From the IMG/VR virus record IMGVR_UViG_3300025728_000008, positions 64,001-128,000 of that record: a stretch of 64,000 nucleotides of DNA. The stretch is one strand, 5' to 3'. The notes beneath the pieces are model-generated. The model made no database searches and had not been told where the DNA came from. It saw nothing but the letters and a program-made list of their open reading frames with translations. A program made the position numbers and the translations under genes. Shown piece after piece: positions 1 through 64,000 of the stretch. Every line of letters starts with the position of its first letter. The first letter of the stretch is position 1. Origin of the DNA: a virus.

Positions 1-494
1 AATACTACTGACATTAAATCAATTTCTTCTTCTAATTTGTTATTGCAAGCATATGCATATGAAACTTCTCCGTTTAATACTTGACGTACTACACGTACAT
101 TGAAATCAATCTGTGGCTTGTTGCCTTTTAAGATATGAATATTTTCAAAGAAATCTACATGACCCTCAAATTCTCCAAGGTCTTTTGGATAGAATGCTGT
201 TCCTGTTTTAACACGTTCAAGTTTTTTATTTAATTCATGGAAGACTAATGTTCCATCTTCTAATAATTCAATCTCGTAATCTAATCCGTTTTTACCTGCA
301 AATACATCTCCATTGTATACTGGCGTTTCGTCTAACTCTCCTAAATAATGCAAAGGTACTGCTTCATCGAATGTAACTGTAACATGTGTTTCTTCTTCTG
401 TTTCAATCGTGTATGTCTTTTTTAGTAAACTTAATTCTACGATATTACCAACTGTATTTTGTTCTTTACTATAAATTAAAATGTCATTAAACAT
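1..494 (-). CDS. YopX-like phage protein (runs off the left edge of the window)
   Basis: Read by eye: ATG at 494, RBS GAGGA, MFNDILIYSKEQNTVGNIVELSLL...LGELDETPVYNGDVF, resembling the YopX 'G..IYEGDI' motif; open to position 1. Confidence 0.55.
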   Translation of the reverse strand, partial: MFNDILIYSKEQNTVGNIVELSLLKKTYTIETEEETHVTVTFDEAVPLHYLGELDETPVYNGDVFAGKNGLDYEIELLEDGTLVFHELNKKLERVKTGTAFYPKDLGEFEGHVDFFENIHILKGNKPQIDFNVRVVRQVLNGEVSYAYACNNKLEEEIDLMSVV

Positions 495-543
495 ATAATC
501 ATCCTCGTTTCATTTTGTATTTGTGTTGCTAACTTATAATATT

Positions 544-572
544 ATTATATCATTATATTTAGCGTTTGTCAA
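544..572 (-). promoter_or_regulatory. sigmaA promoter with extended -10
   Basis: Minus strand: TTGACA-aacgctaaatataatga(17)-TATAAT. Confidence 0.85.
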
Positions 573-620
573 CAATATATGTTACATTATTTAAAATTAT
601 TTTTAGTAGGTTGAAATTAA

Positions 621-2954
621 TCAACCCACTAATTGTTCTGGATATTCTGTTACAAGATTATCAAGTAGTCCATCCCAATCTGGATTACCATCATAAGCTT
701 TAAGCATTTCTTGTAAGAAACTTCTACGTTCCATATTTGCAAATTTCCCGATACCATAATTTACTGCTTCTGCTTGACCTAATGTTAATAGGAATTTTTG
801 AGCACGTGACTTGCCTGTGTAGATTAGGTTTGCATTTAATTGATATTTCATAGACTTGTCAATTACAACAATTACTACTTTATATTGAGACCCCTGTGAC
901 TTATGGATAGTCATAGCCCACGAATGGATTAATGTTGACTTAGCATCTTCAAATTTCAATTTAACTACGATACCTTCAAAGTCTACAATGATATATTTAT
1001 CTTTCTCATTGATAGTTGTAATCTTTCCTGTGTCACCATTAAATACATCTGCTGTACCTTCACCTGTATCTTCTTTATCTAAATCTCCATTAAGGATATC
1101 ATCTAGTGTTAGTTTGTCATCGAATAAGTCATTTACTACAGGTACTTTGTACATATTAACAGTGTTCATAACTGAATCACCTACACGGAAAATTGTTTCA
1201 TCATCTTCTCTACCAAACACAAGTTCGTCTTTCAATGGAGACTCTGGATTAATAATCTCTTGAATTGCTTCATTGATTGCATGAGTTCCAAGTTTTCCTT
1301 TTTTAGTAGGAGATAAAACAATAACATCTTCTGGGTCAAATCGTTTAATAACATTTTTATAATGATGCAGGATTCCATCAAATACATAATCTTGGTCTAC
1401 TAAATGATACACACAATCAGTACCATAAACTTTACGTCCTTCAAGATTATTGTCAAAGAATTTTCTACCATGACGAATATCTGTTGTTCTATCTAGAATG
1501 CCACCATTTTTTTGACGGAATACTTTTTTAAGTTTAGAAACTTTAACACAACCACTATTGATTGCATCATATAAGAAATTCCCTACTCCAACGGATGGTA
1601 ACTGGAAATCATCTCCAACAAATAAGATACGAGTGTTATAGTTTGAGATTGCACCGAAAAGTTTAGCAAGGATGAAAATGTCACACATTGAAGACTCATC
1701 TATAATAATAACATCTTCTTGGATAAAGAAACTTGCATCTCCATCATCATCAAATGAGCCAATCTTTCTATGAATAGTACTAGCTTCTCTTCCAGTATAG
1801 CCTGTCATTACTTTTGATGCCTTTCCAGTTGGCGCAAGTAAAGCAGTTTTATAGTGTAGAGTGTCAATAAGTTCAAGTAGGATTCGTTGAAGCCAGCTTT
1901 TTCCCATGCCCCCTCCGCCAATTAATAACAGTAGGTTGTTCTCATTCCAATCATGGAAAAACTGTCTCTGATTCTCTTCTAGTTCTACTTCTTCTCTTTC
2001 ACAATAGTTATCTAGAAATGCTTCTAGTTCGTCTGTTTTGAATAACTTCTTTGACTGTGTTTTAAATTGGTTCATTTTCATTGCAACAAATTTTTCAGCT
2101 TTATAAACTTTCATAGTTGTATATCTGTCATCTACTCGTACAATGGATTCAGATGGTTCTGCTAGACGTTTTACAATAACCTTTTTAGAGATGTTTAAAA
2201 GCTCAACTGACTTGTTTAAAAGTTGTTTGCGTGTAATCCAAGAATGACCGTTACTATTCTCTCCACCAATAATAAATGCGAAACACGCATCTAGTCGAGG
2301 GTTTGCTTCCATGTCATATCCCATTGCTTTTGCAATAGCATCACATGTTTTGAATCCAACACCTTTAACCTTTGTTAATACATAAGGATTTTTTTCAATC
2401 GTTTCCATTACAAGTTGTGGATTCTTAAATTCTTTAATTAATTTATTTACCATATTATACTTGATGCCATGTTTTCCTAAGAAGACTAATAATTCGCTCA
2501 TTTCTAAATTCATTAAAACTTTTTCTTTCATCTTTTCAAATGTCTTATCTCCAAGACCTTTAACAATACTGTAATCAAATTCATCATTCTGAATCATGCC
2601 AATAACATCTTGCCCTTCATAAACAGCAAAGATGTTTTCTACTTGTGTTTCTGTAAGTATCATTTTGAAGAAGTTTTTTTGTTCATCAACTGATGTTGGT
2701 TTTTCTTGTTTAATGCTTTCTAATATGTATGACCCTGCGTATGTAGATTTATCATCTGGTTTAATTGTAACAGAATATTCTGTTCCTAAATCTAAGTTTG
2801 GTGCGATTCCTTTAAAGCTAATGTTTCCGTAGTTGTTTAATTTAACCTTATCAATATCTTCTGGATTAACATCACAAGCATAAATTCCAAAAGAGCTTTC
2901 TGAATCAAAAAACAATTGTCGTGTAGGTTTTACTTTCACTTCAACTTTTTCCAC
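621..2954 (-). CDS. recD2: RecD2/TraA-family SF1B DNA helicase
   Basis: 777 aa; HhH motifs (VKGLGDKT, VKGVGFKTCD), Walker A GGGGMGKS, LAPTGKAS, IIDESSM, VGDDFQLPSVG, AMTIHKSQGSQY. Confidence 0.93.
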   Translation of the reverse strand: MEKVEVKVKPTRQLFFDSESSFGIYACDVNPEDIDKVKLNNYGNISFKGIAPNLDLGTEYSVTIKPDDKSTYAGSYILESIKQEKPTSVDEQKNFFKMILTETQVENIFAVYEGQDVIGMIQNDEFDYSIVKGLGDKTFEKMKEKVLMNLEMSELLVFLGKHGIKYNMVNKLIKEFKNPQLVMETIEKNPYVLTKVKGVGFKTCDAIAKAMGYDMEANPRLDACFAFIIGGENSNGHSWITRKQLLNKSVELLNISKKVIVKRLAEPSESIVRVDDRYTTMKVYKAEKFVAMKMNQFKTQSKKLFKTDELEAFLDNYCEREEVELEENQRQFFHDWNENNLLLLIGGGGMGKSWLQRILLELIDTLHYKTALLAPTGKASKVMTGYTGREASTIHRKIGSFDDDGDASFFIQEDVIIIDESSMCDIFILAKLFGAISNYNTRILFVGDDFQLPSVGVGNFLYDAINSGCVKVSKLKKVFRQKNGGILDRTTDIRHGRKFFDNNLEGRKVYGTDCVYHLVDQDYVFDGILHHYKNVIKRFDPEDVIVLSPTKKGKLGTHAINEAIQEIINPESPLKDELVFGREDDETIFRVGDSVMNTVNMYKVPVVNDLFDDKLTLDDILNGDLDKEDTGEGTADVFNGDTGKITTINEKDKYIIVDFEGIVVKLKFEDAKSTLIHSWAMTIHKSQGSQYKVVIVVIDKSMKYQLNANLIYTGKSRAQKFLLTLGQAEAVNYGIGKFANMERRSFLQEMLKAYDGNPDWDGLLDNLVTEYPEQLVG

Positions 2955-2989
2955 GTTATCCTCTCCTTTACTTTCATTATCATAATATT

Positions 2990-3018
2990 ATTATATCATT
3001 ATTCTTTATTATTGTCAA
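2990..3018 (-). promoter_or_regulatory. sigmaA promoter for recD2
   Basis: TTGACA-ataataaagaataatga(17)-TATAAT. Confidence 0.85.
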
Positions 3019-3060
3019 GAAAATCTACTGTATACAAACCGTAAATTTCGGTACTAAATT

Positions 3061-3089
3061 AGTATATCATTATTTTTTACGTTGGTCAA
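3061..3089 (-). promoter_or_regulatory. Second (tandem) sigmaA promoter for recD2
   Basis: TTGACC-aacgtaaaaaataatga(17)-TATACT. Confidence 0.7.
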
Positions 3090-3164
3090 TAACTTTTTAA
3101 AATTTTTAGTATCAAAAGAAACTTTTAAACATATTGTGAAGTATAGGCAAAAGCACAAACAAAT

Positions 3165-4013
3165 TTGAAAGGGGTTTTAAATATGATACAAAGTGGAGTA
3201 ATCGCAATTGATGACGGTGGAAGCAGTACTTGTATTGTAACAAAGCATGTGCAAGAAAAGTTTCCTAGTGTTAAAGGGTTATATGGAGACAGAACATTAG
3301 TGAACACAACTGGTAAGCATGACTTTGTTGTAGAGTATAAAGATAAGAAGTATGTAATGGGAACACTTGCAAAATACGATTGTAAGTATCCATTACAAAT
3401 GCACATCAACACAAAATGTCATATCTTCTTTGACTTATCAGTATTGGTTGCGATTCACAAATATGGATACCCTGTAAACTACCTCATAACTTCTGTACCG
3501 ATTAGTACTCATACAGATGAAGAAAAGACACAACGGATGCATCGACTAGCAGGGGAACACACAATTACAGTTAATGGATATAAAAAGACTTTTACAATAA
3601 TGGATGTAAAGGTTGCACCAGAGACAGCAGTTGCTTATTGGTTAAATGAGCCACATGGCAAAACAAGATTCATTGATTTGGGAAGCAGAACAATTGGATA
3701 CGCTACAACAATCTTTGAAGATGGGATTAACAGATTCATTGATACAGAGAGTGGAACAATTAAAGATAAAGGATTAGAAGCATTAGGTGATGACTATGAC
3801 CAAGAATCATTAGCCGATTATATTTGTGGTAAGTTATCTGCAATATGGAAAGAGAATGATAAAGTATTCATTTTGGGTGGTGGCGCTCATGATGGTCAGT
3901 TAGTTGATAATATTAGAAGATACTTTCCAAAAGCAAGTGTAATGGATGACCCACAAATGGTTAATGCATTATCAATGTATCAGCTTGGTAGATTAGCTTT
4001 TGACATGGAATAG
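3165..4013 (+). CDS. parM: ParM/StbA-family actin-like segregation ATPase (true start probably ATG 3183)
   Basis: Actin-fold motifs IAIDDGGSST, VAPET, FIDLGSRT, ILGGGA; RBS AAGGGG before 3183. Confidence 0.85.
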   Translation: MKGVLNMIQSGVIAIDDGGSSTCIVTKHVQEKFPSVKGLYGDRTLVNTTGKHDFVVEYKDKKYVMGTLAKYDCKYPLQMHINTKCHIFFDLSVLVAIHKYGYPVNYLITSVPISTHTDEEKTQRMHRLAGEHTITVNGYKKTFTIMDVKVAPETAVAYWLNEPHGKTRFIDLGSRTIGYATTIFEDGINRFIDTESGTIKDKGLEALGDDYDQESLADYICGKLSAIWKENDKVFILGGGAHDGQLVDNIRRYFPKASVMDDPQMVNALSMYQLGRLAFDME

Positions 4014-4024
4014 GAGGGGATAAT

Positions 4025-4309
4025 ATGAGAACAGAAGAACAAGTAGATGCTATGATTGAAGAAATGACTGCAAGAACTAAGGGCAAGTATATTACTCAAG
4101 GTGTTTCATTTAACAAAACTTGCCCTCGCCAGATGGCGTTACTAAAAAAAGCTCTTATGTTATCAGTCTCCTTTAGTGGTTTAGCAAAAGAAGTATTGGC
4201 ATTACGATTTAGTGACTCTACTCCATCATATTCCCATAATACAAGTAATATGTCCACAAATCAAATCAATAAAGCACCCCAATCAAAAAGTGTTGGAAAT
4301 TTCTTATAA
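4025..4309 (+). CDS. Putative ParR-like adaptor / small DNA-binding protein
   Basis: 94 aa directly after parM with RBS GGAGGG; beta-strand then helices (GVSFN...QMALLKKAL...FSGLAKEVL), RHH-like; disordered C-terminal tail. Confidence 0.6.
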   Translation: MRTEEQVDAMIEEMTARTKGKYITQGVSFNKTCPRQMALLKKALMLSVSFSGLAKEVLALRFSDSTPSYSHNTSNMSTNQINKAPQSKSVGNFL

Positions 4310-4375
4310 TTTAAAGGAACTTTTAAAGAGTGTAGGCATATATATGATATTAAGAGAAATGTTTAAAAGAAATTT

Positions 4376-4432
4376 AAAAAATACGAAAAAACAGCAAAAA
4401 AGTAGTAAAAAACGTGAAAAAATCATAAAAAA
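4376..4432. repeat. Six phased A6 tracts (intrinsically bent DNA)
   Basis: AAAAAA starting at 4376, 4386, 4396, 4407, 4417 and 4427. Confidence 0.9.
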
Positions 4433-4439
4433 CTACAGT

Positions 4440-4563
4440 TTTTGTCCAAAAAGTATGATTTTTTTAAAATTTGAAGTACTAAATGAGTGTCTTAATTGTA
4501 ATTTAGTACTTTTTGGACGAAAATGACACCAGTATTATCAAGGGGTTTGGGATTTCGTCAAAA
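4440..4563. repeat. Nested inverted repeats / iterated sites
   Basis: GTCCAAAAAGTA (4444-4455) with TACTTTTTGGAC (4507-4518); AAGTACTAAAT (4474-4484) with ATTTAGTACTT (4501-4511); third related copy TTTCGTCAAAA at 4553. Confidence 0.8.
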
Positions 4564-4622
4564 TACCTACTTTATATATTAAACGAATTATCCCGAAACC
4601 GAAACCATGCGGAGGTGGATTT

Positions 4623-5087
4623 ATGAAGTTTAAATTAGTTGAAGGTCAAATGAGTTGGGTTAAAGAGGATGCAGTATCACAAATGAATGAACTATTACCA
4701 CTAACTTCTACATCATTAGTTGTAGATATCCCTCAGATTAAGGAATCAATCCACAGATATGTAAGAGAAGGTCTTGGAGATGGAAGGTTTGCAACTGTAG
4801 CCATAGGTGGAACTGGTGTTTTCTGGAAAGCATTTCTTATGTACATTTTCCCGTGGTTTTGCGATATAGCAAAAGTATTTTGCTTAATCAAAATAGCTCA
4901 AGCATTCTATGAAGAAAAGAGAGCAGGTAAAGATGGGTCAAGTGGAATGGGTGCAATCTTCACATATGGAAAATTCTACATCATGTTTTTAATGCTTCCT
5001 TGGTTTGTTGAACTAATTGACCAAATTGGAGGAACTATGTATGACCAAGTAAAAGCTAATCCAACTTTAACATTACCAAAAAGATAA
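4623..5087 (+). CDS. Membrane protein (possible VirB2/pilin-like or channel subunit)
   Basis: 154 aa; RBS GGAGG; hydrophobic helices (VFWKAFLMYIFPWF...; FYIMFLMLPWFVELI). Confidence 0.6.
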   Translation: MKFKLVEGQMSWVKEDAVSQMNELLPLTSTSLVVDIPQIKESIHRYVREGLGDGRFATVAIGGTGVFWKAFLMYIFPWFCDIAKVFCLIKIAQAFYEEKRAGKDGSSGMGAIFTYGKFYIMFLMLPWFVELIDQIGGTMYDQVKANPTLTLPKR

Positions 5088-5099
5088 AGGAGTGATGTC

Positions 5100-5825
5100 A
5101 TGAGAGTAAAATTAAATGGTAATGACTTCTTCCAAGTATCTAGTCCGTTTGGCTCTATAGATTCCGTCCATAAAACTCCACATTCTGGAATAGACTTGGT
5201 TATGGAAGAAGGTACAAAATTATACAGCCCTGTCGATGGTATTGTCGAAAGGGTTGTAGATTATGGAAATCAAAATATTGGTAAAGGAGTCATAATAAAA
5301 ACTAATACAGGAGAAACTATAATTATGGGGCATATGTCTGATACTTCAACAGCAGAAGTAGGAGAAGAGTTGAGTCGAGGTGAATTTGTAGGCTTATCTG
5401 GAAATACGGGACATAGTACTGGAGCACACCTTCATTTAGGAATGAAAGATGCAAATGGAAATGTCATAAATCCAGAAGGACTTCTGAATGATAATTATAA
5501 GAAGCTTCTCAGTAGCACTGAATCCCTTAACCCAATAGAAGATAAAGGTATGCTCCAATTTTTAAACGATTGGAGGAAAGAAGGATTCTTTAAAGCTGTA
5601 TATGGTAAAGATTTCTTCGAGGTAATGAAGGATGCATTTATAGAATTTTTTAGAGACTTGACTCAGTTTGTAGTAGACAATGCAGATTTATTTTTCTTAA
5701 TCCCTGCAATAATTTTAATGTTTGGAACATTCTTAATAGGGAGAAATAAATATTCAAAATTCATAGTCCCGTTATGGTTTGGGTACTTTGTTTCAAGTAT
5801 TGTGCATAACTTATATATGAAATGA
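5100..5825 (+). CDS. M23 (LytM) metallopeptidase with C-terminal membrane anchor
   Basis: HSGIDL (HxxxD) and GNTGHSTGAHLH (HxH); two hydrophobic segments at the C-terminus. Confidence 0.9.
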   Translation: MRVKLNGNDFFQVSSPFGSIDSVHKTPHSGIDLVMEEGTKLYSPVDGIVERVVDYGNQNIGKGVIIKTNTGETIIMGHMSDTSTAEVGEELSRGEFVGLSGNTGHSTGAHLHLGMKDANGNVINPEGLLNDNYKKLLSSTESLNPIEDKGMLQFLNDWRKEGFFKAVYGKDFFEVMKDAFIEFFRDLTQFVVDNADLFFLIPAIILMFGTFLIGRNKYSKFIVPLWFGYFVSSIVHNLYMK

Positions 5826-5853
5826 TAAAAAAAAACAAAGGGAGAGATGTTAT

Positions 5854-6006
5854 ATGGAATATATTTTATTAGCAAAAGTTGGTTTCTTTGTAAAGGCTAT
5901 CGTGAACACGGGGTATGTAATTGCAACTAGCTACTTGGCAAAAACTGGATGGCAATATGTAGAGGACTATAAAACTTCTGTTGAGAATGAGAAAGAGGTG
6001 AAGTAA
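5854..6006 (+). CDS. 50-aa small membrane protein (absent from the ORF track)
   Basis: RBS GGGAG; MEYILLAKVGFFVKAIVNTGYVIATSYLAKTGWQYVEDYKTSVENEKEVK*; the stop abuts the next ATG. Confidence 0.7.
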   Translation: MEYILLAKVGFFVKAIVNTGYVIATSYLAKTGWQYVEDYKTSVENEKEVK

Positions 6007-8802
6007 ATGATTGAATATCCACCTATGGTTATACCTCAAAAGAAAAAGAAAACTTTTAACATTAAAGAATTTGTCAATTTATATAGAGAACCTGTTATCA
6101 CTTATCAAATAACACCAAACAATGCACCAGAAGTTATAGAAAGAGAAGGTCGTGGAAGTAGAAGAAGCACTCCTAGATTCATGGACTTTGAAGAAGATAT
6201 CTTTAACAACAAACAACAATCTGATTTACTCTTAAATACAATCAGTGGTTTATTCTCGAAATTCTATGCACCAGAAAGAATACGATTTTCAAAGAATGGT
6301 ATTAAAGTTAAAATGAATGACATTGTAAGTTACAAGGTTATGCTAGTAGATGGAGCAATGAAATTTTATCTGACTGTCCCTAAGAAGTGGGCTAAAAGCT
6401 TCACTGGAGCTATTAAGAGAGATTGGGGTCAAGTGGATATTACAGAGGTTTCTGAAAGAATCGTAGACTTTAATCCGTCAAGGACTAAAGCAATGGATGT
6501 GCATTTAAGACACCATTATGCATTAGCCTTGAAACATGACAAGACACAAAACGATTCTTTCTATTCTTCATTAGCTTCAATTGCTTCAACAATGGATAAA
6601 GGTGAGAAAGTTTTAATTGACTATAACATCGAACCAGTCAACAACAGTTGGAAAGAAAAGGCTGTAAATAAAATTAAAGAATTTAAGAAAGGTAAAGTCC
6701 CAAACAGAGAAGATTCTTTTACAGCAAATGGAATGGCAGGGAAAGTATTCGATATGTTTAATGTCATATTTGATGAATTTATAGACATGATAGAAACGCT
6801 TATGGGAGCAGATAGTAAAAAGGATGACAAAGCTGAACCTTTATTTGACCTAAAATATACTGACCCGAAATTACATGCAAACGCAAAAGGATGTAAAATA
6901 CAGATTAGGGTGTTGGGTGAAGGACAAGAAGAAAAGAAAATGAAGCATATCTTTAAAAATATTGAGACATCTTTTACTCTTCTGAATGGAGATAATAAAT
7001 TTGTTGTGAGTCATATAAAAACAAAGCGTGGCATAAAATCAATTATAAAGGCAGTTGAAGAAGATAAGCCACAATTAGCAAAAACAACTGACATATACTT
7101 TGAGAAGGAGATGAATAATATTTTGAAAATTCCAAGTAAACAAACACTTAAAGAGTTTGATAAGGTCATCACACAGGACAATTTCACTCGAACAGAAATA
7201 AGTGCAGACTTCTTTTCAGATAAAGATGGTGCTATTCCATTAGGATTCACTTTGGAGAAAGAGTCTAGAAAAATTTACTTTGGAGGATACAAAAGAGATT
7301 GGTGGACACCTAAAGGGAGATATGTAAAAGATAAGACACGCTTAGATGACCGTAGCACTGCCACCATGCTCTTTGGCTCTATGGGGAGTGGTAAGACTAC
7401 CATGAGTGAAACACAAGCTCTATACACCTTTGGAGCGCATTTAAAGGATAGGGTAGAATGGAAGAAGCAAAGTAAGTCTGTTGTAGTATTTGATGTAGCA
7501 GATGGAGCAATGATAAATAACATTTATAACCATATTCCAGACTGGTTAAGAGACAGGGTTGTAGTTTTGAATCATAGTAACTTTAAAACACCTATTGCAG
7601 TAAACAATGCAGACCTTCAAGAATACAATGAAGATATAATGCAAGATGAGGATTATGCTTACACATTAGCAGAGATGGAAGCCAAGTTAGTTTTAGAGAT
7701 TTTAAAGTCAGATAAGACGATGGCAATGGACAGATGGTTTACTTCTGCACTGCAAGCAGTACACACTGTTGATAAGGATTATGGATATATTGAAGCCATG
7801 AGAACATTAATTGATGATGATTTTAGAGCTACAGAAATAATTCCTTTCCTATCTGACAGACGTTTGAAATTGGAAATGCAAACATATAACAATATGGCTT
7901 TGGCAGGTGAGACACTTAAAATAATTCAAACTATTGAAAATAGATTTTCGCAGTTGGAACGTGACCAAAAATTATGGGACTGCATCGCACAAAAGCCTTT
8001 ACGAGATGAAGAAGGTAAAGTAAAGTTAAATTTCCGTAGAATGATGGATGGAGATGAAGATGGAGCATATATGATTCTCGTATACATTCCAAAATCTGGA
8101 GTATCACAATTATACAGAAAATTCTTATTTGCACATTACTTTACAAAAATATGGAACGTTGCATTGTCAAGAGAAGTTGGGTTTGCAGGTCGAGAATACA
8201 GACCAGAAACATTAGTTGTCATAGATGAAATACACCAGATAATAGACATACCATTGATTGGACGATTATTTATAGACTTGTTTAAAGAACCACGTAAATA
8301 CTCTCTACGACTTTGGTTAACATTACATGGATGGTCATCATTAGCAAAAGCAGGTCGAGGAATTGAAGGTGACATTAAACAATCTATTATGGATAATGGA
8401 TGTAACCTTGTAATGTTAAAAGGTGGTGGAGAAGCATTTGAAAGTCTAAGAGACTTCTTGAATCCAATGACAATTGCAGACTTTAACAATCTGATGAATA
8501 TGAAATTCTGTGGCATATTTGCAATCCGTTGGAAAGACAAGAACCATGTATTTCAAGCCAAGTTAGGATTACCATTAGGAATGAATCCAGACTTCCAGAG
8601 ATATAGTGAAGTTGATTCTAATTTCTTAACAGCTTATAAGTCTGAATTTGGTCGAGACAAAGATGAAGTACGTGAAGACAATCTGGATAGAAGTTATCAG
8701 ATGATTGAACAGTCGATTCAAAGTGGTTTCTTGGAAGGAGATGATTCAGAGTGGCAAAGTCTAGAAGGACTTGGTATGGCAGAGAAGAAATCCAAAAAGT
8801 GA
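6007..8802 (+). CDS. VirD4/TraG/VirB4-like (FtsK-HerA superfamily) DNA-transfer ATPase
   Basis: 931 aa; Walker A GSMGSGKT, VVVFD, Walker B LVVIDEIHQ, PRKYSL arginine motif. Confidence 0.8.
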   Translation: MIEYPPMVIPQKKKKTFNIKEFVNLYREPVITYQITPNNAPEVIEREGRGSRRSTPRFMDFEEDIFNNKQQSDLLLNTISGLFSKFYAPERIRFSKNGIKVKMNDIVSYKVMLVDGAMKFYLTVPKKWAKSFTGAIKRDWGQVDITEVSERIVDFNPSRTKAMDVHLRHHYALALKHDKTQNDSFYSSLASIASTMDKGEKVLIDYNIEPVNNSWKEKAVNKIKEFKKGKVPNREDSFTANGMAGKVFDMFNVIFDEFIDMIETLMGADSKKDDKAEPLFDLKYTDPKLHANAKGCKIQIRVLGEGQEEKKMKHIFKNIETSFTLLNGDNKFVVSHIKTKRGIKSIIKAVEEDKPQLAKTTDIYFEKEMNNILKIPSKQTLKEFDKVITQDNFTRTEISADFFSDKDGAIPLGFTLEKESRKIYFGGYKRDWWTPKGRYVKDKTRLDDRSTATMLFGSMGSGKTTMSETQALYTFGAHLKDRVEWKKQSKSVVVFDVADGAMINNIYNHIPDWLRDRVVVLNHSNFKTPIAVNNADLQEYNEDIMQDEDYAYTLAEMEAKLVLEILKSDKTMAMDRWFTSALQAVHTVDKDYGYIEAMRTLIDDDFRATEIIPFLSDRRLKLEMQTYNNMALAGETLKIIQTIENRFSQLERDQKLWDCIAQKPLRDEEGKVKLNFRRMMDGDEDGAYMILVYIPKSGVSQLYRKFLFAHYFTKIWNVALSREVGFAGREYRPETLVVIDEIHQIIDIPLIGRLFIDLFKEPRKYSLRLWLTLHGWSSLAKAGRGIEGDIKQSIMDNGCNLVMLKGGGEAFESLRDFLNPMTIADFNNLMNMKFCGIFAIRWKDKNHVFQAKLGLPLGMNPDFQRYSEVDSNFLTAYKSEFGRDKDEVREDNLDRSYQMIEQSIQSGFLEGDDSEWQSLEGLGMAEKKSKK

Positions 8803-9617
8803 CCTATGACTTTATTCAGTCAAATGTTAAACCAACAATCAAAGATTTGGAGTTGTTGAAGATTGTGAGTGAACGAAAATTGGTTAACAGGTCACATTTG
8901 GAAATCATTACACCTTCATTTAGACACTTAACTAACAACAGAACAAGGCTCATTAATCGAACTATTAGGAAGTTATTTGATTCAATGTGTTTAGATAAGG
9001 TGCATGAGAAACAAGAATTAGGAAAAGGGAATGCCCCTGCTATCCTCGCTCTAGACAGGGGTGGCTCAATCCTTCTTGATATTCCTCATAGACGTAGGAT
9101 ACCACAGCAAAAGATGCTTGTCAATGGGAAGATTGAAATAAGAAGACATGTACCTTCAACATATCGTCATGCTAATGGAGTTAACCAAGTTGAAGTTGAT
9201 ACAATATTGTTTTGTCAAGAAAATGGCTATGAATTTGAATTGTGGGAGCATGAGAAACATGCTTCCTTCACATACAACAATGAGGACATACTAGTTATTC
9301 CAGATGTTTTCTATAGATTGAAAATAAATGAAAAGTCTATAGATTTCTTTTTGGAATTTGACACTGGAACAGAAGACAGATTGAGCAAGAGGAAATTACC
9401 TGTAATTTATAATAAAATCATCAACTATAAAAAATATAAAAGGTCTGGCTTGTGGACTTCACATTCAGAAACTTTCCCAATTATATTATTAGTAACAGAA
9501 GATTCTAAACGTATTCCATATTTTAATGCAAAATGCAAAGAAAATGGGATACAAGGGTTTGGAGTTTATCATGAGAATTATACTAAGTTTATGGAGCATC
9601 TTGCCAAAATGGTTTAG
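8751..9617 (+). CDS. Replication-relaxation (Replic_Relax) family protein
   Basis: N-terminal wHTH; H..GVN, IPDVF, FFLEFDTGTE, KIINYKKY PD-(D/E)xK-type signature; overlaps the ATPase gene. Confidence 0.85.
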   Translation: MAKSRRTWYGREEIQKVTYDFIQSNVKPTIKDLELLKIVSERKLVNRSHLEIITPSFRHLTNNRTRLINRTIRKLFDSMCLDKVHEKQELGKGNAPAILALDRGGSILLDIPHRRRIPQQKMLVNGKIEIRRHVPSTYRHANGVNQVEVDTILFCQENGYEFELWEHEKHASFTYNNEDILVIPDVFYRLKINEKSIDFFLEFDTGTEDRLSKRKLPVIYNKIINYKKYKRSGLWTSHSETFPIILLVTEDSKRIPYFNAKCKENGIQGFGVYHENYTKFMEHLAKMV

Positions 9618-9630
9618 ATGCTCTTATTTT
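9594..9630 (+). terminator. Intrinsic terminator of the transfer module
   Basis: GAGCATCT...AGATGCTC followed by TTATTTT. Confidence 0.6.
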
Positions 9631-9759
9631 GCGTTCTAAGGCTTTTGAATACAAATACTCCAGAATGAATTTTAGAACGCTCTATGAAGCCGAGAGACAG
9701 GTTTAAATTAATTCTAAGATACTCACAGGGACAAAGATTAAAAATAATAATATATTTTG

Positions 9760-9788
9760 TTGACAAATTCGTCTAAGTATAATATAAT
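9760..9788 (+). promoter_or_regulatory. sigmaA promoter for recombinase 1
   Basis: TTGACA-aattcgtctaagtataa(17)-TATAAT. Confidence 0.85.
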
Positions 9789-9830
9789 ATGATTATAGGG
9801 TCACTTAATAAAAATTCGGAGGTCGATATT

Positions 9831-10847
9831 ATGGCAAAATTAGGAAACGTATTTCATTTGAATAGCAGAGAAGAAAATAGAAACCCATATGCAAGTATTC
9901 TTACGTTCTTGAATCGTAAAGGTCAAGACAGTAAAAATACAAAGGATACTTACCAAAGACATATTCAAGATTTCTTTCATTCGATGAGAGGGAAGGAATT
10001 GTCTCAATTACTGGAAGATGACTTAGTATTTACAAAGACACAAACAAAGACATACCAAGTAGCTTTAAAAGAACAATATAAGGGAAGTACAGTTAACAAT
10101 GTTATAAGTGCATTAAAAGAGTGCTATAACCAATTAGAAGATGATGGATTCAATGTAAGTGCATCGTGGTTTAATTTAGAAAGATATGATGAGCATGATT
10201 CAGAAAGTTGGGATGCTTTCACACATCCAGAAGTTATTCAAATTATTAATTTAGTTTCAAGCACAAGAGCAGGTCGTCAAAAGTCATTACTTGTAAGATT
10301 AGCATATGCTACAGCATTTCGTAAAAAGTCATTGTTAGATTTAAAATTCTCTGACATTGTTGAAATTAGTGGAATCTGGTACATCAAAACTTTAGGTAAA
10401 GGTAATAAATGGTCGCACAAAAAATTGTCTGATGACCTATACAATGAGCTTATGAGTTTCAAAGAAGAAGCTAAACGAGACAAAATTTTTACTCTTACAG
10501 TAAAAACAGTAAACAAGATGATGGACTATATCCGTGATAACATTGATTTTGGTGACAGACGAATTGTATTTCATAGCTTCAAAAAAGCAAGTATTGAAGA
10601 AGTAAATGTAATTACAGGTGGAGATTTACGTGCAATGCAAGCGCATGGAGACCATAGCAATCCTGCAACAACAATTGATAATTACCTTGCTAAGAAGAAG
10701 TTAGAAGACCTAGTGGAAGTAGATGTGAATAGTAAAGTGCCAGTTGAAGAATTTGAAAAGCTAACAAGAGATGATTTGCTTGAATTATTAGCAAATGCAG
10801 ACAGAAACATTCAAATACAGTTATTGAGAAAGATGGGTAAAATGTAA
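9831..10847 (+). CDS. Tyrosine recombinase-family protein with degenerate HxxR motif (ORF track start 9789; RBS favours 9831)
   Basis: SAM-like N-domain; TAFRKK (R), GKGNK (K), FHSFKK (HxxK), HGDH, DNY; RBS GGAGGT before ATG 9831. Confidence 0.85.
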   Translation: MAKLGNVFHLNSREENRNPYASILTFLNRKGQDSKNTKDTYQRHIQDFFHSMRGKELSQLLEDDLVFTKTQTKTYQVALKEQYKGSTVNNVISALKECYNQLEDDGFNVSASWFNLERYDEHDSESWDAFTHPEVIQIINLVSSTRAGRQKSLLVRLAYATAFRKKSLLDLKFSDIVEISGIWYIKTLGKGNKWSHKKLSDDLYNELMSFKEEAKRDKIFTLTVKTVNKMMDYIRDNIDFGDRRIVFHSFKKASIEEVNVITGGDLRAMQAHGDHSNPATTIDNYLAKKKLEDLVEVDVNSKVPVEEFEKLTRDDLLELLANADRNIQIQLLRKMGKM

Positions 10848-10862
10848 CCCATCTTTTTTTTA
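10829..10862 (+). terminator. Intrinsic terminator
   Basis: AAAGATGGGT-8nt-ACCCATCTTT followed by a T run. Confidence 0.85.
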
Positions 10863-10869
10863 TTTATAG

Positions 10870-10897
10870 GCATCTTTCTTAGTACCCTGCATATACT
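10870..10897 (+). promoter_or_regulatory. Putative sigmaE/sigmaK-type (sporulation-like) promoter
   Basis: GCAT-16 nt-CATATACT upstream of RBS AAGGAGG and ORF 10918. Confidence 0.5.
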
Positions 10898-10917
10898 GTA
10901 TCAAGGAGGTCGATAAT

Positions 10918-11052
10918 ATGAGAGATAACGAGATTCTGATTTACAAAGTGAATATGAGAAGTGAAGGGTTTAGGGTGACTAAAGTTAAAGACAGTCCACC
11001 AGAAGCTAAATTGTTAAAAGAAATTTTAAAAAAAGATTTAAAAAAGTGGTAA
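10918..11052 (+). CDS. 44-aa hypothetical protein (absent from the ORF track)
   Basis: RBS AAGGAGGT; MRDNEILIYKVNMRSEGFRVTKVKDSPPEAKLLKEILKKDLKKW*. Confidence 0.65.
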   Translation: MRDNEILIYKVNMRSEGFRVTKVKDSPPEAKLLKEILKKDLKKW

Positions 11053-11077
11053 CACATTAGGTAAACGCACATATAAT
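11052..11077 (+). promoter_or_regulatory. Putative sigmaK-type promoter
   Basis: AC-16 nt-CATATAAT; it also contains TATAAT, so a sigmaA reading is not excluded. Confidence 0.45.
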
Positions 11078-11124
11078 ACAGTATAAAGGAAAACAAAACA
11101 ACAACCAAAAGGAGAGGGTTTTAA

Positions 11125-11355
11125 ATGACAACAATGACAATTTCTAAAGGTGTATCTTTCAACGAGTTAAAAGGTATCGTGGAGAATATGAATTTAAGAA
11201 ATTTAAATCACATCTTCCCAAGCAAAATCTCAAACGCAAAGTTGAGACACGAAGGAATTATCGAATTAATCGTTGATGAGGAAGGAACAGTATTTGCGGT
11301 AGTTGAAGGTAGTAACGAACCAATCATGTTTCCGCAACTTGCAACAGTTTGTTAA
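11125..11355 (+). CDS. Hypothetical protein
   Basis: 76 aa, RBS AAGGAGAGG, followed by a terminator. Confidence 0.75.
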   Translation: MTTMTISKGVSFNELKGIVENMNLRNLNHIFPSKISNAKLRHEGIIELIVDEEGTVFAVVEGSNEPIMFPQLATVC

Positions 11356-11384
11356 AGCACCCCGAAAAGGGTGTTTCTTTTTTG
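11355..11384 (+). terminator. Intrinsic terminator
   Basis: AAGCACCC-cgaaaa-GGGTGTTT followed by CTTTTTT. Confidence 0.8.
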
Positions 11385-11410
11385 TTTGTTAATTTCCATA
11401 TTTTTACACA

Positions 11411-11579
11411 TTTTAGCAGGTAGCTTACATCGCCTAATACTATATTATTAATTTATATATAATATATATTAATAGTGTATATATAATAAATAATAATATA
11501 ATTAATAATATATATATTATATATTAAATAAATAAATATAAATAATATAGTATTAGGCGATTTGAGCTACCTGCTAAAA
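11411..11579. repeat. 39-bp inverted repeat enclosing a 91-bp almost pure A/T core; candidate replication origin
   Basis: Arms 11411-11449 and 11541-11579 match at 37/39; the core has only two G and no C. Confidence 0.85.
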
Positions 11580-11598
11580 ATACATCAAAAAAGAGTGC

Positions 11599-12432
11599 TC
11601 ATTGAACACTCTTGAATCTGTAAATATTCGGTTCTCCACCTTCATCAAGATTGACTCTCCACTTTCTTCTTTGCACTGATAACCATTTATGTTTCTCTAA
11701 ATTTCGTACATGTTTCTGAAATGTATCTTTTGCGATTCCTGTTTCTGCAATAAGAATAGACTGACTTAAACCACGGGCATTTCCTTGTAATCCTAAACAT
11801 TTGTATTTGAAGAATGCATATAAATATAAATCAACATTGTCAAGGTCTTCTTCATAAATGAATTTCATATATTCCTTTAACGTAATTTTATGTGTGTTAT
11901 TGTAATTGTATAATGTTCCTACATCACCTTCATTCTCGAAAAAGAAGTTAGGTATTTTTACTGTATAGTTTCTGTTCTTGACAATATCTTTGTACCTGCT
12001 ATAATTAATGTCATCAACGTCTAACATGTTGATTGTGATAAACTCTCTGATGGGGTACTCATTAATCTCTTCCTCGGTATACTCGAAAGTTACAGGATAT
12101 TCTTTAGTTGTAGTCGTGAGTCCTAAATTGTCGAGTATACCCTCTTTTTTTATAACCTTGTCAATTGTCTTAGTCGTGGCATCATATCCTAGTATTTGTT
12201 TAATGTCTTTGTTTTGAATATATGTATCGGTTTCTAAATCAACATAATGTGTATATTTGTAAAGGAAAGCTATTGTAACAATATAAGCATAAGCAAATGA
12301 AACCTGCTTCACATTACTTCTCCCTTGTTTGTCTACGATTTGTGATAATGTTTTAAAAATATGATTTGGTATTTGAACAGAAGCATCGCCATATAACTTC
12401 TGAATATTGTTAAAGTTTTCAATCATGTACAT
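11599..12432 (-). CDS. Tandem winged-helix DNA-binding protein, putative replication initiator
   Basis: 277 aa; two wHTH-like units (IQNKDIKQILGY...GILDNLGL; LSQSILIAETGIAKDTFQKHVRNLEKHKWLSV...PNIYRF); adjacent to the AT-rich inverted repeat. Confidence 0.6.
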   Translation of the reverse strand: MYMIENFNNIQKLYGDASVQIPNHIFKTLSQIVDKQGRSNVKQVSFAYAYIVTIAFLYKYTHYVDLETDTYIQNKDIKQILGYDATTKTIDKVIKKEGILDNLGLTTTTKEYPVTFEYTEEEINEYPIREFITINMLDVDDINYSRYKDIVKNRNYTVKIPNFFFENEGDVGTLYNYNNTHKITLKEYMKFIYEEDLDNVDLYLYAFFKYKCLGLQGNARGLSQSILIAETGIAKDTFQKHVRNLEKHKWLSVQRRKWRVNLDEGGEPNIYRFKSVQ

Positions 12433-12476
12433 AGAATCCTCTCCTTTTAGCCTATTTAAACTACCTCCTAAAACGG

Positions 12477-12505
12477 ATTATAACATAAGACAATCTCAAA
12501 GTCAA
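12477..12505 (-). promoter_or_regulatory. sigmaA promoter for the Rep-like gene
   Basis: TTGACT-ttgagattgtcttatgt(17)-TATAAT. Confidence 0.75.
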
Positions 12506-12548
12506 GTAAATATATTGTAAATTTTCTAACTTTATGTACCAGATTTCT

Positions 12549-12577
12549 TTGACAAAAGCAAAATATAATGGTATAAT
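12549..12577 (+). promoter_or_regulatory. sigmaA promoter (divergent from the previous one)
   Basis: TTGACA-aaagcaaaatataatgg(17)-TATAAT. Confidence 0.85.
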
Positions 12578-12629
12578 AATATTATAAGGTAATACGTTAC
12601 CTTGCATAGACGACAGGTGGTGAAATTGA

Positions 12630-13076
12630 TTGGGGTCTGTAAGTATTGACATTAAGAAAAAGGAAAGAGAATATCAACACGTAAATCTTTCAGATGATGA
12701 CACAATAAAGTATTTAATATCGTATCGAAGTAAATTGGATAAAGCATATGGTGCATATTCAAATATTGAAATAAATCAAGCAGGAGATAATTTCGATTTC
12801 AATCAAGAAATAATAGTCTTGTATGCATCACTCGATAAACTTGTAGAACAAACAGTATTAACAAAGAAACAAAGAAAATTATTACATATGCTATATGAAG
12901 GACATACCATTCCAGACATAGTTGAATTGACGGAATCAGATAGCTCGGCAACTTATCAAATGTTAGACCGATTGGCAGGAAAGATAGCGGATACAAACAA
13001 TGACCTTTGGCACTATATGATGGGACACAAAGGAAAATTATTAAACAAGAAAGAGGGTTGTTTAGATGAAAATTAG
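12630..13076 (+). CDS. Sigma-70 region-4-like HTH regulator
   Basis: LTKKQRKLLHMLYEGHTIPDIVELT...ATYQMLDRLAGKI pattern; TTG start, RBS AGGTGGTG. Confidence 0.65.
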   Translation: MGSVSIDIKKKEREYQHVNLSDDDTIKYLISYRSKLDKAYGAYSNIEINQAGDNFDFNQEIIVLYASLDKLVEQTVLTKKQRKLLHMLYEGHTIPDIVELTESDSSATYQMLDRLAGKIADTNNDLWHYMMGHKGKLLNKKEGCLDEN

Positions 13077-13099
13077 AACAGCAAAAATGATTAACGGTT

Positions 13100-13450
13100 A
13101 TGGTGAAGGGAATGTTATCAATGAAGATTCAGCTACCCAATGGAAAACAAAAAACTTTGGATGACAATATCCCGTTAGAAGAAAAAAAGAAAGTTGTACA
13201 GGAACTCACAGATAAGTGGGAAGCAATAGTTAGGTTAAATTGGCACAGCAAGTCAGTAAAGTATTTTTTAGATTCTTTAGCCAATTATCTTGTCTGGCAC
13301 AAAGAAGAAGATGAGAAACAATCAGAAGATAAAGAAGTTATGTCTAGGAATAAGACTAACAGATTACATCGAGGTAGAAAAGACATTCCGTTTTCATGTT
13401 TGAATGATAAAGATTCAGAATTATTATTTGGTGAGAGAGGTGGAGAGTAA
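13100..13450 (+). CDS. Hypothetical phage protein
   Basis: 116-aa ORF in operon; start may be 13121. Confidence 0.7.
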   Translation: MVKGMLSMKIQLPNGKQKTLDDNIPLEEKKKVVQELTDKWEAIVRLNWHSKSVKYFLDSLANYLVWHKEEDEKQSEDKEVMSRNKTNRLHRGRKDIPFSCLNDKDSELLFGERGGE

Positions 13451-13746
13451 TGAGCAAGAAACTAACAAGATTAGAAAAAAGTACAGCTATTCTCAAACAC
13501 TCGAAATCCTCACAGTGGCGATACGTTAATACAGAAAATGAATTTACATACATGAATTTGAAATTTGTTATTAGTGAAAATGTTGAAGAATATAAAGTTT
13601 ACAATAAAGCAGGAACAATAAAAGATTATACGAATGAAGCGTATATGGAACAAATCTTGGTCGTGGTTGACCAAGAAGGATTGTTAAAATTCTATAATCA
13701 AAATTACGAATACATTGAACCTCAAAATATTAGAATATTAGTTTAA
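13450..13746 (+). CDS. Hypothetical phage protein
   Basis: 98 aa, translationally coupled (TAATG). Confidence 0.7.
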   Translation: MSKKLTRLEKSTAILKHSKSSQWRYVNTENEFTYMNLKFVISENVEEYKVYNKAGTIKDYTNEAYMEQILVVVDQEGLLKFYNQNYEYIEPQNIRILV

Positions 13747-13760
13747 AGGAGTGAAGTTGA

Positions 13761-14057
13761 TTGAACTTATCAGACCTAATTCATGAAGTCTGGAAAGACG
13801 AACGTGTAAGAAAACTTAAAATCAGAAAAAGTGAAGTAAGAGTAATTGTCAAAGTGGCAGTTGAACATATGGTAAACGGATTAATTAACAATGGAAAGCT
13901 AATGCTTACCAACTTATTTACTCTAGATATTCGAAAAATAAAGGGACGTAAAATTATGAATCTGCAAACAGGCAAGCACATGCATAGTAAAGATTATTAC
14001 AAGGTTGGGTTAGAGCCATCCAAAAAACTAAAAAACGAATTAAAAAAACTAAAATAA
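13761..14057 (+). CDS. HU/IHF-like DNA-binding protein
   Basis: MNLSDLIHEV...GKLMLTNLFTLDIRKIKGRKIMNLQTGK...VGLEPSKKLK HU signature. Confidence 0.85.
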   Translation: MNLSDLIHEVWKDERVRKLKIRKSEVRVIVKVAVEHMVNGLINNGKLMLTNLFTLDIRKIKGRKIMNLQTGKHMHSKDYYKVGLEPSKKLKNELKKLK

Positions 14058-14074
14058 TCTAGGGAGAGATTAAT

Positions 14075-15304
14075 ATGAAATTTATCGTTGATACAAATGC
14101 ATTACTTAAAAATCCAGAAGTTGTTTTTGAATTTGATTGTGTGATTCCAAGTCACGTACTTAGAGAAGTAGAACAACTTGAACTGAAACGTAAAAGTGAT
14201 AGAACTTTACAATTTGAGATTCGTAGACTAAAACGATTCCTTGATGAGAATGAAGACAATCCGCATGTATACATTGATTTAAAAGATTACAAGTTTACAT
14301 TAGAAGAAGGTGGACTTGATGACCAATATGTAGATAATATCCTATTACAAGTTGCTGTGGATAACGGATACGGAATGATTACAAATGACCGTCTGTTAAA
14401 AGAGAAATGTAAGTTATACAAGATTCCTGTGCAAAAAATGGATGTAAGTAATTTCGTTGACAATAAAGGATTCCAAGAAGTTGAATTAGCAGAACCATTA
14501 CATAACAGACTTATGGAAAACCCAGAAATCAACCACTTTGATTTAATGGTAAATGAATACGCTATCGTAAATAATGTTAAAGACGGAGAGTTAATTGACA
14601 TTGTAAAATGGACAGGTGAAGTTACAAAGTCTTTACGTGATGCACAAGGAAAGCTAGGAGCTAAGTTTAAAACAAATCAATTCCATTACTTCCAACCACG
14701 TGATGAGCAACAAATCATGGCAATTGATTCAATTAGAGAAAACCAATTAACAATCTTACGTGGTCGTGCAGGAAGTGGTAAATCATTAATTACACTTAAC
14801 ACTGCTTGGAGAATGGTTGAAGAAGAAGGATACAAGCTTGTAATGTTTGTTAACCCAACACCATTACGTGAAGCACAAGAGCTTGGATTCTACAAAGGAG
14901 ACCGAATGGAAAAATTAATGCAGTCAGCAGTTGGGACAATGCTTAAATCTAAATTCGGTGACGAAATGGCTATTGAACAACAAATTCTAGAAAACAAATT
15001 AGACATTCTACCATTCGTAGATTTACGTGGATGGGATTCTGGAGACAGTAAAACGATTGTTTGGATTTTAGAAGCACAGAACCTAACAGCAGATTTAATG
15101 AAGCTTGGATTACAACGTATCACAGAAAGTACTAAAGTAGTAGTAGATGGAGATTACTTTGCACAGGTAGATAAAGATTCATACGCTTCAAACAATGGTA
15201 TGAAACGTATGTCAGAAGTATTCCGTGGAATGGATTTATTCGGAGAAGTTGAATTACAACAAGTACACCGCAGTCGTGTCGCAGATATTGCAGAATTAAT
15301 GTAG
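14075..15304 (+). CDS. phoH: PIN-PhoH (PhoH2/YlaK-like) RNase-ATPase
   Basis: N-terminal PIN (IVDTNALL, VDNILL, ITNDRLL); PhoH GRAGSGKS, LGFYKGD, LRG, EAQNLT. Confidence 0.9.
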   Translation: MKFIVDTNALLKNPEVVFEFDCVIPSHVLREVEQLELKRKSDRTLQFEIRRLKRFLDENEDNPHVYIDLKDYKFTLEEGGLDDQYVDNILLQVAVDNGYGMITNDRLLKEKCKLYKIPVQKMDVSNFVDNKGFQEVELAEPLHNRLMENPEINHFDLMVNEYAIVNNVKDGELIDIVKWTGEVTKSLRDAQGKLGAKFKTNQFHYFQPRDEQQIMAIDSIRENQLTILRGRAGSGKSLITLNTAWRMVEEEGYKLVMFVNPTPLREAQELGFYKGDRMEKLMQSAVGTMLKSKFGDEMAIEQQILENKLDILPFVDLRGWDSGDSKTIVWILEAQNLTADLMKLGLQRITESTKVVVDGDYFAQVDKDSYASNNGMKRMSEVFRGMDLFGEVELQQVHRSRVADIAELM

Positions 15305-15333
15305 AGTGAGCCTTATGGCTTACTCTTTTTTTT
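15303..15333 (+). terminator. Intrinsic terminator
   Basis: AGAGTGAGCC-ttat-GGCTTACTCT followed by a T run. Confidence 0.85.
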
Positions 15334-15356
15334 AGGTAAATAATCTAAGACATTAT

Positions 15357-15385
15357 TTGACAGTACTAAAAAATAATGGTATAAT
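15357..15385 (+). promoter_or_regulatory. sigmaA promoter
   Basis: TTGACA-gtactaaaaaataatgg(17)-TATAAT. Confidence 0.85.
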
Positions 15386-15435
15386 TGAGTCGTGCAACCT
15401 TTTTGCACAAATTATATTTAAAGAGGTGAACTGAA

Positions 15436-15753
15436 ATGGCAAGAAATATAAAGCTTGGTGTTTCGAATGTGGAAGTAATAGGCGGTGACAATCTTGAAGG
15501 AAGATTAAAGAACGTAATGATATCTGGTGTTAGAATGCAGTTAGATGATATCAAGTGTAAAGAAGTCACTGTTATTGCTCGTAAAAGTAATACAGGCTCT
15601 ATTTATATCGGTGGTAAAGATGTTAGTGGAACTAATTTTGGAGTAGAACTGGAAGCAAATGAAAGTTTTACATTTATGATTAGCAACTCAAATCTGATAT
15701 ATATAGATGCATCTGTAAGTGGCGAGGGTGTATCATATGTCACGATTTTCTAG
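15436..15753 (+). CDS. Small beta-rich protein, partner of the beta-helix protein
   Basis: 105 aa; RBS GAGGTG; NTGSIYIGG...GVELEANES motif. Confidence 0.7.
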   Translation: MARNIKLGVSNVEVIGGDNLEGRLKNVMISGVRMQLDDIKCKEVTVIARKSNTGSIYIGGKDVSGTNFGVELEANESFTFMISNSNLIYIDASVSGEGVSYVTIF

Positions 15754-18325
15754 TAATAAGGGTGGTAGTGGTGGTGCTTCTAATCTAAGTGGGTTAAAAG
15801 ACATCATATTTAATCCATTACCAGTTGAAGGAGATGTATTGACTTATGATTCATCTATTTCAAAATGGAAAGCAAAACCACCTAGTAATTCAAATGGTGG
15901 AGTATACTTCTTAGACTTGTCACGTTGGTCTGTAAAGAACAATGGAACAAACGCAGTAGCAACTACTAAAGGTATAAATGATGCTCTTACATGGGCATCT
16001 GGACAAGGTTATATTGAAGTTATTTTACCTAGAGGAACTTATCTTATTGATAAGGATAGTGCGATTGAACCTAAGAGTTTTATGACGTTTAATCTTAACG
16101 GGTCAACATTAAGGAAAGAGACAAATGGATACGAAACATATTCTGTTATTTCATTTAAACGTAATCAAATTTTCTCAAGAGTAACTAATGGAATCATCAA
16201 AGGAGATAAAGACACTCATGATTACACAACAGTTACAGGAACACATGAAGGAGGATTTGGTATTTCTTTAGGAAGCTTTACTCCTATTGCTGATGGTGGA
16301 AATAACATCCGACACATTTGTATTGATAATTTAGATATTTCAGAATGTACAGGAGATGCAATTGTTACAGCTAGTTTATTTGGTCAAATATTCCCAACTC
16401 CTACCAACTTAGCAAACTCATGGGAACAAGGAGCTATCAGTACTGTAGATGGAACTTCTGTTGTAAGTACTTCAAAAATTCGCTCAACATTAAAAATAGA
16501 CATGGCACAACCCGAAATAGTTAAATATGGATACTTTGGATTATATGGTGATGGTTATGGAGGACTAGGTGCAGAAATTTTATGTGACTACTATGATGTA
16601 TTCTTTTATACTTCTGGTGATGTATTTATTTCGTCAGAGTCAAATATTCAGTTCTTTGAAGATATTGATGTTCCTGCAAACGCTAAATGGGCAAAAGTAA
16701 TGTTGCATCAAAGCAATGTCCCAACACCTTCAAAATGTACAATTAACGTAAGAACTGCTTCATTTGGTCAATATATTTACATTGAGAAATGTGACCTTCA
16801 TCATTGTAGAAGACAAGGAATAAGTGTTGGTGGAACAAAAAATCTTTATATTAGAGATAACAATATTCACCACATAAAAGGAACACTTCCAGAAAGTGGA
16901 ATAGATGTTGAGGATGGATACGACATCAACCAATATATCCATATTGAAAATAACAATTTCCATCACAATGACAAATACAACATAATTGTTGTAAATGGTA
17001 AAAACGTATATATTCAAGGAAATACATTATCTAAAACAATGAATATAGGTTATGTTGGATTAGCAGTTAATGGTGGGGCGGATAATGTTATTGTTACACA
17101 TAACACTATTAAACTAAACAAAGTTGTTCTGTCTGGAGAAACGATTTTTGCTAACAACTATGTATATGGAACACAAGTAAACTTGAGTCCTGTTTATGCT
17201 ACACGAAAAATAAAAGTTCTTAATAATATTTTCTACAACATCAAAATGGTAATGGATTCTCCATTTGCTTATGCAGTAGAAGTTGAAAGTTGCAAATTCC
17301 TTAATGATGCTGATAAACTTAATTCTTTAAGTAATACATTACGATTTACACTTGATATTAAACAAGAACCACAAACATTTATTGATTGTATATTTGAAGG
17401 ACAAGATGTAGATTATTTAAGCTATGTTGCTTCAAATGCTACATTTAAACAAGGTTGGGTATTCCAAAATTGTAGATTCAAAAATACAAAAAATCCTAAT
17501 TTCATTGCAGGTAAATATTTAAATTGTGAATTTACTGATTTGACATCTCCAATTAACTTATCTAGAAACAACGATGGAACAAACAGCTTAGAATTAAGAG
17601 GTTGTAAATTTAATTCAACTGACAACAATAACGCAATGTTTACACTTGGAACTATACGTTCATTCGTAATGAAGGATTGTGTAATTGAGAAAACTAGTGG
17701 TTATGTATTTACAATACAAGCTATCTCTAATGAAGTCATTATCAATGACAACATAATTAAAATTACAAATGATGTTCTTCCAAGAGCAGTCATGACTTTT
17801 GAATCTTCATTCACAGGAAACTATATTAGTGTTGATAACAATTTCATCTTAGCAACAAACAGCACTCAAGTAGCTGTAGATAATAAAACAACAAATAATC
17901 CAGTATTTGTAATTAGAAATAACAACTTAAAGAAAACTACAGTCACAAGAAATGGTAAAGAGGTTGTAATTGGAAACATTATTGATGGAGTAATAGACCC
18001 TTATTTCAAATCAGCAAGCGCTCCAACATCATTATATTGGAAAGCAGGTCAAATCATTCAAAATACTTCATTAACATCTGGAGGATATATTGGATGGGTT
18101 TGTACAACAGATGGAACAGCAAACAATCAAGCATGGGTAGCGACTACACCTTACACAGTAAATACTGTAGTTAACGTAAATGGTAAAGTATACAAATGTA
18201 CGGTTGCAGGTACGAGTAGTTCAATTGCTCCAAGTCATACAACTGGAACTGCTTCTGATGGAACTGTAACATGGCAATATGTTGATGTATTAGCTGTGTT
18301 TAAAGCCTATGGATTAATTCAATAA
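15737..18325 (+). CDS. Right-handed parallel beta-helix (pectate-lyase-like) protein with C-terminal CBM5/12-like module (ORF track start 15719)
   Basis: GINDAL...VILPRGTYLI, RRQGISV, SGIDVE, repeated I.NN.I; C-terminal WVATTPYTVNTVVNVNGKVYKC...PSHTTG...TWQY. Confidence 0.8.
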   Translation: MSRFSSNKGGSGGASNLSGLKDIIFNPLPVEGDVLTYDSSISKWKAKPPSNSNGGVYFLDLSRWSVKNNGTNAVATTKGINDALTWASGQGYIEVILPRGTYLIDKDSAIEPKSFMTFNLNGSTLRKETNGYETYSVISFKRNQIFSRVTNGIIKGDKDTHDYTTVTGTHEGGFGISLGSFTPIADGGNNIRHICIDNLDISECTGDAIVTASLFGQIFPTPTNLANSWEQGAISTVDGTSVVSTSKIRSTLKIDMAQPEIVKYGYFGLYGDGYGGLGAEILCDYYDVFFYTSGDVFISSESNIQFFEDIDVPANAKWAKVMLHQSNVPTPSKCTINVRTASFGQYIYIEKCDLHHCRRQGISVGGTKNLYIRDNNIHHIKGTLPESGIDVEDGYDINQYIHIENNNFHHNDKYNIIVVNGKNVYIQGNTLSKTMNIGYVGLAVNGGADNVIVTHNTIKLNKVVLSGETIFANNYVYGTQVNLSPVYATRKIKVLNNIFYNIKMVMDSPFAYAVEVESCKFLNDADKLNSLSNTLRFTLDIKQEPQTFIDCIFEGQDVDYLSYVASNATFKQGWVFQNCRFKNTKNPNFIAGKYLNCEFTDLTSPINLSRNNDGTNSLELRGCKFNSTDNNNAMFTLGTIRSFVMKDCVIEKTSGYVFTIQAISNEVIINDNIIKITNDVLPRAVMTFESSFTGNYISVDNNFILATNSTQVAVDNKTTNNPVFVIRNNNLKKTTVTRNGKEVVIGNIIDGVIDPYFKSASAPTSLYWKAGQIIQNTSLTSGGYIGWVCTTDGTANNQAWVATTPYTVNTVVNVNGKVYKCTVAGTSSSIAPSHTTGTASDGTVTWQYVDVLAVFKAYGLIQ

Positions 18326-18353
18326 AAAATTTCAAATAATGTAACATATTTAT

Positions 18354-18382
18354 TTGACAAACATAAAAGATAATGATATACT
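18354..18382 (+). promoter_or_regulatory. sigmaA promoter
   Basis: TTGACA-aacataaaagataatga(17)-TATACT. Confidence 0.8.
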
Positions 18383-18388
18383 ATGAAT

Positions 18389-18467
18389 ATAGTAAGGACA
18401 CCACCTTACACAGTGTACAAATTTTAGTTCGGGATATTGCTACCAACTTTATCCCGAAACATTTTTT
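18389..18467 (+). ncRNA. Candidate ~80-nt sRNA with its own promoter and terminator
   Basis: Hairpin GTAAGG-acacca-CCTTAC, then terminator TTCGGGATA...TATCCCGAA-acATTTTTT; no plausible coding gene. Confidence 0.5.
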
Positions 18468-18497
18468 AAAAAGTTTTAAATAATCTAAGATATCTAG

Positions 18498-18526
18498 TTG
18501 ACAAGCATAAAATATTATGATATAAT
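18498..18526 (+). promoter_or_regulatory. sigmaA promoter of the tRNA operon
   Basis: TTGACA-agcataaaatattatga(17)-TATAAT. Confidence 0.9.
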
Positions 18527-18557
18527 GAGATTATCAAGTTACGTAATTAACTTTTAT

Positions 18558-18632
18558 TGGGAAGTAGCGTAGTGGTAGCGCAACAGGCTGTTAACCTGTA
18601 GGTCGTGGGTTCGAATCCCACCTTCTCAGCCA
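18558..18632 (+). tRNA. trnN: tRNA-Asn(GTT), CCA encoded
   Basis: Acceptor TGGGAAG/CTTCTCA; anticodon arm ACAGG-CTGTTAA-CCTGT; GGTTCGAATCC. Confidence 0.95.
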
Positions 18633-18635
18633 TAC

Positions 18636-18708
18636 GGTTTGGTAGCTCAGTTGGTAGAGCAGATGACTGAACATCATCGTGTCGGTGGTTCGATTCCATC
18701 CCAAACCA
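18636..18708 (+). tRNA. trnF: tRNA-Phe(GAA), no CCA, atypical C37
   Basis: GGTTTGG/CCAAACC; GATGA-CTGAACA-TCATC; GGTTCGATTCC. Confidence 0.9.
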
Positions 18709-18714
18709 TAATAT

Positions 18715-18791
18715 TTCGGAGTAGACAAACTGGTAAAGTCGCTTGGCTTTGACCCAAGAGCGTGAAGGTTCGACTCCTTCCTCCGAAGCCA
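18715..18791 (+). tRNA. trnQ: tRNA-Gln(TTG), CCA encoded
   Basis: TTCGGAG/CTCCGAA; CTTGG-CTTTGAC-CCAAG; GGTTCGACTCC. Confidence 0.93.
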
Positions 18792-18794
18792 TAT

Positions 18795-18868
18795 GGGAGT
18801 ATAGTTTAGTGGTAAAACAACGGTCTCCAAAACCGTAGTCAGAGGTTCGATTCCTTTTGCTCCTGCCA
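18795..18868 (+). tRNA. trnW: tRNA-Trp(CCA), CCA end encoded
   Basis: GGGAGTA/TGCTCCT; ACGGT-CTCCAAA-ACCGT; GGTTCGATTCC. Confidence 0.95.
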
Positions 18869-18885
18869 TATAAAATTAATATCAC

Positions 18886-18958
18886 GTGGGTATGGGGCAG
18901 TTGGTAGCCTACTGGCTTTGGAAGCTAGATGTCGCAGGTTCGAGTCCTGCTACCCGCA
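18886..18958 (+). tRNA. trnP: tRNA-Pro(TGG), no CCA, A37
   Basis: GTGGGTA/TACCCGC; CTGGC-TTTGGAA-GCTAG; GGTTCGAGTCC. Confidence 0.9.
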
Positions 18959-18964
18959 TTTCAT

Positions 18965-19038
18965 GTCTCATTGGTCTAGCTTGGTTAAGATTTCTGGCTT
19001 CCACCCAGACGACATCGGTTCGAATCCGATATGGGACT
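18965..19038 (+). tRNA. trnG: tRNA-Gly(TCC), no CCA
   Basis: GTCTCAT/ATGGGAC plus U73; TCTGG-CTTCCAC-CCAGA; GGTTCGAATCC. Confidence 0.88.
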
Positions 19039-19074
19039 TAGATTTAAAATAACAAAACCAAAGGGGATGTTTTC

Positions 19075-19659
19075 ATGGAAAAACGCACATTAACAATTAA
19101 AAGAGGTTTAACACGTTTAAATACAATCGAGTCTCAATTATCTGATGTAGTAGCTAAGATTCAAAAGTATGGTGCAATTTCTTCTAAAGAGAAAGTTGAT
19201 TTAGTAGATACAAAAGTTGCTCGTGACAAGAATCATGAATTGGCTCGTGGAGAGATTTCATCATTGTACCAAAAGCATCAAGACTTGTTAGCTGAATATA
19301 GTAAGATTAAATCAGCAATTAATAAGTCCAACCTAGTAACAAATGTTGAAATTGCAGGAAAGGTAATGACACTTGCCGAAGCATTGTTGATTGAAAAAGA
19401 TACACGTTTCAAAATTCAACAATTAACACAAGCATATACTTTCTCAGTATCTCGTGCAGAAGGTCGAGTTGAAACTTACAACGCTAGATTAAATAAAGAA
19501 AACTTGACAAGTGATGAGTTAGAGACAGCTATGGCACAAGTAGAATATTTAGTTGATTCTGCTGAAATTAAAAAACACCAAGAGTTTTTAAGTGAGTTTG
19601 TCGTAGAAATCAATGGTGTCATTGATGAGTCAAACATCGCAACAACGATTGAACTTTAA
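19075..19659 (+). CDS. DIP1984-like (septicolysin-like / DUF6847) coiled-coil protein
   Basis: 194 aa; IKSAINKSNLVTNVEIAGKVMTLAEAL and C-terminal VDSAEIKK...EINGVIDESNIATTIEL match my recollection of the family pattern (IN..N..T..MTLAEAL; ...D..I...N..T.L). Confidence 0.65.
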   Translation: MEKRTLTIKRGLTRLNTIESQLSDVVAKIQKYGAISSKEKVDLVDTKVARDKNHELARGEISSLYQKHQDLLAEYSKIKSAINKSNLVTNVEIAGKVMTLAEALLIEKDTRFKIQQLTQAYTFSVSRAEGRVETYNARLNKENLTSDELETAMAQVEYLVDSAEIKKHQEFLSEFVVEINGVIDESNIATTIEL

Positions 19660-19680
19660 GTAACAACTGATTTTTAGATG

Positions 19681-19962
19681 TATTGCTTGCATAACGATGT
19701 AAATCGACAAAAACAATCAACCCTTAAACTACATAATTTGTAGAAATATGAGAACAAACTACTTAGGATAAAGTGGTCTGTATTATACAGCGATGAATAG
19801 CATTCAGCATATTAGGGTTTAGTGTTTAGCATATTAACTTGATTAGCGGTTTAGGATTTAGTTTCATAGTATTTTTCCAAACCCTAGAATAAAACTTTTC
19901 ACAATAGTGATTGGTGATGATTTCCAAGTCGATTTGATATCTAGGCTGTTATGTAAGCAATA
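19681..19962 (+). ncRNA. Structured ncRNA with internal UAG-ending repeats
   Basis: Closing stem 19681-19695/19948-19962 (15 bp, one G-U); second stem 19696-19708/19928-19941; internal hairpins; about ten 7-8 nt repeats at 19795-19869. Confidence 0.75.
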
Positions 19963-20035
19963 TTATTATTTATAATATTATCTAAGAATCTATATATAGA
20001 GAAGAAAAAATTTGAGAATACAAGGGGATAGAGAT

Positions 20036-20263
20036 ATGAAGAATCGTAGAGAGCGTAGAGAAGAAGCACGTAAAAATAAAACAAAGTTTGAACCACAATA
20101 CAAATCAGCATTAAGACGTATTCCTGCACATGTGAAACAAAACGAAGATGGTACATATACAACTGTAGAAGCACAAGAAGTATTTGTCGGTGGCGAACCT
20201 CGCTCCTACAAAGAAGTATTTGAATCTAATTCAGATACAGAAGCAACAGCAACAACTGAATAA
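20036..20263 (+). CDS. Hypothetical protein with NRRERR motif (ORF track start 20012)
   Basis: RBS AGGGGA before ATG 20036. Confidence 0.7.
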   Translation: MKNRRERREEARKNKTKFEPQYKSALRRIPAHVKQNEDGTYTTVEAQEVFVGGEPRSYKEVFESNSDTEATATTE

Positions 20264-20368
20264 TTTCTTGCATAATGCAAGTGGTCGGGAAGAGAAATAG
20301 AAAAGTCAAGAGCCTTGTGTTCTTGGCTTATTCTAGTATAAATAAATAAGAATAAAGGGGTAATTAGA

Positions 20369-20590
20369 ATGGCAAAGCGTACAAATTCATTTTCTGTTAA
20401 AGGTGAGCTTAATATGGCAGAAGGTGTAGTTTATGAAACTAAAAAGGATACAGTAGAAACTATTCCATTTTTTGAACACTTAAAATCATTTGATGGCAAA
20501 GTTGTTAAGATTTCTATTGTAGAAGATATTGAGATTTATGGTGTAGATGAAGATGACGATTATGAAGAAGAAGTTGAGGACGAAGAATAA
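20369..20590 (+). CDS. YonK-like protein
   Basis: MAKRTNSFSVKG...LKSFDGKVVKISI, acidic tail; position matches SPbeta yonK upstream of the phosphoesterase. Confidence 0.7.
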   Translation: MAKRTNSFSVKGELNMAEGVVYETKKDTVETIPFFEHLKSFDGKVVKISIVEDIEIYGVDEDDDYEEEVEDEE

Positions 20591-20609
20591 GAATTGGAGT
20601 GATTGAGAT

Positions 20610-21851
20610 ATGCGGTCATATACGAATAAACAAGGTGACAAAATTTCTGTAACAGAAGACCATTTGAATACAGCAGTACAGATTAAATTAGAATTACAAA
20701 AGGCTTCCCCTTCTGGATTATGTCAATGGGCGGTCTTAGTAAAAATGATGGAAGAAGAAGGTTATTTTGATGCAGACAATAATGAATCCTATCGTTGTCT
20801 TATAAAAGCATATCAAGATAAAATCGGCAAACTTCCAACTCGTGAAAAGCGTGAAAACTTTGTATCTGATAAGTTACTTACTTCTATTAAAAACAAAGTT
20901 GGAGAAATCTACATTGCAAAACGTGCCAATCAAGGTGTGTTAAAAGAATTAAATAAAGTAAAACGAGATGTAACAGATTCTATTTTAGTTGCAGAAGAAA
21001 TTCGTGAAGTATTAGAAAATTATGATTTTACAGAATTACAATTTAAAGCAGAAGAACTTAAAATTAATAACAAAGCTAAAATGATTGTTAGTTTGTCAGA
21101 TTTACATATTGGGGCATTAGTGGATAATAAGGTGAATAAATACAATTTTGAAATTGCTAAAAACCGTTTATCAAAATATTTAAACAGATTAATTGCAGAA
21201 ATTAAGATTAATGGAATCACAGATGTATATGTAATGAATACAGGAGATACAATTGAACATTCCTCTATGAGATTTGGTCAAGGAGCAGGAATTGAATTTA
21301 CATATTCAGAACAGATTGTAAGAGCATCTGATATCATTCAGAAGTTTCTAATGGCTCTCTCAGAGCATGTAAATGTAACATATGCAGGTATAGCTGGCAA
21401 TCATGACCGTGTGGATGGAGACAAAAATAAAAGTCTTGATGGAGACCATGCAGTAAAGGCTATAAACTATACAATTGAGCAATTCATTATTAATACGAAG
21501 AATACAAGAATTAAATACGAACAAGCAGAAGATTACAAGCATACATTTACTTTTGGTGGAAAGAACGTATTAGCGTTACATGGAGATTTAGATAATCAGA
21601 ATGATGCAAAATTACTATCTACACATTCAGAGCTTGACGGAATTGAATATGACTTAGTATTAATGGGTCACACACATACAAGATTTGTGAAAGAAGTTTT
21701 CGACAACAAATTTATTTCAGTTAGTGCGAGTTTAAAAGGTGCAGATAATTTTTCAGTTAATAAGTTGAGAAAGGTTTCCTCACCGTCACAAAGCTATCAC
21801 ATTATTCATGAAGATGGCGAAATTGAAGTGCGATGGGTAACTTTTAAATGA
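20610..21851 (+). CDS. Calcineurin-like metallophosphoesterase (YonJ-like)
   Basis: SDLHIG, GDTIE, GNHDR, HGD, GHTH motifs. Confidence 0.88.
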   Translation: MRSYTNKQGDKISVTEDHLNTAVQIKLELQKASPSGLCQWAVLVKMMEEEGYFDADNNESYRCLIKAYQDKIGKLPTREKRENFVSDKLLTSIKNKVGEIYIAKRANQGVLKELNKVKRDVTDSILVAEEIREVLENYDFTELQFKAEELKINNKAKMIVSLSDLHIGALVDNKVNKYNFEIAKNRLSKYLNRLIAEIKINGITDVYVMNTGDTIEHSSMRFGQGAGIEFTYSEQIVRASDIIQKFLMALSEHVNVTYAGIAGNHDRVDGDKNKSLDGDHAVKAINYTIEQFIINTKNTRIKYEQAEDYKHTFTFGGKNVLALHGDLDNQNDAKLLSTHSELDGIEYDLVLMGHTHTRFVKEVFDNKFISVSASLKGADNFSVNKLRKVSSPSQSYHIIHEDGEIEVRWVTFK

Positions 21852-21875
21852 AAAACATTTTAATAAGAAAGAAGA

Positions 21876-22433
21876 TTGATGATGATGATGAATGAAGAAA
21901 GATTGGAATTGTTGGAGTATTTAAAAACTTTATCGGAATTGAATAAGAATGGATTCAAGTGTGGCAAAGAAATTACAGATGTATTAACAAGCCTACATAA
22001 GAATGGATACAATTTTGACAATGAAGAAACAGAAAGATTAAAAAGATTTGAAGAAATTGAAAAGAAATTAAAATTGGAAATTGCTTTTTCTGGAGATAAG
22101 CAGAAGCCAATGTATGGAAAATTAATTCGAGTATCAGAAAAAGAAAGAGGGTTAGGAAAGACTACATTATTGATTAATGCATCTTTAAAATATGATATCC
22201 CAATAGTTGTTGGTACAAAACACTTAATAGATGTTGTGAAGAAAAAAGCAAAAGCAATGTATGGTGAAAAAACAGAAGTCTCAGTATTATTAGCTAGTGA
22301 AGACCAGTTAGCAGGACGTAGGTTGCCTAATGGTGTTTTAATAGATTGTCAAATTGGTTTATTCGATTATATGACAGTTAAGAAGTGGTGTTTAATCCGT
22401 GGTGGATTCTATCATGACAGAGAATTTATTTAA
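21876..22433 (+). CDS. Hypothetical protein with a P-loop-like motif
   Basis: ERGLGKTTLL and GVLID; start codon uncertain. Confidence 0.55.
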   Translation: MMMMMNEERLELLEYLKTLSELNKNGFKCGKEITDVLTSLHKNGYNFDNEETERLKRFEEIEKKLKLEIAFSGDKQKPMYGKLIRVSEKERGLGKTTLLINASLKYDIPIVVGTKHLIDVVKKKAKAMYGEKTEVSVLLASEDQLAGRRLPNGVLIDCQIGLFDYMTVKKWCLIRGGFYHDREFI

Positions 22434-22453
22434 GATAAAAGAGCGATTTTATC
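22434..22453. promoter_or_regulatory. Palindromic site GATAAAA-N6-TTTTATC (copy 1)
   Basis: GATAAAAgagcgaTTTTATC; second copy at 34227. Confidence 0.5.
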
Positions 22454-22588
22454 AAAATACATACAAAAGTGCTTTGTAAAGCACTAATATATGAAGGGTA
22501 TTTTAAAGTGTCTCAATCGCAACTCTCCCTGTGGTTGGGACATCTAATAAATATCCTTTTCATATTGTGTGTAAAAGGAGTGAAGTAA

Positions 22589-23497
22589 TTGAGTACTAGG
22601 AAGAAAAAAGAGCCAACGCCTAAAAAGGAATGTTCATCTTGTGGTAATAACAAGGCAGTAACATATTTCTTTAAGGTTGATAGTCCACTGTTTCCAGATG
22701 GAAGAATTAATACGTGTCGTGATTGTGTTCGTAAACAAGTTGATATAAATGACTTAGAACAAGTAATTACATTCTTACGACAAATTGATAAACCTTTTAA
22801 TCAGAAGTATTGGGATGAAGCATTAAAATCTAAGAATCATCCACTAGGAGAATATGTTCGTAAAATAAACTCTCTTAATCAAGTAAAAGATAAAAGCTTT
22901 GATGATAGTCCTGCTGTTGGTATCGGTACTAGTCTTGATATCCAAGCTTCACAAGCCCTTGATACAATTGAAAGGGAAGATGGAGAGATTATTGAGTATT
23001 CTGATTCACTAGTTTCACGTTGGGGAATCGGATACCAAAAGCATGAATACTTACGATTAGAGAAGTATTACCAAGACATGATGATGAGTTATGAAATTAA
23101 AGATATCAACCATCGTCAAATGTTAAAGAATTTAGCAAAATTATCTGTAGAATTAGATAATGCATTAGCAAGAAAAGATTTTACACAGTATAGTAAGATT
23201 AATAAAGAATATGACATTATGTTGAAGTCTTCTGGTTTCAGACCAGTAGATAAAAAGAGTGGTTCAGAAGCTAGTGGTATGATGTCATTCTCTCAAGTTT
23301 GGGCAGAAATTGAAAAAGAAGGATTTGTTCCACCTAAACTTATTGACTTTAAAAAAGATGACATTGATTACATGTTAATGTATTACCAACAATTCGTACA
23401 GAGATTAGTTGACAAGCCTGTTACTGTTGAGCCAGATACAGAGTGGCGAGATGAGGTTATAGACTATGAATCAGAATCAGAAGAAGAAGAAAACTAA
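22589..23497 (+). CDS. Putative terminase small subunit (YonG-like) with Zn finger
   Basis: CSSC...CRDC; directly upstream of and overlapping terL. Confidence 0.65.
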   Translation: MSTRKKKEPTPKKECSSCGNNKAVTYFFKVDSPLFPDGRINTCRDCVRKQVDINDLEQVITFLRQIDKPFNQKYWDEALKSKNHPLGEYVRKINSLNQVKDKSFDDSPAVGIGTSLDIQASQALDTIEREDGEIIEYSDSLVSRWGIGYQKHEYLRLEKYYQDMMMSYEIKDINHRQMLKNLAKLSVELDNALARKDFTQYSKINKEYDIMLKSSGFRPVDKKSGSEASGMMSFSQVWAEIEKEGFVPPKLIDFKKDDIDYMLMYYQQFVQRLVDKPVTVEPDTEWRDEVIDYESESEEEEN

Positions 23498-25166
23498 TGG
23501 TGGCACTTATGATGCTGTTAAGGATGAATTTAGAAAATCCTTATCGTTCTTTAGAGAATACCCAGACTATTTTATAGATTATATTAAAACAGATATTACA
23601 CGTTTTGACTTAACACCATTCCAACGTGTTTTCTTGAGGTCATTCTTTAGAAATAAAAAAGTAGGAATAGTGGCAAGTCGTGGTATTTCTAAGACTTACA
23701 TAGATGTAATGGCGCATTATTTAAAATGTATGATGTATCCAGATGCTAGTATCTGTTTAGCAATGCCTACAAAAACTCAGTCAGCTAAAGTTGTTCAAGA
23801 GAAAGTAGAAGAACTTTGGAGAGATTATCCTATCTTAAAGAATGAGTTATTGGATTGGAAGTTCCAAAAGGATTATGTGAGCTTAAAATTCCGAAATGGT
23901 TCATCACTTGATACTTTAACAGTTGGAGAATCATCTCGTGGTCTACGTGCAAATGGTATTGCATTAGAAGAGATTGTTGATGAGAAAATGGATAGAGATA
24001 CAATCAATAACGTTATCCTTCCAATCTTAGCACAACCACGTATGACAAAGCATGGTGCAGACCCTAATGAATATTCAAAGACTCAAGCATATATCACTAC
24101 TGCTTCACATAAACAATCTTATTGTTATGAGAAATACATGGAATTGTTCAATGAAATGGTTAATGGACAACCTACTATTGTATTAGGTAGTTCTTATGAA
24201 ATGGGTACAAGATTTGGTACATTAGATTTTGCAGATGTTATTGAGAAGAAAAATTCAGCTACATATTCTCCTTTATCATTTGATAGAGAGTATGGAAGTA
24301 TTTTTACAGGTTCAAATGAACGTTCACTAGTAACTGTTGAAGAGATTACTAGATGTAGAACTGTTGAAGAAGCAGAGTTTAGGGTTGACCCTAATACAGC
24401 TAAGAAAAAAGATAAAGATGCAATTTACGTTCTTGCTTATGATATTGCTCGTGCAGAAGGTAAACAGACTGCTAACTCATCTTTAGCTGTAATTAAAGCT
24501 GTTCCTCGTGGAGATGGAACATTCCAGAAGTTCTTAGTAAATATGTTTACTAAAGAAGGTACACACTTTCATGAACAAGCATTATTCTTGAAAAAGAAAG
24601 TAGTAGAATATAATGCAAGTGTTTTAGTTCTTGACCATAACGGTATTGGTCGAGGGGTTACAGATGTTCTTGTAACAGAGATTGATGCAAACCCACCATA
24701 TAGTGTAACTAACGATGATAGATATGATAGATATAAGAAAGCAAATAGTGTTCCTATGTTGCATCTAATCCAAGCGCAAGCAAAAGATTCTAAGAATACG
24801 AATATCGTAAACGTATTTATGTCAACGATTCAGAATGGTGACATCTTTATGTTGAAGTCAGAATCAAATATGCGAAGTATTATTAGAGATAGAGATGGAA
24901 ACAGATTAGCTGAAAAGCTTATGCCACACATTCAAGTTGACAGAATGATTGATGAAATCATGAACTTAGAATATGTACAGACAGGAAATACAACAAATGT
25001 TAAACAGATTTCTAGAAGTATTGAGAAAGATAGATATTCTGCTTTAGCTTATGGAGTTTTCTATCTATATCAATTAGAACAAAAAAATAAGCAAAGAAAG
25101 AAACAAAGTTTCGATGCTTCAAGTTTCTTTGCAGTCAAAGAAGCTAAATACAGAATTTGGAATTAA
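23466..25166 (+). CDS. terL: Terminase large subunit
   Basis: LTPFQR, ASRGISKT, RGLRANGIALEE, YITTA; RNaseH-like YDIAR, LDHNGIG, KDRYSA. Confidence 0.92.
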   Translation: MNQNQKKKKTNGGTYDAVKDEFRKSLSFFREYPDYFIDYIKTDITRFDLTPFQRVFLRSFFRNKKVGIVASRGISKTYIDVMAHYLKCMMYPDASICLAMPTKTQSAKVVQEKVEELWRDYPILKNELLDWKFQKDYVSLKFRNGSSLDTLTVGESSRGLRANGIALEEIVDEKMDRDTINNVILPILAQPRMTKHGADPNEYSKTQAYITTASHKQSYCYEKYMELFNEMVNGQPTIVLGSSYEMGTRFGTLDFADVIEKKNSATYSPLSFDREYGSIFTGSNERSLVTVEEITRCRTVEEAEFRVDPNTAKKKDKDAIYVLAYDIARAEGKQTANSSLAVIKAVPRGDGTFQKFLVNMFTKEGTHFHEQALFLKKKVVEYNASVLVLDHNGIGRGVTDVLVTEIDANPPYSVTNDDRYDRYKKANSVPMLHLIQAQAKDSKNTNIVNVFMSTIQNGDIFMLKSESNMRSIIRDRDGNRLAEKLMPHIQVDRMIDEIMNLEYVQTGNTTNVKQISRSIEKDRYSALAYGVFYLYQLEQKNKQRKKQSFDASSFFAVKEAKYRIWN

Positions 25167-25178
25167 TAGGAGGTGTAA

Positions 25179-26678
25179 TTGTTGGAACAAGCTAAAGAAA
25201 CAACGGAAAGAAAAAGTCTTATGCAATTTGATAGAATGGCTTTTCAAAGATTGATTGTTAATGATTTGAAGAAGTCAAGAGATGGACGTAAATTTTTCAA
25301 GAAATATACTCAAAAAGAAGTTCGTGAAATTGTTGAAAATTTCAGAGAAGAAAAAAATCAATTAGCTCTTATTGAGATTTCTAATGGATTATTTGCAAAG
25401 AGTCCTCAGTATCAACGTTTAATATGGTATCTTTCTAATATGGCATTATTCTCACATGTTATTACTCCTATTAAGGATATCAGAAAACTTAATAAAAGTA
25501 AAGTACATAAGCAGTACACTGAAATAGGTGAACTTGTTAAGCTTATGGAATTACGTCATGAGATGTCAAAAGTCTTATCGACAGCTTTTAAAGAAGATGT
25601 TTTCTATGGATATATTCATAGAGATAAAAAATCATTCTACATTCAACCTATTAAATATGATATTTGTAGAATCACATCTGTAGAAGATGGTGTTTTCAAC
25701 TATAGTATTGACATGAGATACTTTGAGAAAGACGAAGAAAGACTTGTACAATATGGGAAAGAAGTCCAAGAAAAATACTTTAACTGGAAAAAGGTTAAAA
25801 GTGTAAATGGAAAAGTAGATTCATTTATTGAACTTAGTGCAGAAAATACTATCTGTATTAAAATTAATGAGAATATGACTAATGAAATCTTCCCTCCATT
25901 TGCAGGTTCGTTTGATGCAATCTTTGATATCGAAGGATTTAAAGAATTGCGTAAGACAAAAGAAGAACTAGGTAACTATATGATTTTAACTCAACAGCTA
26001 CCTATGAGACCAGACAGTGAAGATAATAATGATTTCGCTATTGATGAAGATACAATGAGATTCTTCCATGAGATGGCAAGTAATACTGTCCCAGATAATG
26101 TTGGTATTATCACATCTCCAATGAAAATTGAGCCAGTTAAGTTTGAAAGAGATAGAGCAGATAGTGATGGCGTTCAAAAGGCACAACGTGACCTTTGGGA
26201 CGGATTAGGAGTTTCTAACCTGTTATTCGGTGCAGATAAATCTACTTCACAAGGATTAACAATGTCTATCAAATCAGATGAGCAAATTGTTTTCGGTGTA
26301 TTGACACAGATACAAAGATGGCTTAATAGATATTTAAAAAATGAATTTAAAGATTTAATGTTTAATATAAATATACTGCATGTAACTCAATACAACAGAG
26401 ATGAAATGTTCAAGATGTATTTAGAAGCAGGACAGTATGGTGTTCCAGTTAAGAGTCATGTTTGTGCGGTTGTTGGTTTAGACCCAATCGAAACAATGAA
26501 TATGGCATATCTGGAAAACGATATATTAGAAATGCAAGATAACTTTGTTCCTATGATGTCTTCACACACAATGGGTGGAGAAGAGTTAGCACAACAAACA
26601 GATGGAAGACCGAAGAAAGACCCTAAAAAGGTATCGGATGAAACTGCTCGTGCAAAGGACAAACCAAACGCAGAATAA
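25179..26678 (+). CDS. Portal protein
   Basis: 499 aa directly after terL; SPbeta YonE synteny; GRP motif near the C-terminus. Confidence 0.8.
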   Translation: MLEQAKETTERKSLMQFDRMAFQRLIVNDLKKSRDGRKFFKKYTQKEVREIVENFREEKNQLALIEISNGLFAKSPQYQRLIWYLSNMALFSHVITPIKDIRKLNKSKVHKQYTEIGELVKLMELRHEMSKVLSTAFKEDVFYGYIHRDKKSFYIQPIKYDICRITSVEDGVFNYSIDMRYFEKDEERLVQYGKEVQEKYFNWKKVKSVNGKVDSFIELSAENTICIKINENMTNEIFPPFAGSFDAIFDIEGFKELRKTKEELGNYMILTQQLPMRPDSEDNNDFAIDEDTMRFFHEMASNTVPDNVGIITSPMKIEPVKFERDRADSDGVQKAQRDLWDGLGVSNLLFGADKSTSQGLTMSIKSDEQIVFGVLTQIQRWLNRYLKNEFKDLMFNINILHVTQYNRDEMFKMYLEAGQYGVPVKSHVCAVVGLDPIETMNMAYLENDILEMQDNFVPMMSSHTMGGEELAQQTDGRPKKDPKKVSDETARAKDKPNAE

Positions 26679-26701
26679 ATCTTTAAAGGAGGTGAAAGGG
26701 A

Positions 26702-28111
26702 ATGGGTAAGAAATTAGACTTTCAAGTAAGTATTAGTGATGTCAAAAAATTCCATCCTCAATTCTCCACCTGTAAAGTAAGAACGCTCTACACTGGTGAT
26801 AACCGTAATATGTCTCATATCACGCCAGAAGCGGTTGAAAAAGCTTTACCTACTGCTTTTAACATTCCTATCGTTGGCGAGTTCTCGATGGAAGCTAAAG
26901 ACTATAAAGGTCATGGTGGAAAGATAGATTTAGATACTTATAAATATGTACATACTACTAAGCCTTATGGAGTTGTGCCAGAATCAGCTACATTTAGTTG
27001 GGAAAAGGTTGAAGACAAAGATGGAGTAACCCGTGATTATTTAGTTATTGAGGGTTGCGTTTTATGGACAGGTAGATATGAAGAAGCTTTTAGCATTGTT
27101 GAAAGAGGTAAAGGTCAATCAATGGAGATTGAAGTTGTTACTGGAGAATGGGTAGAAGAATCTGAAACTTATCGTATTGATGATTTCATTTTCTCTGGAC
27201 TATGTATTCTAGGTGACGAAGTTGAACCTGCCTTTGAGAGTGCTAACATTTCAGCTTATTCATTTGAAGATACAGATTCATTCAAAGAAGAGTTTGCTCA
27301 GATGAAATCAGAGTTTGCTCAAATGATGATTGAATTGAAAGATTCTTTAGATATAAACAAGGAGGGTATTAATTTGACTTTACAAGAATTATTACAAAAG
27401 TATTCGATTTCTGCTGACGAATTAACAGAAGCAGGAGTAGTTGTTGAAGGTCTTGAAGGTGAAAACTTAGAGTCTGTTATTTCTGATTTCGCTAAGAAAA
27501 AGAAAGACGAAGAAGAAGAAAAAGCTAAAAAAGACGAAGAGAAAAAGCCAGAAGACAATAAAGACAACAAAGAGCAAAAACCAGAAGACAACAAGGATTC
27601 TAAGCCAGAGGATGAAAAGAAACCAACAGGTGATGACAAAGAGAAAAAACCTGCTGATGAAAAGAAACCTGTAGACGAAGAAGAAGAAAAGAAAAAGAAG
27701 AAAAAAGAAAAAGGTAAATTCTCTAATGCAGAAGACCAAGCAGATTACGATGCACTTTTAGCTTCTTATAATACTGTTGTTGCTGAAAATTCACAATTAA
27801 AAGCATTCAAAAAAGCTGTTGAAGATGCAGACCACGAAGCTAAAGTTGCAGAAGCAATCGTTGAATTAGGATTAACTAATGAAGATGAGGGTGTAACAGA
27901 AATCGTTGAAAACGCTCATAGCTTCACTTTAGAGCAAGTTAAAGAAAAATGTTACAGTATTTTAGGTCGCAAAGCATTTGCTAACAGACAAAACTTTTCT
28001 GCTAAACCAGAAAACAAAAATATTAAATTACCATTAGGTAACAAAAACAATGAAGAAGAGACACCAAAACAATATGGTGGATTATTCGAAAAATACTTAG
28101 ATAAAAAATAA
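26702..28111 (+). CDS. Prohead protease-scaffold fusion
   Basis: NRNMS, IPIVG, QSMEI, GLCILG.VEPAFE protease motifs; K/E-rich C-terminal scaffold. Confidence 0.8.
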   Translation: MGKKLDFQVSISDVKKFHPQFSTCKVRTLYTGDNRNMSHITPEAVEKALPTAFNIPIVGEFSMEAKDYKGHGGKIDLDTYKYVHTTKPYGVVPESATFSWEKVEDKDGVTRDYLVIEGCVLWTGRYEEAFSIVERGKGQSMEIEVVTGEWVEESETYRIDDFIFSGLCILGDEVEPAFESANISAYSFEDTDSFKEEFAQMKSEFAQMMIELKDSLDINKEGINLTLQELLQKYSISADELTEAGVVVEGLEGENLESVISDFAKKKKDEEEEKAKKDEEKKPEDNKDNKEQKPEDNKDSKPEDEKKPTGDDKEKKPADEKKPVDEEEEKKKKKKEKGKFSNAEDQADYDALLASYNTVVAENSQLKAFKKAVEDADHEAKVAEAIVELGLTNEDEGVTEIVENAHSFTLEQVKEKCYSILGRKAFANRQNFSAKPENKNIKLPLGNKNNEEETPKQYGGLFEKYLDKK

Positions 28112-28139
28112 GTTAAGAAATTATTAGGAGGAAATTATA

Positions 28140-28658
28140 ATGGCTATTTATGTTGTTCGTAAAGACATTTTAAATTCAGGCAAAGTTGGTAACTTAGAGT
28201 CTGTAATCGTACATAACGCAGGAGGTACTGCTGTAGAAATTCACAATGGTGTTTTCGTTACATTAGGAGACTTAATGGACGTTCGTAACCCACGTGAAAC
28301 TTTCAAAGCTACATTAACTAAAGCAGGAGACCACAAAGGTGAGGTTTATTTCATTCACAATGCAGAGGTAATGTATGACGAAAGATTATACAAATTGGAA
28401 GACTACCGTTGTCCTGCAAACAAAGTTGCACGTGCTTATCACTTAACTACTGGTGACATCATCACATTCACAAAAGATTTCTTTGGTTTCGTACCAGTTG
28501 TTGGAGATAAATTAATCGTTGGTGCTAATGGTTACTTAATCAAATCAGATGCTACAACAGAAGCAGAAGCTAAAATTGTATTCCAAGTTATCGAAGATTC
28601 TGGTTATGAATTACACCAAACTGAAAAAGCATTTGCAGTACGCATTGTGCGTAAATAA
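28140..28658 (+). CDS. Head decoration / minor capsid protein (YonC-like)
   Basis: 172 aa between scaffold and capsid; strong RBS. Confidence 0.65.
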   Translation: MAIYVVRKDILNSGKVGNLESVIVHNAGGTAVEIHNGVFVTLGDLMDVRNPRETFKATLTKAGDHKGEVYFIHNAEVMYDERLYKLEDYRCPANKVARAYHLTTGDIITFTKDFFGFVPVVGDKLIVGANGYLIKSDATTEAEAKIVFQVIEDSGYELHQTEKAFAVRIVRK

Positions 28659-28687
28659 TTAAAGGTTTATCCAAGGAGGAAAATATA

Positions 28688-29683
28688 ATGCAAAAAGATA
28701 TTGTTAAATTAGCTGTAGATATCTCTCTAGGCAGAGTTACAAATTATTCAAAGCAAGAACAAAATGAAACATTACGTAAAGCGTTCGCTGACTTAATGGA
28801 GTTCTCATTAGAGGATGGTGGAATTTCTCGCCAAGTATTCCGTAAGCACAGAGCTGACATTTTCGAAATTTTAGAAGAAATTATCAATGAAACTTTACAC
28901 GAAGGTTTAGGTGGACAGTTTGATGGTTTCGCAGAGTATCGTAACCTTAAATGGGGCGACACTAACAAATTCAAAGTACCAGTGAAAGATATCTTCCGAG
29001 TAGCGTTGATTTCTGATGGTAATGGCGTTATGCGTAGACAGCGTTTACGTGACGACCAAGAGTTCCTAGTATCAGTTGATACTTATGGAATCGCAATCGG
29101 TGAAGACTTCCACCGCTTCTTAGCAGGGCGTGTACAATGGGCAGACTTAATGGGTCTTATCGCTGAATCATTTAAACGTGATTTAACGTTACGTATCCAT
29201 GATGCTTTAATGGCTTCATATGGTAAATACAATTCTACTTACCACTTCACAGGAAACTTAGACGAAGATAAGTTAGTAGAAACTGCAATGCACATCAAAG
29301 TACGTACTGGTGAAGATGTAGCAATTTACGGTACTAAATTAGCACTACGTCAAGTAGCTCCTGCTCAAGCAATGATTACTGACGAAATGCGTAACTACCG
29401 TAACAAAGTAGGTTACTATGGTGAAGTAGCAGGAATCGAGTTACGTGAGATTGACCAAGCTCATAACTACGGAACAGACGATTTCGCTATCAGTAACAAA
29501 ATGCTTTTAATCTTACCTCAAAACCATGAGAAAATGATTAAAGTTATCAACGAAGGAGATGCAATTATCCAAGACCAAGCGGGCGGTATCTCTGCTGACA
29601 TGATGCAAGAATACTTCATCTGTAACCGTTTCGGTATTGCAATCATCACTTCTAAAGTGTTCGGTTTCGTAAAATTACCGTAA
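28688..29683 (+). CDS. Major capsid protein
   Basis: 331 aa; synteny; RBS AAGGAGG; codon usage typical of high expression; terminator follows. Confidence 0.85.
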   Translation: MQKDIVKLAVDISLGRVTNYSKQEQNETLRKAFADLMEFSLEDGGISRQVFRKHRADIFEILEEIINETLHEGLGGQFDGFAEYRNLKWGDTNKFKVPVKDIFRVALISDGNGVMRRQRLRDDQEFLVSVDTYGIAIGEDFHRFLAGRVQWADLMGLIAESFKRDLTLRIHDALMASYGKYNSTYHFTGNLDEDKLVETAMHIKVRTGEDVAIYGTKLALRQVAPAQAMITDEMRNYRNKVGYYGEVAGIELREIDQAHNYGTDDFAISNKMLLILPQNHEKMIKVINEGDAIIQDQAGGISADMMQEYFICNRFGIAIITSKVFGFVKLP

Positions 29684-29705
29684 GACGTAAATAATAATGG
29701 TATAT

Positions 29706-29725
29706 CTAGGGGATTCTTCCCCTAG
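29706..29725 (+). terminator. Hairpin after the capsid gene
   Basis: CTAGGGGA-ttct-TCCCCTAG. Confidence 0.6.
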
Positions 29726-29765
29726 TATATCATATGAATAAAAGGATAAAAAGGAGATAATTAAA

Positions 29766-30476
29766 ATGGCTTTAAAAAAATCAGATTTAATTAAAATTTT
29801 AGTAGAAGAATACGGATATGAAAAAGAAGATTTGAAATTTGATGCACAAGGTAAACCTTACACAAATGCAAAATTACAAGCTCTAATTGATGCAGAAAAA
29901 GAAGATGCAGAAGTTTTTGAATCTAAATCAAAACGTATTGTACGAGAAAAGAATCGTAAAATTAATGACCATGATTTAATTCCAGTAATGAATGGAGTTA
30001 TTGGTGGTTTATATTATCATTCCGAACGAACAAATAAGTCTTGGAATTTTGAATCTTTTGGTCAAGAAGATACTATGGAATATGGTGAGTTAATCACTAT
30101 GCGTAACAAATATCCAAGTTATTTAAAAGAATGTCGCCTAATTGTATTAGATGAAGAAGTACAAAGAGAATTTGGATTAGTAGAATTATATGACAATGTA
30201 ATTACTCCAGAAAATGTAGAAGAAGTATTCTTAAAACCATATGATGAAATTGTCAATTTAATTGATGTATTGTCACAAGGTAGTCTTCAAACATTCATCG
30301 AAAAAGCAAAAGAAAAATACAATAATGGTTCATTGGATAGCATGAGACTTATCAAATATATTGAAAATAAATTTGGTTTTCATTTAGAAGATTTAACTCC
30401 ATTAAATGATATTGTAAGTCAGAAAGAAACAGTTCAAATGGGTAGACAACAAGTAATACTTGTAGACAAAAGATAA
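29766..30476 (+). CDS. Virion morphogenesis protein (YonA-like)
   Basis: 236 aa; synteny. Confidence 0.6.
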   Translation: MALKKSDLIKILVEEYGYEKEDLKFDAQGKPYTNAKLQALIDAEKEDAEVFESKSKRIVREKNRKINDHDLIPVMNGVIGGLYYHSERTNKSWNFESFGQEDTMEYGELITMRNKYPSYLKECRLIVLDEEVQREFGLVELYDNVITPENVEEVFLKPYDEIVNLIDVLSQGSLQTFIEKAKEKYNNGSLDSMRLIKYIENKFGFHLEDLTPLNDIVSQKETVQMGRQQVILVDKR

Positions 30477-30499
30477 TGATATAATGTGAGGTGAGATAA

Positions 30500-30955
30500 A
30501 TGACAAACACACGCCTTGCAGAAGTTTATGATGGATTTTTAGGTAAGATATCAGATTATACATTGCTTTCAGATACGATAACAGATATGGATATTGATGA
30601 AGAACTATTCGGATATTTCAAATCTGCACGTGCAAAGTTCTTTAGATGTAGACAAAGTTTGAAAACAGTTACACTAGTCGATGATGAAAATGAGGAATAT
30701 GTTTCATTTGAAGTTGAGTTAACAGATTACGAAATTGAAGTTGTTATAGCATTAATGTTAGTTGAATATACTAAGCCTTATTTATTGTCAACAGAGGTTA
30801 TTAAACAATCTCTTAGTGATAAAGATTTCAGAATGTCGTCACAGGCAAACCAATTAAGAGAGCTTAGATTACTAGCAAAAGAACTTAAAAAAGAAGCAAA
30901 TAAAATGGTTTCTACTTATACTTACCAAAAGTTAGATAAGGAGAATTACAAATGA
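30500..30955 (+). CDS. Head-tail adaptor (putative)
   Basis: 151 aa; DFRMSSQANQL motif; synteny. Confidence 0.6.
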   Translation: MTNTRLAEVYDGFLGKISDYTLLSDTITDMDIDEELFGYFKSARAKFFRCRQSLKTVTLVDDENEEYVSFEVELTDYEIEVVIALMLVEYTKPYLLSTEVIKQSLSDKDFRMSSQANQLRELRLLAKELKKEANKMVSTYTYQKLDKENYK

Positions 30956-31272
30956 TTAATGATAATTCAAGATTAGTAATTTATCTAAATTCAGTAGTAA
31001 ACAGTGTCTTTAAGATTTTACCTCTTTATGAAGAGAGTAATGTTGGAGTAGACACATATATCGAATCTTTACTATTTGAATTATATGGATTAAATGAAGC
31101 AGTCAATGTTGAGCATAGTTCCGAATATATTTCATTGCTATCTACATTAGAATCTGTCAAAACTGAAATTGGCAAAGAGAAAAGTAGAAAAGCTATTATC
31201 AAAAGAGAAATATTTAAATGTATTAACATTGTAAAAAACATGGTTGGCAAGCTAGAAGAAAAAGGTGAATAA
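30952..31272 (+). CDS. Hypothetical protein, head-tail region
   Basis: 106 aa; RBS AAGGAG. Confidence 0.6.
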   Translation: MINDNSRLVIYLNSVVNSVFKILPLYEESNVGVDTYIESLLFELYGLNEAVNVEHSSEYISLLSTLESVKTEIGKEKSRKAIIKREIFKCINIVKNMVGKLEEKGE

Positions 31273-31274
31273 CC

Positions 31275-32021
31275 ATGAGTGATTACATTGGAAGATACAG
31301 AAGACGTATGGAGCGTAACGGTAATGATGTTGGTGAAGCATATACAAACAACACCATTGCTTTTATAGAAGCCAACTTTAAATCCGCACCTACTTATAGA
31401 TTGTTGAAGGTATTCAGTTCTGAATATCCAGACATCAAAGAGATGGATTCTAGGGTTGTAGAAGTAGAGCGTATGGGTACTCTACGAGAAATAATCTTTA
31501 TGCCTAATCAGAGCTTAGAGACAGGCACTTATATTAAATTCGATGGAGATACTTGGCTTTTATTCGACAAGTACGGTGGTACAGGTTCTACTAGCGTGAA
31601 GATGTTAGCTCAGAAATGTAATCGTAAGTTGAAATGGAAAGACAAGGAAGGTAAGCTCCACGAATGGGATTGTATTGCAGGGTCTACTGATTTAGGGTCT
31701 AAAGCAAAGCAAAACCGAACAGAGATTGAATGGAACAAGTACGATGTACGACTTCCAATTGGTCAACTGTTTGTATTCGTTGAAGCAAATGCAGATACAA
31801 AGAAAATTCAATTGAATCAGAGATTCATATTTGGAGACAATGCTTTTGAAGTAATTGGTAGAGATGATGTAACAGGTATTACAAAAACAGGTTATGGAGT
31901 CATCCAATTAGTAATTAAAATTGACACAAAAAGATTGGTTGAAGATGACTTTGAAAATGGCATTGCATTTAACGATTATAAAGAAACAGGCACAGGTGGA
32001 ACAGGAGGTAGTCCTTGGTAA
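31275..32021 (+). CDS. Head closure / neck protein (putative)
   Basis: 248 aa; beta-rich; synteny. Confidence 0.55.
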   Translation: MSDYIGRYRRRMERNGNDVGEAYTNNTIAFIEANFKSAPTYRLLKVFSSEYPDIKEMDSRVVEVERMGTLREIIFMPNQSLETGTYIKFDGDTWLLFDKYGGTGSTSVKMLAQKCNRKLKWKDKEGKLHEWDCIAGSTDLGSKAKQNRTEIEWNKYDVRLPIGQLFVFVEANADTKKIQLNQRFIFGDNAFEVIGRDDVTGITKTGYGVIQLVIKIDTKRLVEDDFENGIAFNDYKETGTGGTGGSPW

Positions 32022-32515
32022 TGAAAATAGATACGCTTTCAAATAATGTTGTAAGAATTATGACTGCAATTTCACAGAATGAAGGAATTAGAAGAATGTT
32101 ATTACATGATGTATCAGACCCATTTAATCCATCGTTACCAGATGTAGATTATATGACTATCATCAATCCTGCTCACGAAAAGTGCAAAATTAAACCTTAT
32201 CCATTTGACACAGATGCACAAGTTGCAAACGGTTCTTTTATTCGTGTTTATTACAATGATGGAAGATTTGATAAGAGTGAAACGATTTTAGAATCGACAT
32301 TCCATATTGACATTATTGTAGCAAAAGAACTTTGGCTAATCAAAGGTGGAAAGATTCGTCCATATGAAATTATGGATAGAATCATAGACATGATTGGTGC
32401 AAGAGCTGTTGGTACAGGAATCAAATTGAATATTGATGGATTCGCACATATGGCGGTCAATACAAAATTTGATGCAATTAGGCTTTATAGCGAATATATG
32501 TCGGTAGAAGCATAA
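32015..32515 (+). CDS. Tail terminator / neck protein (putative)
   Basis: 166 aa; synteny. Confidence 0.55.
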   Translation: MVMKIDTLSNNVVRIMTAISQNEGIRRMLLHDVSDPFNPSLPDVDYMTIINPAHEKCKIKPYPFDTDAQVANGSFIRVYYNDGRFDKSETILESTFHIDIIVAKELWLIKGGKIRPYEIMDRIIDMIGARAVGTGIKLNIDGFAHMAVNTKFDAIRLYSEYMSVEA

Positions 32516-33363
32516 TGCAGTACAGAGATTTACGCAGTATTGATTTGAAATTAAAACTGCTCGGTGGAAAAGGGATAAAGGTAGATAATTTAGATATAAC
32601 TCCATACACTCTAGGTGAAATTAGAGATATGGGTTACACATATTATATGAATCAACTGCAATGGTTATTGCCAACTGTAGACGATTTTATAAAATCAACA
32701 GAAGATATTGAAAAGAAAATGGTTTTAATGACTGAAAGAAATAAGCTGAAATCATTTGATTTTTTCTCGACTCTAGGTGGCAGAGAACTTAAAGAAGTTG
32801 CTATCACAGCACTCTCAACTGTTTTTAAGACTAGTGACATTTATTTTTTAGATGCACAAGGAATGATAGTTTTTGACTTTTTCAAACTTGGAATTTTCTA
32901 TAAAGATGAAGATGGTCGCTTTCAAATTGATAGCGAAAAGCTTGACAAACTCCCAGAAGAAAATTTACGAGTTATTCATAGAGATAATTTCGATGAAGTG
33001 ATTCAAGTAATGAAATTACAAAATGGAATAGCTAAAGTCAATAAAGAAGACATAGAGAATCCTGCTGATGAAGAAACTAGAAAGTTAATGGAACAAATGA
33101 AAGAGAACAGAGAAAAGGTTAATAGAATGAAAAGCTTGGAACAGCCAGATGGCGATGATTCGATAGATATAGCGGACATCATTAGTGCTGTTAGTAGTAA
33201 GAGCAATTCAATTAACAAATTCAATATCTGGGATTTAACTTTATATCAACTGTATGATGAGTACGGAAGATTGGAGTTAATCGACAACTACGATGTCAGT
33301 GTCAGAGCAATCATGGCAGGGGCAGAAAAAGTAGAATTAAATCATTGGTCTGGTAAGATATAA
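32515..33363 (+). CDS. Hypothetical tail-region protein (YomV-like)
   Basis: 282 aa; NIWDLTLYQLYD motif resembles tail chaperones. Confidence 0.55.
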   Translation: MQYRDLRSIDLKLKLLGGKGIKVDNLDITPYTLGEIRDMGYTYYMNQLQWLLPTVDDFIKSTEDIEKKMVLMTERNKLKSFDFFSTLGGRELKEVAITALSTVFKTSDIYFLDAQGMIVFDFFKLGIFYKDEDGRFQIDSEKLDKLPEENLRVIHRDNFDEVIQVMKLQNGIAKVNKEDIENPADEETRKLMEQMKENREKVNRMKSLEQPDGDDSIDIADIISAVSSKSNSINKFNIWDLTLYQLYDEYGRLELIDNYDVSVRAIMAGAEKVELNHWSGKI

Positions 33364-33411
33364 ACTTACTTGATACATAGAATTTTTCAAAATTATTAGG
33401 AGGAAAATATA

Positions 33412-34158
33412 ATGGCAAATACTCGTTATGGCTTAAAAGAGGTTGCAAACGTTATCTTCTTTGACGTTGCAACAAACAAACCAGTTTTATTCTTTGATAC
33501 TTTAAAGGTGTCATCTATCGAAAACGAATCTGAAAGTGCAGAAGCTCGTGGTGGACAAGGTAACGGACGTTTAATGACTTGGGACTTTGGACGTACAGCT
33601 ACTTTAACTTTACAAGATGCTTTACTATCAGACGTATCACTTAGCTTACTTGCAGGTAATGCAGTAAAGACAACTGGAATTGAGGTAGTAGGTCGTGAGA
33701 CTCTAGTAGCTGAAACAGTTTCAACTAAGGTTCAAGTAACACTTGCAGAAACTCCAAAAGGTGGAGCACCAAAAATCTCTGCTTACAAAATGGATAAAGG
33801 TGTTATGGGTGAAGAAATCACTGGATTCACTTTGAATGCTAGTTCTTTAGAGTTCGCTACAGGCGTAACAGCAGGTCAATCAGTAATGGTATTCTACGTA
33901 TACGATGCACCAGTAGGAGCAACATCTGTAACATTCTCTGGTTCTAAATTCCCTGCTACATACCGTGTTGTAGGTGACACAGTAGTACGTGGACAAGATG
34001 GTGTAGACCGCAAAATGCAATTCGTAATTCCAAAAGCGAAATTACAATCAACATTCAACTTAACAATGGATGCAGAAAACGTTTCAACATTCGACTTTAC
34101 ATTAGATGTATTAGTAGATGCAGAAACAAACGACTTATATCAGATTATCCGTCTGTAA
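33412..34158 (+). CDS. Major tail tube protein
   Basis: RYGLKEVANV, EARGGQGN, IPKAKL...FDFTLDVL; strong RBS; terminator follows. Confidence 0.8.
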   Translation: MANTRYGLKEVANVIFFDVATNKPVLFFDTLKVSSIENESESAEARGGQGNGRLMTWDFGRTATLTLQDALLSDVSLSLLAGNAVKTTGIEVVGRETLVAETVSTKVQVTLAETPKGGAPKISAYKMDKGVMGEEITGFTLNASSLEFATGVTAGQSVMVFYVYDAPVGATSVTFSGSKFPATYRVVGDTVVRGQDGVDRKMQFVIPKAKLQSTFNLTMDAENVSTFDFTLDVLVDAETNDLYQIIRL

Positions 34159-34170
34159 TAGGTAATAATA

Positions 34171-34212
34171 AGGGTAGAGAACATAACATTATGTCTCTAC
34201 CCTATTTTTTTT
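34171..34212 (+). terminator. Intrinsic terminator
   Basis: AGGGTAGAGA...TCTCTACCCT followed by ATTTTTTTT. Confidence 0.85.
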
Positions 34213-34226
34213 GAAATAATCTAATG

Positions 34227-34295
34227 GATAAAATTGAAATTTTATCAAGTTTGTGTTATAATAGTATTATAGCATAAGACTGTTCAATCAGTCAA
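34227..34295. promoter_or_regulatory. Face-to-face sigmaA promoters with a palindromic operator over the forward -35
   Basis: Plus strand TTGAAA(34234)-17-TATAAT(34257) inside GATAAAA-N6-TTTTATC; minus strand TTGACT(34295)-18-TATAAT(34271). Confidence 0.55.
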
Positions 34296-34330
34296 GAATA
34301 AAAAATAATGGTATAAAAGGGGAACTTAAA

Positions 34331-34849
34331 GTGGCTAAAGAGAACAAAATTAAAAGTCTTACTCTTGCTGAAATGAAGAAGCAGGAAAAAATCTTAAAGG
34401 AACAAAAAGAAGAATTGATTACAGTAAATGATACAGTTTACAAAGTAAAGATTGATACTCATTTCTTACCAACAAAGCGTAATCAAGTACTTGATGATTT
34501 AATTAAATTTTTCGATGAAGGGAATAGAAATGTAGAATTAACTTCAATCGCAACACCTTACACATCTTTACTATTAATAAAACATTTCACAGACATCTAT
34601 ATTCCAGATGACATTGAAGAAGCATTAGACTACTTATATCTTTTAATGAATATCAAAGTATTAGCTCCAGTTATTAATGCAATGCCAGAAGAAGAAGTTG
34701 TTGATTTATATAATTCATTAACAGAAACTTTAGGTCAAATTTCAGATAATATGATGAAATCAATTGGAGAAGCGGATGAAATTTTAAATAAGATTGAAAA
34801 TCCAGAAGTTAAAGAATTGATGCAAAATGGCTTCAAAGCAAAAGAGTAG
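34331..34849 (+). CDS. Tail assembly chaperone (putative)
   Basis: 172 aa, acidic, after the tail tube gene. Confidence 0.55.
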   Translation: MAKENKIKSLTLAEMKKQEKILKEQKEELITVNDTVYKVKIDTHFLPTKRNQVLDDLIKFFDEGNRNVELTSIATPYTSLLLIKHFTDIYIPDDIEEALDYLYLLMNIKVLAPVINAMPEEEVVDLYNSLTETLGQISDNMMKSIGEADEILNKIENPEVKELMQNGFKAKE

Positions 34850-35330
34850 TGCTTTATATTTTAAAACAGATGCAGAAGCAATTATGGTACTAACGAAGGA
34901 AGGGAAGAAAATAGAAAGGATAGCTAAACGAGTTTGGCAAAGCTATCTTGGAAGTTATTCTCCTAGAATGTATAAAAGAACAGGAAAGTCTCTACAAGCT
35001 ATAAAACTTAAAGGTATCAAGAATCATGGTGGTGGCATGTATAGTATAGAACTTACATGGGAAAATAGTTTAGCATATCATGATTCTTATATCTATAAAC
35101 AAGGATATACATCGACTAACCAAAAAGGTCACGCTATAATGCTTATTGGTACTAGATGGCATTCAAAAAAATTAGAAGCTGTATATCGCAAACAGATTTA
35201 TAGACATACATATTGGGCTTGGAATGGTAGCGGTGGCAATTATTTAGATGCAGTTGTTAATCAATATAAAGCTGTTGCAGATAAAAGAATCAATGTGGAA
35301 GTACAGTGGAGTGGAGCATTTATTAAGTAG
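34827..35330 (+). CDS. Tail completion-type protein (putative)
   Basis: Basic 167 aa; YSPRMYKRTG motif. Confidence 0.5.
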   Translation: MASKQKSSALYFKTDAEAIMVLTKEGKKIERIAKRVWQSYLGSYSPRMYKRTGKSLQAIKLKGIKNHGGGMYSIELTWENSLAYHDSYIYKQGYTSTNQKGHAIMLIGTRWHSKKLEAVYRKQIYRHTYWAWNGSGGNYLDAVVNQYKAVADKRINVEVQWSGAFIK

Positions 35331-36323
35331 GTGATTGAAATGAAACAGAAAAAGATAGAAGAAGTATCTCAAGATTTTTGGGATAATGAAGTAGATGAAG
35401 ACAATAAAGAATTAATAGAAGACTTCTTAGGGCAAGAACAATTATCTCCTGCAACTAGGAAACAATACACATCTGCATTAAAGATTTTTGCAAAATGGAT
35501 ACATGACAATTATAAAAAAGGCAAAAAGATTACAGATTTAAAACCTCGTGATGCACGTAAATATCAAGACTTTTTATTACGTGAAGGATTGAGTCCGAAT
35601 GCTGTAAAATTTAAACGTTCTGCTGTTTCTAGTTTGTGTATCTTTATAGAAGGATATTATGATGATGAGTATCCAGATTTTAGAAATATATTTACAAAAG
35701 CAGTTAAAGGCGTAGCAAAAGCGAATGTCAGAAAGAAAGTTCCATTAACTAGTGCAGAATTAAATAAATTAAAAGAAGAATTAAAAAAGAAAAAAGAATG
35801 GCAAAAATTAGCATATCTATTATTCTCTTTTGATACAGGATGTCGAAGAGAAGAAGCAAGACAATTGCTAAAAGAAGTTGCTAAATATAGTCACTTTGTT
35901 GATTCAGAAGGAAAGACAAAGAAGTACTATATGACACATGATATAAGAGCTAAAGGTGGAGGTACTGTCGGTAAAGTCAGAACTTTCGCATTTAATGATG
36001 AAACAATGGAAGCAATTAAAAAATGGGTAGAAACTCGTGGAGAAGATAATTGTCCATATGTATTCGTAAGTAAGACAAAAGACGGTTATCGTCAACTTTC
36101 AGCAAATTCATTTAACTTATGGTGCGATGAGTTTTCTGAAATATTAGGGAAGAAAGTACATCCTCACTTATTACGTTCGAGTCGGGCAACGATTGCGATT
36201 GTAGAAGAAGGAAAAAGTATAGAATCAGTACAAGGATTATTAGGACATAACAGTAGTGAAACTACACAAATTTATGTTGTTAGAGATAAATCTTCTGACA
36301 TAGATGAGTTATACGAAGACTAA
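35331..36323 (+). CDS. Tyrosine recombinase (XerC/D-like, YomM position)
   Basis: Complete catalytic set TGCRREE, RAKGG, HPHLLR, LLGH, TTQIY. Confidence 0.92.
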   Translation: MIEMKQKKIEEVSQDFWDNEVDEDNKELIEDFLGQEQLSPATRKQYTSALKIFAKWIHDNYKKGKKITDLKPRDARKYQDFLLREGLSPNAVKFKRSAVSSLCIFIEGYYDDEYPDFRNIFTKAVKGVAKANVRKKVPLTSAELNKLKEELKKKKEWQKLAYLLFSFDTGCRREEARQLLKEVAKYSHFVDSEGKTKKYYMTHDIRAKGGGTVGKVRTFAFNDETMEAIKKWVETRGEDNCPYVFVSKTKDGYRQLSANSFNLWCDEFSEILGKKVHPHLLRSSRATIAIVEEGKSIESVQGLLGHNSSETTQIYVVRDKSSDIDELYED

Positions 36324-36410
36324 GAAGATTGAGGTAACATCTTAATCTTCTTAGATTAGGATGATTAGGATGTTACGATACATCCTTTAGAATTAAAGGA
36401 GTGAATTAAT

Positions 36411-39400
36411 TTGGCAGGAAGTAATGATTTAAATATATCACTAAAAGCCCAAGTTGTAAAGTTAAAGGTAGAATTAGATGCAAAGGGTAGTAAGCTACCA
36501 CAACAAGTAAACAATATCTCTAAGATGTTGTCAAATAATCCTGTTAAACTTAAAGTTAAGCTTGAAGCTAAATTAGGTGATTTAACTAAACAAATGAAAT
36601 CTATTAGTACATCTTTACAGTCTAAACCTATGAAGATGAAAGTAGAACTTGATGTTGCAGGTTCGGCTACTCACATCAAAAAACAAATGCAAGACATTTA
36701 TAAAACTGTTGATGACTTCAATAAGAAATATGGCGCTCAAGTCAAAAAGATGAATCAACAAATCAACCAAGCTTCTAAGTCTCAAGGTAAAGCGCAATCA
36801 AATATTTCAACAAATGCTCCTATCGGGAACTTTAATAATATTAAGCAATACACAGACCAGATTAAAAAAGCTCAAGCTATTTTAAATGGCAAGTTTGGTG
36901 ACGGTATTTTCAAAGCTACACAATTCAAAGATGCTAAAGGTAATCTTACAGGATTCGTAGCAGAGTTACAAAAAGCAACAGGTGTTATTGAAAAACTTAA
37001 ATATTCTTGGAATAGTAAGAGTCAAGCATTTGAAGTTATTAATAGACAAACTATTGATAATACAAATAAAGGTGCTCAACAAATTCAAAACACTTTAAAA
37101 CAATTAAAGAATGAAATTAACAATCTTGGTAAAGGTACAGACAAGTCATCTTTATTCAATGATTTAAGCAAAATCAAAAAAGCATTATCAGAAGACGGTG
37201 GAAGAAACTTCACTAAACAAATGGTTACAGATTTACAGAGTGCTATCAAAGCTGAACAACAATTAGCACAATCTGCAAAAGCAAGAAATGTAGCATTAGC
37301 ACAAGAAGCGAAATTAGTAGCTGACCTAAAGAGACTAAGAGGAACTGCTTTAACTGCTACTAAAAAGCAAGATACTGATTTTAAGAATGAGTTTAGTAAA
37401 CTTATCCAACAAGCTAATAAAGTTTCAAAAACAGAAGACCCTGCAAAAGCAGTAAAAGATATTCGTCTTGCATCACAAGCTTTAGTTAATGACCAAAACA
37501 AGGTAATTGCTAAAGAAAGAGAAACACAAGCAGTATTAAAAGAAACTATCAAGTTAAGACAACAACTTAAAGAAGTTTTACGTTCAATGCCAAGTGATGA
37601 TGCTAGTAATAAATTAAAACGTCAAATGGTTACAGAAGCTATCACTGCTACACAACAAATCAAGACATACGAACAACTAGCAAATGCAAAGAAAAACCTT
37701 CAAAATATCTCTAATAAACAATGGATGGATAATGACCAAAATAGAGCTAAGTCTCTAATCGAAAGTTTAAAATCTGTACAGAGACAATTTGAAGCTATAG
37801 GTAAAACACCTGCAAAACTAACACAATTTATGGGAGTTATTGACCAAAGAGCTACACAAAAACTAAGTCAAAACACTCAAGATATCCGTAATGCATTGAC
37901 TACATATCAAAGAATGTTAGCAGATGAAAATCGCAAAATTAAAGCAAGAGAAAAAGAGATTCGTCTAGGGCAAGATATCACTGCTAAATTTGGTGGAGGA
38001 GACTCAGCTAAATTTAAGAATATGCAACAGCAAATCTTTGGCGATGGTACATTGACTTCAAGAGCAATCAAAGACTTGCAGAATTATATCGGAACTGTTG
38101 AAAGAGCTAAAGTAGCATCCATCTCATTTGGTCGTGATGGTATTGACCAGATGGGTAATAGAGTTAAGCAAATGTCTGTTATGTTCCAAGGTCAAGGAGA
38201 GCATGTACGTAAAGTAACATATGCAATGACAGAAGGTTCAAACAGGATACGACAAACATCAGACGAAATGGTTCGTAACCTTAACCGTAACTTGAGTGCA
38301 TGGGAAAAATTCAAAGTAATGATGTCGTCAGCTCCAGTATGGATGATTTCACAACAAGCTATGATGGCTCCAATTCAAGGTCTTCAAGGTATGGTACAAG
38401 AAATCTTAAAAGTTGACCAAGCGTTAACAGAATTAAGAAGGGTAGCAAGCCCAACTCAAAACATTGATATCTTATTCGGAAATGCAGTTGAAATGTCTGG
38501 TAAGCTTGGTAATAATATCCATGATATTATGAAGGGTATGAATGAGTTCGCTCGTACATTCGGAGATTTCAATGAACGCCAATTAACAGCTATTACAGAG
38601 ACAGCAACATTAATGTCTAACGTATCTGATTTATCAGTTGAAGAATCTCAAAAATCTCTAGTAGGTACAATGAATGCATTTAACATTGAAGCAGAAGATT
38701 CTATCAGAATCGTAGATGCACTGAACGAAGTAGATAACAACTATGCTATTAGTACAAAACAATTAGCAGAAGGTCTACAAAAATCTGCATCAGCAGGTAA
38801 AACATTCGGTGTAGGACTTGAAGAAAACATTGGTCATATTACTGCAATTGGAGCAGTAACAATGGAGTCTGGTAACATCATTGGTAACTCATTAAAAACA
38901 ATTTATTCTCGTATGACAACAATGAAAGATTCAGAAGCAACATTACGTAGTGTTGGAATTGCAATGAATACAATTGGAGAAAATGGAGTTAAAAACGTTA
39001 AGCCAGTAGCTAACATCATTGATGAACTAGGTAAAAAGTGGTTCTTATTAAGTGATGCAGAACGTCAAAATATTGCTGTTAAATTAGCAGGAAGACATCA
39101 GTTAACTCGTTTCCTTGCTATGATGAACAACTATGATATGGCTGTAAAAGCAACAGCTACAGCATATAAATCTCAAGGTTCAGCAATGCGAGAAAATGAG
39201 AAATACATGCAATCATTTGAATCTAAAATCAATAAGCTTAAAAATGGATTTACGGAAATGTCATTGGCTATGGGTAAAGCATTCCTAAGTGGTGGAATGG
39301 AAATGGCTATTTCTGGATTAGCAGGAATTGCTAAAGGAGTTACAACTGTAACACAGTCATTTGGTGCATTGTCTACTATCGGTTTAGTTATTGGTGCAGT

Positions 39401-42400
39401 AATGACTAAGATGGGTGCTTTCAGCAATATGTTTGGACGAATTGGCGCAACAGTTGGTGTATTCAAACAGGGTATGCGTGAAGTAACTGTAGCATCTAAT
39501 GGAACTGCAACTGCAATGGAGAAGTTCAAAGGTGGTATGAATGGAGTTATCACAACATCAACAGGTGGAGCAACTGCATTCGGTGCAATGAGTAAAGCTG
39601 TAAAAGGATTTGCTCTTTCTTTAGGTAGTATGTTAGGAATGGGTGCAATATTCTTTGCAATCGGTGCAGGAGTAGAATATTTAATTGGCAAATACCAAAA
39701 AGCAAAACAAGAACAACAAGAGCTTCAAAAACGTATTAATGACCAAGTTCAAGCATATCGCAAGAGTTCAGATGGACTTGAAGGATTAATCAAACAATAT
39801 GAAGCATTTGAAAAAGCAGGAGACAGTATCAAGAAAGGTACTAGAGAATATGACGAGTTTATGATTGTACAATCTAAACTTGCTCAAGCAATGCCAAATA
39901 TGGTTAGAGAGATTGACGCACAAGGTCAAGCTCATATGAGAACATCAAAAGAACTTAGAGAACATGTTAAGAACACAAAAGAACTTTCTGAACTTCAAGC
40001 AAAAGCTACTAACTCAGCATTTAAAAAGAACATAGAAGATGAAGCTAAAGCATTATCGAAACTAGTAGAAGAAGAGAAGAAAATCAAAAAAGAACGTGAT
40101 GAATACAAGAAAGGCGCAGTAGACTGGAAAGCAGGTACAGGCGAGTCAGAAGAAGATAGACTTAAAAAGACAGAACAGTACAACATGAAAATTGCTCAAT
40201 GGAATCAAAAAGTATATGAACAAACACAAAAATCGACAAAACTAATTCAAGACCAAGCACGTGCTTATCTTGAAGCAGAAGGATACATGTCAAAACTTGG
40301 TGCAGGTGCTCAAGGTGTTGTAGATACATTCGCTAAAATGAATAGTGATTCAATACAAGCTCTTGTTAAAAAAGGTGCTCCACAAAAAGAAATCCAAGCT
40401 ATGATGAGTAGTATTACTAGAGATAGTCAAGAAGTCGGAAAAGTTTGGGCAGGAGCATTTGACAAAATGGCTCAAGGTATTAACAGAGGAACAGTAGAAG
40501 GTCAACGTGCCATTGATAAAATCAAAGCTGACTTAGGTTCTATCGGGAAAGCCATTCCAGAAGATTTATTTAAACTTGATAAAAATAACAGCATAGATGA
40601 CGTTAAACGTAACCTAGAAGGATTAATTGATATCGGTCAAAAGGTTAAATCTGCCAATGGTGGAACATGGCAATCATTAGCTCAAGAAGCTCAGAAGTAT
40701 GGATTAAGTGCAAGAGATGCAGAACAGTTTGTAACAAAACTTGGAACACAATCTCAAAACGCAGAAATCAAAGCTAAAGCTTTAGAAAATTCTGCTAATG
40801 GTATCGGGACAGCAATGGATGCAGGAACAGAAGGAATCAACGGACAAACAGACGCTCTTAAAGATTACGAAGAAGCTATCCTTGGTGCGATTGATGCACA
40901 GAAAGAATTGTTCGGATATAAGAACGAAGAACTAGGACAAATGAAAGGTCACTTAGAAGCAATGAAAACTGCTCAATTGCTATATGGTGAAAACGCAAAA
41001 GGAACTCAACTATGGGCTGAATCTGGCGAAAAGCTATCTCAATTCTTAGGAATTTCCAAAGAACAGGTAACTGGAAACGTTGATGGATTATTAGAAACAG
41101 TTAAAATTATGGGAGACCTTGGAATTAAGTACGATGAAAACGGTCAAGCTGTTCTAAATTGGGGAGATGCAACAGAAGGTCAAATTTCTAAGTTTAAAGA
41201 AAATGTTCAAAAGATGGGCTTAGATGTTGATTTCTTAACAGGAAAAACAAGAGAAGCAGGTCGTGGTATCAAAGAAACAGGAGATGCTACAGGTCAAGCA
41301 GGAGCTTTATTTAATGAAGCAGGTCAACGTGTAAACCAAGCAGGACAATTAATCAACGAAGCAGGTCAAAGAATTGACTCAGCAGGAAACATTATTAATG
41401 AAGCAGGGGACAAAGTTTCTCAAGGTGGCGAGAAAATGGGTCAAGCAGGTGAAAAGGTTCAACCTTTCATCGACAAGATTCAAGAACTTGCTGATAAATC
41501 TGGTAAATCTGGACAAGAAATTGTTGAAGGATTACAGAAAGTAAACCTTGCAGACTTTAGCCAAGTCCAAGCTAAAGGTAATGAACTAGGTCTAACAATG
41601 GATACAGTAGTAGAATATGCGAAAAAGGCAGGAGCTATTACTCCAGAGGAAATGGCAAAAATCGGAAACTCTGGTGAGAAATTAACATTATTAGAACAAA
41701 AAATGAAAGACTTAGGTTTCGATGAATTTACTGGTAAGTCTAGTGAAACAGCAGGTAAAGTCGAAGGTGACATGAACAGAATCGGTAATGCAGGGCAACC
41801 ATTATCATTACTAGAACAAAAAATGAAAGATTTAGGCTTTGATGAAGCATCTAATAAATCAAGTGAAACCGCTACAAAAGTAGAAGGAGATATGAACAGA
41901 ATCGCCAACTCTGGAGCACCATTATCAATCCTTGAAACAAAAATGAGAAACCTTGGTTTCGATGAGATGACTAGCGAATCTGAACAGGCTAAAGTTAAAT
42001 TCTCTGGAGACATGACTGCAATTGGTCAGTCTGGAAACTTATTAAATCCTTTAGGTCAAGCAACAGGTCAAGTAGGTCAAAAACTTATTGACATGAACAC
42101 AGAGGTAGGTAGAACATCTAGTGGATTCCAAAATGGCATGGCTCAAATTGGTAACTCTGGTGGAAGTCTAGCTCCATTAAAAGAAAACGTTGCACAACTA
42201 GGAACTGCAATGAGCGAAACAAAAGGTACTGTAGAAACAAATGTTAGTGGAATTAATACTTCATTCTCAACATTAGGACAAGGATTAGATACAGGAGCAG
42301 GAAGATGGAAAACAACTGCTCAAACATTCATGGAAAGTGTTCAAGGAATGTCGAAACAGACAGGAACAAGTGCTCAAGAAATCCAAGGTCACGTTACTAC

Positions 42401-45400
42401 TATTGGCAATGCAGGTAATGCATTAGACCAATACAAACTAGCAGTAGACAACGTTAAAGCATCTCTAAGTGGATTTGCAACAGAAGTTACAGGAACAGCT
42501 ACAGGATTAAGTCAATTCGGAATGGCATTTGCAGGTGCAGGAACAGCTATGAGTGGATTCCAAACATCAATGAGTGGTGTTAGAGGTGAAATGTCTAACG
42601 TTGTATCTCAAGCAAGCGGAACAGCGCAAAGCTTACAAAGCATCGGAGATTCAATGTCAAGTGCAGGTAATAGTGCAAGTGGCTTTGTAGGAGCGATGAA
42701 TGGCGTTGGTGCATCATGTTCACTAGCATCTCAATCTATGGCAAACATGGGTTCTGCAAGTGCAACAGCATCAAGTGGATTAGCAAGTGCAACACAGGCT
42801 TCTAATGCAAGCGCTCAAGCATCTCAAAACAATGCGAACGCTAAACAAAATGAAGCATCAGCTTCACAAACATCAGCTACAGCATCATTCAATGTAGCAA
42901 ATGCAAAACAATCAGAAGCATCAGCAATTATGAGTGCAATCAGTGCTACACAAAGTATGTCTCAAGCATACTCTGCAATGGCACAAGCAGGAATCAGTTC
43001 TATTTCTGCTATCATGAATGCAGTTAGAGCTTATGTAACATCAGTATTAGCTATGGGTACATCTACAATGGCAACTGGTATGCTTGTTCGTGGAGCATTC
43101 AGTGGAATGGTCGGAGCAGTTGTAGGTGGAACAGGAGCAATGGTAAGCGCTCATGGTTCACAAGCTAGTGCATTAAACAGAGTTAAAGATTCTGCTAACC
43201 AAGCAAAATCTGCTGTACAATCTTTAAATAGTACAGTATCGGGTGCAATGACAAACTTAAATAACTATATTGCAAAAGCTCAACAGGCTTCAAACGTACA
43301 AGTTAAAGCACCAACATTACCAACTTTACCAACAGGTGCATCATGGAATATGTCAAGCATCACAAACGTTGAAACTGACAGTGGTGTAGCAGGAGCTATC
43401 GCTAACTTTGGTTCACAAGTATCTAGTGCAATGGGAACATTCAGTGCTAGTAGCGGAGAATCTGGTTCAGCAGGTGGAGATGGAGGTACTTCTGGTACAG
43501 TCCAACCATCTATCTATAGTGGGTTAAATTCTTATGGTGAAATGAGTGTCTTCAAGGCATCAGCAGATGAGAGTGAGAAACTAGCAGATGCAACACCTTG
43601 GAGTACGTATGACAGAAGCATGAAAGAACTTGATGTAGTCATTAAGCATATGGAAGCTAAAATGAAGTCTATGAACAAAAACACAGCAGAATATCGCAAA
43701 ATGATGAACGATATCTATCAAGTTGAAATTAAACGTTGGACACTTCTAAATCACGACTTGTACGATAAAGAACGTAGAAACGAACAAATCAAGCGTGAAC
43801 TTGACGGTCTTAAAAACATCAACAGTCATACAAAAGAACAACGTGAACAGTATAATAAATTATGGTCAGAATATGAAAGCAACCTAAGTTCAATCACTTC
43901 AATGAGAGCTGAATGGCAAGAGTTCCTAGACAATTGGGAAGAACGTTATGCTGACATTTTAAGACAACACGTAGAAGCAATTGTTGAAGCTTATACAAAA
44001 GGGTTAGAAGAAATCAAAGCGAAAGTGGACGATATCGACTTTGCAATCTCAGTTGCAGAATTGACAGACCCAGAAAACATGACAAAGATGATGAATCTTT
44101 ATATTGATAAAGCAAACCAATTGAAACAAGAGCGTAAGAAAATCGAAGACCAACAACGTGATTTAACTCTAAAGCTTTACGAAGCAGAAGATAAATTTGG
44201 TAAAGATAGTAAAGTTGCAAATGAAATCAGAACAGAGATTGATAAAGTAAAAGAAGCTTGGGAAGATTCAACATTAGCAGTATTACAAGCTGAAAAAGAA
44301 ATCAAAGATACTCGTGCAAAAGTAGCGGACGGTGGCATTGACCAACTTAAAAACTACTATAAGAACATGAAAGATATGGCAATAGATGCAATTGATAAAG
44401 AACAAGACAACTTGAAAAAAGCTCACGATGCGAAGATGAAATTATACGACAAAGAAATCGAAAAGATTAATGGAGTATATGATGCTAAGTTAAAACAAAT
44501 GGACACAGAAAAAGAGGAAGCAAATTACCAAGAAGAACTTGGAGATAAGAACAAAAAACGTGCAGAATTACAGAATAAAATCAGTATTTTATCCAAGGAT
44601 AATTCGTTATCTGGTAAGAAAAAACTAGCAGATGCTCAAAAAGAACTTCAAGAAATGGATAAAGAGATTGAGAAGTTCCAAAAAGAACGTGCTGACGAAT
44701 TAATGCGACAAGCATTAGAAGACCAAAAAGCACAACAAATTAAAGAAATCGAAGATAAGAAACAAGCAGAAACAGATGTTCTAGATAAGAAAGTTGAAGA
44801 CTTAGATAAAGAGAAAGAAAACGTTACTAAGAAATACGATGACCTTATTGATAACGAGAAACGTTGGGCAGATATGCGTGACCAATTCATCCAAGGAAAC
44901 TTCCAAACATTAAACGATGAATTACAAAAAATGCAGAAACAAATCAGCAACATGCAAAACGGAATCTTTGATGGATTAACACCAAGCTTTGGTGGGTTCT
45001 CAGATGAGACTAAGAAACAAGTACAAGATGCTAATGACCTATTAGCTGACAACATGAACTTTAACTTACAAGACCCTAAGAGTGATGTAGAAGAGTTAAT
45101 TAAGTCTAAAGGATATCAAACATTCGAGAGCGAAGTAGTTCGCCCAGATGACCCTGCTAGACCTATGAAACCTGCTCCAGAACCACAACCACCAAGCAAA
45201 CCGCAACCACCTATACCACCTGCTCAAATGCCTACTAAGGGTAACGTAACTGGTGTAACATCAGATAGCTATCTGAATATCCGTAACGCTCCAAACCTAC
45301 AAGGTCAAGTTGTAAGACGTATCCTTAATGGTGCAAACGTTCAAATCTTAGGAGAAGATGGAGATTGGTGGAAAGTTAAATTTGCTAACTCTAGAGGAAC

Positions 45401-45755
45401 AACACAAGGGTATGCAAATAAGAAATATATTAAAGCATTTGATACTGGTGGTTACACTGGTGATAATGTACCAAAAGAAGGAGCGTTAGCCTTACTTCAC
45501 CAAAAAGAACAGGTTCTAAACAAAGAAGATACAAAGAACGTATTCAACACGGTTAAACTGGTAGACAAGATTAAATCATACTTACCAAACATGACAGCTA
45601 ACAATTTAGCAGGACAATTTGCAAGTCAAGGTTCTGTAAACGTGAATAACACTTACGAGTTAATAGTTAACATCGACAACATGAGTGGTTCTAAGAAAGA
45701 TGTAGATAACGTAACAAGTAAGATTTTAGATGGATTGAAGAAGTTAGGGAAGTAA
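36411..45755 (+). CDS. Tape measure protein with C-terminal SH3b domain
   Basis: 3114 aa; TP901-type core (NEVDNNYAIS...GNIIGNSLKTIYSR); coiled coils; YLNIRNAP...GDWWKV SH3b; FDTGGYTG. Confidence 0.93.
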   Translation: MAGSNDLNISLKAQVVKLKVELDAKGSKLPQQVNNISKMLSNNPVKLKVKLEAKLGDLTKQMKSISTSLQSKPMKMKVELDVAGSATHIKKQMQDIYKTVDDFNKKYGAQVKKMNQQINQASKSQGKAQSNISTNAPIGNFNNIKQYTDQIKKAQAILNGKFGDGIFKATQFKDAKGNLTGFVAELQKATGVIEKLKYSWNSKSQAFEVINRQTIDNTNKGAQQIQNTLKQLKNEINNLGKGTDKSSLFNDLSKIKKALSEDGGRNFTKQMVTDLQSAIKAEQQLAQSAKARNVALAQEAKLVADLKRLRGTALTATKKQDTDFKNEFSKLIQQANKVSKTEDPAKAVKDIRLASQALVNDQNKVIAKERETQAVLKETIKLRQQLKEVLRSMPSDDASNKLKRQMVTEAITATQQIKTYEQLANAKKNLQNISNKQWMDNDQNRAKSLIESLKSVQRQFEAIGKTPAKLTQFMGVIDQRATQKLSQNTQDIRNALTTYQRMLADENRKIKAREKEIRLGQDITAKFGGGDSAKFKNMQQQIFGDGTLTSRAIKDLQNYIGTVERAKVASISFGRDGIDQMGNRVKQMSVMFQGQGEHVRKVTYAMTEGSNRIRQTSDEMVRNLNRNLSAWEKFKVMMSSAPVWMISQQAMMAPIQGLQGMVQEILKVDQALTELRRVASPTQNIDILFGNAVEMSGKLGNNIHDIMKGMNEFARTFGDFNERQLTAITETATLMSNVSDLSVEESQKSLVGTMNAFNIEAEDSIRIVDALNEVDNNYAISTKQLAEGLQKSASAGKTFGVGLEENIGHITAIGAVTMESGNIIGNSLKTIYSRMTTMKDSEATLRSVGIAMNTIGENGVKNVKPVANIIDELGKKWFLLSDAERQNIAVKLAGRHQLTRFLAMMNNYDMAVKATATAYKSQGSAMRENEKYMQSFESKINKLKNGFTEMSLAMGKAFLSGGMEMAISGLAGIAKGVTTVTQSFGALSTIGLVIGAVMTKMGAFSNMFGRIGATVGVFKQGMREVTVASNGTATAMEKFKGGMNGVITTSTGGATAFGAMSKAVKGFALSLGSMLGMGAIFFAIGAGVEYLIGKYQKAKQEQQELQKRINDQVQAYRKSSDGLEGLIKQYEAFEKAGDSIKKGTREYDEFMIVQSKLAQAMPNMVREIDAQGQAHMRTSKELREHVKNTKELSELQAKATNSAFKKNIEDEAKALSKLVEEEKKIKKERDEYKKGAVDWKAGTGESEEDRLKKTEQYNMKIAQWNQKVYEQTQKSTKLIQDQARAYLEAEGYMSKLGAGAQGVVDTFAKMNSDSIQALVKKGAPQKEIQAMMSSITRDSQEVGKVWAGAFDKMAQGINRGTVEGQRAIDKIKADLGSIGKAIPEDLFKLDKNNSIDDVKRNLEGLIDIGQKVKSANGGTWQSLAQEAQKYGLSARDAEQFVTKLGTQSQNAEIKAKALENSANGIGTAMDAGTEGINGQTDALKDYEEAILGAIDAQKELFGYKNEELGQMKGHLEAMKTAQLLYGENAKGTQLWAESGEKLSQFLGISKEQVTGNVDGLLETVKIMGDLGIKYDENGQAVLNWGDATEGQISKFKENVQKMGLDVDFLTGKTREAGRGIKETGDATGQAGALFNEAGQRVNQAGQLINEAGQRIDSAGNIINEAGDKVSQGGEKMGQAGEKVQPFIDKIQELADKSGKSGQEIVEGLQKVNLADFSQVQAKGNELGLTMDTVVEYAKKAGAITPEEMAKIGNSGEKLTLLEQKMKDLGFDEFTGKSSETAGKVEGDMNRIGNAGQPLSLLEQKMKDLGFDEASNKSSETATKVEGDMNRIANSGAPLSILETKMRNLGFDEMTSESEQAKVKFSGDMTAIGQSGNLLNPLGQATGQVGQKLIDMNTEVGRTSSGFQNGMAQIGNSGGSLAPLKENVAQLGTAMSETKGTVETNVSGINTSFSTLGQGLDTGAGRWKTTAQTFMESVQGMSKQTGTSAQEIQGHVTTIGNAGNALDQYKLAVDNVKASLSGFATEVTGTATGLSQFGMAFAGAGTAMSGFQTSMSGVRGEMSNVVSQASGTAQSLQSIGDSMSSAGNSASGFVGAMNGVGASCSLASQSMANMGSASATASSGLASATQASNASAQASQNNANAKQNEASASQTSATASFNVANAKQSEASAIMSAISATQSMSQAYSAMAQAGISSISAIMNAVRAYVTSVLAMGTSTMATGMLVRGAFSGMVGAVVGGTGAMVSAHGSQASALNRVKDSANQAKSAVQSLNSTVSGAMTNLNNYIAKAQQASNVQVKAPTLPTLPTGASWNMSSITNVETDSGVAGAIANFGSQVSSAMGTFSASSGESGSAGGDGGTSGTVQPSIYSGLNSYGEMSVFKASADESEKLADATPWSTYDRSMKELDVVIKHMEAKMKSMNKNTAEYRKMMNDIYQVEIKRWTLLNHDLYDKERRNEQIKRELDGLKNINSHTKEQREQYNKLWSEYESNLSSITSMRAEWQEFLDNWEERYADILRQHVEAIVEAYTKGLEEIKAKVDDIDFAISVAELTDPENMTKMMNLYIDKANQLKQERKKIEDQQRDLTLKLYEAEDKFGKDSKVANEIRTEIDKVKEAWEDSTLAVLQAEKEIKDTRAKVADGGIDQLKNYYKNMKDMAIDAIDKEQDNLKKAHDAKMKLYDKEIEKINGVYDAKLKQMDTEKEEANYQEELGDKNKKRAELQNKISILSKDNSLSGKKKLADAQKELQEMDKEIEKFQKERADELMRQALEDQKAQQIKEIEDKKQAETDVLDKKVEDLDKEKENVTKKYDDLIDNEKRWADMRDQFIQGNFQTLNDELQKMQKQISNMQNGIFDGLTPSFGGFSDETKKQVQDANDLLADNMNFNLQDPKSDVEELIKSKGYQTFESEVVRPDDPARPMKPAPEPQPPSKPQPPIPPAQMPTKGNVTGVTSDSYLNIRNAPNLQGQVVRRILNGANVQILGEDGDWWKVKFANSRGTTQGYANKKYIKAFDTGGYTGDNVPKEGALALLHQKEQVLNKEDTKNVFNTVKLVDKIKSYLPNMTANNLAGQFASQGSVNVNNTYELIVNIDNMSGSKKDVDNVTSKILDGLKKLGK
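41650..42040 (+). repeat. Three 120-nt (40-aa) tandem repeats in the tape measure
   Basis: LLEQKMKDLGFDE units at about 41681, 41801 and 41921. Confidence 0.85.
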
Positions 45756-45783
45756 TTCCCTTCTTCTCTTTCCTATTTTTTTA
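45737..45783 (+). terminator. Probable terminator after the tape measure
   Basis: GAAGAAG.AGGGAA-gta-ATTCCCTTCTTC followed by pyrimidine and T runs. Confidence 0.5.
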
Positions 45784-45786
45784 GGA

Positions 45787-46566
45787 GTGAAAAGGATGCC
45801 AACTATTAAAGAGAAAGTTCATTTTAGTTTTAATGGGGTTTCATCTAGAACGCATAAAGTAATGCATGTAGTTTTAGATTCTGGAATGTATGAAGAACAG
45901 TTCGTGGCTTCAAGGGAAGTAAATGAGACTAAAGTTAGAGGTAGCGGAAAGCCATTGCTTCATGGTATAGAAGATAATCCTTTAAATTTTGAAATGATTA
46001 TCGCTGTTGATGGTAAATACACTGAACAACAAATCAGTGATATCATCAGATGGTTGTGGACTGATACTTATAAACCATTATATTTTGAAGGTAAAGAAAA
46101 CAAGATATATTATTGCACACCTGTTGATGATTCAAGTATTGCACATAACGGTTTAAGTCAAGGTTACTTTACAGTCAATATGAGATGTGATTCATCTTAT
46201 ATTTATTCTCCAACTACTACAACTGCTATGACAACTGTTACTAGTACACCACAAACTATTACAATTAATAATGATGGTCATTTCGATATTTATCCAGAAA
46301 TTTCAATTAAGAAAACTGGTGCAGGAACAGTTACATTAGAATTTTTAGATGATGGTGGAAATATATTTGAAGTTAGAGATTTAACAAACTTAGAAGATAT
46401 ATATGTCAATTGTGAGAAAGAGCAAATTCAAACAGATATAATTGGTGTATATAGATATGATAAAGTTATAGGTCATTATCCAAAATTAGTATATGGGCAA
46501 AATAGAATCAAAGTTACAGGTGCTTGTCAAATTCAGTTCAGATATACAATTAGATATAGATTCTAA
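45787..46566 (+). CDS. Distal tail protein (Dit)
   Basis: 259 aa after the tape measure; FSFNG, WL...YKPLYF, INNDG..IYPEI, LVYGQNRI. Confidence 0.85.
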   Translation: MKRMPTIKEKVHFSFNGVSSRTHKVMHVVLDSGMYEEQFVASREVNETKVRGSGKPLLHGIEDNPLNFEMIIAVDGKYTEQQISDIIRWLWTDTYKPLYFEGKENKIYYCTPVDDSSIAHNGLSQGYFTVNMRCDSSYIYSPTTTTAMTTVTSTPQTITINNDGHFDIYPEISIKKTGAGTVTLEFLDDGGNIFEVRDLTNLEDIYVNCEKEQIQTDIIGVYRYDKVIGHYPKLVYGQNRIKVTGACQIQFRYTIRYRF

Positions 46567-46592
46567 AATTCCCAGATAATGTATTATATTAT

Positions 46593-46621
46593 TTGACAAA
46601 AACAAATAATAATGATATAAT
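46593..46621 (+). promoter_or_regulatory. sigmaA promoter of the moron
   Basis: TTGACA-aaaacaaataataatga(17)-TATAAT. Confidence 0.85.
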
Positions 46622-46644
46622 TAAATTTATGTAAGGTGATATTT

Positions 46645-47130
46645 ATGATTGGAAATTTAGTATTTTTTAAACAAACAAATTCTTTCATATCTAGATTAAT
46701 TGCCAAAGTTACTAAAAGTGAATTTACTCATGTCGGCTTAATTGTCGGACATGACGAAACAACAGGAGTCTTAACAATAATCGAGTCTAATAGATTTATA
46801 AGAACAAGGGTTGCAAGATTACAGTTAAATGAAAGACATGTCATTTATACTATTGGAGAACAACCAAAAGAAGTCGTAGATAAGATTGTCAAATTTGCTT
46901 ATAAAAACTTAGGTAAAAGATATGATTATTTACAACTTTTAGGATTATTCATATCCTTATCTTTTGAGAGAAAGAGAAATATTTACTTCAACAGTAAGAA
47001 CAAATTAATATGTTCAGAGCTTGTTGATTTAGCTTATTACACTTCTGGTGTAAAGCGCAATACAAATAAAAATTTAGGTAATATAACACCTCAAGAATTA
47101 TTCGAGGTGTACAATTTAAAAGAATTGTAA
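46645..47130 (+). CDS. YiiX/YebB-like permuted papain-like (NlpC/P60) enzyme (ORF track start 46636)
   Basis: FTHVGL...LGKRYD...LICSELV...ITPQEL. Confidence 0.85.
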   Translation: MIGNLVFFKQTNSFISRLIAKVTKSEFTHVGLIVGHDETTGVLTIIESNRFIRTRVARLQLNERHVIYTIGEQPKEVVDKIVKFAYKNLGKRYDYLQLLGLFISLSFERKRNIYFNSKNKLICSELVDLAYYTSGVKRNTNKNLGNITPQELFEVYNLKEL

Positions 47131-47146
47131 GAGAGGGGTATAGAGA

Positions 47147-49816
47147 TTGTTTATTGATATTGATTATAGTAAACGAATGCAAGAAGCTAAGTTCCATTTA
47201 GCAAAGCCTAATCAGAAAGTCATTTCTCATATCTATGAAAAGATGAACGCTGAAATGTCTATCAAATTAGGAAACATCAATGAATTAAGCTTCTCTATTC
47301 CTCATTTCATTGAAGACCAACAACCTAACGCACACGTAGATATGATTAAACAGAAAATGCTTATCCAAGTAACAATGGGAGCATATAAAGAGTTTTACGT
47401 TGTAGAAGATATTGAAGAAGACGGGGACGATTCTGATATCTTTAACGTTAAGGCTTTTTCTTTAGGTTATGAGTTGAAGGGGAAAGAGGTAAGTGACTAT
47501 ACAGAAGAAGCTATAAATTGTACTGACTTGCTAACAAAACTATTAGAAAGAACAGTGTGGAAAATTGATACAGTTGACCCAATGTTCGATGTGATGTTTC
47601 GTTCGTTTGATTCTGGTGCAGATTCAAATGTTTTGGATTGTATTATTCAAGCAGGAGAAACTTTTGGAGCTTTAATTGTATGGGACACTGTTAGAAGAAG
47701 AGTATCATTTAAGGATATGTCCACAAATGGTACGTTTAAAGGTATGACTGTTAACTATGGAAGATTTTTACAGTCAATCAAACGTTCGAGACAATCAGAA
47801 GAATTAACAACAAGATTGTCGATGTATGGTAATGAGGATTTAAGTATTCATAGAGTGAATCCTACTGGTCAACCATATGTAGAAGATTTCAGTTATTTTA
47901 TGTATCCTTTTGAAAGGGATGCAAATAAAAATGTTCTTAAAGAATCGTTCTTTATGAGTAATGAATTATGTCATGCGATTCTAAATCAAACAGAGTTAAT
48001 AGCTTTACATGCTCCACAAATTAAAAGTATGACAACAGAACAGTTGCAAAAAGAAGCACTATTAATCATAGGAGAAACACAATTAACAGAGTTAGAAGGA
48101 CAAAAGAAAACTATTGAAGGATTACTAGATACAGCAAAAGCGACAGAAAATGCTAGTCTAATCAGTCAAAGACAAGTAGAGCTACATAATAAGAATGCAG
48201 AAATCACTGCAAAGAAACAAGCAAATGATATTATTGTCAACAATATTAACTCATTAAAATCTCAAATTGAAACAAAGCAAAATGAGATTATCACAGGTAG
48301 TGGATTCACTCCTGCTCTTATGGATGAATTAAATTTATTCATAATTGAAAAAAAATGGGTAGATGACAAATACATAAACGATGAAGAATTATATGCAGAT
48401 GGTCTCAAGAAGTTCCAAGAACTAAGAGAGCCAAAAGTAGTATTAGATGTCACAATTGATAACTTACTTGATGTCATTGAAGAACAATATTATTGGGATA
48501 AATTGGTATTAGGTGATTTAATCAAGGTTAAATATCCTCAAATGAAAATAGAGTATATGGCTAAGATTATTGAAATCAAATATAACTTTGAAGAAAGAGA
48601 AGCAAGTATTACAGTAGCAAACACAAAAGATATTTTGAGTGATACTGATAAACTTGTTCAGCTATTATATAGCAGTTCTAGTGCATCTTCCGTTATTCAA
48701 GCAAACAAGTATAAATGGGATAAAGTAAATAAAATCGAAGACGTAGTTAGTAATATTGTTACTAGTGAATGGGATGCAACAAAAAACAAAATCATCGCAG
48801 GTGTGAATAACTCTATTGAAATTGGTAATCGTGGAATGATTGTTACAAGTCCAGATAATCCGAATGAAGTAGTAATTATCCAAAGTGGTGTAATTGCCTT
48901 ATCTCAAGATAAAGGTGAAACATGGAAAACTGCAATCAAACCAGATGGAATTGTGGCAGAAAGACTTATCGGACAAATCATAGCAGGTGAAAATTTAATT
49001 CTCACAAACAGTGCAGGTACTTTCACATTTGATAAAAATGGAGTCAGAATTGATGCTAGTGCATTCATATTAGAATCTTCAAGTGGGAACTTTGATGGGT
49101 CTAAGTTTATTGAATCATCTAATTTTGTTGATGAATTTAAAGATGACAACATGATTACAGCTTATGAAAAGAAAATGTTAAAGATTGAATGGGATAAGCT
49201 TGAAGTAGCTTATAACAAAAACACAGAAAAAATTCATCACATTTTCCCGAATGATGGAGAAGGATTACAGTTTGTAATAGATTTTCATACAAGATATACA
49301 GAATTGTATGATTACTTATTTGTTCAACTTCATGGTTCTAAACCATTGTTAGCATCAGACAATATGACATTCACAACTAGAATAGACAGAAACATGTTCG
49401 ATGCAAGATGGAAAAACTATTACAATGTTCAAGACGAACTTCAAAAACAGATTGATATTATGGTAGCTCAGATTGCAAGAGATGCAAAAATAATTTCTGA
49501 AAACATTCAGCAAGATATTGAAGAAGTTAAAAATGATGTAGTTTACAAAATTGAATTTCATTCGTCAAAAGGTTTTACGTTTAGGAACGGTCAAATCGAC
49601 ACAATGATTACCGCTAAAGTTTGGCGTGGTCAATCAGAGATTACAAATACTGTTCCACAATCTGGATTTATCTGGAAAAAATATGATAAGGATGGAATCC
49701 TTGATACAGCTTGGACAAATGCAAATGTAAATGTCGGAAATGTAATTCACGTTACACATCTTGAGCTTTATCAAAAAGCAATATTCAAGTTGGATATTGA
49801 TATCCCTACACCTTAA
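47147..49816 (+). CDS. Tail tip / Tal-like hub protein (YomG-like)
   Basis: 889 aa after Dit; NELSFSIP, TTRLSMYG, LGDLIKV, TAIKPDGIVAERLIG. Confidence 0.78.
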   Translation: MFIDIDYSKRMQEAKFHLAKPNQKVISHIYEKMNAEMSIKLGNINELSFSIPHFIEDQQPNAHVDMIKQKMLIQVTMGAYKEFYVVEDIEEDGDDSDIFNVKAFSLGYELKGKEVSDYTEEAINCTDLLTKLLERTVWKIDTVDPMFDVMFRSFDSGADSNVLDCIIQAGETFGALIVWDTVRRRVSFKDMSTNGTFKGMTVNYGRFLQSIKRSRQSEELTTRLSMYGNEDLSIHRVNPTGQPYVEDFSYFMYPFERDANKNVLKESFFMSNELCHAILNQTELIALHAPQIKSMTTEQLQKEALLIIGETQLTELEGQKKTIEGLLDTAKATENASLISQRQVELHNKNAEITAKKQANDIIVNNINSLKSQIETKQNEIITGSGFTPALMDELNLFIIEKKWVDDKYINDEELYADGLKKFQELREPKVVLDVTIDNLLDVIEEQYYWDKLVLGDLIKVKYPQMKIEYMAKIIEIKYNFEEREASITVANTKDILSDTDKLVQLLYSSSSASSVIQANKYKWDKVNKIEDVVSNIVTSEWDATKNKIIAGVNNSIEIGNRGMIVTSPDNPNEVVIIQSGVIALSQDKGETWKTAIKPDGIVAERLIGQIIAGENLILTNSAGTFTFDKNGVRIDASAFILESSSGNFDGSKFIESSNFVDEFKDDNMITAYEKKMLKIEWDKLEVAYNKNTEKIHHIFPNDGEGLQFVIDFHTRYTELYDYLFVQLHGSKPLLASDNMTFTTRIDRNMFDARWKNYYNVQDELQKQIDIMVAQIARDAKIISENIQQDIEEVKNDVVYKIEFHSSKGFTFRNGQIDTMITAKVWRGQSEITNTVPQSGFIWKKYDKDGILDTAWTNANVNVGNVIHVTHLELYQKAIFKLDIDIPTP

Positions 49817-49837
49817 AGAGAAAAAGGAATGATTTAA

Positions 49838-51952
49838 ATGGCAATAGTAGCAAGTGGTCAGTTGACCCTAGTAGATTTAAATGATAGTAAACAGTTGATT
49901 ATGTTCATTGGTTCATCACAACCAAGACAAGTAATCTTTAACCCTAATGGAAATACATACACTCCAGATTACTCATCAGTAGCAACAAATAACATATTGA
50001 CACCTCAATTATTTATTGCAGGTACAAATGGAGATGTTTCTGGGCAAGCGACTGCCACTAGATGGTATGTACAGGATGGTTCACAAGGTAATCCGACATT
50101 AATTACAGCAAATTCAAATTATGAATTAAATGGTATCACATTAAAGATAAAAGGAAATGTTCTTTCAGCAAAAGCATCTATGACTTATATTTGTGAAATG
50201 GATTATCTAGATACAGGTACAGGGTTTACTGTAACAGCAAAGGCAGAATATGAGATTGTAAAAATTACTAATGGTACAGATGGTAAAGCTTCTGTACTTG
50301 GATTCCTAAGTAATGATTCTCACAGCATTCCAACAAACAATGATGGTTCTGGTGGTGTTTATACCTCAGCTACTACTACAATGTATGTGTATAATGGAAC
50401 AACAGATGATAGTGCTAACTGGACTTATGTAGCCACTCCATTAGCAGGTGTTACAGGTGCATTAAGTACTACAGGAAATAAAAATGTATATACTGTTTCA
50501 AATATGACTGTTGATGTAGGCTATGTAGATATTACAGCTAGTAGAGCAACCTACCCTTCTATTACTAAAAGATTTACAGTGACTAAAAATAAAGCAGGTA
50601 TTGGGTCAACTGCATATTGGTTAATTTCATCTGCTCCTGTTTTACAGAAGAATGCTTCAAATGTATTTAATCCTACTAGTCTAACATTTACAAGTAAGTC
50701 ACAGAATGGCAGTAATGCGCCTGTAAACTATAATGGTAGATGGGTAATTGAAGATACAACAGATGGAACGAACTGGACAGTTAGAACACTCAACCCTTCA
50801 ACAGATGAAGCAACGAAAACGTATACTCCTTCGGGAACAACTATAAAGGCTGTAAGAGCTAGACTATATGTTGCAGGAGCAACAACTAATCTGTTAGATG
50901 AACAGCAAATCAATGTTGTTTCAGATGGTTCTAATGGAACAGATGGGGTAGACTCTGTTACTGCTGTAGTATGGACACCAGACGGAAATGTTTTAAGAAA
51001 CTCTACTGGAACTTTAACTGCAAAAGCAGATTTATATAAAGGTACTGGAGCAGTATCTTCTGGGTTAAGTTATAAGTGGTACTACCAAGACCCATCATCA
51101 ACTACTGCTGTAGGTGGAGGTGGAGATACAGATGGCGGTGCAGGTTGGAGATTAATGCAAGCAATTGCAAATCCAACTACAGCTCCAACACTTAATGGTG
51201 CTACAGCAGGTGGAACTTTAACAGGTGCAACATACTATGTTAAATATACTTGGACAACTGTAGAAGGAGAAACAATGGTAAGTCCAGAAGCAAGTTTAGC
51301 TGTTACAGCAAACTACAATTTAAAGATTACTATTCCTTCATTCCCTTCTGGAGTAAGTGGAGCAAAAGTCTACGTAGGTACAGCAACAAATGCAAACAAA
51401 TATCAGAACGTTATTTCTACAAGTGGTGGAACATTGACAATCACTGCACCAATTAATGCAAGTGGAGCAACCCCTCCTGCAAGTAATACTGCACAAGTGG
51501 ATAATTGGGGTGTAACAGGATTCGGTGGAGCGACAATTACAATTCCTTCAACATCTATTACAAACGTTGAATCATATAAATGTATAATAACTTACAATAG
51601 TAATAAATACACAGATGTTTGTACAGTGATGGATGTAACTGACCCAATCTTGGTTACTCTTGTTGGAGCATCTATATTTAAGAATGGAACAGGGACAACA
51701 ACTCTAGAAGCAAAACTTTATCAAAACGGTGTAGAAATAGATGTGAAAAACCCTAGTGGTACATGGACTGGTAATACATTCAACTCTGTTCAGATATACA
51801 ATTATACTTGGTATTTATATGATAATAATGGAGCTAAAATGGGAACAGTACCAAGTTGGGGAGCAGGTTCTAAAACGGGAAAACTAGTTATTGTTGATGG
51901 TATAGACGTTGATATTAGAGGTAATATTGTCTGTGAAGTTTCTACTAAATAA
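49838..51952 (+). CDS. Tail fibre / baseplate protein (Ig-like, Gly/Thr-rich)
   Basis: 704 aa; MAIVASGQLTLVDLND N-terminus; GTDG linkers. Confidence 0.7.
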   Translation: MAIVASGQLTLVDLNDSKQLIMFIGSSQPRQVIFNPNGNTYTPDYSSVATNNILTPQLFIAGTNGDVSGQATATRWYVQDGSQGNPTLITANSNYELNGITLKIKGNVLSAKASMTYICEMDYLDTGTGFTVTAKAEYEIVKITNGTDGKASVLGFLSNDSHSIPTNNDGSGGVYTSATTTMYVYNGTTDDSANWTYVATPLAGVTGALSTTGNKNVYTVSNMTVDVGYVDITASRATYPSITKRFTVTKNKAGIGSTAYWLISSAPVLQKNASNVFNPTSLTFTSKSQNGSNAPVNYNGRWVIEDTTDGTNWTVRTLNPSTDEATKTYTPSGTTIKAVRARLYVAGATTNLLDEQQINVVSDGSNGTDGVDSVTAVVWTPDGNVLRNSTGTLTAKADLYKGTGAVSSGLSYKWYYQDPSSTTAVGGGGDTDGGAGWRLMQAIANPTTAPTLNGATAGGTLTGATYYVKYTWTTVEGETMVSPEASLAVTANYNLKITIPSFPSGVSGAKVYVGTATNANKYQNVISTSGGTLTITAPINASGATPPASNTAQVDNWGVTGFGGATITIPSTSITNVESYKCIITYNSNKYTDVCTVMDVTDPILVTLVGASIFKNGTGTTTLEAKLYQNGVEIDVKNPSGTWTGNTFNSVQIYNYTWYLYDNNGAKMGTVPSWGAGSKTGKLVIVDGIDVDIRGNIVCEVSTK

Positions 51953-51965
51953 TATAACATATTAT

Positions 51966-51994
51966 TTGACAGAAATCAAGAATAATGATATAAT
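51966..51994 (+). promoter_or_regulatory. sigmaA promoter inside the tail module
   Basis: TTGACA-gaaatcaagaataatga(17)-TATAAT. Confidence 0.8.
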
Positions 51995-52012
51995 AAAAAT
52001 ATGGAAAGTTTT

Positions 52013-52044
52013 GAAGAGTCTTACAGATAGTAAGGCTCTTTCTT
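52013..52044 (+). terminator. Hairpin / terminator just downstream of the promoter
   Basis: GAAGAGTCTTAC-agata-GTAAGGCTCTTT followed by CTT. Confidence 0.55.
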
Positions 52045-52064
52045 AGGATAAAAGGAAAATAGGA

Positions 52065-55000
52065 GTGATTTTAATGCCAATAATTGGTTCGGGTCAAATG
52101 ACATTAATAGATATGAATGATGTTCTTGTTTCAGCGACTAAACCATCAAATCCTGCCGAGGGACAAATGTGGTGGAATACAACTGAATCACAATTATATA
52201 TTTATCAAGGTGGAAATTGGCAACAATCTACACAGGTAATTAGCGGAGGACGAAATCTACTAAGATATAGTGGTCTATTTAAAGGTACTACTGGTTGGAC
52301 ATTAAATGGTGGAAGTGGATTAACTGTTGATAAAACAACATTTCCAAATGAAGCTGTTTTATCTGCTACAGGTTCAGTAAAAGCAGTAGCAAGCGTACCA
52401 GTTAAAAATGGTCAAGAATACGTATATGCTACAGAGATTATGTTTAATGCAAATATAGATTTAAATTCAAGTTCTCCTTTGCACTATTGGGTAAACTTAA
52501 CTGGTGTGAATGGTACAGCAGGTATTGAAAGAGTTAGTGTAGATGGTGGAGACAGAACACTTGTTGCTAATAAATGGCATAAGATTGTTATTCGATTCAA
52601 AGTTAAAGATGATGGAAATGCTTATGTATTTACACCATTCATCTATAAATCACCAATGACTCAAAAATGGTGGATGAGAACAATCCAATTAATGGAAGGC
52701 AATGTTCCTACTGGATGGTCTCCTGCTCCAGAAGAAGTAGATGAAATTATCACAGATGTCACTGAAACTTTAGGGAACATGGCAAATGACAATCTTGTTG
52801 AATATAATGAAAGAAAAATAATCAAAGAAAAAGTTGAAGAATTAGTTGGTGCATCTGTATTAGATACAGGAGATTTACCTACAATTGCAACTTTGGATAC
52901 TAGTAATAAAGGATTAATTTTCACAGTTAGACAACAAGCTAGACAAGTAGGTATTCCTATAGGAACAACTGCAAGTCCATCAACAGGACACCCGAAATAC
53001 TATGCAGTTCAAACAACTTACGAAGCATTAAAGACATATCTTGAAGGACTAAAAACAACTGATAATATTTCTTTGAGACCTTGGGATGTTTCAACTGGAA
53101 ATCAAAAGAAAGTTATTTCAGTTGTCAAATTGACGTTTAGAACAACTTGGTTAAACTTTTATAATGCGTTGAATGACTTAGCTACATATACTTCTCAAGT
53201 ACAAAATGATGATGCATATAATCCAGTAAGAGTTAATCATGCTAGTAATGGAAACTTTGAAATTCCTTTAACAGAAGGATTATGGAAGAATAGTTATGTT
53301 GGTCAAACAAAAGAAATCGTTGATATTTCAGCAGAAACCGCACCATTCCAATTTGCATATCATGTAAAAAATACAACTAATGCAAATGGCGGTATTTTCG
53401 TTCAAGAGTTGTGGAGTGGAGCAAATGCAGAAGTACTTGTGGATAGAGAAGTTACAATTCAATTTTGGTTGAAATATCAAAATATTGTTGCAGGAGCGCA
53501 AGCTTATTTAGCAGGTAGATTCGGAGAACTTCTTATTGAAGGAGAAAATGCCAGTGCTCAAAAGTTTTATAGATATATTCGTTTTGCTAATACAACAACA
53601 ATGAATGAAGGTTCATATATTACTGGAACAGATATGACATGGAAAAAATACACTGGAACAACTAAATTAACACTTCCTACAGGAGCAACTAAAATCACTA
53701 AAGTGTCATTCAAACATGGCTTAGAAGGTTGTACTGGTGAGTTCTGGAGTACAGGTATTAAACTTGAGTTCGGTGCAAAAGCATCTGATTGGTCAGTATC
53801 TCCAATTGATTTACAACAAAAAGTTTACAAGACTTCATTGGCGGTTGAGCCAAACAATATTACAGCTACAGTAGTAAGTAATCAGACTTTTCTAAATACA
53901 ATAGATAAAGTAGTTTCAAATGAAACAGGATATATCAATAAGAACTATAACTTTGCTGATTGGACAGGAACTTATCCAGTTGGATATAATGGAAATGTCG
54001 GAACAGCAGTAACAAAAGTAACACCATCTGAAACAGGTAATGGTAAGTCTGTAAGATTTACTAATGCTTTAGGAGTAGAAAGTTATTTAAGTGGTGACGG
54101 ATATTTAGATAAACCATATTATCAATATGTATATGTTGAATCAACATTTAAATTAGAAAGTGGTTCTATCAACGGTGCAGGTATTCTCTTTAGATATTTA
54201 AGAGCAGATAATTCAAGTAGTGCGTTTGAAGGTAGATTCAAATTTTCAGATGTTGTCGCTAGTCCAACTTTAAATAAATGGTATACAGTTTCAACAGTAT
54301 TTAAAGTTCCAACACCTGTTGATTTTGGTGGATACAGACTCTACACTATGGGAAGTTATGGAGCATTTGATGCAACAAAACCTGCAAAGTCAATTCTTAT
54401 TGATTCAACAATTTCAAGACCTGCTACAGCAGAAGAAGCAAAAGCATATGAAGCAAATGTTTCAATCAATGATATGACAAACGATAATAAGTTGACAGCT
54501 TTAGAAAAACATGATATGAAGAATCAGTTGGATATGATTGTTGCAGAGAAACCTACATATGAAGCAAAAGCAAATCAGTATTTAATTGTTACAGAAAAGA
54601 ACGCATATGTAACAGCATATAACACTTTATATGATACAGTGAATCCATTGCTTGCAGGAGCTAATTTAAACTTAACATCAGATGTTGTTGGAGCAACTAT
54701 TAGAACACTGTTTAAAAACTATAATGAGAAGAAAGAACTTTTAGAGAAAGCTATCCTAGATGCCTTAAACTTTGGTGGAAGAAACGTAGTCTTCAACTCT
54801 AAATTTAAAACAAATGATAGTGGAGTCTTATTAAATTGGAATGGAGTAGCATCACAAGTTGTTATTAAAGACCCAGAAGCAGATAAACCAGATAGTAATA
54901 TCTGGAGTATTTCAAGAACAGGGCAAGCAACAAACTCTATTCTCAGTACATATTCCAATAAATTTAAAGCAAGTTTAGATGATACATTTGTATTTGCAAT

Positions 55001-56396
55001 TGATTTGAAAGTAGCAAATGTCACTGCATGGGATGTACAAAATCCTTTCATTATGGAATTTTATGATTCAGCAGGAACACGAGTTCAATATGAAGATGTC
55101 ACTATGACAAGATTGAATGCACCAACTCTAGTAAATAATACATGGTATCGTTTATGGTGTGTTATCAAAGTAACAAATGTAACAGTTACTACTGGAGCTA
55201 TTAGATTAGCATTATTCCGAAATGGAGATATTTCAATTCGTGAAGTAAAAATAGAAAAAGGAACAAAGGCTACTGAATTTACTGTAGCACCAGAAGATGT
55301 AGATTCAATGATTTATAACATCGAAACAAGAATGTCATCAGCAGAAATCAAAATCAGTGACAGTTCTATTATAAACACAATTCGACAGTCTACAGACTAC
55401 AAGAATGACTTGAGTGCAAAAGCTGACAACAGTGATTTAGCAGACCTTGCAACAAAAGGTGAAGTTGATAACGCAAATAAAGATGCAAAAAACTATGCAG
55501 ATGATAAAGTTAAAAACATTGACTTTGAGCCATTTGTACTTAAAACACAATTGTCACAAGAAATCACAAATATATCTGCAAAGTTTGAAGCAGGTGGAGG
55601 GGTTAACCTTCTTAAAAATTCTGTCGGATATGGGGTATTAACAGCAACAGCTCAAGATAGCTATGTTCCTGCTTGGACACTTGTTAACCCAACAGCAGTA
55701 CAAACAGTTTCAAGTAGTGCTTTAGATGCATTAGGTTTCGGTAGAGGTTTCCAATTACCACCTAGTTCAATTGCTACAGAAATGAAACAAGATGTATATG
55801 TTCAAGTTGGTCAGCCTTACACTTTGTCATGGTTCATTAACAAAACAAACAATTCATCTAATGCAAACACAGATGGAGCAGTGTATGTCGAATTTCTACA
55901 GGGTGCAACAGTTTTAAGTTCTTATACAACTACCTATGCTAGTGATAAAGTTACAAACGGATTTGAAAAAGGAATGAAAACAATTATTCCAACAGCAGGT
56001 GTTGTAACAGTTAGAGTAAGAGCTAATAAGCTATCAGATATTATTATCAGTGGTTTCATGTTTAATATTGGAGAAGTGGGACTTCAATGGTCTCTAGCTA
56101 CAGGAGAATTGTATAATACAAATATTCGGATGGATATGAATGGTATAAAAGTATCTCAAATTGTTAATGGTGTTGAACGTGGTTACACACAAATTACACC
56201 GCAAGAATTTGCAGGATATTACGATTCTAAAGGCGATGGAAAATATGAAAAAGTATTCTACTTAAAAGAGGACGAAACGGTATCTAAAAAGTTCGTAGCA
56301 AAAGAAGAGTTTACGCTAGGAAGTATTAAGATTATAAAAGTAGAATCTACAGCAAATAAAGGTTGGGCATTCGTACAGGTTGTACCAACTACATAA
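52065..56396 (+). CDS. Large tail fibre with multiple carbohydrate-binding-like domains
   Basis: 1443 aa; repeated GGRNLL...EG..T.WSPAPED modules; start probably ATG 52074. Confidence 0.75.
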   Translation: MILMPIIGSGQMTLIDMNDVLVSATKPSNPAEGQMWWNTTESQLYIYQGGNWQQSTQVISGGRNLLRYSGLFKGTTGWTLNGGSGLTVDKTTFPNEAVLSATGSVKAVASVPVKNGQEYVYATEIMFNANIDLNSSSPLHYWVNLTGVNGTAGIERVSVDGGDRTLVANKWHKIVIRFKVKDDGNAYVFTPFIYKSPMTQKWWMRTIQLMEGNVPTGWSPAPEEVDEIITDVTETLGNMANDNLVEYNERKIIKEKVEELVGASVLDTGDLPTIATLDTSNKGLIFTVRQQARQVGIPIGTTASPSTGHPKYYAVQTTYEALKTYLEGLKTTDNISLRPWDVSTGNQKKVISVVKLTFRTTWLNFYNALNDLATYTSQVQNDDAYNPVRVNHASNGNFEIPLTEGLWKNSYVGQTKEIVDISAETAPFQFAYHVKNTTNANGGIFVQELWSGANAEVLVDREVTIQFWLKYQNIVAGAQAYLAGRFGELLIEGENASAQKFYRYIRFANTTTMNEGSYITGTDMTWKKYTGTTKLTLPTGATKITKVSFKHGLEGCTGEFWSTGIKLEFGAKASDWSVSPIDLQQKVYKTSLAVEPNNITATVVSNQTFLNTIDKVVSNETGYINKNYNFADWTGTYPVGYNGNVGTAVTKVTPSETGNGKSVRFTNALGVESYLSGDGYLDKPYYQYVYVESTFKLESGSINGAGILFRYLRADNSSSAFEGRFKFSDVVASPTLNKWYTVSTVFKVPTPVDFGGYRLYTMGSYGAFDATKPAKSILIDSTISRPATAEEAKAYEANVSINDMTNDNKLTALEKHDMKNQLDMIVAEKPTYEAKANQYLIVTEKNAYVTAYNTLYDTVNPLLAGANLNLTSDVVGATIRTLFKNYNEKKELLEKAILDALNFGGRNVVFNSKFKTNDSGVLLNWNGVASQVVIKDPEADKPDSNIWSISRTGQATNSILSTYSNKFKASLDDTFVFAIDLKVANVTAWDVQNPFIMEFYDSAGTRVQYEDVTMTRLNAPTLVNNTWYRLWCVIKVTNVTVTTGAIRLALFRNGDISIREVKIEKGTKATEFTVAPEDVDSMIYNIETRMSSAEIKISDSSIINTIRQSTDYKNDLSAKADNSDLADLATKGEVDNANKDAKNYADDKVKNIDFEPFVLKTQLSQEITNISAKFEAGGGVNLLKNSVGYGVLTATAQDSYVPAWTLVNPTAVQTVSSSALDALGFGRGFQLPPSSIATEMKQDVYVQVGQPYTLSWFINKTNNSSNANTDGAVYVEFLQGATVLSSYTTTYASDKVTNGFEKGMKTIIPTAGVVTVRVRANKLSDIIISGFMFNIGEVGLQWSLATGELYNTNIRMDMNGIKVSQIVNGVERGYTQITPQEFAGYYDSKGDGKYEKVFYLKEDETVSKKFVAKEEFTLGSIKIIKVESTANKGWAFVQVVPTT

Positions 56397-56418
56397 TGAA
56401 TAAAAGGAGAAGATATAC

Positions 56419-59163
56419 ATGGCTTTAAGCGGTAGTTTTGGTACAGATTTTGGTGGCGGTTATCGCTTACAATTAGAATGGTCTGCTACCCAAAATATTT
56501 CAAATAACACTAGTACAATCATGACACGCCTTTACTTAATCAGTAAAGGTTCGTCATGGACAATTAATTCAAGTGCTAGTAAGTATGTAGAATTAAATAT
56601 TAATGATGGCTCAGACCATTATTCATCTAAGAGTGAAGGTGGACTTGCAAGCCTTGGAGGAAACCAGAAGAAAGAAATTTTCTGGCATTCATTTACTGTT
56701 GGTCATAATAGCAATGGTACAAAGTCTGTTTATCTTGCAGGTAGATTTGATGTTAATGTAACAATTAGTGGGAGTTATGTCGGAAGACTAGATACTAGTC
56801 AAACAGTTACACTGGACACAATCCCTCGAAATTCACAGATTACGACTCAACCAGACATTACAGCAGGAAGACCTCATTCATTTACTCTAGAAAGATATTC
56901 ATCAGAATTTGACCACGGAGTAGAATTTTTTGTTGCAGGTCAATTTATTAAACGATTGGATGGAGTAGGTACAAGTGGTACATTTAACTTCTCTAAAGAT
57001 GAAGTTTATATCATGTATCAGAAACTTCAAGCAAATGGATATAATCCAGTTAGTTGTGCGATAAGAGTTTTCACATATAGATATGGAACACAAATAGGAA
57101 GTTATGTTGAACGTGGTGGAACTTGTTATAATTGGGGTGGTGGTTATGCATCATTTGCAGGTGTTAATAACTATGGTGATTCAATTTCCGTAACAATAAA
57201 CAATGGTCATCCAGATATGAGATATAACACAAACTTTACTTTAAATGGAGTATCTATTAAGAATCAGAATGACATGACACAAGGTGTAACTAATGTATCA
57301 TTCTCTGCTGAAAAACAAGCAATGTTAAATGCAACACCTACAGTTACAGGAGCTATGGGTAGAGCTACAGTAACAACTTATTGGTATAAGAGTGATGGTG
57401 TAACAAAAATTCAAGTTGCTAATCCAATTTATTCTGACTTTTGGGCGAATGGAGGGAACGCACTAGTAGACCCTACATTTAATCCTACAATTACATATGC
57501 CGATACAAATAATGACCCTGCAAAGGGTAACACATTAGCAGTAACAGGTAATAACCAATATATTATACAAGATATGTCATTAGTAACTGTTACTCTTGCA
57601 GGGGCAACCAAGGCTACTACAACAAATGGAACAACTATTAAAGAATATGTTGTGTCATTAGGAGGTAAGCAAGTAACACAAGCCCATACAGCAGGAACTA
57701 CAGATATAACATTTGTCATTGGGTCAGTTAGTTCAACCACAAATTTAACTATCGAAATTAAAGCTATTGATAATCGTGGAAGATATAAATCAGCATATAA
57801 AACAGTTACAATTGTTCCATATTCAAAACCCACTTTAGTAGCAAATGTAACACGTGTAAACAACTTTGAAAACTCAACAGAAATTACAATCAATGGAACA
57901 ATTTCTCCTTTAGTTGTAAATAGTTCTGCAAAGAACATTTTATCATCTCTGAAATACAGAAGCAAAACAACGGTTGGAGGAAGTTGGAGTGCTTATTCAG
58001 AAATAAAAACAACAGCAGTAATTACTGGCTCAAACTTCTCACATCCAAAAATAACTAATACTTATGATAATAGTTATGCATACTCTTTTGAAATTCTTGT
58101 TCAAGATATATTCGGTGCAACAAGCCAGATGCAAGTTAACAGAACTATTGAAAAAGGTAAGCCATTATTCTTCATAGACTATGAGAAATCAACTTTAGGA
58201 GTCGGTAAGTTTCCAGAAAACGCCAACAATGGAATGGAAATTGTAGGAAGACTTGAAGCAGATGGTATTACTTCTAAAATGGGAGTCTTTCAAATTGGTT
58301 CACTAACTAGAGCGAATCATGGTAATGGTGCTACAGAGTTTGCCTACAATGAACTGACAACTGATTTAAATATACTAGGTCGAAATTGGGGTAATAATAC
58401 AACTCATGATATTAATATGAGAGTTTCTGGAAGAATCTACGCAAAAGAAATTTATGCTTGGAATAATGGGGGAATCTGGTTTGATGGTTGGGGAAATATC
58501 AAAGGAACAAATATGGCAAACACAGCAGGTAATACTTGGTCTATTAAAGATGGAGATGACCGAAATAGATTCTTAACATATATCGGTAAAGGCTCGACAG
58601 GTTCAACAGAAATTAGCTCTTACACAAACGGTATTGACTTCTTTCATGACAATTATAAAGCTCTCATGGTATACACTAGTAACTATGGTGTTAATAGAAT
58701 CCTTCAATTCGGCAATGGTAATGGTGGTATTTTTAAGTGGCAACAACTTGCTTTAAATTCAGAAGGAAGATTTGAGTTTAGGAAAAGTGATGATTCAGAT
58801 TGGGCAAAATTAAGTGGAACATGGGTTGACCCATCATCTAGAAAATACAAGAAAAATATTGAAACATATGAAGAAAGTGCAATCGACATTATTATGAACG
58901 CAACACCAGTTACTTATCATTTCAAATCTCAAGCAGATGAAGAAAAGAAAATGATTGGACTTATTGCAGAAGATGCACCACATATCATTCAAGCAGATGA
59001 AGAAGGAACAGGTATTAATACATACGGTATGATTACTGTTTCATGGAAAGGCATTCAAGAAAACACTTTAGAAATTAGACAGAATACAGAAAGTATCAAC
59101 CAGTTAACAAAGACAGTTAAAAGACTTGAAGAAGAGATTAAATATTTGAAAGGGGAAATTTAA
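56419..59163 (+). CDS. Receptor-binding tail protein (DUF859-like N-terminus) with C-terminal S74 intramolecular chaperone
   Basis: QNISNNTSTI...TLDTIPRNS; PSSRKYKKNIE...IGLIAED...KGIQE, then coiled coil. Confidence 0.82.
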   Translation: MALSGSFGTDFGGGYRLQLEWSATQNISNNTSTIMTRLYLISKGSSWTINSSASKYVELNINDGSDHYSSKSEGGLASLGGNQKKEIFWHSFTVGHNSNGTKSVYLAGRFDVNVTISGSYVGRLDTSQTVTLDTIPRNSQITTQPDITAGRPHSFTLERYSSEFDHGVEFFVAGQFIKRLDGVGTSGTFNFSKDEVYIMYQKLQANGYNPVSCAIRVFTYRYGTQIGSYVERGGTCYNWGGGYASFAGVNNYGDSISVTINNGHPDMRYNTNFTLNGVSIKNQNDMTQGVTNVSFSAEKQAMLNATPTVTGAMGRATVTTYWYKSDGVTKIQVANPIYSDFWANGGNALVDPTFNPTITYADTNNDPAKGNTLAVTGNNQYIIQDMSLVTVTLAGATKATTTNGTTIKEYVVSLGGKQVTQAHTAGTTDITFVIGSVSSTTNLTIEIKAIDNRGRYKSAYKTVTIVPYSKPTLVANVTRVNNFENSTEITINGTISPLVVNSSAKNILSSLKYRSKTTVGGSWSAYSEIKTTAVITGSNFSHPKITNTYDNSYAYSFEILVQDIFGATSQMQVNRTIEKGKPLFFIDYEKSTLGVGKFPENANNGMEIVGRLEADGITSKMGVFQIGSLTRANHGNGATEFAYNELTTDLNILGRNWGNNTTHDINMRVSGRIYAKEIYAWNNGGIWFDGWGNIKGTNMANTAGNTWSIKDGDDRNRFLTYIGKGSTGSTEISSYTNGIDFFHDNYKALMVYTSNYGVNRILQFGNGNGGIFKWQQLALNSEGRFEFRKSDDSDWAKLSGTWVDPSSRKYKKNIETYEESAIDIIMNATPVTYHFKSQADEEKKMIGLIAEDAPHIIQADEEGTGINTYGMITVSWKGIQENTLEIRQNTESINQLTKTVKRLEEEIKYLKGEI

Positions 59164-59165
59164 TT

Positions 59166-59672
59166 ATGGTATTTGATAATTTAACAATGTATGAGAAAGA
59201 ATTGATTTTACAAGGATTGGAGAATATGAGTTTATCTAATCAAAACAATCTTGCTAGTGCTCTAGCTCAAAAGTTTAATTGTGCAGTTTGGCAAGTTACT
59301 CCTACTCAATTTCTAGATTATCACAAAGATATAAAATTGAGAATCTTAGATGAGCAATGTGAACTAGGAATCAAAAATGGATTCACCTCAGTAAATGGAC
59401 ATCGTTATCGGTTAAATGATGCAGACCAAATAAACTTCTTAGGTATGGCAGAAAGACTTTCACGCAGACCAGAGATGACAGAAGTAGAATGGAAAGTAGA
59501 AGATTTACAAGGTTATGTAACTCATACAAGAGCAGAATGGTTAGCAGTACAAGATGAAGCTTTTGACCATAAATTCGGTCAATTGATGAAATATAATCAA
59601 TTAATCACAACTGTAAAAAATGCCACTAATCACGCAACAATCGTTGCAGTTAAATGGGAAAACCCACTTTAA
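59166..59672 (+). CDS. DUF4376-like tail-fibre-associated protein
   Basis: GFTSVNGHRYRLNDADQINF...WK...VAVKW. Confidence 0.65.
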   Translation: MVFDNLTMYEKELILQGLENMSLSNQNNLASALAQKFNCAVWQVTPTQFLDYHKDIKLRILDEQCELGIKNGFTSVNGHRYRLNDADQINFLGMAERLSRRPEMTEVEWKVEDLQGYVTHTRAEWLAVQDEAFDHKFGQLMKYNQLITTVKNATNHATIVAVKWENPL

Positions 59673-59695
59673 TTATAACATAGGAGGAAAAGGAA

Positions 59696-59860
59696 ATGCA
59701 AGGACAAATTGACATTAATTTTTTAGTAAAGAGATATAAAGAACAGGTTGGAGAGCAAGCAAATAAGATTATTTATTTAGAAGCTTATATCGAACAATTA
59801 GAAAAACAAATCTTAGATGATGCAAAAGCAAAAGAAGAAGAAACAGAAGATAAAAAATAA
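59696..59860 (+). CDS. 54-aa coiled-coil protein (absent from the ORF track)
   Basis: RBS AGGAGG; MQGQIDINFLVKRYKEQVGEQANKIIYLEAYIEQLEKQ...*. Confidence 0.75.
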   Translation: MQGQIDINFLVKRYKEQVGEQANKIIYLEAYIEQLEKQILDDAKAKEEETEDKK

Positions 59861-59871
59861 TGGTATAAATT

Positions 59872-59900
59872 CCTGCTAGGCGAGAGTCTAACCTAGCAGG
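59872..59900 (+). terminator. Hairpin before the lysis cassette
   Basis: CCTGCTAGG-11nt-CCTAGCAGG. Confidence 0.55.
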
Positions 59901-59928
59901 TCTTATTAAAAATTAGGAGGAATTTTAA

Positions 59929-60879
59929 ATGGCTATTTCAGTAAGACAAAAATTGGTGGATTCTAGTAAGTATGGTTTAAAGTGTCCAAACGCTATGACA
60001 GCTCAATACATTACAATTCACAATACTTACAATGATGCAAGTGCAAACAATGAGGTGCAGTACATGATTACAAACAGTAATGCTACTTCATTCCACTTTG
60101 CAGTTGATGATTTCGAGGTTGTTCAAGGTATCCCTACAAACCGTAATGCTTGGCATTGTGGAGATGGGAATGGTAACGGTAACATGAAATCTATCGGAGT
60201 TGAAATCTGTTACTCATTAAGTGGTGGAGACAGATATAAAAAAGCGGAAGCATTAGCTGTAAAGTTTACTGCTCAACTTTTAAAAGAGCGTGGATGGGGA
60301 ATTGACCGTGTTAAAAAACACCAAGATTGGTCTGGTAAATATTGTCCACACCGTATCTTAGCAGAAGGACGTTGGCAGTCATTCCTTAATGCTGTTCAAA
60401 CAGAATTAAACGGTGGAGGTTCTACTAACCCACCAACTAGTTCTACAGGTGTTGTTAAAGTCGTTACAACAGGTTTGAATCTACGTACACAACCAAGTGC
60501 AAGTGCTCCAATCATCCGTCAATTAGGTTTAAATGAAACATACCAGTTCTGGGCAGTTTCTAATGGATGGTACAACTTAGGTGGAGACCAATGGGCTTAT
60601 GGAGACAATGGTAATTACTTACAAGTTGTTAGTGGCGGAAGTTCTGTAGCTCCTGCTCCAGAGCCAAAACCAGAGCCAAAACCAATCACAGGTACAGCGT
60701 ATATCACAGGATATAACGTAAACCTTCGTAAAGGTGCAGGAACAGGTTACTCTGTAATCCGTCAATTAAATGCACCAGAATCATATAAAGTATGGGCATT
60801 AGTAAATGGATGGTTAAATCTTGGTGGAGACCAATGGATTAAAAATGACTCTTCATTTGTTCGTTTCGTACAAGACTAA
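59929..60879 (+). CDS. Endolysin: N-acetylmuramoyl-L-alanine amidase (Amidase_2) with two SH3b domains
   Basis: ITIHNT, SFHFAVDD, AWHCGDG, SIGVEIC, KHQDWSGKYCP; two LNLR/VNLR...GWxNLGGDQW repeats. Confidence 0.95.
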   Translation: MAISVRQKLVDSSKYGLKCPNAMTAQYITIHNTYNDASANNEVQYMITNSNATSFHFAVDDFEVVQGIPTNRNAWHCGDGNGNGNMKSIGVEICYSLSGGDRYKKAEALAVKFTAQLLKERGWGIDRVKKHQDWSGKYCPHRILAEGRWQSFLNAVQTELNGGGSTNPPTSSTGVVKVVTTGLNLRTQPSASAPIIRQLGLNETYQFWAVSNGWYNLGGDQWAYGDNGNYLQVVSGGSSVAPAPEPKPEPKPITGTAYITGYNVNLRKGAGTGYSVIRQLNAPESYKVWALVNGWLNLGGDQWIKNDSSFVRFVQD

Positions 60880-60948
60880 TATAGTCACAGAATTACAAGG
60901 GCTTGAATTAAAAGGGGTTGCATAAAAAGATAGGGGAGGAAGTCGATT

Positions 60949-61269
60949 ATGGATTTCTTACAAATTTTCACGGATGCAGGATTGTTAACAGCTCTCTCAA
61001 CCCTTCTCGGTTCTGGTATTACATATTTTGTAACAAAGAATACTAACAAGAAAGAACTGGCAATTAATGACAGAATGCAACTCTCTAAAGACCAATACCA
61101 ATTAATTGCAGAATTACGTCAGATGATGCAAGAGCAAAGAGAAGAGATTGAAAACTTGCGAGATGAGATTAAACAACTACAAGCTGTTAACTTAAATCTA
61201 ACATTGGAAAACAAACACTTGCAAGAGAAAATTACTGAACTAAACCAACGTTTAGACGGTAAATTTTAA
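60949..61269 (+). CDS. Holin-like protein (single TM plus coiled coil)
   Basis: N-terminal hydrophobic helix; lies in the lysis cassette. Confidence 0.6.
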   Translation: MDFLQIFTDAGLLTALSTLLGSGITYFVTKNTNKKELAINDRMQLSKDQYQLIAELRQMMQEQREEIENLRDEIKQLQAVNLNLTLENKHLQEKITELNQRLDGKF

Positions 61270-61337
61270 TTAATTAAATTATACCATGCTTGTTGATAAA
61301 TGTCAATGAGCATGGTCAATTCAAAGGAGAATGACAG

Positions 61338-61673
61338 ATGGAAAATATCCAAGTAGAACTAGTAAATCTTGCTGTTGCAATTTTGACAGCATTAGTAGGT
61401 TTAGCAACAAAATCAGTTATGAGTTTCTTAAAGAAAAAAGGAATCGTTGCACAAGTTCAAAATAACAAAGAAGTAGTTTCTATTGTAGTTAAAGCAGTTG
61501 AACAGATGTATGGACAACTTAAAGGTGAAGAAAAGCTTAACATGGCTAAGATGGAAATCATCAAGTTAATGCAACAAAAGAAAATCAAAATGACAGAAGC
61601 AGAAATTGATTTAATGATTGAAGCTATGGTTAAAGAAATGAAAGACCAAGCTAACTCAGAATTAAAAAAATAA
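61338..61673 (+). CDS. Holin, LL-H family
   Basis: N-terminal TM; VKAVEQMY...GEEKL...IEAMVKEM. Confidence 0.82.
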   Translation: MENIQVELVNLAVAILTALVGLATKSVMSFLKKKGIVAQVQNNKEVVSIVVKAVEQMYGQLKGEEKLNMAKMEIIKLMQQKKIKMTEAEIDLMIEAMVKEMKDQANSELKK

Positions 61674-61695
61674 ACAAATAGAAGGATGATGTTGC

Positions 61696-61875
61696 ATGTT
61701 TACAGTCGGTCAAACAGTTATTGTTAATCAAGGTGGAATTACCTATACAGGAAAGATTCTTAAAGTTTATGAATCTTCTCAGAAGTTGTTATTACTTTTA
61801 AATGACAACGGGCAAATGGTCGTGCCTATGCAGTATTGTACTCCTATGAAAAATAGAATCTCAGAAAGAGACTAA
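61696..61875 (+). CDS. 59-aa hypothetical protein, SH3/Sm-like pattern (absent from the ORF track)
   Basis: RBS GAAGGA; MFTVGQTVIVNQGGITYTGKILKVYESSQKLLLLL...*. Confidence 0.65.
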   Translation: MFTVGQTVIVNQGGITYTGKILKVYESSQKLLLLLNDNGQMVVPMQYCTPMKNRISERD

Positions 61876-61888
61876 GAGGTGAAATTAA

Positions 61889-62563
61889 ATGGCAAACTTT
61901 ATCAATATTATATTAGATACAACTGCACCAAGTAATCCATATGTCAACATCAATGGAGGTGCTACGTTTACTAATACAGAATTAGTTACAATTGCTATTG
62001 GAACTACAGATGAGGATACTACAGGTTATCAGATTAAAATCTGGGGAACAGTTGATGGAGCATATGACACAAATATCCAGACTACAGAAGGTGCATCTCA
62101 ATGGATTTCATACGCTGATTCCAAACAGATTAAACTTTCTAGTGGTGATGGAAGTAAACAAGTTTCTATTAAAGTCAGAGATGATGTTTACAATGAATCT
62201 AGCGTTGCACAAGACAATATCAATTTAAGCACTACAATTCCTACAGTTAATGTTGGAGCACCAGATACAAGCAAAATTTCTAAGAAAGCACAAAAGAATG
62301 TTGCATCATTTACATTCTCATGTCCAGAAGCATTTGAAGAGTACAAGGTTAAAGTTGTTACTTCTACAGGAGCAGTTGAAAGTTCTGGAACATTAATTGC
62401 AACAGCTAACGGAAGTTCAAACACATCTGGTAATGCAGGTGGATACAATGCACCAATCACTGTAACAATTACTGGTACAGATTTAGAATTAGCATCTAGC
62501 GGTGACGGTTCTAAAATCATCAAAGTATTCGTTAAGAATAGTGCAGGAACATGGTCTGTATAA
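61889..62563 (+). CDS. Ig-like virion accessory protein
   Basis: LDTTAP, INGGATFTN, LSSGDGSKQV duplicated motif. Confidence 0.65.
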   Translation: MANFINIILDTTAPSNPYVNINGGATFTNTELVTIAIGTTDEDTTGYQIKIWGTVDGAYDTNIQTTEGASQWISYADSKQIKLSSGDGSKQVSIKVRDDVYNESSVAQDNINLSTTIPTVNVGAPDTSKISKKAQKNVASFTFSCPEAFEEYKVKVVTSTGAVESSGTLIATANGSSNTSGNAGGYNAPITVTITGTDLELASSGDGSKIIKVFVKNSAGTWSV

Positions 62564-62566
62564 TTT

Positions 62567-62594
62567 AGGGGTTGCTTATGCAACCTCTCTTTTT
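62567..62594 (+). terminator. Intrinsic terminator
   Basis: AGGGGTTGC-ttat-GCAACCTCT followed by CTTTTT. Confidence 0.75.
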
Positions 62595-62613
62595 AGATAA
62601 AAGGGGGATTAAG

Positions 62614-63066
62614 ATGAATTTTATCATTCTAGAATTAGATACAACAGCTCCAACTATTGAAATTTATGCACCTGCATATACCGTAAGAGAAGCAAGTGTT
62701 GAGGTTACAATTGAAGCAGATGAAGAAATAGGAACACCTAATGAGATTTATGTGATTGATGAAAGCGGAACAAGACATGATTATACTTTTAGTAGAGCAG
62801 GAAATTATTTGACGGGCATTCTAGATTTCAATGGATTCCCTTTAGGACTAGCCAGACTATTTGTTCGTGTTACGGATACGGTTAATAATGTTTCAGAATT
62901 GTATGAGAAAACTATTACTGTGAGAGAATCATTAACTATACTAAAACCAGTTATATCTGATTACATAGCAAATATACAAACAACAGATATAAAACGGAAA
63001 ACAGAAATAATTGACAAGGATAGACAAATTGCTATTTCAAATGGTAAGAGTCGAATTAAGGAGTGA
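62614..63066 (+). CDS. Ig-like protein, paralogue of 61889 (ORF track start 62572)
   Basis: MNFIILELDTTAP; RBS AAGGGGG before ATG 62614. Confidence 0.65.
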   Translation: MNFIILELDTTAPTIEIYAPAYTVREASVEVTIEADEEIGTPNEIYVIDESGTRHDYTFSRAGNYLTGILDFNGFPLGLARLFVRVTDTVNNVSELYEKTITVRESLTILKPVISDYIANIQTTDIKRKTEIIDKDRQIAISNGKSRIKE

Positions 63067-63356
63067 GTAATATGAATATATATCAATATGGTGATACAGT
63101 TAGATTTGAATGTGTGTTCTATAATTTTGAAGGTGAAAAAATAGACCCACAACTAATTAAGGTAGTTATTTATGACCAAAAATATAAACAATTAAAAGAA
63201 GAAGTTTTAACGTCAGTTAACAAGAAATCAGTTGGGGAATATTTTTATGATTATACAACACCTAAAAAAGAACAGAAACTTTATTATGAATGGTATGGAG
63301 AAATTGATGGCACACCATCTCTTCGTAGAGGTTCATTCATGACGAAATTTATTTAG
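63063..63356 (+). CDS. Small Ig/BppU-like protein
   Basis: YGDTVRFECVF...DP...GEYFYDY. Confidence 0.6.
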   Translation: MSNMNIYQYGDTVRFECVFYNFEGEKIDPQLIKVVIYDQKYKQLKEEVLTSVNKKSVGEYFYDYTTPKKEQKLYYEWYGEIDGTPSLRRGSFMTKFI

Positions 63357-63370
63357 AGAGGTGTTAGTTT

Positions 63371-64000
63371 ATGGGTATAGTAACAAATGGATTGATTGCA
63401 TATTGGAATGCTCAACAAGGTATATCTGGTACTACATGGAATAATATTGCTCCTGCAAATGAAGGTAAATTTGCTTTAACATTAGCTAATACAACAGTTG
63501 AAAGTGATAGGGTTTTATTTAAAGGATTAACTACCAGTAGAGCTTTATCATCTGAAAATGTGGCAGGGATAACATCTCATACTGTTGAAATGTTTATAAG
63601 TGCAGATGCTTTATATGAATTTGCAGGTGGAGTCCCTTTTTATGCTATTACTACTATGAGTAATCGTGGCGGATTTATTTTAAATACAACCAAGGACATT
63701 AACAGGTTAGAATATAGCGACACTAGTGGAAGCACTTTTGCAATAACACCAAATAATTCTATTGTTAAAGGTTCAATTGTTCAAATAATTGCTATAGTTG
63801 ATGCATTAGATTTAAGTGTTACTTTAGGTGTAAATGGTTCAATATTAACTAGAACAACAACTACTTTTTCAAGTTTGCCAAAATTAGTAGGATTAATTAC
63901 ATTGGGGGTAAGAAAATATAACACTAGTTATTTTGACCCATTTAAAGGTTATATTTATTCTACTAAAATATATAATAGAGTTCTTACACCAGAAGAGATA
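63371..64000 (+). CDS. LamG/ConA-like lectin-domain protein (runs off the right edge)
   Basis: RBS GAGGTG; MGIVTNGLIAYWNA...FKGYIYSTKIYNRVLTPEEI. Confidence 0.75.
   Translation, partial: MGIVTNGLIAYWNAQQGISGTTWNNIAPANEGKFALTLANTTVESDRVLFKGLTTSRALSSENVAGITSHTVEMFISADALYEFAGGVPFYAITTMSNRGGFILNTTKDINRLEYSDTSGSTFAITPNNSIVKGSIVQIIAIVDALDLSVTLGVNGSILTRTTTTFSSLPKLVGLITLGVRKYNTSYFDPFKGYIYSTKIYNRVLTPEEI

Follow-up and report, generated by a model that had tools for sequence, protein, structure and literature searches.

A phage operon with a VirB4-type ATPase and a MOBC-family nuclease as a possible cut-down derivative of monoderm T4SSs

The 'DNA translocation operon' of the phages 0305phi8-36 and SPO1 is one of the closest described counterparts of the locus considered here. 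It was reported to be dispensable, deletion of the operon of 0305phi8-36 leaving plaque growth unchanged, and was proposed to mediate 'propagation by translocation', i.e. a virion-free spread (Pathria et al. 2012, PMC3357382), so that the idea of cell-to-cell transfer without virions is not new. SPO1 has a homologous ATPase (gp27.4, 23% identity, E 1e-36), a Replic_Relax/MobC-type protein (gp27.3), the linked actin-like gp27.9 and small membrane proteins encoded upstream, whereas the Tsamsa-like version described below adds the fusion of an M23 domain with a membrane anchor and an adjoining Xer gene, and belongs to a phage that is temperate and probably forms a plasmid. At 74-90% DNA identity, these genes also make up the gp11-gp19 region of the Tyrovirus phages Tsamsa, Thrax1-5, Kirov, Izhevsk and pW2, described in 2022 as a 'plasmid-like region', where they were annotated as a T4SS protein, a replication-relaxation protein, an M23 peptidase, ParM and Xer (PMC9703825, PMC10454425). 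Thus, the gene set has already been annotated and discussed in sister phages, with plasmid-prophage maintenance as the subject and leaving aside the fold of the ATPase, the pilin-like gene and the distribution outside the group; what the present window adds is a sharper list of parts. The T4SSs of monoderm bacteria (ICEBs1 ConE/CwlT, pCF10 PrgJ/PrgK, pCW3 TcpF/TcpG) have in common with the locus a VirB4 motor devoid of transmembrane helices, small membrane partners (here putatively VirB3- or pilin-like), a peptidoglycan hydrolase anchored in the membrane and a relaxase. In PrgK, too, there is a LytM/M23 domain. Finally, the archaeal importers Ced and Ted offer a precedent, a minimal VirB2+VirB4+VirB6 machine that transports DNA although it lacks both VirD4 and a relaxase (PMC9905601). 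The likeness is one of parts: a domesticated minimal T4SS with a VirB4-like ATPase and two-helix proteins (VirB2-like in Ced/Ted, probably so here), by which the archaeal systems move DNA between cells; however, the VirB6-like multi-span channel CedA/TedA has no counterpart found here.

The window, that is the whole stretch of 64,000 nucleotides that was analysed, belongs to a giant Tsamsa-like ('Tyrovirus') siphophage of the Bacillus cereus group, with DNA 80-90% identical to that of published phages. The first-pass annotation had recognized a tightly coupled operon of five ORFs, and both the coupling and the coordinates were found to be exact. On the + strand, the genes of a 154-aa membrane protein (4623-5087), a 241-aa M23 protein (5100-5825), a 50-aa peptide (5854-6006), a 931-aa VirB4-type ATPase (6007-8802) and a 288-aa Replic_Relax protein with a GTG start (8751-9617) follow one another with gaps of 12 nt, 28 nt and 0 nt (the stop codon of the peptide gene abuts the ATG of the ATPase gene) and, at the last junction, a 52-nt overlap. 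Each of the five is preceded by a GGAGG-type ribosome-binding site. Upstream of the operon, a palindrome with 10-nt arms (4475-4484 and 4501-4510, + strand) flanks a -10-like box. In the aligned upstream regions of 10 loci the arms covary by lineage (GTACCAAAT/ATTTGGTAC versus GTGTTCAGA/TCTGAACAC), and we infer that the palindrome at 4475-4510 may serve as an operator. The terminator noticed at the end of the operon is real: an intrinsic terminator (9593-9631, + strand) is made of a hairpin (9593-9624; −16.7 kcal/mol, z −4.1, 14-nt loop), which overlaps the Replic_Relax stop codon, and a U-tract (UUAUUUU), and its stem shows covariation across related phages. The five-gene order is intact in each of the 16 related loci whose sequence extends into the upstream flank, an arrangement far beyond chance, and the gene set is therefore conserved as a unit.

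Both domains of the ATPase, namely the N-domain (approx. residues 25-390) and the FtsK/HerA-superfamily ATPase domain (approx. 398-880), adopt the VirB4 fold, including the VirB4-specific N-terminal domain, with the Walker A GSGKT and Walker B DE motifs invariant across the family down to 19% identity. No match to the 931-aa protein was found among Pfam and NCBIfam models (E 0.01; CagE_TrbE_VirB and AAA_10 included) or PDB sequences, so that it represents a divergent clade, which is placed with VirB4 by its fold. Among the T4SS proteins, only VirB4 is ubiquitous (PMC3548315, PMC4027160). The initial label 'VirD4/VirB4-like' was right, and it can be narrowed to VirB4-like for a soluble protein that has no TM helix and contains the VirB4 N-domain. 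Pathria et al. (2012) took their ATPase for a VirD4/TraG-like coupling protein. Such an identity was rejected here by taking into account the lack of any hydrophobic segment in the 931 residues, the VirB4-type N-domain, the lack of Pfam T4SS-DNA_transf or TraG-D_C matches, and a similarity to TrwB that is limited to the shared ATPase core. Small transmembrane proteins are always encoded upstream of the ATPase, and in Clostridium plasmids a TrbC gene is adjacent to it.

The Replic_Relax assignment of the last product was upheld (PF13814, 50.3 bits versus a cut-off of 25.3, E 4e-13), and the protein falls in PHROG 9381, 'replication initiation by nicking'. PF13814 is the MobC of CONJscan (PMC5357655), and the family was assigned to the PD-(D/E)XK fold (PMC3424549), a family link also made in PMC3357382. 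Its architecture combines a winged-helix N-terminal part with a PD-(D/E)XK-type nuclease domain, as in the MOBC relaxase family. Across 18 distinct sequences, SPO1 gp27.3 included, there is no variation at H140, D185 (in the motif IPD), E202, D204 and K222, and E148, E168 and E208 are present in 17 of them. At the level of sequence, the membership of the MOBC/PD-(D/E)XK relaxase family, with acidic and lysine residues conserved as far as SPO1, is a new element of the present analysis. Since a separate replication initiator has been annotated elsewhere in Tyrovirus phages (PMC9703825), one need not take the Replic_Relax protein for the replicase. In the flanking intergenic regions no conserved candidate nic or origin-of-transfer-like site was recognized, and an inverted repeat downstream of the operon is poorly conserved. 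That no oriT-like site was recognized counts against a reading of the operon as a translocation device.

The first product of the operon is a membrane protein, as proposed at the outset, with two hydrophobic helices by hydropathy and a charged loop between them (PHROG 30989). Its gene is syntenic with the TrbC (PF04956) gene of Clostridium plasmids and with the T4SS_pilin-like genes of SPO1 and L005. No direct Pfam match was obtained; an hhalign comparison with the SPO1/L005/L006/Clostridium group gave a borderline result (E 1.7e-4, probability 50%), and the Atlas comparison led to TrbC/T4SS_pilin clusters at 0.81-0.82, values that are leads only. The protein is probably a TrbC/VirB2-like subunit, an assignment that is newly proposed here; the statistically borderline quality of the VirB2-like call is another point that weighs against translocation. 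The 50-aa peptide (PHROG 31209) is present in 16 of 16 loci, with a conserved tail DYK..SVE..EK. The ORF itself stands, and the membrane character initially ascribed to it is only weak (weakly hydrophobic or amphipathic); from gene position alone it is a candidate VirB3-like partner of the ATPase.

The M23 protein matches Peptidase_M23 (E 6e-19) over approximately residues 1-130, where H28xxxD32, H78 and H110xH112 are present, and the catalytic H/D/H/HxH set is kept in 12 of 14 distinct homologues. A conserved helical linker then leads to a C-terminal two-helix membrane domain (approx. 194-216 and 221-240), and hydropathy revealed no N-terminal hydrophobic segment; the intact HxxxD/HxH motif, the C-terminal TM anchor and the lack of a signal peptide recorded in the first-pass annotation are all borne out. 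The same annotation had named a wall hydrolase as a core part of Gram-positive transfer systems; in the present module it is no fixed core component: the peptidase domain is absent in one relative (L017) and degenerate in another (L020), and the SPO1 version of the module has no M23 peptidase. No homologue has lost the C-terminal membrane part, and its better conservation with respect to the peptidase is also new here. The loss of the peptidase in two lineages and its absence from the SPO1 version, like an M23 protein without signal peptide, count against the translocation reading. With the SpoIIQ-SpoIIIAH pair the M23 protein shares a membrane-anchored LytM/M23 fold, an endospore-forming setting and a weak match to the SpoIIQ model (E 0.005), but MepM matches with E 2e-12 and the SpoIIQ match is no better than that of any M23 enzyme. 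Furthermore, the phage anchor is C-terminal rather than N-terminal, and there are no SpoIIIA-like partners. The resemblance is to be taken as an analogy only.

In the 159-kb genome, no Pfam match was found for TraG-D_C, FtsK_SpoIIIE, TrbL/VirB6 or TcpC, which agrees with the earlier remark that no second ATPase and no VirB6- or VirB8-like gene is recognizable; the negative is a weak one because the VirB4 homologue itself escapes Pfam, and divergent forms may escape too. As compared with the monoderm T4SSs, no VirB6 or VirB8 is found by Pfam, nor is a VirD4, the coupling ATPase by which DNA is normally delivered to the channel, the relaxase is of the atypical MOBC/PD-(D/E)XK kind, and the hydrolase has a C-terminal anchor and no signal peptide. 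A module without VirD4, VirB6 and VirB8 is not an autonomous conjugation system by current criteria. That these components were not found, and that there is no candidate channel-forming subunit, also counts against translocation. Of the 'stripped-down translocation machine' initially proposed, the derivation from a T4SS or conjugation system stands, on the basis of the VirB4 domains, the MobC-family nuclease, the position of the pilin-like gene and the gene order; translocation as such is a tentative proposal.

With these reservations, a probability of approximately 0.45, slightly short of even, is given to the reading that a monoderm T4SS or conjugation system was reduced and adapted to phage use to give this operon, the products of which would act on phage DNA at the cell membrane. 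The parts observed are a soluble two-domain VirB4, a MOBC PD-(D/E)XK nuclease the N-terminal part of which is of a DNA-binding type, two or three small membrane proteins (one of them probably VirB2-like) with genes immediately ahead of the ATPase gene, and a membrane anchor that in most cases bears an M23 peptidase of active appearance. All belong to a single, probably regulated transcription unit that has stayed together as a whole. In the proposed mechanism, a filament would draw one phage DNA copy to a site on the membrane, where the Replic_Relax protein would bind and nick it. With the small membrane proteins as its docking site, the VirB4 hexamer would drive either the assembly of a narrow conduit or its gating, and the M23 domain would open the peptidoglycan locally, so that DNA, probably single-stranded, might cross the membrane into a neighbouring cell or a forespore. 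The module would be an accessory one that ordinary lytic growth does not require, and the unchanged plaque growth of the 0305phi8-36 deletion fits such a role. If true, phages of spore-formers would have a capsid-free second route of spread or persistence, with a bearing on phage survival in soil and spores and on the boundary between phages and conjugative elements, and the module would be the smallest known bacterial VirB4-based DNA conduit, comparable to the archaeal Ced/Ted.

The putative filament would be the product of an actin-like (Alp/ParM-type) gene at 3165-4013 (+ strand; ALP_N E 1.7e-13), with counterparts at homologous gene positions in SPO1 (gp27.9, ALP_N 2e-27) and D6E (ORF22, ALP_N 1.7e-17). 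It is linked to the module in many phages, among them SPO1, D6E and the Tsamsa-like group, and one relative (L001/L002) has a Tubulin-family gene in its place. It is followed by a small adaptor-like gene (4025-4309, + strand) without Pfam match, which is kept beside the Alp gene in 13 loci and the product of which is ParG/RHH-like according to the Tyrovirus paper (PMC9703825). The position of the module between this actin-like partition pair and the Xer recombinase gene is what an episome maintenance or replication function would lead one to expect, with Replic_Relax nicking for replication or resolution and the ATPase and membrane proteins tethering or partitioning the plasmid prophage together with ParM/TubZ and Xer. 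The PHROG name of the nuclease, the plasmid-prophage interpretation given to the region in the Tyrovirus papers (PMC9703825, PMC10454425) and the close copies of the module on Bacillus 'plasmids' of 162-166 kb, which are in fact phage genomes, all agree with it. However, the ATPase and the small membrane proteins are met again in SPO1-like virulent phages, in 0305phi8-36 and in integrating phages of small size, usually together with Replic_Relax and a gene for an actin- or tubulin-like protein. One to three small transmembrane proteins go with the ATPase in SPO1, L003, L004, L005, L006, L008 and L025, and Replic_Relax follows it in SPO1, L003, L005, L006 and L025, but not in L004 and L008. Thus, the core is not tied to a plasmid prophage: plasmid upkeep is unneeded both in the strictly virulent phages of the SPO1 type and in 0305phi8-36, which have the core and the actin-like gene, and in small integrase-bearing phages, which have the ATPase and the small membrane proteins. 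By also considering that no role in partition is known for a VirB4 fold, a pilin-like protein or a wall peptidase, and that the replication initiator is annotated separately, we regard maintenance as unlikely to be what the module is for. In the small temperate phages, the ATPase gene occupies a 'moron' position, between the lysis genes and the integrase gene, that is typical of exclusion or conversion genes expressed in the lysogen and that counts against the translocation reading.

Low odds are also given to a membrane-sited exclusion or defence system, in which an exapted T4SS remnant, as an anchored ATPase-nuclease pair similar to the HerA-nuclease systems, would attack or block the incoming DNA of superinfecting phages or plasmids. 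The first-pass annotation had itself named a HerA-type defence as the alternative that would undo its proposal; it is weakened by the N-domain, which is of the VirB4 type and not the HAS-barrel of DUF4297-HerA, SIR2-HerA, TdpAB and NurA-HerA. The module also differs from those complexes in having membrane partners. A known HerA-nuclease defence system was rejected, as PADLOC returned only mad8, a match to the generic ATPase domain (E 1.6e-10), and none for the nuclease.

A more specific form of the translocation reading, in which the filament gene and the VirB4 module together are a phage device for bringing the viral genome into the host endospore, appears distinctly improbable. One copy of the genome would be driven to the cell pole by the actin- or tubulin-like filament, and the relaxase, the VirB4 motor, the pilin-like conduit and the peptidase would deliver a strand through the sporulation septum to the forespore. 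Such a function would explain why virulent, integrating and plasmid-forming phages all retain the module, its dispensability in plaques, and why 143 of the 144 phage records carrying it have endospore-forming Firmicutes as hosts, a distribution that is compatible with the idea and no proof of it. That the module is a functionless relic of a captured conjugative-plasmid segment, as the conjugative-plasmid origin proposed in the Tyrovirus paper (PMC9703825), the incomplete T4SS gene set and the deletion without laboratory phenotype (PMC3357382) might suggest, is very hard to reconcile with frames, ribosome-binding sites, catalytic motifs, gene order and a covarying operator and terminator that are kept down to approximately 20% protein identity.

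The Xer-like tyrosine recombinase gene (9789-10847, + strand; Phage_integrase E 5e-10) adjoins the module in 15 loci and has its own sigma-A promoter (9760-9788, + strand), TTGACA-17-TATAAT, with 12 of 12 consensus matches and both hexamers invariant in 9 loci.

The tightly coupled operon described in the first-pass annotation was recovered as five ORFs, all on the (+) strand and at exactly the positions it had given: the genes of a 154-aa membrane protein (4623-5087), an M23 peptidase (5100-5825), a 50-aa peptide (5854-6006), a VirB4-like ATPase (6007-8802) and a Replic_Relax protein (8751-9617). Each ORF is preceded by a strong ribosome-binding site, and successive ORFs are separated by gaps of 12, 28 and 0 nt and then overlap by 52 nt, forming a co-transcribed unit. 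The proposed terminator was also found: a hairpin spanning 9593-9624 (−16.7 kcal/mol, z −4.1) precedes a U-tract, and its stem covaries among related phages. The source record is a 159,412-bp IMG/VR virus rated 96% complete, and 25 Tsamsa-like ('Tyrovirus') Bacillus phages, including C30-3, Thrax1-5, pW2, Tsamsa, Izhevsk and Skywalker, share 74-90% DNA identity with positions 4600-9700 of the window. An actin-like gene (3165-4013) lies upstream of the operon, and structural genes, among them a 3,114-aa ORF, are found downstream.

The five genes are inherited together as a conserved unit, their order being the same in all 16 related loci for which the upstream flank is available and persisting even where ATPase identity falls to 48%. 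A Xer-type recombinase adjoins the operon in 15 of these 16 loci, and in one lineage a tubulin-family gene takes the place of the actin-like gene. At greater distance, 488 relatives were returned when 1.8 billion proteins were searched with a profile; in the contexts examined, one to three small membrane proteins precede the ATPase and a Replic_Relax protein usually follows it. A pattern scan of genome contigs with the close alignment yielded only 5 loci, the broad alignment being too divergent for such a scan. The family includes ORF201 of 0305phi8-36 and gp27.4 of the strictly virulent myovirus SPO1, which also encodes a Replic_Relax protein (gp27.3) and an actin-like protein (gp27.9). In Geobacillus phage D6E (L032) the ATPase homolog (4908-7166) is misnamed 'lipid A export ATP-binding/permease MsbA', an error that recurs in phages JL and vB_BceS-M2, and the 'hypothetical' ORF22 upstream of it (3022-3858) is an actin-like protein. 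In a 37-kb Terrisporobacter prophage the ATPase gene is found between the integrase and the lysis genes.

Homologs of these genes in 0305phi8-36 and SPO1 have already been described as a 'DNA translocation operon' that combines a relaxase and a coupling ATPase lacking a membrane domain with membrane anchors and an MreB-like protein; deletion of this operon affected neither plaque size nor yield (Pathria et al. 2012, PMC3357382). In the Tyrovirus paper, Thrax gp11-gp19 are labelled as ParM, a ParG-like protein, a T4SS protein, a replication-relaxation protein and Xer, and capture from a conjugative plasmid along with a plasmid-prophage stage is suggested (PMC9703825), much the same view being expressed in the Kirov paper (PMC10454425). 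Thus, the core of the first-pass proposal is a rediscovery of published translocation-operon and plasmid-like readings, and the operon of the window is a new member of a published kind with a predicted function.

Searches of Pfam, NCBIfam and PDB sequences with the ATPase gave no match, and its VirB4 identity was derived from fold comparison only, with TrwB (22.3), DndH-C (21.3) and HerA (20.6) close behind, as expected because these proteins belong to one superfamily. The NCBI entry of a 927-aa protein (P0007) that is 93% identical to the searched C-terminal residues 420-931 of the window ATPase assigns it to Klebsiella pneumoniae, on a contig of 166 kb; contamination with Bacillus phage DNA or mislabelling of the assembly is the most likely reason. 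The last ORF of the operon matches the Replic_Relax family with an E-value of 4e-13, and its residues H140, D185, E202, D204 and K222 are invariant from the window through SPO1 gp27.3. Replic_Relax is a PD-(D/E)XK family (PMC3424549) and is what CONJscan terms the MobC class of relaxases (PMC5357655). By profile comparison, Pathria et al. tied the phage proteins to CloDF13 MobC (PMC3357382).

The 154-aa protein consists of a charged loop flanked by two hydrophobic helices. Its gene occupies the position that is held by a TrbC/VirB2 gene, there overlapping the ATPase gene, on plasmids of Clostridium botulinum and C. sporogenes, and by T4SS_pilin-like genes in SPO1 and in a metagenomic phage. 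Profile comparison gave an E-value of 1.7e-4 yet a probability of just 50%, and TrbC clusters were among its language-model neighbours with sub-threshold scores; by taking into account these data, the protein is a likely, albeit unproven, VirB2-like component. VirB3 genes often adjoin that of the ATPase, and the gene of the 50-aa peptide directly abuts it, a position that makes the peptide a candidate VirB3-like protein.

The description of the M23 protein stands, with all catalytic motifs present, no N-terminal hydrophobic segment and two hydrophobic helices at the C-terminus. Unexpectedly, its best-conserved portion is the C-terminal linker with the two-helix membrane domain. The latter is retained in a 138-aa homolog that has lost the peptidase domain (related locus L017, 3100-3516) and in one that has lost the catalytic residues (related locus L020, 6989-7810; Pfam E 0.007, no HxxxD/HxH), and a peptidase is missing altogether from the operon as it occurs in SPO1. 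Therefore, the wall hydrolase is a frequent accessory rather than part of a fixed core. A specific relationship with SpoIIQ was rejected, the match (E 0.005) being weaker than those to ordinary M23 enzymes. In four related loci (L014, L015, L016 and L024) the 154-aa and M23 genes are set apart by an insertion of approximately 0.8-0.95 kb.

With a probability of roughly 0.45, the operon encodes a membrane device that derives from a T4SS and transports phage DNA. In this scheme, phage DNA would reach the membrane by way of the filament and be bound and nicked there by the Replic_Relax protein, a VirB4 hexamer seated on the small membrane proteins would drive a narrow conduit and, in the versions that have one, the peptidase would open the cell wall; each of these steps, as well as the direction and the destination of transport, we infer. 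Archaeal Ced/Ted systems set a precedent in that VirB2, VirB4 and VirB6 can together move DNA in the absence of VirD4 and of a relaxase (PMC9905601). The first-pass interpretation is partly supported: what the parts are, that their motifs are intact and that they are co-transcribed and co-inherited is shown, whereas virion-free transfer of the genome from cell to cell or into the spore is hypothetical. Against a DNA-moving device, searches found neither a VirB6-like channel former nor VirB8 nor a coupling protein, a nic site could not be recognised and the M23 hydrolase has no export signal.

The module might instead serve the maintenance or replication of an episome. This is unlikely. DNA handling is favoured over plain plasmid maintenance by three points: the module also occurs in virulent and integrating phages, VirB4 is the hallmark of T4SSs, and phages of the Tyrovirus group have another gene annotated as replication initiator. 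Alternatively, ATPase and nuclease could act as a pair at the membrane in exclusion or defence, which would accommodate the HerA-like core of the ATPase, its PD-(D/E)XK partner and, in small prophages, the moron position; this explanation is doubtful in the light of the VirB4 N-domain, the linkage to a filament gene and the outcome of PADLOC, which returned only a generic ATPase match and no defence system. That the operon is a dead relic is scarcely credible, as it is contradicted by conservation at every level.

As for the destination of the DNA under the translocation reading, loading of phage genomes into forespores by the filament and the VirB4 module would be a notable finding if true, and is rather improbable. 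Among the 144 phage records matching SPO1 gp27.4, 143 are phages of Bacillus, Geobacillus, Lysinibacillus, Alicyclobacillus, Brevibacillus or Clostridium, and none infects Staphylococcus, Listeria, Enterococcus, Streptococcus or lactic acid bacteria. The sole exception is the 'Microcystis' phage MaeS (H108), the host assignment of which may be wrong because its 80-kb size fits the Bacillus Slash/Staley group, which also carries the gene. Plasmid matches come from Clostridium, Bacillus, Laceyella, Alicyclobacillus and Thermoactinomyces; 'Microcystis' apart, endospore formation is common to all the host genera. A common gene pool, rather than function, could underlie this bias. SpoIVA is present in 12 of the 13 genomes with an ATPase-family match versus 323 of 401 sampled Bacillota genomes, a background too high to be informative. 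By inspection, no convincing sigma-E/sigma-K-type 'CATA' promoter motif was seen upstream of the operon.

A palindrome with 10-nt arms (4475-4484 and 4501-4510) encloses a −10-like box upstream of the operon and is found at the same position in related loci L010-L023, with a second, direct copy of one arm further upstream. The arms differ among lineages yet vary jointly, the pattern expected of an operator that co-evolves with its repressor, and the site looks like a repressor-controlled promoter. At the other end, the inverted repeat 9631-9639/9672-9680 was dropped as a transfer origin, being poorly conserved among relatives. After the terminator and ahead of the promoter of the recombinase gene, a conserved block (9640-9700, consensus about ATTGCACCAGAAT..AAATTAGAAACGC) may be a site of protein binding or recombination. 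The promoter itself (9760-9788), before the Xer-like recombinase gene (9789-10847), is a perfect TTGACA-17-TATAAT, both hexamers of which are invariant in nine related phages. Genes of a RecD2-type helicase (621-2954, − strand), divergent from the actin-like gene, and, downstream, of a PIN-PhoH (YlaK-like) protein (14075-15304) also neighbour the module in the distantly related locus L001.
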